NCBI GenBank assembly: GCA_019751935.1
Contig: JAIEMR010000095.1
Coordinates: 1-33,188, forward strand
Reading direction: 5' to 3'
Source of the DNA: Alphaproteobacteria bacterium
Lineage (GTDB): Bacteria > Pseudomonadota > Alphaproteobacteria > Paracaedibacterales > CAIULA01
Length of the DNA stretch: 33,188 nucleotides
Positions 1-33,188 of the stretch are shown here, in pieces. The notes below the pieces were generated by a model. The model was not told where the DNA came from and did no database searches. It was given only the letters and a program-made list of their open reading frames with translations. Position numbers and translations under genes: made by a program. How positions within the stretch are numbered: position 1 is the first letter of the stretch; each line of letters starts with the position of its first letter.

Positions 1-9090: not shown

Positions 9091-9993
9091 CTACATAGAA
9101 GATTTAGAAGAAGATCTTAACTTTAATTTCTCTTGCGCTCTTTCTCGCGCCTCTGCCACAGTTTTAAAGCGTTTTAACTGGGCTTCATGCGCGTCAGCTC
9201 TTTCTTGAAGAGCGGTTTTTGCTGAAATGGCGGCGGCACCTCCAACAGCTAAGATTGGACCTATTGTTGTTTCACCTGAAAGCGTTAAAACTGCCCCTGT
9301 TACAGCTGCTGTAGGCCCAACGAGTGATAAGATTCTGCTAAGGACTCGATCGGCTTTTGAAGCACATCCTATATAGGATTGATAGGTTTGACTCATTCCA
9401 AAAAATTCATCACTTAATCTTTCAACTTCTTCAGGTGTTAAGTCAGCTGCTTTAACAATTTTTCTTTTCCGACTTTCAATCTCGCTTTCTATTTCTGCTG
9501 CTTCACTTCGCGAATTTTCCAAAAGGATTTTTCCAGACTCATTCAAAAACACCCCAAATCCTGCAAGCGCAACACCAGCTTGTGCGCGAGGATTAGATAA
9601 ATCTGAATATATTGCAACTAACGTTCCTCCGGCCGCAGAAATAGGGATCCCTACGATAGAAAGAATATTTCCAGTAATACGTTCACCCCAGGCTGTAAAA
9701 CTGCGCCATCTACTAATTGGTTGTTGATCTGATTCTTTTAATGAGGAAGGAGTTCTAAGGATTGCTTCTGGTTCAATAACGGTTCTAGATGTTGTTTGAT
9801 GTAATGATGAATTGCCATCAACAGTATCATGGAACACAAAAGGTTCGGTGACAGGATGAATTACTGATGAGGCTTGATGCAAACCTTTCAGCTCTAATCC
9901 AGATTCCAAATCTAGATTACGGCTGCTTGCATGAGTATTTGCTGCCAATGATAAATATAAAACAAAAGACAATAATAAATTATTTACTTTCAT
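9091..9993 (-). CDS. Secreted/membrane orphan protein, family 2 copy a (two glycine-rich hydrophobic hairpins plus charged helices)
   Basis: Signal peptide MKVNNLLLSFVLYLSLAANTHA/SS. Hydrophobic hairpins are ITGNILSIVGIPISAAGGTLVAIY...AGVALAGFGVFL and VLSRILSLVGPTAAVTGAVLTLSGETTIGPILAVGGAAAISA. It is paralogous to 16361..17146 (LTPEEVERLSDEFFG/LSPDEMEELSDEFFG, SGETTIGP/SGDTTVGP). Confidence 0.7.
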   Translation of the reverse strand: MKVNNLLLSFVLYLSLAANTHASSRNLDLESGLELKGLHQASSVIHPVTEPFVFHDTVDGNSSLHQTTSRTVIEPEAILRTPSSLKESDQQPISRWRSFTAWGERITGNILSIVGIPISAAGGTLVAIYSDLSNPRAQAGVALAGFGVFLNESGKILLENSRSEAAEIESEIESRKRKIVKAADLTPEEVERLSDEFFGMSQTYQSYIGCASKADRVLSRILSLVGPTAAVTGAVLTLSGETTIGPILAVGGAAAISAKTALQERADAHEAQLKRFKTVAEARERAQEKLKLRSSSKSSM

Positions 9994-10107
9994 AAATTAC
10001 CAACATCAATAAATAGTGTATTGATAATTTAAATATAATTTGTTTATTAACAAATGGTTTACAAGTAAAAAATAAATTATTATTATATTTTTTCAGTCTT
10101 TATAGAA

Positions 10108-10320
10108 TTAAAGAATGAATTCTTCTATGCTGGTTTCTGCTCTCATTCTTTGTTCAGCTCTTTTTACAGTTTCACGCAGTTCCAACTGTTCTTCATAAGT
10201 ATCAGCTTTCTTTTTGAATGATTCTCTAACAGTAAAAATGGTGTTCCAAAGGATGGGAGATCTAAGGATTTTTGCCCACGGTAAATCGTCCTTAATCATG
10301 GCGGGGCTTCTAGGTGACAA
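10108..10320 (-). pseudogene. Truncated remnant of a family 2 gene (C-terminal charged helix only)
   Basis: KADTYEEQLELRETVKRAEQR aligns with RADAHEAQLKRFKTVAEARER at the C-terminus of 9091..9993. The signal peptide and both hydrophobic hairpins are missing. It lies directly between a family 1 and a family 2 gene on the same strand. Confidence 0.5.
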
Positions 10321-10355
10321 AAAGAAATTATATATTTATTTAATTGTGTATTTTT

Positions 10356-10390
10356 AAAAAGAAAGCCCCGCGCTGGGGGCTTTCTTTGTC
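10356..10390 (-). terminator. Rho-independent terminator downstream of 10414..11910
   Basis: GAAAGCCCC (10361..10369) pairs with GGGGCTTTC (10376..10384) around a short loop. On the minus strand the stem is followed by a T-run (complement of AAAAA at 10356..10360). It begins about 25 bp after the stop codon. Confidence 0.8.
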
Positions 10391-10413
10391 TGTGAACTAT
10401 CGCAATTTGAAAT

Positions 10414-11910
10414 TTAGAAATCCAAAGCTTCAGAATCTGCGCTTAAATGTCCCCTCACGTTTGCAAAAAGAGCTTTTGAGTTTATAGATGCTTCATTTGG
10501 CCAACCAGTTAAGGTGCCATCAATAAAATCAAATATTTCGTCTTCATTTAATTTTTGTGCACGTGGAGCCGTGGCAGAACCCTTATCAAATTCATTCAAA
10601 GAATACAAGGCAACCACAGTACATTTTAAATGATGGCGCATAAGTCTATGCATTTTATCTTCTGTGACTACTTTAAAAGGCCTTCTTTGGAGGGCAGTTT
10701 TTAGGTGGTCGACATTGGTTCTAAAGTCACTATCTGAATCATTAGATAGAAGCTGCATTACATATTTCCTTATACCCCATACATATGTTTCTGCTTCATC
10801 TTCAGTGGCTTTTCTATACTTGACGCCAAATCTGCTGGTACCTGTTATAAGCTGAACTGTTGCTTCTGGTAAGTCTTGATTATATTGATGGTCGGCAACC
10901 ACACTCAAAATACGCCCGCTTAGAGGAAGTTTTTGGGCTTGCGCTGCATCTTCAGCGGAAAGCAGAGTATCATGGGCCTTAAAAAAGCCTCTCCAAAGTT
11001 CATTCGCTTTCACTCTTTCTACGTCATTTGAAGAATTTTCCATCAATAAAAAGGCAGTGTGTACACCTGTTTGAGGGTGCTGCGTGGCAACAGTTTCAAA
11101 GGCTATTGAGGCAAAATCGAAGGGCTCCAAAGTGTCTCCTTGATCTCCTATAAGCTTCCTTATATATAGAGGATATTGACCCATTAGGATATCTTGCCAC
11201 AATGCATTGCTAAAACCTTGCGATCTATAGCGTGCCATATTAGGGTTTCTTGCAACAACAAAGTAAGGCAAATCGTGCTTATTCCAATCAGCATCGATAC
11301 TCTCAGCAGTATTTCCATAGACATCTTCTTGGTCAATATCTACACCTTTCATTCTAAGAGTAGTTAACTTTTTAGTAGTCTCAGGATCTCTCATTGCTAA
11401 TGCCATTAAGACTGTGTCGTTTTCTGCCATTAAGACTGTGTCGTCTGGATCACTGCGCGAAGCAGTTACTAAACTGGTAAAACGGTAATTTATTGGCTCC
11501 TGAGATAAAAATCTATCAAATGAACGGCTATCTTTTACATACTCAAGCAACAAATCACCAACAACTACATCATCACCAACTGTATCTGTAAATAAGTCAA
11601 ATTGATCTAATCTAATAAGATGAAGATAGTTTCGTCCTGCATTATCCCTATATTTTATTAAATGCGTTTTTAACTCTTGGGGAGGAGTTGAGCTAATGAC
11701 AGATGCTAGATCCACGCTTCCTATGTCTTGTTCATCTTCATCTCCATCTTCTGTACCATCCATGACAGATAAATTTTCAGTATCAGACCCTTTATCCGAA
11801 TCCAAAGGATCAGATGCCATCGCTGCATTGGAAAAAATGGCTAAAACAAATACCAGTACAAAAATGCTGAACTTCGACAAAAATTTGGTGCGAAGACTTA
11901 AAAGATGCAT
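10414..11910 (-). CDS. Secreted orphan protein, family 1 copy b (ankyrin-like repeat signature; paralogue of 701..2746)
   Basis: Signal peptide MHLLSLRTKFLSKFSIFVLVFVLAIFSNAAMA/SD, then an acidic stretch (EDGDEDEQD) and the ANK-like TVLMALAMRDPETTKKLTTLRMKGVDIDQEDVYGNTAESI. The C-terminal blocks are colinear with 701..2746. Confidence 0.75.
   Translation of the reverse strand: MHLLSLRTKFLSKFSIFVLVFVLAIFSNAAMASDPLDSDKGSDTENLSVMDGTEDGDEDEQDIGSVDLASVISSTPPQELKTHLIKYRDNAGRNYLHLIRLDQFDLFTDTVGDDVVVGDLLLEYVKDSRSFDRFLSQEPINYRFTSLVTASRSDPDDTVLMAENDTVLMALAMRDPETTKKLTTLRMKGVDIDQEDVYGNTAESIDADWNKHDLPYFVVARNPNMARYRSQGFSNALWQDILMGQYPLYIRKLIGDQGDTLEPFDFASIAFETVATQHPQTGVHTAFLLMENSSNDVERVKANELWRGFFKAHDTLLSAEDAAQAQKLPLSGRILSVVADHQYNQDLPEATVQLITGTSRFGVKYRKATEDEAETYVWGIRKYVMQLLSNDSDSDFRTNVDHLKTALQRRPFKVVTEDKMHRLMRHHLKCTVVALYSLNEFDKGSATAPRAQKLNEDEIFDFIDGTLTGWPNEASINSKALFANVRGHLSADSEALDF
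11402..11449 (-). repeat. In-frame 24-bp tandem duplication inside 10414..11910
   Basis: GCCATTAAGACTGTGTCGT occurs at 11402 and again at 11426 (period 24). It encodes DTVLMAEN-DTVLMALA. Confidence 0.85.
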
Positions 11911-12035
11911 AATCTATAATCCTTGTTAAAAAAGGGATGTAAAACGGGCTTGTTATCTGCTTTAAAGTAAAGAGTAGTAAACAAGAAAAATCTCTTACTA
12001 TATCTAATTACACTTAAGGCTGTTTTCAAGGGAAA

Positions 12036-12725
12036 TTATTGCTGAGTTTTAAGGATCTTAGCCCACAAAGGGGATTTAATTTGAGAAAGGAATTCTTTGT
12101 GTTTCAAGCTTTCCTCTTCACTAATCTCAAAAATACGAACAGGATAGGTTGTTGTGGTCTCTTCAATTTCAATCAAAGTTTCTTCTTGAGTTTCAATTAA
12201 TCCCAAGGAACGCTGCCTGCCACCTAAAAGCTCTAAATACACTTGGGCTAATAGCTCAGAGTCGAGTAACGCTCCGTGCTTATCGCGTTTTGATAAATCA
12301 ACATTAAACCGTTTACACAAAGCATCCAAACTGGCTGGCGAACCTGGGAATTTAAGGCGCGCCATATAAAGTGTATCAATAGCCCGGGTTTTGGGCAGAA
12401 CCGGTAAATTGACACGGCTGAGTTCTGCATTTAAGAACGCCATATCAAAATCAGCATTATGTATAACCAATGGGTCATCCCCAATGAATGCTAGAAAATC
12501 ATGAGCTATCTTTGCGAAAACTGGATGAGGCTTTAAAAATTCAGCAGTCAGGCCAGTAATTTTTGTCGAAATTTCAGGCACATCACGTTCAGGATTGATA
12601 TAAGCGTGAAAGAATTTTCCAGTTGGAAGGTGATTAAAAAGCTCAATACACCCAATTTCAATAATGCGGTGGCCTTGAGCTGGGCTTAGGCCTGTTGTTT
12701 CCGTATCCAGAATAATTTCGCGCAT
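12036..12725 (-). CDS. dnaQ: DNA polymerase III epsilon subunit (3'-5' exonuclease)
   Basis: Exo I ILDTETTGL, Exo II LVIHNADFDMAFL, Exo III HGALLDSELLAQVY; 229 aa. Confidence 0.92.
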   Translation of the reverse strand: MREIILDTETTGLSPAQGHRIIEIGCIELFNHLPTGKFFHAYINPERDVPEISTKITGLTAEFLKPHPVFAKIAHDFLAFIGDDPLVIHNADFDMAFLNAELSRVNLPVLPKTRAIDTLYMARLKFPGSPASLDALCKRFNVDLSKRDKHGALLDSELLAQVYLELLGGRQRSLGLIETQEETLIEIEETTTTYPVRIFEISEEESLKHKEFLSQIKSPLWAKILKTQQ

Positions 12726-12857
12726 GACTTTCTTTTGTGGGATTGTGACTTTCTCTTTTGTACCTTTTTATTGTTTTAATTTCAATGAAATCCCTTTGCC
12801 TGCATAGTCAGGCAATATATAATCAAATTTAATTTCTTTTTACATATGTAGGTCCTT

Positions 12858-14345
12858 ATGCAGATTTCATTTCAAAAGACTCTTGGAGAATCCAGTGGAA
12901 CATTGGTGCTTGGTGTTTTTGAAGAAAGAGCCTTAACCAGATCAGCGCAGATTATTGATTCGCAAATTCAAGGAACCCTAAAAAAGGCTATCGAAAACAG
13001 TCCATTTAGCGGGAAAAAGGATGAAATAATTTCAATCGTAGCGCCGCATGGTATTCAAAATAATCAGATTCTGCTTGTGGGCCTTGGCAATCCAAAAGGG
13101 ATGTCATCACTTGATTTTCAGCAATTAGGCGGCAAGCTTATGGCTGCACTTTGTAAAGGTAAAGACACCCAAGTGGTTGTCGATATTATGGATGATAAAA
13201 TACGACAATTGCCTGAGATGATTGCAAATGTTGCAGCTGGAATGAATCTTCGTTCTTGGAAATTTGATAAATACAAAACCAAGAAAAAAGAAGAATCGCA
13301 TCTGAAGGAGCTTGTTTTTATAACACCTGAGCCAACTGTCTCAGAAAAAGCTTTCGAACCCTTAAAGCACATTGCCGAAGGTGTTGCCTTGACCCGTCAT
13401 GTGGTCTCTGAGCCGCCAAATATTCTCTATCCTGAATCGATGGCAGAAATCGCCTCTGAACTTAAACGTCTTAAGGTAGGCGTTGAAGTTCTTGATGAGA
13501 AGCACATGAAGAAACTCGGAATGGGTGCGCTTTTGGGTGTGGGGCAAGGCAGTATTCGGGAATCAAAACTGATCGTCCTCGAGTGGATGCATGGCCCAAA
13601 GGGTGAGCCGCCCGTTGCTTTTATTGGCAAAGGGGTGACATTTGACACCGGCGGTATTTCCATAAAACCTTCTAATGGTATGGAAGACATGAAATACGAT
13701 ATGGCCGGATCTGGCGTTGTTTTAGGATTGTTCAAAGCGCTGGCGCTTCGAGGCGCCAAAGTCAATGCGGTTGGTATTATGGGAATGGTTGAAAACATGC
13801 CATCTGGGTCTGCTCAACGTCCAGCGGATGTTGTGACATCTATGTCCGGCCAAACCATTGAGGTTATCAATACGGATGCTGAAGGGCGATTGGTTTTAGC
13901 AGATGCGTTGTGGTATACCCAAGACCGCTTTAAACCACAGGCAATGATTGACCTTGCAACCTTAACGGGTGCAATTTCCGTAGCGTTAGGCTGGGAATAT
14001 GCAGGGATATTTTCCAATAATGATGAACTTGTTCGTAAATTAACGGATGCTGGTAATAATGTTGGCGAAAAGCTATGGCGTTTGCCGATGGGTGATTCTT
14101 ATGACAAAGACATCGATTCAGAGATTGCGGATGTTAAAAACACAGGATCTGGCCGAGGTGCAGGCAGTATTACCGCAGCGCAATTCTTGCAACGCTTTGT
14201 CAATAATGTTCCTTGGGCGCATTTGGACATAGCAGGTATGGCCTGGGAAAAGAAAGGTAAGCCATTGGTTGGTAAAGGTGCCTCTGCTTTTGGTGTCAGG
14301 CTGCTCAATGAATTCCTAATGAAATATTACGAAGATAGAACTTAG
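12858..14345 (+). CDS. pepA: Leucyl aminopeptidase (M17)
   Basis: VGKGVTFDTGGISIKP, NTDAEGRLVLADAL and DIAGMAW motifs; 495 aa. Confidence 0.93.
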   Translation: MQISFQKTLGESSGTLVLGVFEERALTRSAQIIDSQIQGTLKKAIENSPFSGKKDEIISIVAPHGIQNNQILLVGLGNPKGMSSLDFQQLGGKLMAALCKGKDTQVVVDIMDDKIRQLPEMIANVAAGMNLRSWKFDKYKTKKKEESHLKELVFITPEPTVSEKAFEPLKHIAEGVALTRHVVSEPPNILYPESMAEIASELKRLKVGVEVLDEKHMKKLGMGALLGVGQGSIRESKLIVLEWMHGPKGEPPVAFIGKGVTFDTGGISIKPSNGMEDMKYDMAGSGVVLGLFKALALRGAKVNAVGIMGMVENMPSGSAQRPADVVTSMSGQTIEVINTDAEGRLVLADALWYTQDRFKPQAMIDLATLTGAISVALGWEYAGIFSNNDELVRKLTDAGNNVGEKLWRLPMGDSYDKDIDSEIADVKNTGSGRGAGSITAAQFLQRFVNNVPWAHLDIAGMAWEKKGKPLVGKGASAFGVRLLNEFLMKYYEDRT

Positions 14346-15877
14346 GCGTGCGATTTTAACGCTCCATCCGGCCCTAGTTTGATGTATTTAACCATTAAAA
14401 ATACATCAACGATGGCAAGGGTTGTATAAAACACAACAAAGCCAATAAGCGTAAACCAAACAGAGCTGGCATTAACAGCTGATGCTGCGCAAAATGTTGG
14501 CAGGACCCCTTCAATCGCCCAAGGTTGACGGCCGTGTTCTGCCACAAACCACCCCAGTTCCGCTGCAATCCATGGGAATGGTAAACTGATGATAGCCAGT
14601 TTTAAAAACCATCGATGCTTTTCAAAGCGCCTTCGAGTCGAAAGATAAAAGGCAAAGGCGAAAAATCCTATAAAGAAAAGCCCAAACCCAACCATTAAGC
14701 GAAATGACCAAAACAGCCAGGGAACGTTTGGTATGGTTGAATTCGCAGCCATTTTGATCTGATCATCGCTCGCCCCTAAGACGGGATCATGATATCGCTT
14801 TAACAAAAGGGCGTAGCCTAGATCTTTTGAATGCGCTTCAAAAATTTGACGAGCGCTTTGATTGTGACGATCAACGCGAAGGTCTTTTAATGCTTTATAG
14901 GCGAGCAAGCCCATTCTGATGCGCTGCTCAGCAAGTTTAACCAAATCCTGAATGCCTGGGATTTCTTGATCTAAAGAGCGCGTTGCAATCAAACCTAATA
15001 TCCAAGGAACCTTTACCTCATAATGTGTTTTGTGATTATCAATATCAGGAATACCAAAAACCACAAAACCTGCAGGGGCGGGCTCAGTTTCCCACATGGC
15101 TTCGATAGCTGCGACCTTCATTTTTTGGTTTTGGGAAGCCGTATAACCGCTTTCATCGCCTAAGACCACAACTGATAAGGCTGCAGCTAATCCAAAGCTT
15201 GCAGCAACCGTCATTGACCGTTTGGCAATCTCAAGGTGACGTCCTTTTAAGAGGTAAAAAGCGCTGACGCCAAATACAAAAATGGCCCCAGTGACATAGC
15301 CGGCGCTGACTGTATGAACAACTTTACTTTGAGCAACAGGATTAAAAAATATCTCATAAAACGAGGTTAATTCCATACGCATAGTATCAGGGTTAAAAGC
15401 TGATCCCACAGGGTTTTGCATCCAGGCATTGGCAATTAAAATCCATAAAGCTGAAAAGTTACTGCCGATGGCAACCATCCACGTGGCGGTTAAATGCCCG
15501 ATTTTAGATAGTTTGTTCCAGCCAAAGAAAAACAAACCAATAAAGGTAGCCTCTAAGAAAAAGGCCATTAACCCTTCGATTGCAAGGAGTGATCCAAAGA
15601 TATCGCCCACATAATGGGAATAATAGGCCCAGTTGGTGCCAAACTGAAATTCAAGGGTAATCCCCGTTGCAACGCCCATGGCAAAATTAATGCCAAATAA
15701 AAGACCCCAAAATTTGGTCATTTGTTTCCAAATAGGGCGACCCGTCATTACATAGACGCTTTCCATAATGGCAATCAACAGTGAGAGCCCAAGCGTTAGT
15801 GGCACAAATAAAAAGTGATACATGGCCGTTAAGCCAAATTGGATACGGGATAAAAGAACGACAGTTGGATCAATCAT
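14342..15877 (-). CDS. cydA: Cytochrome bd-type ubiquinol oxidase subunit I
   Basis: FGLTAMYHFLFVPLTLGL at the N-terminus, a Q-loop region, and GWFVAEHGRQPW near the C-terminus; 511 aa, polytopic. No subunit II ORF follows. Confidence 0.9.
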   Translation of the reverse strand: MIDPTVVLLSRIQFGLTAMYHFLFVPLTLGLSLLIAIMESVYVMTGRPIWKQMTKFWGLLFGINFAMGVATGITLEFQFGTNWAYYSHYVGDIFGSLLAIEGLMAFFLEATFIGLFFFGWNKLSKIGHLTATWMVAIGSNFSALWILIANAWMQNPVGSAFNPDTMRMELTSFYEIFFNPVAQSKVVHTVSAGYVTGAIFVFGVSAFYLLKGRHLEIAKRSMTVAASFGLAAALSVVVLGDESGYTASQNQKMKVAAIEAMWETEPAPAGFVVFGIPDIDNHKTHYEVKVPWILGLIATRSLDQEIPGIQDLVKLAEQRIRMGLLAYKALKDLRVDRHNQSARQIFEAHSKDLGYALLLKRYHDPVLGASDDQIKMAANSTIPNVPWLFWSFRLMVGFGLFFIGFFAFAFYLSTRRRFEKHRWFLKLAIISLPFPWIAAELGWFVAEHGRQPWAIEGVLPTFCAASAVNASSVWFTLIGFVVFYTTLAIVDVFLMVKYIKLGPDGALKSHA

Positions 15878-16093
15878 GGTTTACTAACTTTTGAGACAAT
15901 TCAGTTGGTGTTATTGTTTGTTTTTGAACAGGGGCTATACGGAAAAAAACCCAAAGGATCACTATTTTGGCAAGGATTAAAACAGCCAATTTTCGGCCCA
16001 AAGGGTGCCAATTCTGAAAGAATAGTAATTTGTTTAGCATTCTGATCATACGGTAAAATAATTACAATTTTCGTTATCATGAGACACAAGGGA

Positions 16094-16222
16094 CATGATG
16101 ATCAACCAATCCCCTCGTCATCCACGAGGAGCGAAGCGACGTGGCGATCCAGAGGCTGTTTCTGGATGGCCACGCAACTCGTTGCTCGCCACGACGACAG
16201 TGTCTGGCATGATGACGAAAAC
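16094..16222 (-). repeat. Nested-palindrome intergenic repeat, copy A (inverted relative to copies B and C)
   Basis: CCTCGTCATCCACGAGG hairpin, then CGTGGCGATCCAG-loop-CTGGATGGCCACG. It aligns with the reverse complement of 20738..20855. End coordinates are approximate. Confidence 0.7.
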
Positions 16223-16360
16223 TTTTAATTCCTCCCTAACATTACGGTTTTCTTTGTCCAAGAGCAACGGGCGTTTTTAATTTATTTTTATAAATAAACG
16301 ATATTTTAATAATTTTTGTTTATTTTAATAAATGATGGTATATCAATTTAGACTAAATAC

Positions 16361-17146
16361 ATGAAAATAGATCGTTTATTTTTATTAGGTCTTGTTTGTT
16401 TTTTCCTGACAACAAGTACGTCAATCAGTTCCACAAAAGAAGAAAAGCATGGTCCTGATATTGAAATGGGCGGTCCACCTGCGATAACTTCTGCAATGCA
16501 GCCCGTGCGGACAGAAGAGGTAAGAGTTGATGTTAATCATGGAGAAGGCATAAAACCAAAACACAGTATGTTTTCCCCGCTATGTAAGACAATCACAGGA
16601 TCAGTTTTGTCTCTCTCTGGGTATGTATTGATGGGAGCTGGAGGCATAGTAGTTGCTGAATCCCCACAGTCAGTGACATTGAGTACAGTGCTTTTAGGAG
16701 TTGGCGGTGCTGCAAAACAAGCCGGTGCAAAATTTCTTAACTCCGCTCAAGAGAATGCCGCTCATTTGACACAAGAGCTTGACGATCATGTAATGCTTGC
16801 GCGAACGGGAAGTTTATCACCCGATGAAATGGAAGAATTAAGTGATGAGTTTTTTGGAAAAAGTAAGATTTATGAACAACTATATTTAAAACACGCATTA
16901 TGCCTGGATAATACTTTTGCAACGATTTGTAGTTTAGTAAGTTTGCCTTTAGGTTTGGTTGGGTTTGGTTTTACAATGTCTGGAGACACTACGGTCGGTC
17001 CCACATTAATTGCAGCAGGTGTGGGGGTTCGTGATTTAGGGGGATGGTTTAAAAGTAGAGCAGAAGCCTTGTCGACACAAAAAAAGCGCATCGAAGCAAT
17101 GCATAAATTAAGAAAAGCGAGCGTTCAAGAGGCTGACGCTCGCTAA
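16361..17146 (+). CDS. Secreted/membrane orphan protein, family 2 copy b
   Basis: Signal-like N-terminus MKIDRLFLLGLVCFFLTTSTSISS. Hairpins are ITGSVLSLSGYVLMGAGGIVVAESPQSVTLSTVLLGVGGAA and FATICSLVSLPLGLVGFGFTMSGDTTVGPTLIAAGVGV. The charged C-terminal helix is homologous to that of 9091..9993. Confidence 0.7.
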   Translation: MKIDRLFLLGLVCFFLTTSTSISSTKEEKHGPDIEMGGPPAITSAMQPVRTEEVRVDVNHGEGIKPKHSMFSPLCKTITGSVLSLSGYVLMGAGGIVVAESPQSVTLSTVLLGVGGAAKQAGAKFLNSAQENAAHLTQELDDHVMLARTGSLSPDEMEELSDEFFGKSKIYEQLYLKHALCLDNTFATICSLVSLPLGLVGFGFTMSGDTTVGPTLIAAGVGVRDLGGWFKSRAEALSTQKKRIEAMHKLRKASVQEADAR

Positions 17147-17165
17147 TCTTTTAGATTGAGGCAAA

Positions 17166-17636
17166 TTAATTCACATTTTGCTGTGGTTGTTGAACACTGG
17201 TTTTTTGCTGTTGATAAAGATACGCAAAATCCACTGGCGCTAACATAAGGGGCGCAAATCCACCATCACGAACAACGTCCGCAATAATATTGCGAGCAAA
17301 TGGGAATAACAGGGACGGGCAGTGAATCATCAATAAAGGTTCAACATGCTCCTCAGCAACGTTTCCAAGAGTTACAATCCCTGCATAACTCAGTTCGGTT
17401 AAGAACATTTGTTCATTATCACGTTTTGCATCCACTTGGATTTCCAAAACAACTTCAAACGTATTTTCGCCAATAGAGCCAGCTTTGGCCTGAATATCAA
17501 CGGAGATACTTGGTTTTTTATCGGTTTCTTCGGTGAGGTGCTTTAATGGGTTAGGGTTTTCAAAGGAAAGATCCTTTATATATTGTCCTCTGATAACAAA
17601 CGGCAGAACGCCATCTTGATCTTGGGATTGGCTCAT
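17166..17636 (-). CDS. secB: Protein-export chaperone SecB
   Basis: FVIRGQYIKDLSFENPN at the N-terminus and CPSLLFPFARNIIADVVRDGGFAPLML; 156 aa. Confidence 0.92.
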   Translation of the reverse strand: MSQSQDQDGVLPFVIRGQYIKDLSFENPNPLKHLTEETDKKPSISVDIQAKAGSIGENTFEVVLEIQVDAKRDNEQMFLTELSYAGIVTLGNVAEEHVEPLLMIHCPSLLFPFARNIIADVVRDGGFAPLMLAPVDFAYLYQQQKTSVQQPQQNVN

Positions 17637-17805
17637 TATTATGACTCCTCATTATTATAGATTTTCCTGAATCTAACAGGGTTTCCATAGATTCGTCTAT
17701 ATGGAAGTTTGCTGCTCCATTACCATTGTGTATTTCGAAAAGGGGATTATAAAAAGACAGGATGTATTTAGGGTTTTTGAGGGATTAAGACAAAAGAGTT
17801 GTTAG

Positions 17806-17835
17806 TTGACAATATATAGCGAAAATGCTATATAT
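17806..17835 (+). promoter_or_regulatory. Near-consensus sigma-70 promoter overlapped by a 9-bp inverted repeat (putative toxin-antitoxin operator)
   Basis: TTGACA (17806..17811), 17 nt, then TATATA (17829..17834). ATATATAGC (17812..17820) and GCTATATAT (17827..17835) form a perfect inverted repeat across the spacer and the -10 box. The ATG at 17841 lies about 7 nt after the -10 box, so there is no room for an RBS. Confidence 0.6.
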
Positions 17836-17840
17836 TATTT

Positions 17841-18157
17841 ATGAAGTGGGAAGTTATTGTTCATCCAGACGTAATAGAAGAGCTTAGTCAGTTACCAGCT
17901 GATATGAAGGCTAAGCTACACGTCTGCTAGAATTAATCAATCAGGTGGGGCCTTTAGCACTTAGAGAGCCTCATGTTAAGAATTTGGGTAATAAACTTTG
18001 GGAGATTCGTCTATCTGGAAGAGATGGAATCTCTCGAGTCATCTATGTTGTGCTTTCACAAAAAAGGGTTGGTCTTTTGCATGCATTTGTTAAAAAAACA
18101 CAAAAGACTCCCAAACAAGCAATAGAATGTGCTCTCAAACGATTAAAGGAGATTTAA
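17841..18157 (+). pseudogene. HigB/Gp49-like (RelE-superfamily) toxin, frameshifted
   Basis: ATG 17841 reads MKWEVIVHPDVIEELSQLPADMKAKL and then hits TAG at 17928..17930. The -1 frame, open from 17915, continues RLLELINQVGPLALREPHVKNLGNKLWEIRL...LHAFVKKTQKTPKQAIECALKRLKEI. The KKTQKTP motif is typical of the Gp49/DUF891 toxin family. The junction (about 17916..17921) needs a single-base correction. Confidence 0.7.
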
Positions 18158-18439
18158 ATGGATAAATGGATAAATTTTGAAACTCTTAAAAGCCAATGGA
18201 TGAAAGACGCTGAATTCAGCAAAGAATACGAAGCATTAGAGTTAGAATATAAAATTGCATTAGAACTTATTAAGGCACGCTCTAAGGCTGGTTTAACCCA
18301 AGAAGAAGTTGCCCAGAGAATGGGAACAACTCAGTCCGTTATCGCCCGCCTTGAATCGGGGGCAGGATTACCTAGTGTTAAAACTTTGAATAAATATGCT
18401 GAGGCTACCGGAAAACACTTAGAGCTCCATATCAATTAA
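18158..18439 (+). CDS. XRE-family HTH antitoxin (HigA-like)
   Basis: The start codon abuts the toxin stop (TAAATG). The HTH is LTQEEVAQRMGTTQSVIARLESG; 93 aa. Confidence 0.8.
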   Translation: MDKWINFETLKSQWMKDAEFSKEYEALELEYKIALELIKARSKAGLTQEEVAQRMGTTQSVIARLESGAGLPSVKTLNKYAEATGKHLELHIN

Positions 18440-18447
18440 GAGAAAAT

Positions 18448-19186
18448 ATGATTTCTGACTTTGACCTTTTTCATCAATTACAGGCCGAGATTAGAAATAG
18501 TACTACTTCAGTGACAGATTAACTTAGAATAGCCAAACAACTTGCTACCAGATTAGATTTAAAAGAAGATCTTAAATGGATGGATTTGGAATTAAATGGT
18601 ATGAGGGGTTGAGTGCTGAAGAAATTCCTGCCTATAGACATTTAACAGGAGACCTAAGGCACAGAAATTAAATGGTTCGTGGAGATTAATTCGGATAAAT
18701 AATCGCGAAGATTATAAAAAAATTTCTGTGGTCCCCAATAACTCTTGCGTAGGAAGGATAGAGGAACTTTTAAAAAGTAAAAATGCCTCCTATAAACATG
18801 ACTATTCGTTAGAGGTTAAGCAGCATATTCTCGCACTTGAGCTTATGAAAACTCCTGCCTTAGATGTTGTTTTAGAGGTATCTCATGGTGAAATTTTTGG
18901 TATTATCGATGCAGTCAAAACTAAAATTCATGATTCTTGTTCAAAAGTAGAGGAGCAGGGACTTGTGAGAGAGAAAACAAATTTAACATCTCAAACACAG
19001 CCAAATGCACTAATAATCAATAATTTTCATGGACCCACCGCTATAGCAGCCATGGGGAATGTCAGCAATCAAGGTAATATTAACCTTTCTCAGACTAACG
19101 AAGCCCCATCCAATGGAAAGATTTTTAGCTTTTTTAAAAACCTTGTGCTCAAATTATGTGGATGGGTAAAAACGTTTTTCAGTTGA
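18448..19186 (+). pseudogene. Degraded gene, N-terminus AbiTii-like (abortive-infection family), with one nonsense codon and at least two frameshifts
   Basis: ATG 18448 reads MISDFDLFHQLQAEIRNSTTSVTD, then TAA at 18520..18522, then LRIAKQLATRLDLKEDLKWMDLELNG. A frame change near 18600 gives YEGLSAEEIPAYRHLTGDL. A second frame change between about 18638 and 18668 joins the ORF listed at 18728..19186. The ELNGY...IPxYR pattern is what I recall from AbiTii-type N-termini. Confidence 0.5.
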
Positions 19187-19365
19187 CCTTTCTTGATATT
19201 ATTTTTATTTTCAACTTATGACACAAAGTTTTTATTCATCGACTCCTTGTTTTCTTTATAAGCGACCGTGGTAATGTCATCACGTTCTAACCCTAAATTA
19301 TTGGGTAGAAACGGCTTTTAATTTTTCACATAATATTTGTAGGCTTATATATCTAGGAGAATCTA

Positions 19366-20670
19366 GTGTCGTCCTTCGTTTCATCATCTTCCAATCAAAC
19401 CAAGAGTTTGAAAGCCGGGTATATATCCTGGGCAGTGGTTTCTTTGTTCTTTTTCTATCAATACATTCTTCGGGTTTTCCCTGGGGTTATGGTGAATGAG
19501 CTTCGAAGTGATTTTTCAATCAACGCAGAACAGTTTGCCTATTTTGGTGCTTTTTATCTTTATGCCTACTCTCTGTTGCAAATTCCAGTGGGACTGCTTG
19601 TTGATAAAATAGGTGTTAAAAAAACGGTTATCCTTTCAATTTTAATATGCTTAGCGGGTACTGGGCTGATTGCATTTACTCATAACCTGTATCTAGCCTA
19701 TTTCAGTCGCATTTTGATGGGCATAGGCTCAGCTTGTGCATTTATGTGTACCTTAAAAATTGTCGCTGATTTCTTGCCTCCTGGAAAACGGGGATTTTTG
19801 AATGGAGCCACTTTAACTCTAGGCGTTGTTGGTGCTTTAGTCGCTGGTAAACCACTCAGTATCGCCATGGATTTTTTTGGATGGCGGCACGCTCTTCTTT
19901 TAACATTAATTGTTGGAGTTGGCGTTCTATTATTAACACTTTTTCTTTTAAAAATTCCTACTGTTTCCTATGAATCTGAAAGCACTCATGAGGAAAAGGA
20001 AAGTATCTTCCAGGTTATGAAAGAAATCCTCTCAACGCCGATGGTGGTTATCTATGCTATTTTGGCAGTGGGCCTTTACACTCCCACATCTGTTTTGGCT
20101 GACTTATGGGGTGTTGCTTATCTAATGGCGAAGTACGGCTTTGCAAGAGGGGATGCCGCTGAGGTGAGCATGACCATGTATATTGGGGTTTGTGTTGGCA
20201 GTCTTTTGCTTCCTTGGTTCAGCGAAAAATATAATATTTTGAACCGTACCATTATCATTTGCACCTATGGGGTCTTTTTCACATTTATCTCTATTCTTAT
20301 TGCCCCTCAATTGCCAATTATGGGCATTACGGCTTTAATTTTATTGCTTGGCACTTTTGGTGGAGCTGAAATGCTTTGTTTTGTCGGTGTTATTATGTAT
20401 GCCCCAAAGGGAAGAACAGGGATAACTCTTGGTATCACCAATACTGTCAATATGATTGGCGGGGCTTTGGCGCAGCAATGCGTTGGCTTAATTTTAGACC
20501 GTTTCTTGTGGAAGGGAGACCTTGATGCTCATGGTAATCATTTTTACAAAAGTGAAGATTATGCATTAGCCTTTTCATTTCTTGCGATCATGATTGCACT
20601 TTGTTGTTTGGTTGCTCGTAATTTAAAGAAGGATACTTCTTACGCCAAAACAGCTGAGTGCATTACTTGA
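19366..20670 (+). CDS. MFS transporter
   Basis: 434 aa with about 12 hydrophobic spans. GTG start with AGGAG 8 nt upstream. It is paralogous to 32301..33188 (DLWGVAYLMAKYGFARGDAA / DVWGVTYLTKAYALSKGDAA). Confidence 0.85.
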   Translation: MSSFVSSSSNQTKSLKAGYISWAVVSLFFFYQYILRVFPGVMVNELRSDFSINAEQFAYFGAFYLYAYSLLQIPVGLLVDKIGVKKTVILSILICLAGTGLIAFTHNLYLAYFSRILMGIGSACAFMCTLKIVADFLPPGKRGFLNGATLTLGVVGALVAGKPLSIAMDFFGWRHALLLTLIVGVGVLLLTLFLLKIPTVSYESESTHEEKESIFQVMKEILSTPMVVIYAILAVGLYTPTSVLADLWGVAYLMAKYGFARGDAAEVSMTMYIGVCVGSLLLPWFSEKYNILNRTIIICTYGVFFTFISILIAPQLPIMGITALILLLGTFGGAEMLCFVGVIMYAPKGRTGITLGITNTVNMIGGALAQQCVGLILDRFLWKGDLDAHGNHFYKSEDYALAFSFLAIMIALCCLVARNLKKDTSYAKTAECIT

Positions 20671-20737
20671 TGTGTACTCTTCGTTTTTGGAGAAACTTGT
20701 TCGTAAAACTTCGAAATCTGTGGGGTGCATGTTGAGC

Positions 20738-20855
20738 AGAACCAACATAAGATGATTATGCATTTTTCGCCACCTCGAGGAACATCGTTCCGTGGCAATC
20801 CAGAAATACACTGGATCACCACGTCGTCTTACGGTTCCTCGTGATGACGAGGATT
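20738..20855 (+). repeat. Nested-palindrome intergenic repeat, copy B
   Basis: AGAACCAACATAAGATGATTATGCATTTTTCGCCACCTCGAGGAACATCGTTCCGTGGCAATCCAGAAATACACTGGATCACCACG...CCTCGTGATGACGAGG is nearly identical to 27203..27318. Hairpins are GGAAC-ATC-GTTCC, ATCCAG-N7-CTGGAT and CCTCGT-GATG-ACGAGG. Confidence 0.8.
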
Positions 20856-21005
20856 ATTATCATTTTATATTGGCCTTGCATATACTCTCTTTAACATCCG
20901 TAGCACTGATTACAGACTAAAAATTCTTTTTCTCTTTACTTTAATAAATTCTTAAGAAACAATATTATTATATTGATCAAATTTTAGTAAAATTGGAGAA
21001 GATTA

Positions 21006-21695
21006 ATGAGTGCTAATCCCCTTACGCGTTATTTGTCAGAGTTTATTGGTACGTGCCTTTTGGTATTAATGGGCTGCGGTTGTGCTGTTTTTGCTGGTGC
21101 TGATGTTGGTTTTGTTGGTGTCGCATTGGCCTTTGGTACAGCTTTACTTTTCTTGGCGTATTGCCTTGGCCCTATTTCTGGTTGTCATCTAAATCCAGCT
21201 GTGACGCTATGTCTGGCGTTTAGTAACAAATTCCCATCTTCAAATGTTGCAGGATACATAGTTGCCCAATGTCTTGGCGCTATTCTGGGTGGTTTTGTTA
21301 TTTATATGATTGCAAGCGGAAAAGCAGGATTTGATATTCATCAAGGTTTTGCTTTGAATGGCTTTGCTGAGCATTCTCCAAAAGGATATAACATGATGTC
21401 TTGCCTAATAACCGAGGCAGTTATGACAGCAGTTCTTTTGTTTGTAATTCTTTCAACAACACACAAAAGCTTTCCAGCGCAATTTACTGGCGTAACGGTT
21501 GGTCTTACTTTAACTGCAATTCACTTGGTTAGCATTCCTGTAACTAATACTTCGGTAAACCTTGCGAGAAGTCTTGGTGTGGCTGTTTTCCATGGTGGCT
21601 GGGCTGTTGAGCAATTGTGGCTTTTCGGAGCTGCGCATCTTATCGCTGTTGTTTTAGCGATTTTGGTTCACAGGTGTACTTGCTGCCAAAATTAA
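21006..21695 (+). CDS. aqpZ: Aquaporin Z-type water channel with a variant second NPA box (NLA)
   Basis: SGCHLNPAVT carries the first NPA at 21192..21200. TNTSVNLARSLG carries N-L-A at 21558..21566. A His in AIHLVSIP fits a water-selective filter; 229 aa. Confidence 0.88.
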   Translation: MSANPLTRYLSEFIGTCLLVLMGCGCAVFAGADVGFVGVALAFGTALLFLAYCLGPISGCHLNPAVTLCLAFSNKFPSSNVAGYIVAQCLGAILGGFVIYMIASGKAGFDIHQGFALNGFAEHSPKGYNMMSCLITEAVMTAVLLFVILSTTHKSFPAQFTGVTVGLTLTAIHLVSIPVTNTSVNLARSLGVAVFHGGWAVEQLWLFGAAHLIAVVLAILVHRCTCCQN

Positions 21696-21706
21696 CTTTT
21701 TAAGGA

Positions 21707-21738
21707 CAATTAGCGCCTGTTTAAAAAGGCGCTAATTG
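21707..21738. terminator. 11-bp stem hairpin at the convergent aqpZ/crotonase gene ends (putative bidirectional terminator)
   Basis: CAATTAGCGCC (21707..21717) pairs with GGCGCTAATTG (21728..21738) around the loop TGTTTAAAAA. It overlaps the last codons of 21710..22459. Confidence 0.55.
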
Positions 21739-22459
21739 CTTCTTTGTAACTGCCTTCTTTACAAGCTTTCCAAAACAGTTCTCTTTCCATTTTCAGTCCT
21801 TCACTCAAGGACATTTCTGTTCCACTGGCTATTGCCTTTTTAATCATTTTTAATATAGATAGCGGATGAGTCGCTATTTTCTCAGCCATCTTCAGAGCTG
21901 TTGGCATGAGATCCGCATGTTCGGTAACTGTATTCACAAGACCCCATTTCAAAGCCTCTTCAGCTGTTATAGGCTCTCCTGTTAAGCAGAGCACCATAGC
22001 TTTGGCTTTTCCAATCAGACGTGCCAAACGCTGTGTTCCGCCGCCGCCTGGCAATAAGGATAGTTTAATTTCCGGTTGACCAAATTGGGCCTCTTTTGAG
22101 GCAATGATCAAATCTGCCATTAGGGCTAATTCAAGGCCTCCCCCCAAAGCGTAGCCATTAACTGCAGCAATGACTGGCTTGGTTATCAAAGACAAACGCT
22201 GCCAATGTTCAATAAAATCGTTTTCTACTTTTCCATCTAGAGACACCGTTTGCAGCTCTTTTAAATCGGCTCCACCAGAAAATACCTTGCCGGTTCCTGT
22301 AATGATGATGCATTTTATGCCCTCATCATTTTCTAGAGTGTCTAAAGATGTATTTAATTCAGCAATAAGCTGTTTTGACAAAACATTCAAACGATCTGGA
22401 TTTGCTAGTGTAACAATAGCAATGTTGGAGTGTATAATTTGAGTTTGAACAAGAGACAT
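21710..22459 (-). CDS. Enoyl-CoA hydratase/isomerase (crotonase) family protein
   Basis: FSGGADLKE and AAVNGYALGGGLELALMADLIIAS oxyanion-hole motifs; 249 aa. Confidence 0.88.
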   Translation of the reverse strand: MSLVQTQIIHSNIAIVTLANPDRLNVLSKQLIAELNTSLDTLENDEGIKCIIITGTGKVFSGGADLKELQTVSLDGKVENDFIEHWQRLSLITKPVIAAVNGYALGGGLELALMADLIIASKEAQFGQPEIKLSLLPGGGGTQRLARLIGKAKAMVLCLTGEPITAEEALKWGLVNTVTEHADLMPTALKMAEKIATHPLSILKMIKKAIASGTEMSLSEGLKMERELFWKACKEGSYKEAISAFLNRR

Positions 22460-22465
22460 TCGTTT

Positions 22466-23059
22466 TTATAAACTCCGTCTTTCCATAAAGGCGGTTGATA
22501 GGGTCCCATCATCTAGGTAATCAAGTTCTCCGCCGATGGGTACACCATGGGCAAGAGATGAGATTTTCACCTGAAAGGGTTGCAATCTTTCAGCTAGATA
22601 ATGAAGGGTTGTTTGGCCATCAACGGTTGCATTGAGCGCAATCACAACTTCTTGAATTTTAAGTTTTTCAACGCGGTTAAGTAAGGGTTCGATTGTCAAT
22701 TGACCGGGCCCTATTCCCTCAAGCGCCGATAAGACGCCCCCTAAAATATGGTACCGTCCTCTAAACACCTGAGACCTTTCTAAGGCCCATAAATCAGCAA
22801 CATCTGCAACCACACATAACTGAGTTTGTTCGCGTTTATAATCTTCACAAATGCTGCAAGGATCACAAGTGTCCAAATTAAAGCATTGATGACATGTTTT
22901 GATTTTTGAATTTGCGTCCTCTAAAGCTTCGATAAGCGGTTTTAAAAGCAATTCTCTTTTTTTCAAAAGATGAAGCGCCACTCTGCGACCTGACCTTGGG
23001 CCCAGTCCCGGCAAGCGGCTTACGAGCTGGATCATTCGTTGAATTTCAGGCCCTTGCAT
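22466..23059 (-). CDS. recR: Recombination protein RecR
   Basis: LPGLGPRSGRRVALHLL helix-hairpin-helix, C4 zinc finger CHQCFNLDTCDPCSIC, and a Toprim region; 197 aa. Confidence 0.93.
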   Translation of the reverse strand: MQGPEIQRMIQLVSRLPGLGPRSGRRVALHLLKKRELLLKPLIEALEDANSKIKTCHQCFNLDTCDPCSICEDYKREQTQLCVVADVADLWALERSQVFRGRYHILGGVLSALEGIGPGQLTIEPLLNRVEKLKIQEVVIALNATVDGQTTLHYLAERLQPFQVKISSLAHGVPIGGELDYLDDGTLSTAFMERRSL

Positions 23060-23296
23060 ACTGAATTTCCTTATTTTTTACGTTATTGTGATCATAACGA
23101 CCTCACTCTCAAAGGTCTATACCCTTCCTGTTTCAAATTCCGGGTTCGTTGTTTTTCGAGATCTTCGGTGCTCATGTATTACACTCGCGAATCACTCTAT
23201 TTCGTGATTCGCCCTCGACCCTCAAACATCTGCCCGGCTTTTTGAAACACTTTGGGTCTATATACTTTCGGTTTGCAAACCGAGAAACGCTATTAT

Positions 23297-23333
23297 CCAT
23301 GAAATTTGCATTCTTAGAGTGCAAATTTCATGG
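23297..23333. promoter_or_regulatory. Perfect 14-bp inverted repeat in the recR-tamB divergent spacer
   Basis: CCATGAAATTTGCA (23297..23310), a 9-nt loop, then TGCAAATTTCATGG (23320..23333). Further hairpins: GCGAATCAC-N8-GTGATTCGC at about 23187..23212 and the palindrome CGGTTTGCAAACCG at 23269..23282. Confidence 0.5.
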
Positions 23334-23446
23334 AACAACGTTTTTCACTAAAGAAGCTTTTAATCACCATTCATTGTCTTTTCAAGCCACAAAATGAATC
23401 CCTTCTGCTATAATGGGCGGGAGTCCATATAAGAGAGATTTAATTT

Positions 23447-26400
23447 TTGAAACTTTTTACTAGAGCCATTCTTGGTCTAATTGTTTGCATTAGCCTGTTG
23501 CTCTTGGTTCTCCAGATCTCCACTGTAAAAAAGGCAATTCTCGAGAAAACGCTTGAGTATGCCTTGAATGAGCCTAAGCACAAGATTGTTGCTGAGGGAG
23601 TGAAGGGCTTTTTCCCTTTTTCACTTAAGGCCATGAAAATCTCTTTTAAAGATCCTGAGGGATCTTGGCTTGAATTGGAAGATTTAAAGGTTTCAGTTAA
23701 ATTTTTGCCCTTTAAGGTTAATTTTTTCAACCTTCAGACTTTAAATTTGCAGAGGCTTCCTACATTTGAGAATGTATTAGATATTTCTTTGCCAGAAATT
23801 ATACCTCTTGTGGTTACGCAAACTGTTGTTCAGTCCTTTAAAGTTGGTCAAATTTTAATAGCCCCTCAGGTTCTTGGGTGCGCTTATGAGGTAAGTTTAC
23901 AGTTGCAACCTAATGCCCAAGGCGGACAAGATCTAGAGCTTTCAAGCTCAACAGATGGAAAAGTATCAACAACCTTTGTTTCGCAAGTGAAAGCTTATAA
24001 AAAAGGGATTTCCGTCCATTTTAAGGGAAACGAAATTCCATCCGGTATATTTTCAGCTTTGCTCAAAGAACAGGCTTCAATTCCTGAAGGGAATATCCAG
24101 GTTGAGGGCGATATTAAAACTGATTCTTTAAAAGTTGATACAGATGGAGATTTAAATTTTCTGTTTACCCATAGTGAATGGGGCAAAATTGAGATTAAAG
24201 CAAATCAAAAGGAAAAGATTGCCAGAGGAAATGCAGGGTTATCTCTTTTGCATCAAAAGCCATATACGCTAGAAGCAACACTTGATAATAAAAATGAGGA
24301 TGGTTTTCTAATCACCTTTTTTAAACTTTTTCAAGAAGGGGCCTTTCACGTTGAAGGGGATGCATTAATTTCCCCCAAAGTTCTTTCTGTGCCAGATCAA
24401 TTGGATGTCAAAACAAACCTATCGATTTTTTCTAATCAAGGTACAAACGATAAGCCTTTGGTCAGTTTTTCAAGTAGCGCTGAAATTAATTTCAAACAAA
24501 AAGTTTTAGAGTGCAAAGGAAAAACCACAGAGCCTCATGGAATTTCATGGCTAGAAGATACGCTCGGTAAGCAACTTGAATGGACAGTCAAAGCAAATTT
24601 TGAAAAAGCTGATGTTATTCATTTAGAAAAAGTAACTCTTACCACTGACAAACACCATCATCTTGATGGAGAAGCTCAAATTTCCAAGGCCGAATTGAAA
24701 GGGAAATTCACAACATCTTTGTCAGCTATACCTGTTCTTGACGGAAAGAAAGATCCTGTTTTGCTTGAAACAATACTTTCAGGATCGCCGCAAAAGCCAA
24801 CTCTTTTAACGAAAGTGGCATCTTCGTCTCCTGTTCCTTTGTATATTAAAGAAGTGCGTATTGAAGGCAATCTAGAGGCTCATGATTTATGGCACTTAAA
24901 TCTAGATGTGAAGGGCGGGGAAAATAAAATTGGAGCAAAAGTTCGTTACTATACAAACTCTAAGACCGCCGATATCAATGTTATTGCCGATCTTAAAGAC
25001 CTGTATCCTTGGCAAGATGTGGGAACACCTCTCCATCTTGAGGCAAATTTAGATCATACTCTTTCCGGAAAAGTAACAGGTTCAGTAAAAGATTTAAAAC
25101 TGGCTGGTCTTTATTTCTCAAAGGCTGATCTTTCAGTTGCTTTAACCTCAGGTAAGGGGGAATATCAACTACAGGCCACTGGCCGAAAGCGGCTAAAACA
25201 TAATAAGCCTCCCCATAAAATTCTGTTTTCACAAGGGCATGTTGACCTTATGAATGCAATTGTAGTCATAAAAGAATTTAGTTTTACTCCTGAAAACCAT
25301 AAAATAATCCTTAAAAATCCTTGCACGGTTGATTTTAGAACCGGTAAATTAGAGTCATTTTTATTAGCATTAGATGATGGAAAGGTGACAATAGAAAAAC
25401 TTCAATGGCAAACCTCTTCGTCTCCTTCATTGCCGTGGAAAGGGCATGTTTCTTTAGAGAATATCCCCTTTGCTTTAGTGCAAATGCTTGATCCTGAGTC
25501 TTCGCTGCATGGAGGGTTATCTGGTCACATTGACATTAGCGGAGAGCAATCATTTCCGACTTTAATTGGTCAAATACATGCTTCATCACTTTCTTCTTCA
25601 TCTTTTGCCGAACAACAAATCAAGGGTTTTGAAGCCTTGAATGCTGAGGTTGATTTTGATTGGAGAATGGATGCCCTAAAATGGAAATTAGAATGCCATG
25701 GCGGCGCAACGTTAACTCTTTTTGCGAATGGTAAAATCAATACTCAAAAAGGCTATATTCAGCCAACTAGTGAGATGCAAATTGAAACAAAAGGCTCTCT
25801 ATATTTAGGGGTCTTTTCAGCTTTCTTAGCTAATGGTGATCGAATTAATGGCGTTTTAACAACAGACCTAGGCGTTCATGGAACAGTTGAAAGCCCTAGC
25901 TTAAAGGGATCTTTAAATATAAATAGCGGCCTTTATGAATTGTCTGATTATGGAACATTAATTCACGATATCAATTTAAGCATGGAGGCAAAAGGATCGG
26001 AGCTTGTCATAACATCTCTGACCGCTCACGATGGAAATTATGACTCTTCTGAAAAAGGTATTTTAACTGGAAAAGGCTCTATTCATTTAAAATCATGGGC
26101 AATTCCTTATGTAGATATTGGATTAGATTTAAAGAATTTTAATATTGCTCAAAGTGATAGTTTTGTTGGAAAAGCTTCTGGATCTTTATTTCTAAAAGGA
26201 GAGGGAGAAAAAGCTAAAATTACAGGAGATGTTACACTTATCTCTGCAAGTTTGTTTTTGGAGGAAGCTGCAAGCGCAGAAATTCCAACCATCCATATAA
26301 CAAACTTAAGCCCACAGGTGGTTTCTAAGGAAACGGAAAAACAAACGGAAAAACCTGTGGAGATTTTGCCCATAGAGCTTAAATTAACAACTCCGAGCAA

Positions 26401-33188: not shown

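Follow-up and report, generated by a model that had tools for sequence, protein, structure and literature searches.

A lineage-restricted family of predicted Sec-exported double-hairpin proteins in uncultured alphaproteobacteria

A 33,188-nucleotide stretch of alphaproteobacterial DNA, the whole of which is called the window here, carries two intact genes and one pseudogene of a protein family that is new at the level of sequence; exported proteins that intracellular bacteria anchor by hairpins are, as such, a known kind. We tentatively propose, with somewhat less than even confidence, that these are Sec-exported proteins whose apolar double hairpin becomes embedded in a membrane from the extracytoplasmic side. 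In the proposed sequence of events the protein would be exported by Sec through its cleavable-type signal peptide, its apolar end would then enter a lipid bilayer in the form of a double hairpin and be buried there, and the N-terminal tail, the stalk and the basic C-terminus would remain extracytoplasmic, on the side of entry. The protein would enter the outer face of the envelope or some membrane further out, and not the energised inner membrane, and our preference is for the bacterium's own outer membrane or envelope rather than a host membrane.

The genes and their predicted parts are as follows, paralogue A having orthologues in the same slot between cydA and secB at loci L001, L002 and L088.

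16361..17146, plus strand: paralogue A, intact open reading frame (ORF) of 261 aa
16361..16432, plus strand: signal peptide of A, Sec-type, aa 1-24, with a basic n-region, an 11-aa h-region and small residues at -3/-1
16433..16576, plus strand: N-terminal tail of A, aa 25-72, disordered and hypervariable, with the short motif D-I-E-M-G
16577..16807, plus strand: hairpin 1 of A (H1, aa 73-100; turn ESPQS; H2, aa 102-149)
16820..17140, plus strand: hairpin 2 of A (H3, aa 154-206; turn SGDTTV; H4, aa 212-260)
9091..9993, minus strand: paralogue B, intact ORF of 300 aa
9922..9993, minus strand: signal peptide of B
9712..9921, minus strand: tail of B
9610..9711, minus strand: H1 of B
9451..9591, minus strand: H2 of B
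9280..9435, minus strand: H3 of B
9100..9264, minus strand: H4 of B
10144..10335, minus strand: pseudogene of paralogue C, found by tblastn with P0007 and the 352-aa paralogue of L002
14342..15877, minus strand: cydA (cytochrome bd subunit I), constant divergent neighbour of the A-type genes

Both intact ORFs lie where an initial annotation of the window had placed them, and all of the peptides that it quoted are present. A and B are related as paralogues, with 32% identity over 188 aa (E=5e-21) and with LSPDEMEELSDEFFG / LTPEEVERLSDEFFG in common, and B is 69% identical to its orthologue in L002. A remnant of the same family had also been listed at 10108..10320, and its family origin was borne out by comparison with P0007, a full-length third paralogue (82% identity over 33 aa, covering C-terminal helix residues 251-283), with the L002 copy, the 352-aa gene (58% over 53 aa), and with the family HMM (E=1.9e-5), although its similarity to B is not significant. 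Its bounds had to be moved, as the ORF at 10108..10320 (minus strand, 70 aa) does not coincide with the homology, which runs from 10144 to 10335 and so extends slightly past the ORF. In the remnant, residues ~23-37 of paralogue C are joined in-frame to residues ~251-283, approximately 213 codons that include both hairpins having gone through an in-frame deletion. Stop codons in the same frame lie just upstream and the start has been lost, and because of these stop codons no signal peptide is left.

The layout that had been described for the full-length proteins, namely a signal-like N-terminus and a variable polar region followed by a duplicated unit of hairpin and charged helix, is kept in 17 sequences and in two AlphaFold models. 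Every full-length member opens with a basic n-region, after which come an h-region of 11-13 aa, a small/Ala column and a polar Ser/Thr/Pro-rich tail, and an x-x-A cleavage-type column was seen in most members of the alignment. The lipobox L-[AS]-[GA]-C is absent from the members, predicted cleavage falling after Ala/Ser with polar residues next. By these features the N-termini of the full-length members are predicted Sec-type signal peptides of the cleavable type. In the AlphaFold model of A the N-terminus forms a helix (residues 3-18) and then becomes disordered, with pLDDT below 50 over residues 17-68; the disordered tail spans residues 17-68 in the model of A and 20-91 in that of B. The tail of A is only 20-22% identical from orthologue to orthologue, with indels.

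AlphaFold2 was run separately on A and B with shallow alignments (14 sequences) and gave models with core pLDDT values of ~80-94 for A (pTM 0.63) and ~80-93 for B. Each model contains four long helices, at residues 73-100, 102-149, 154-206 and 212-260 in A and at residues 95-128, 135-181, 187-238 and 244-298 in B. In A, the first hairpin (pLDDT 83-94) has an apolar part at aa 78-118, beyond which H2 runs on as a charged stalk helix, while H3 opens with an S-P-D-E cap and the LSDEFF motif and H4 is the Lys/Arg/Glu-rich C-terminal helix. The domain of ~190 aa is thus predicted to fold as one elongated antiparallel four-helix bundle made of two packed hairpins. One end of the modelled bundle, comprising both turns and ~80 surrounding residues, is apolar all round, and the opposite end is a Lys/Arg/Glu-rich three-helix stalk. 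Alignment of the two units of A with hhalign (residues 70-150 against residues 176-258) gave a probability of 97.6%, E=4.6e-12 and a score of 61, compared to 17 for the reversed control and at most 12.4 for 20 column shuffles, which shows, at the level of profile similarity, that a single helical hairpin was duplicated in tandem to give the conserved domain.

Small residues recur along these helices with a strict period. In A numbering, columns 80/87/94, 108/115/122/129, 187/194/201 and 213/220 (then 227/234) hold 100% small residues, so that small columns stand at exact heptad spacing in all four helices, with G80, G94, G115, G122, L160, F164, G201, G213 and G220 invariant and G87 present in 94% of the sequences. 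The initial annotation had described GxxxG/AxxxG spacing through the hydrophobic lobes; this did not hold up as the conserved pattern, for although GxxxA and AxxxG pairs are present in A they are not conserved, and the conserved motif is a Gx6G heptad. Small residues at heptad spacing are associated with tightly packed antiparallel helices, those of soluble proteins included, and glycine or another small residue at every seventh position on four helices permits very close antiparallel packing here. A conserved disulfide, between a cysteine near residues 71-75 and Cys178, was considered and rejected as the cysteines do not consistently co-occur.

The composition of the apolar end points towards a membrane. 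Strongly polar residues account for 0-4% of the four apolar segments (~62 aligned positions, 17 sequences) and for 35-47% of the stalk helices, and in the apolar parts of H2 and H4 charged residues occupy 0 of 391 positions; with so few strongly polar residues, that end of the bundle is without a water-facing side. Hydropathy was compared, as KD19, with 35 genuine transmembrane (TM) helices encoded in the same window (from CydA, an MFS transporter, an aquaporin, a Bax1-I protein and a small ORF), which gave values of 1.2-2.9 with a median of 1.9. H1 and H3, at 1.7-2.0, fall within this range, whereas H2 and H4, at 0.9-1.5, overlap with buried segments of soluble enzymes in the window and have an uncharged stretch of only 11-14 residues, a short length for crossing the whole bilayer. 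The bilobed hydrophobic segments of the initial annotation therefore stand in so far as each unit has two hydrophobic lobes, but the lobes are unequal, the second being short and only weakly hydrophobic.

The turns of the hairpins carry Asp and Glu, and in some members they are much enlarged, turn 1 of P0009 holding a 32-aa Ser/Thr/Asn-rich insert and turn 2 of P0014 forming a 15-aa loop, so that the turns must be exposed to solvent. Exposed turns argue for either a full crossing of the membrane or a soluble tip, and not for a shallow dip. Charge is distributed unevenly along the bundle: the stalk-side flanks contain 0.15-0.20 Lys+Arg per residue, whereas the turns contain 0.04-0.06 and have a net acidic character (0.10-0.12 Asp+Glu per residue). 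Given the Sec-exported N-terminus and the modelled topology, the stalk would be extracytoplasmic and the turns, if the protein were in the inner membrane, would be cytoplasmic. Lysine and arginine on the stalk side together with acidic turns are the reverse of the positive-inside rule, which favours insertion after export. The earlier suggestion that the proteins insert into an outer or host membrane and display their charged helices is compatible with this charge distribution.

Searches for known families were negative throughout. Nothing scored above threshold when A, B, the remnant and a neighbouring 498-aa protein were scanned against Pfam and NCBIfam, and a Pfam hmmscan of 17 members at E<=10 returned only scattered sub-threshold DUFs with two TM segments (DUF7533, CyanoTRADDas_TM). 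Among these 17 members, at the same cut-off, there was no match to Inc, IncA, Rick_17kDa_Anti or Gly-zipper_Omp, the profiles towards which the initial annotation had pointed. A sequence-profile search of the PDB gave noise only (WD40), and Foldseek comparison of the A and B models with the PDB, and of A with BFVD, gave no match with E<0.1. The best Foldseek neighbours were soluble designed single-chain four-helix bundles (TMt ~0.5, homology not significant), and among the sub-threshold neighbours were the pore forms of AhlB, SmhB and MakA (E 0.12-3, TM 0.15-0.25). It had been anticipated that the proteins might instead prove to belong to an ordinary periplasmic or lipoprotein family of free-living relatives, and no such family was matched with Pfam, NCBIfam, the PDB or the family HMM. 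Kinship with CpxP/Spy, periplasmic helical-hairpin proteins with two LTXXQ motifs, through an 'LTPEQ' string was rejected, since this is a single L-[ST]-P-E-[EQ] helix cap and there was no Pfam or NCBIfam match.

Relatives of A and B were found in few places. A profile HMM built from A and B and run against 1.84 billion representative proteins gave 15 matches, comprising 13 real family clusters (240-316 aa) and 2 repeat artefacts. The family HMM, run over 90 sequence sources (the window and the collected loci), matched only in the window, L001-L003 and L081-L084, with no match in L004-L007 or in any free-living proteobacterium among the 90. Homologues were also reached by synteny through CydA, and a metagenome pattern scan added 2 further loci; word-indexed homologue searches returned only the query itself and P0014, a look-up of contigs by the exact sequence of A gave nothing, and a pattern scan for A across 185,579 genomes gave no match, the patterns being too strict. 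The traced members all belong to one alphaproteobacterial MAG lineage, and within the sequences searched the family is confined to a narrow clade of uncultured alphaproteobacteria. The CydA of the window is 96% identical to those of L001 and L002 (uncultured alphaproteobacterial MAG contigs), 83% to that of L003 and 76-78% to those of L004-L006, and the nearest named CydA, at 72%, is that of Ca. Odyssella thessalonicensis (Holosporales, Paracaedibacteraceae), an amoeba symbiont. From this one marker (CydA) and gene content we infer a placement near the Holosporales.

The family members sit among housekeeping genes (glmU, dnaQ, pepA, cydA, secB, thyX, recR, tamB, dapD/E). An A-type gene lies directly upstream of cydA, and divergent from it, in the window, in L001-L003, L081-L083 and L088, and on the P0014 contig, while the gene on its other side varies (secB, the CCA-adding enzyme, an M24 peptidase, or a family member beside glmU). 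B- and C-type genes form a tandem pair beside glmU, and there is another tandem pair in L084. Copy number differs between loci, the window having one pseudogene, L084 a tandem pair and L002 three intact copies. In relatives without the family, the slot upstream of cydA is occupied by unrelated orphan proteins that also have signal peptides, suggesting that adjacency to cydA may reflect a persistent variable slot and not a functional link. An FNR/CRP-type box in the cydA/A intergenic region was sought and rejected, with only AT-rich near-matches found; promoter and terminator scans showed no enrichment over shuffled sequences, and Rfam had no match within the window.

Rates of evolution were compared between the window and L001/L002, for which dS values were comparable (0.75-1.4). 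A showed a dN of 0.47-0.52 with a dN/dS of 0.33-0.38, and B a dN of 0.21 with a dN/dS of 0.28, compared to 0.02-0.06 for both dN and dN/dS in secB, cydA, dnaQ and glmU, so that dN in the family is 4-25 times that of the neighbouring genes. The dN/dS values of 0.28-0.38 indicate that A and B are real genes under purifying selection. Variability is greatest in the N-terminal tail (18-54% identity between orthologues, with many indels), and conservation is greatest in the second hairpin and the LSDEFF helix. A high dN is also typical of weakly constrained orphan genes and is no proof of surface or host exposure.

Export followed by membrane insertion has to be weighed against a more conventional fate, in which SecYEG/YidC, once the signal peptide is cleaved, would integrate the four apolar segments co-translationally to give a polytopic inner-membrane protein with its turns cytoplasmic and its stalk periplasmic, serving an envelope or respiratory role linked to cytochrome bd. 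This reading, which we consider doubtful, calls for no unknown sorting route, agrees with the hydropathy of H1 and H3, whose values are matched by real TM helices from this organism, and takes account of divergent cydA as the only constant neighbour while the others have been rearranged. It is harder to reconcile with turns that are acidic and nearly free of Lys/Arg between periplasmic flanks that are rich in them, as this reverses the positive-inside rule, or with the 11-14-residue apolar stretches of H2 and H4. A dN 4-25 times that of the neighbours, with gene loss and duplication, would be unusual for a respiratory accessory factor, and the closest cydA-bearing relatives that are without the family have unrelated secreted orphans in the slot. 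Nor does a soluble periplasmic helical bundle, whose Gly/Ala-rich apolar end would be an oligomerisation core with Alacoil-type packing, fit the data well, and we regard it as very unlikely; the heptad small residues are known from soluble antiparallel packing too, the hydropathy of H2 and H4 overlaps with that of soluble proteins and designed soluble four-helix bundles rank first among the fold matches, but the apolar end has no polar face (0-4% strongly polar), H1 and H3 are of TM-grade hydropathy, and the long polar turn inserts of P0009 and P0014 would fall at the centre of the oligomer core.

At the other extreme the proteins could be membrane effectors directed at the host, released from the bacterium and inserting into a host membrane (of the food vacuole or another), there to anchor their charged helices, as Inc proteins do, or to perturb or permeabilise it in the manner of an alpha-helical pore-former or a toxin translocation domain. 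The architecture runs parallel to that of Inc proteins, with one or two hairpins, coiled-coil, a length of ~280 aa and genes in hot spots (PMC3048545). Acidic tips free of Lys/Arg and Lys/Arg-rich cis flanks would suit insertion from the cis side, the fast divergence, hypervariable tail and turnover of paralogues would suit a host-facing role, and the pore forms of AhlB, SmhB and MakA do appear among the sub-significant fold neighbours. We nevertheless judge it unlikely, as those fold matches have E>=0.1 and TM<=0.25, as the proteins matched no toxin or Inc model in the Pfam, NCBIfam and PDB searches, and as there is no evident route across the outer membrane for a Sec substrate. Type VI effectors are normally without signal peptides. 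For the Holosporales, the conserved secretion routes on which the group is said to rely are Sec and a type VI system of non-standard kind, and some members are reported to lie in the cytoplasm of the host with no membrane of host origin around them (PMC11909080, PMC8163844). The favoured reading, in which the protein enters a membrane once exported, has difficulties of its own: given the hydrophobicity of H1 and H3, SecYEG might hold them back in the inner membrane, which counts against it, and there is no β-barrel or known sorting signal that would explain outer membrane delivery.

Comparison with known systems helps to place the family. By the definition of Dehoux et al. (PMC3048545), the Inc proteins, which are localised to the chlamydial inclusion membrane, have one or more bilobed domains, in each of which a loop of <30 aa, free of Lys, Arg, Asp and Glu, separates two TM helices measuring 15-32 aa; an N-terminal type III signal, restriction to the Chlamydiae and enrichment in coiled-coil complete the definition. 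Set against the bilobed criterion, the present family has two hairpins with turns of 5-11 aa, but only the first helix of each is TM-grade by KD19. The two groups are alike in having one or two hydrophobic hairpins of ~40-60 aa with a short loop and coiled-coil-prone flanks, both termini predicted on one side and a length of ~250-300 aa; both are also poorly conserved in sequence, confined to a lineage and encoded in variable hot spots (PMC3048545). In contrast, this family has a Sec signal peptide where Inc proteins have a type III signal, is alphaproteobacterial (as judged from flanking genes and all homologous loci) and not chlamydial, carries Asp/Glu in turns that are uncharged in Inc proteins, and has a short, weakly hydrophobic second lobe and glycines in an invariant heptad. 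The label 'Inc-like' given in the initial annotation is therefore apt for the hairpin and coiled-coil layout, the size and the hot spots, but not for the signal, the phylum or the turns, nor was there an Inc or IncA match for the 17 members at E<=10. The resemblance is an architectural analogy only, and not one of ancestry or delivery route.

A second known system is that of the glycine-zipper lipoproteins with two TM segments, such as SlyB/PCP, the Rickettsia 17-kDa antigen and YfgH (Rick_17kDa_Anti, Gly-zipper_Omp/YMGG), in which a Sec-exported, Gly-rich and weakly hydrophobic hairpin is not kept in the inner membrane but resides in the outer one. They set a precedent for an exported Gly-rich hairpin acting as an outer-membrane anchor, although the present proteins are without a lipobox Cys, have glycines spaced by 7 and not 4, and consist of two hairpins with a long stalk where the lipoproteins have one hairpin and a beta domain. 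Hairpin toxins (colicin pore domains, the diphtheria toxin T domain, AhlB/SmhB/MakA of the ClyA family) are likewise all-helical and stay compatible with water until they insert an apolar hairpin from the cis side, and some hydrophobic-hairpin toxins and translocation domains have acidic residues at the hairpin tips. They differ from this family in size and helix count, neither fold nor sequence similarity reaches significance (E>=0.1, TM<=0.25), and the apolar end of the modelled bundle is unshielded by amphipathic helices.

A bolder possibility, which we think quite unlikely, is that the family may be a Sec-dependent functional counterpart of Inc proteins or toxin translocation domains in Holosporales-related protist symbionts, in which release from the envelope would be followed, in an acidifying food vacuole, by protonation of the conserved acidic tips that are free of Lys/Arg, and this would drive the double hairpin into the host membrane. 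If insertion into a host membrane were true, the proteins might aid bacterial escape or expose a fast-evolving tail and stalk to the host; if this is merely an envelope protein, it is one more orphan family. As a natural case of a duplicated antiparallel hairpin module, the strict Gx6G double hairpin is also a clean one. The interaction of Holosporales-type symbionts with their protist hosts is almost uncharted, with reviews naming only the type VI system as a candidate, and a compact, fast-evolving, single-lineage family that is predicted to be exported and membrane-inserting is a candidate for the biology of the cell surface or host interface in these bacteria.

Two ORFs, neither with any Pfam match, were found to resemble one another:

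701..2746, minus strand: 681-aa ORF, signal-peptide-like N-terminus
10414..11910, minus strand: 498-aa ORF, signal-peptide-like N-terminus

An alignment spanning 477 aa at 29% identity (E=1e-45) shows the pair to be paralogous, and this paralogy, the shared type of N-terminus and the lack of Pfam matches make them a second orphan family in the window, with export predicted from those N-termini. In L002, an uncultured alphaproteobacterial contig, the interval between dnaQ and paralogue C of the double-hairpin family is empty where the window carries the 498-aa ORF. Two further ORFs also lacked Pfam matches, and no relationship was found between the 696-aa and 681-aa ORFs:

3022..5112, plus strand: 696-aa ORF
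5891..6601, plus strand: 236-aa ORF, signal-peptide-like N-terminus, Gly/Lys-rich segment

Just past secB lie two genes reminiscent of the toxin-antitoxin richness reported in a Paracaedibacter-like symbiont:

17945..18157, plus strand: Gp49/HigB-like toxin-type gene
18728..19186, plus strand: AbiTii-like gene

In the double-hairpin family alignment (A2), about half of the members carry a short motif, D-[LI]-E-x-G, a few residues past the predicted signal-peptide cleavage site in an otherwise hypervariable tail (residues ~33-37 of paralogue A, window ~16457..16471); it is not present in the P0009-P0014 subgroup.

Three features occupy the cydA region beside paralogue A:

14342..15877, minus strand: cydA
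15870..16049, minus strand: conserved hydrophobic ORF (56-59 aa), overlapping the cydA start
~16068..16221, cydA/A intergenic region: GC-rich nested palindromic element (outer arms 16068-16088/16201-16221, inner arms 16140-16153/16161-16174)

No cydB lies downstream of cydA in the window or in L001, L002 and L088, and in all four pepA is convergent with cydA and overlaps its stop; at L081, another locus with an A-type gene, neither a cydB-sized nor a Cyt_bd_oxida_II gene was called adjoining cydA. In Ca. Odyssella cydB directly follows cydA. The palindromic element, set in an AT-rich spacer and present once within the window, looks like a MITE-type repeat, and an L002 ORF includes similar sequence in translated form ('SGWPRN...').

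In three relatives without the double-hairpin family, the position upstream of cydA holds unrelated orphans with signal peptides:

L004, 8714..9088: signal-peptide orphan
L005, 8105..8935: signal-peptide orphan
L006, 6566..8491: signal-peptide orphan

This suggests that the position upstream of cydA is a persistent variable 'secreted-protein' slot.
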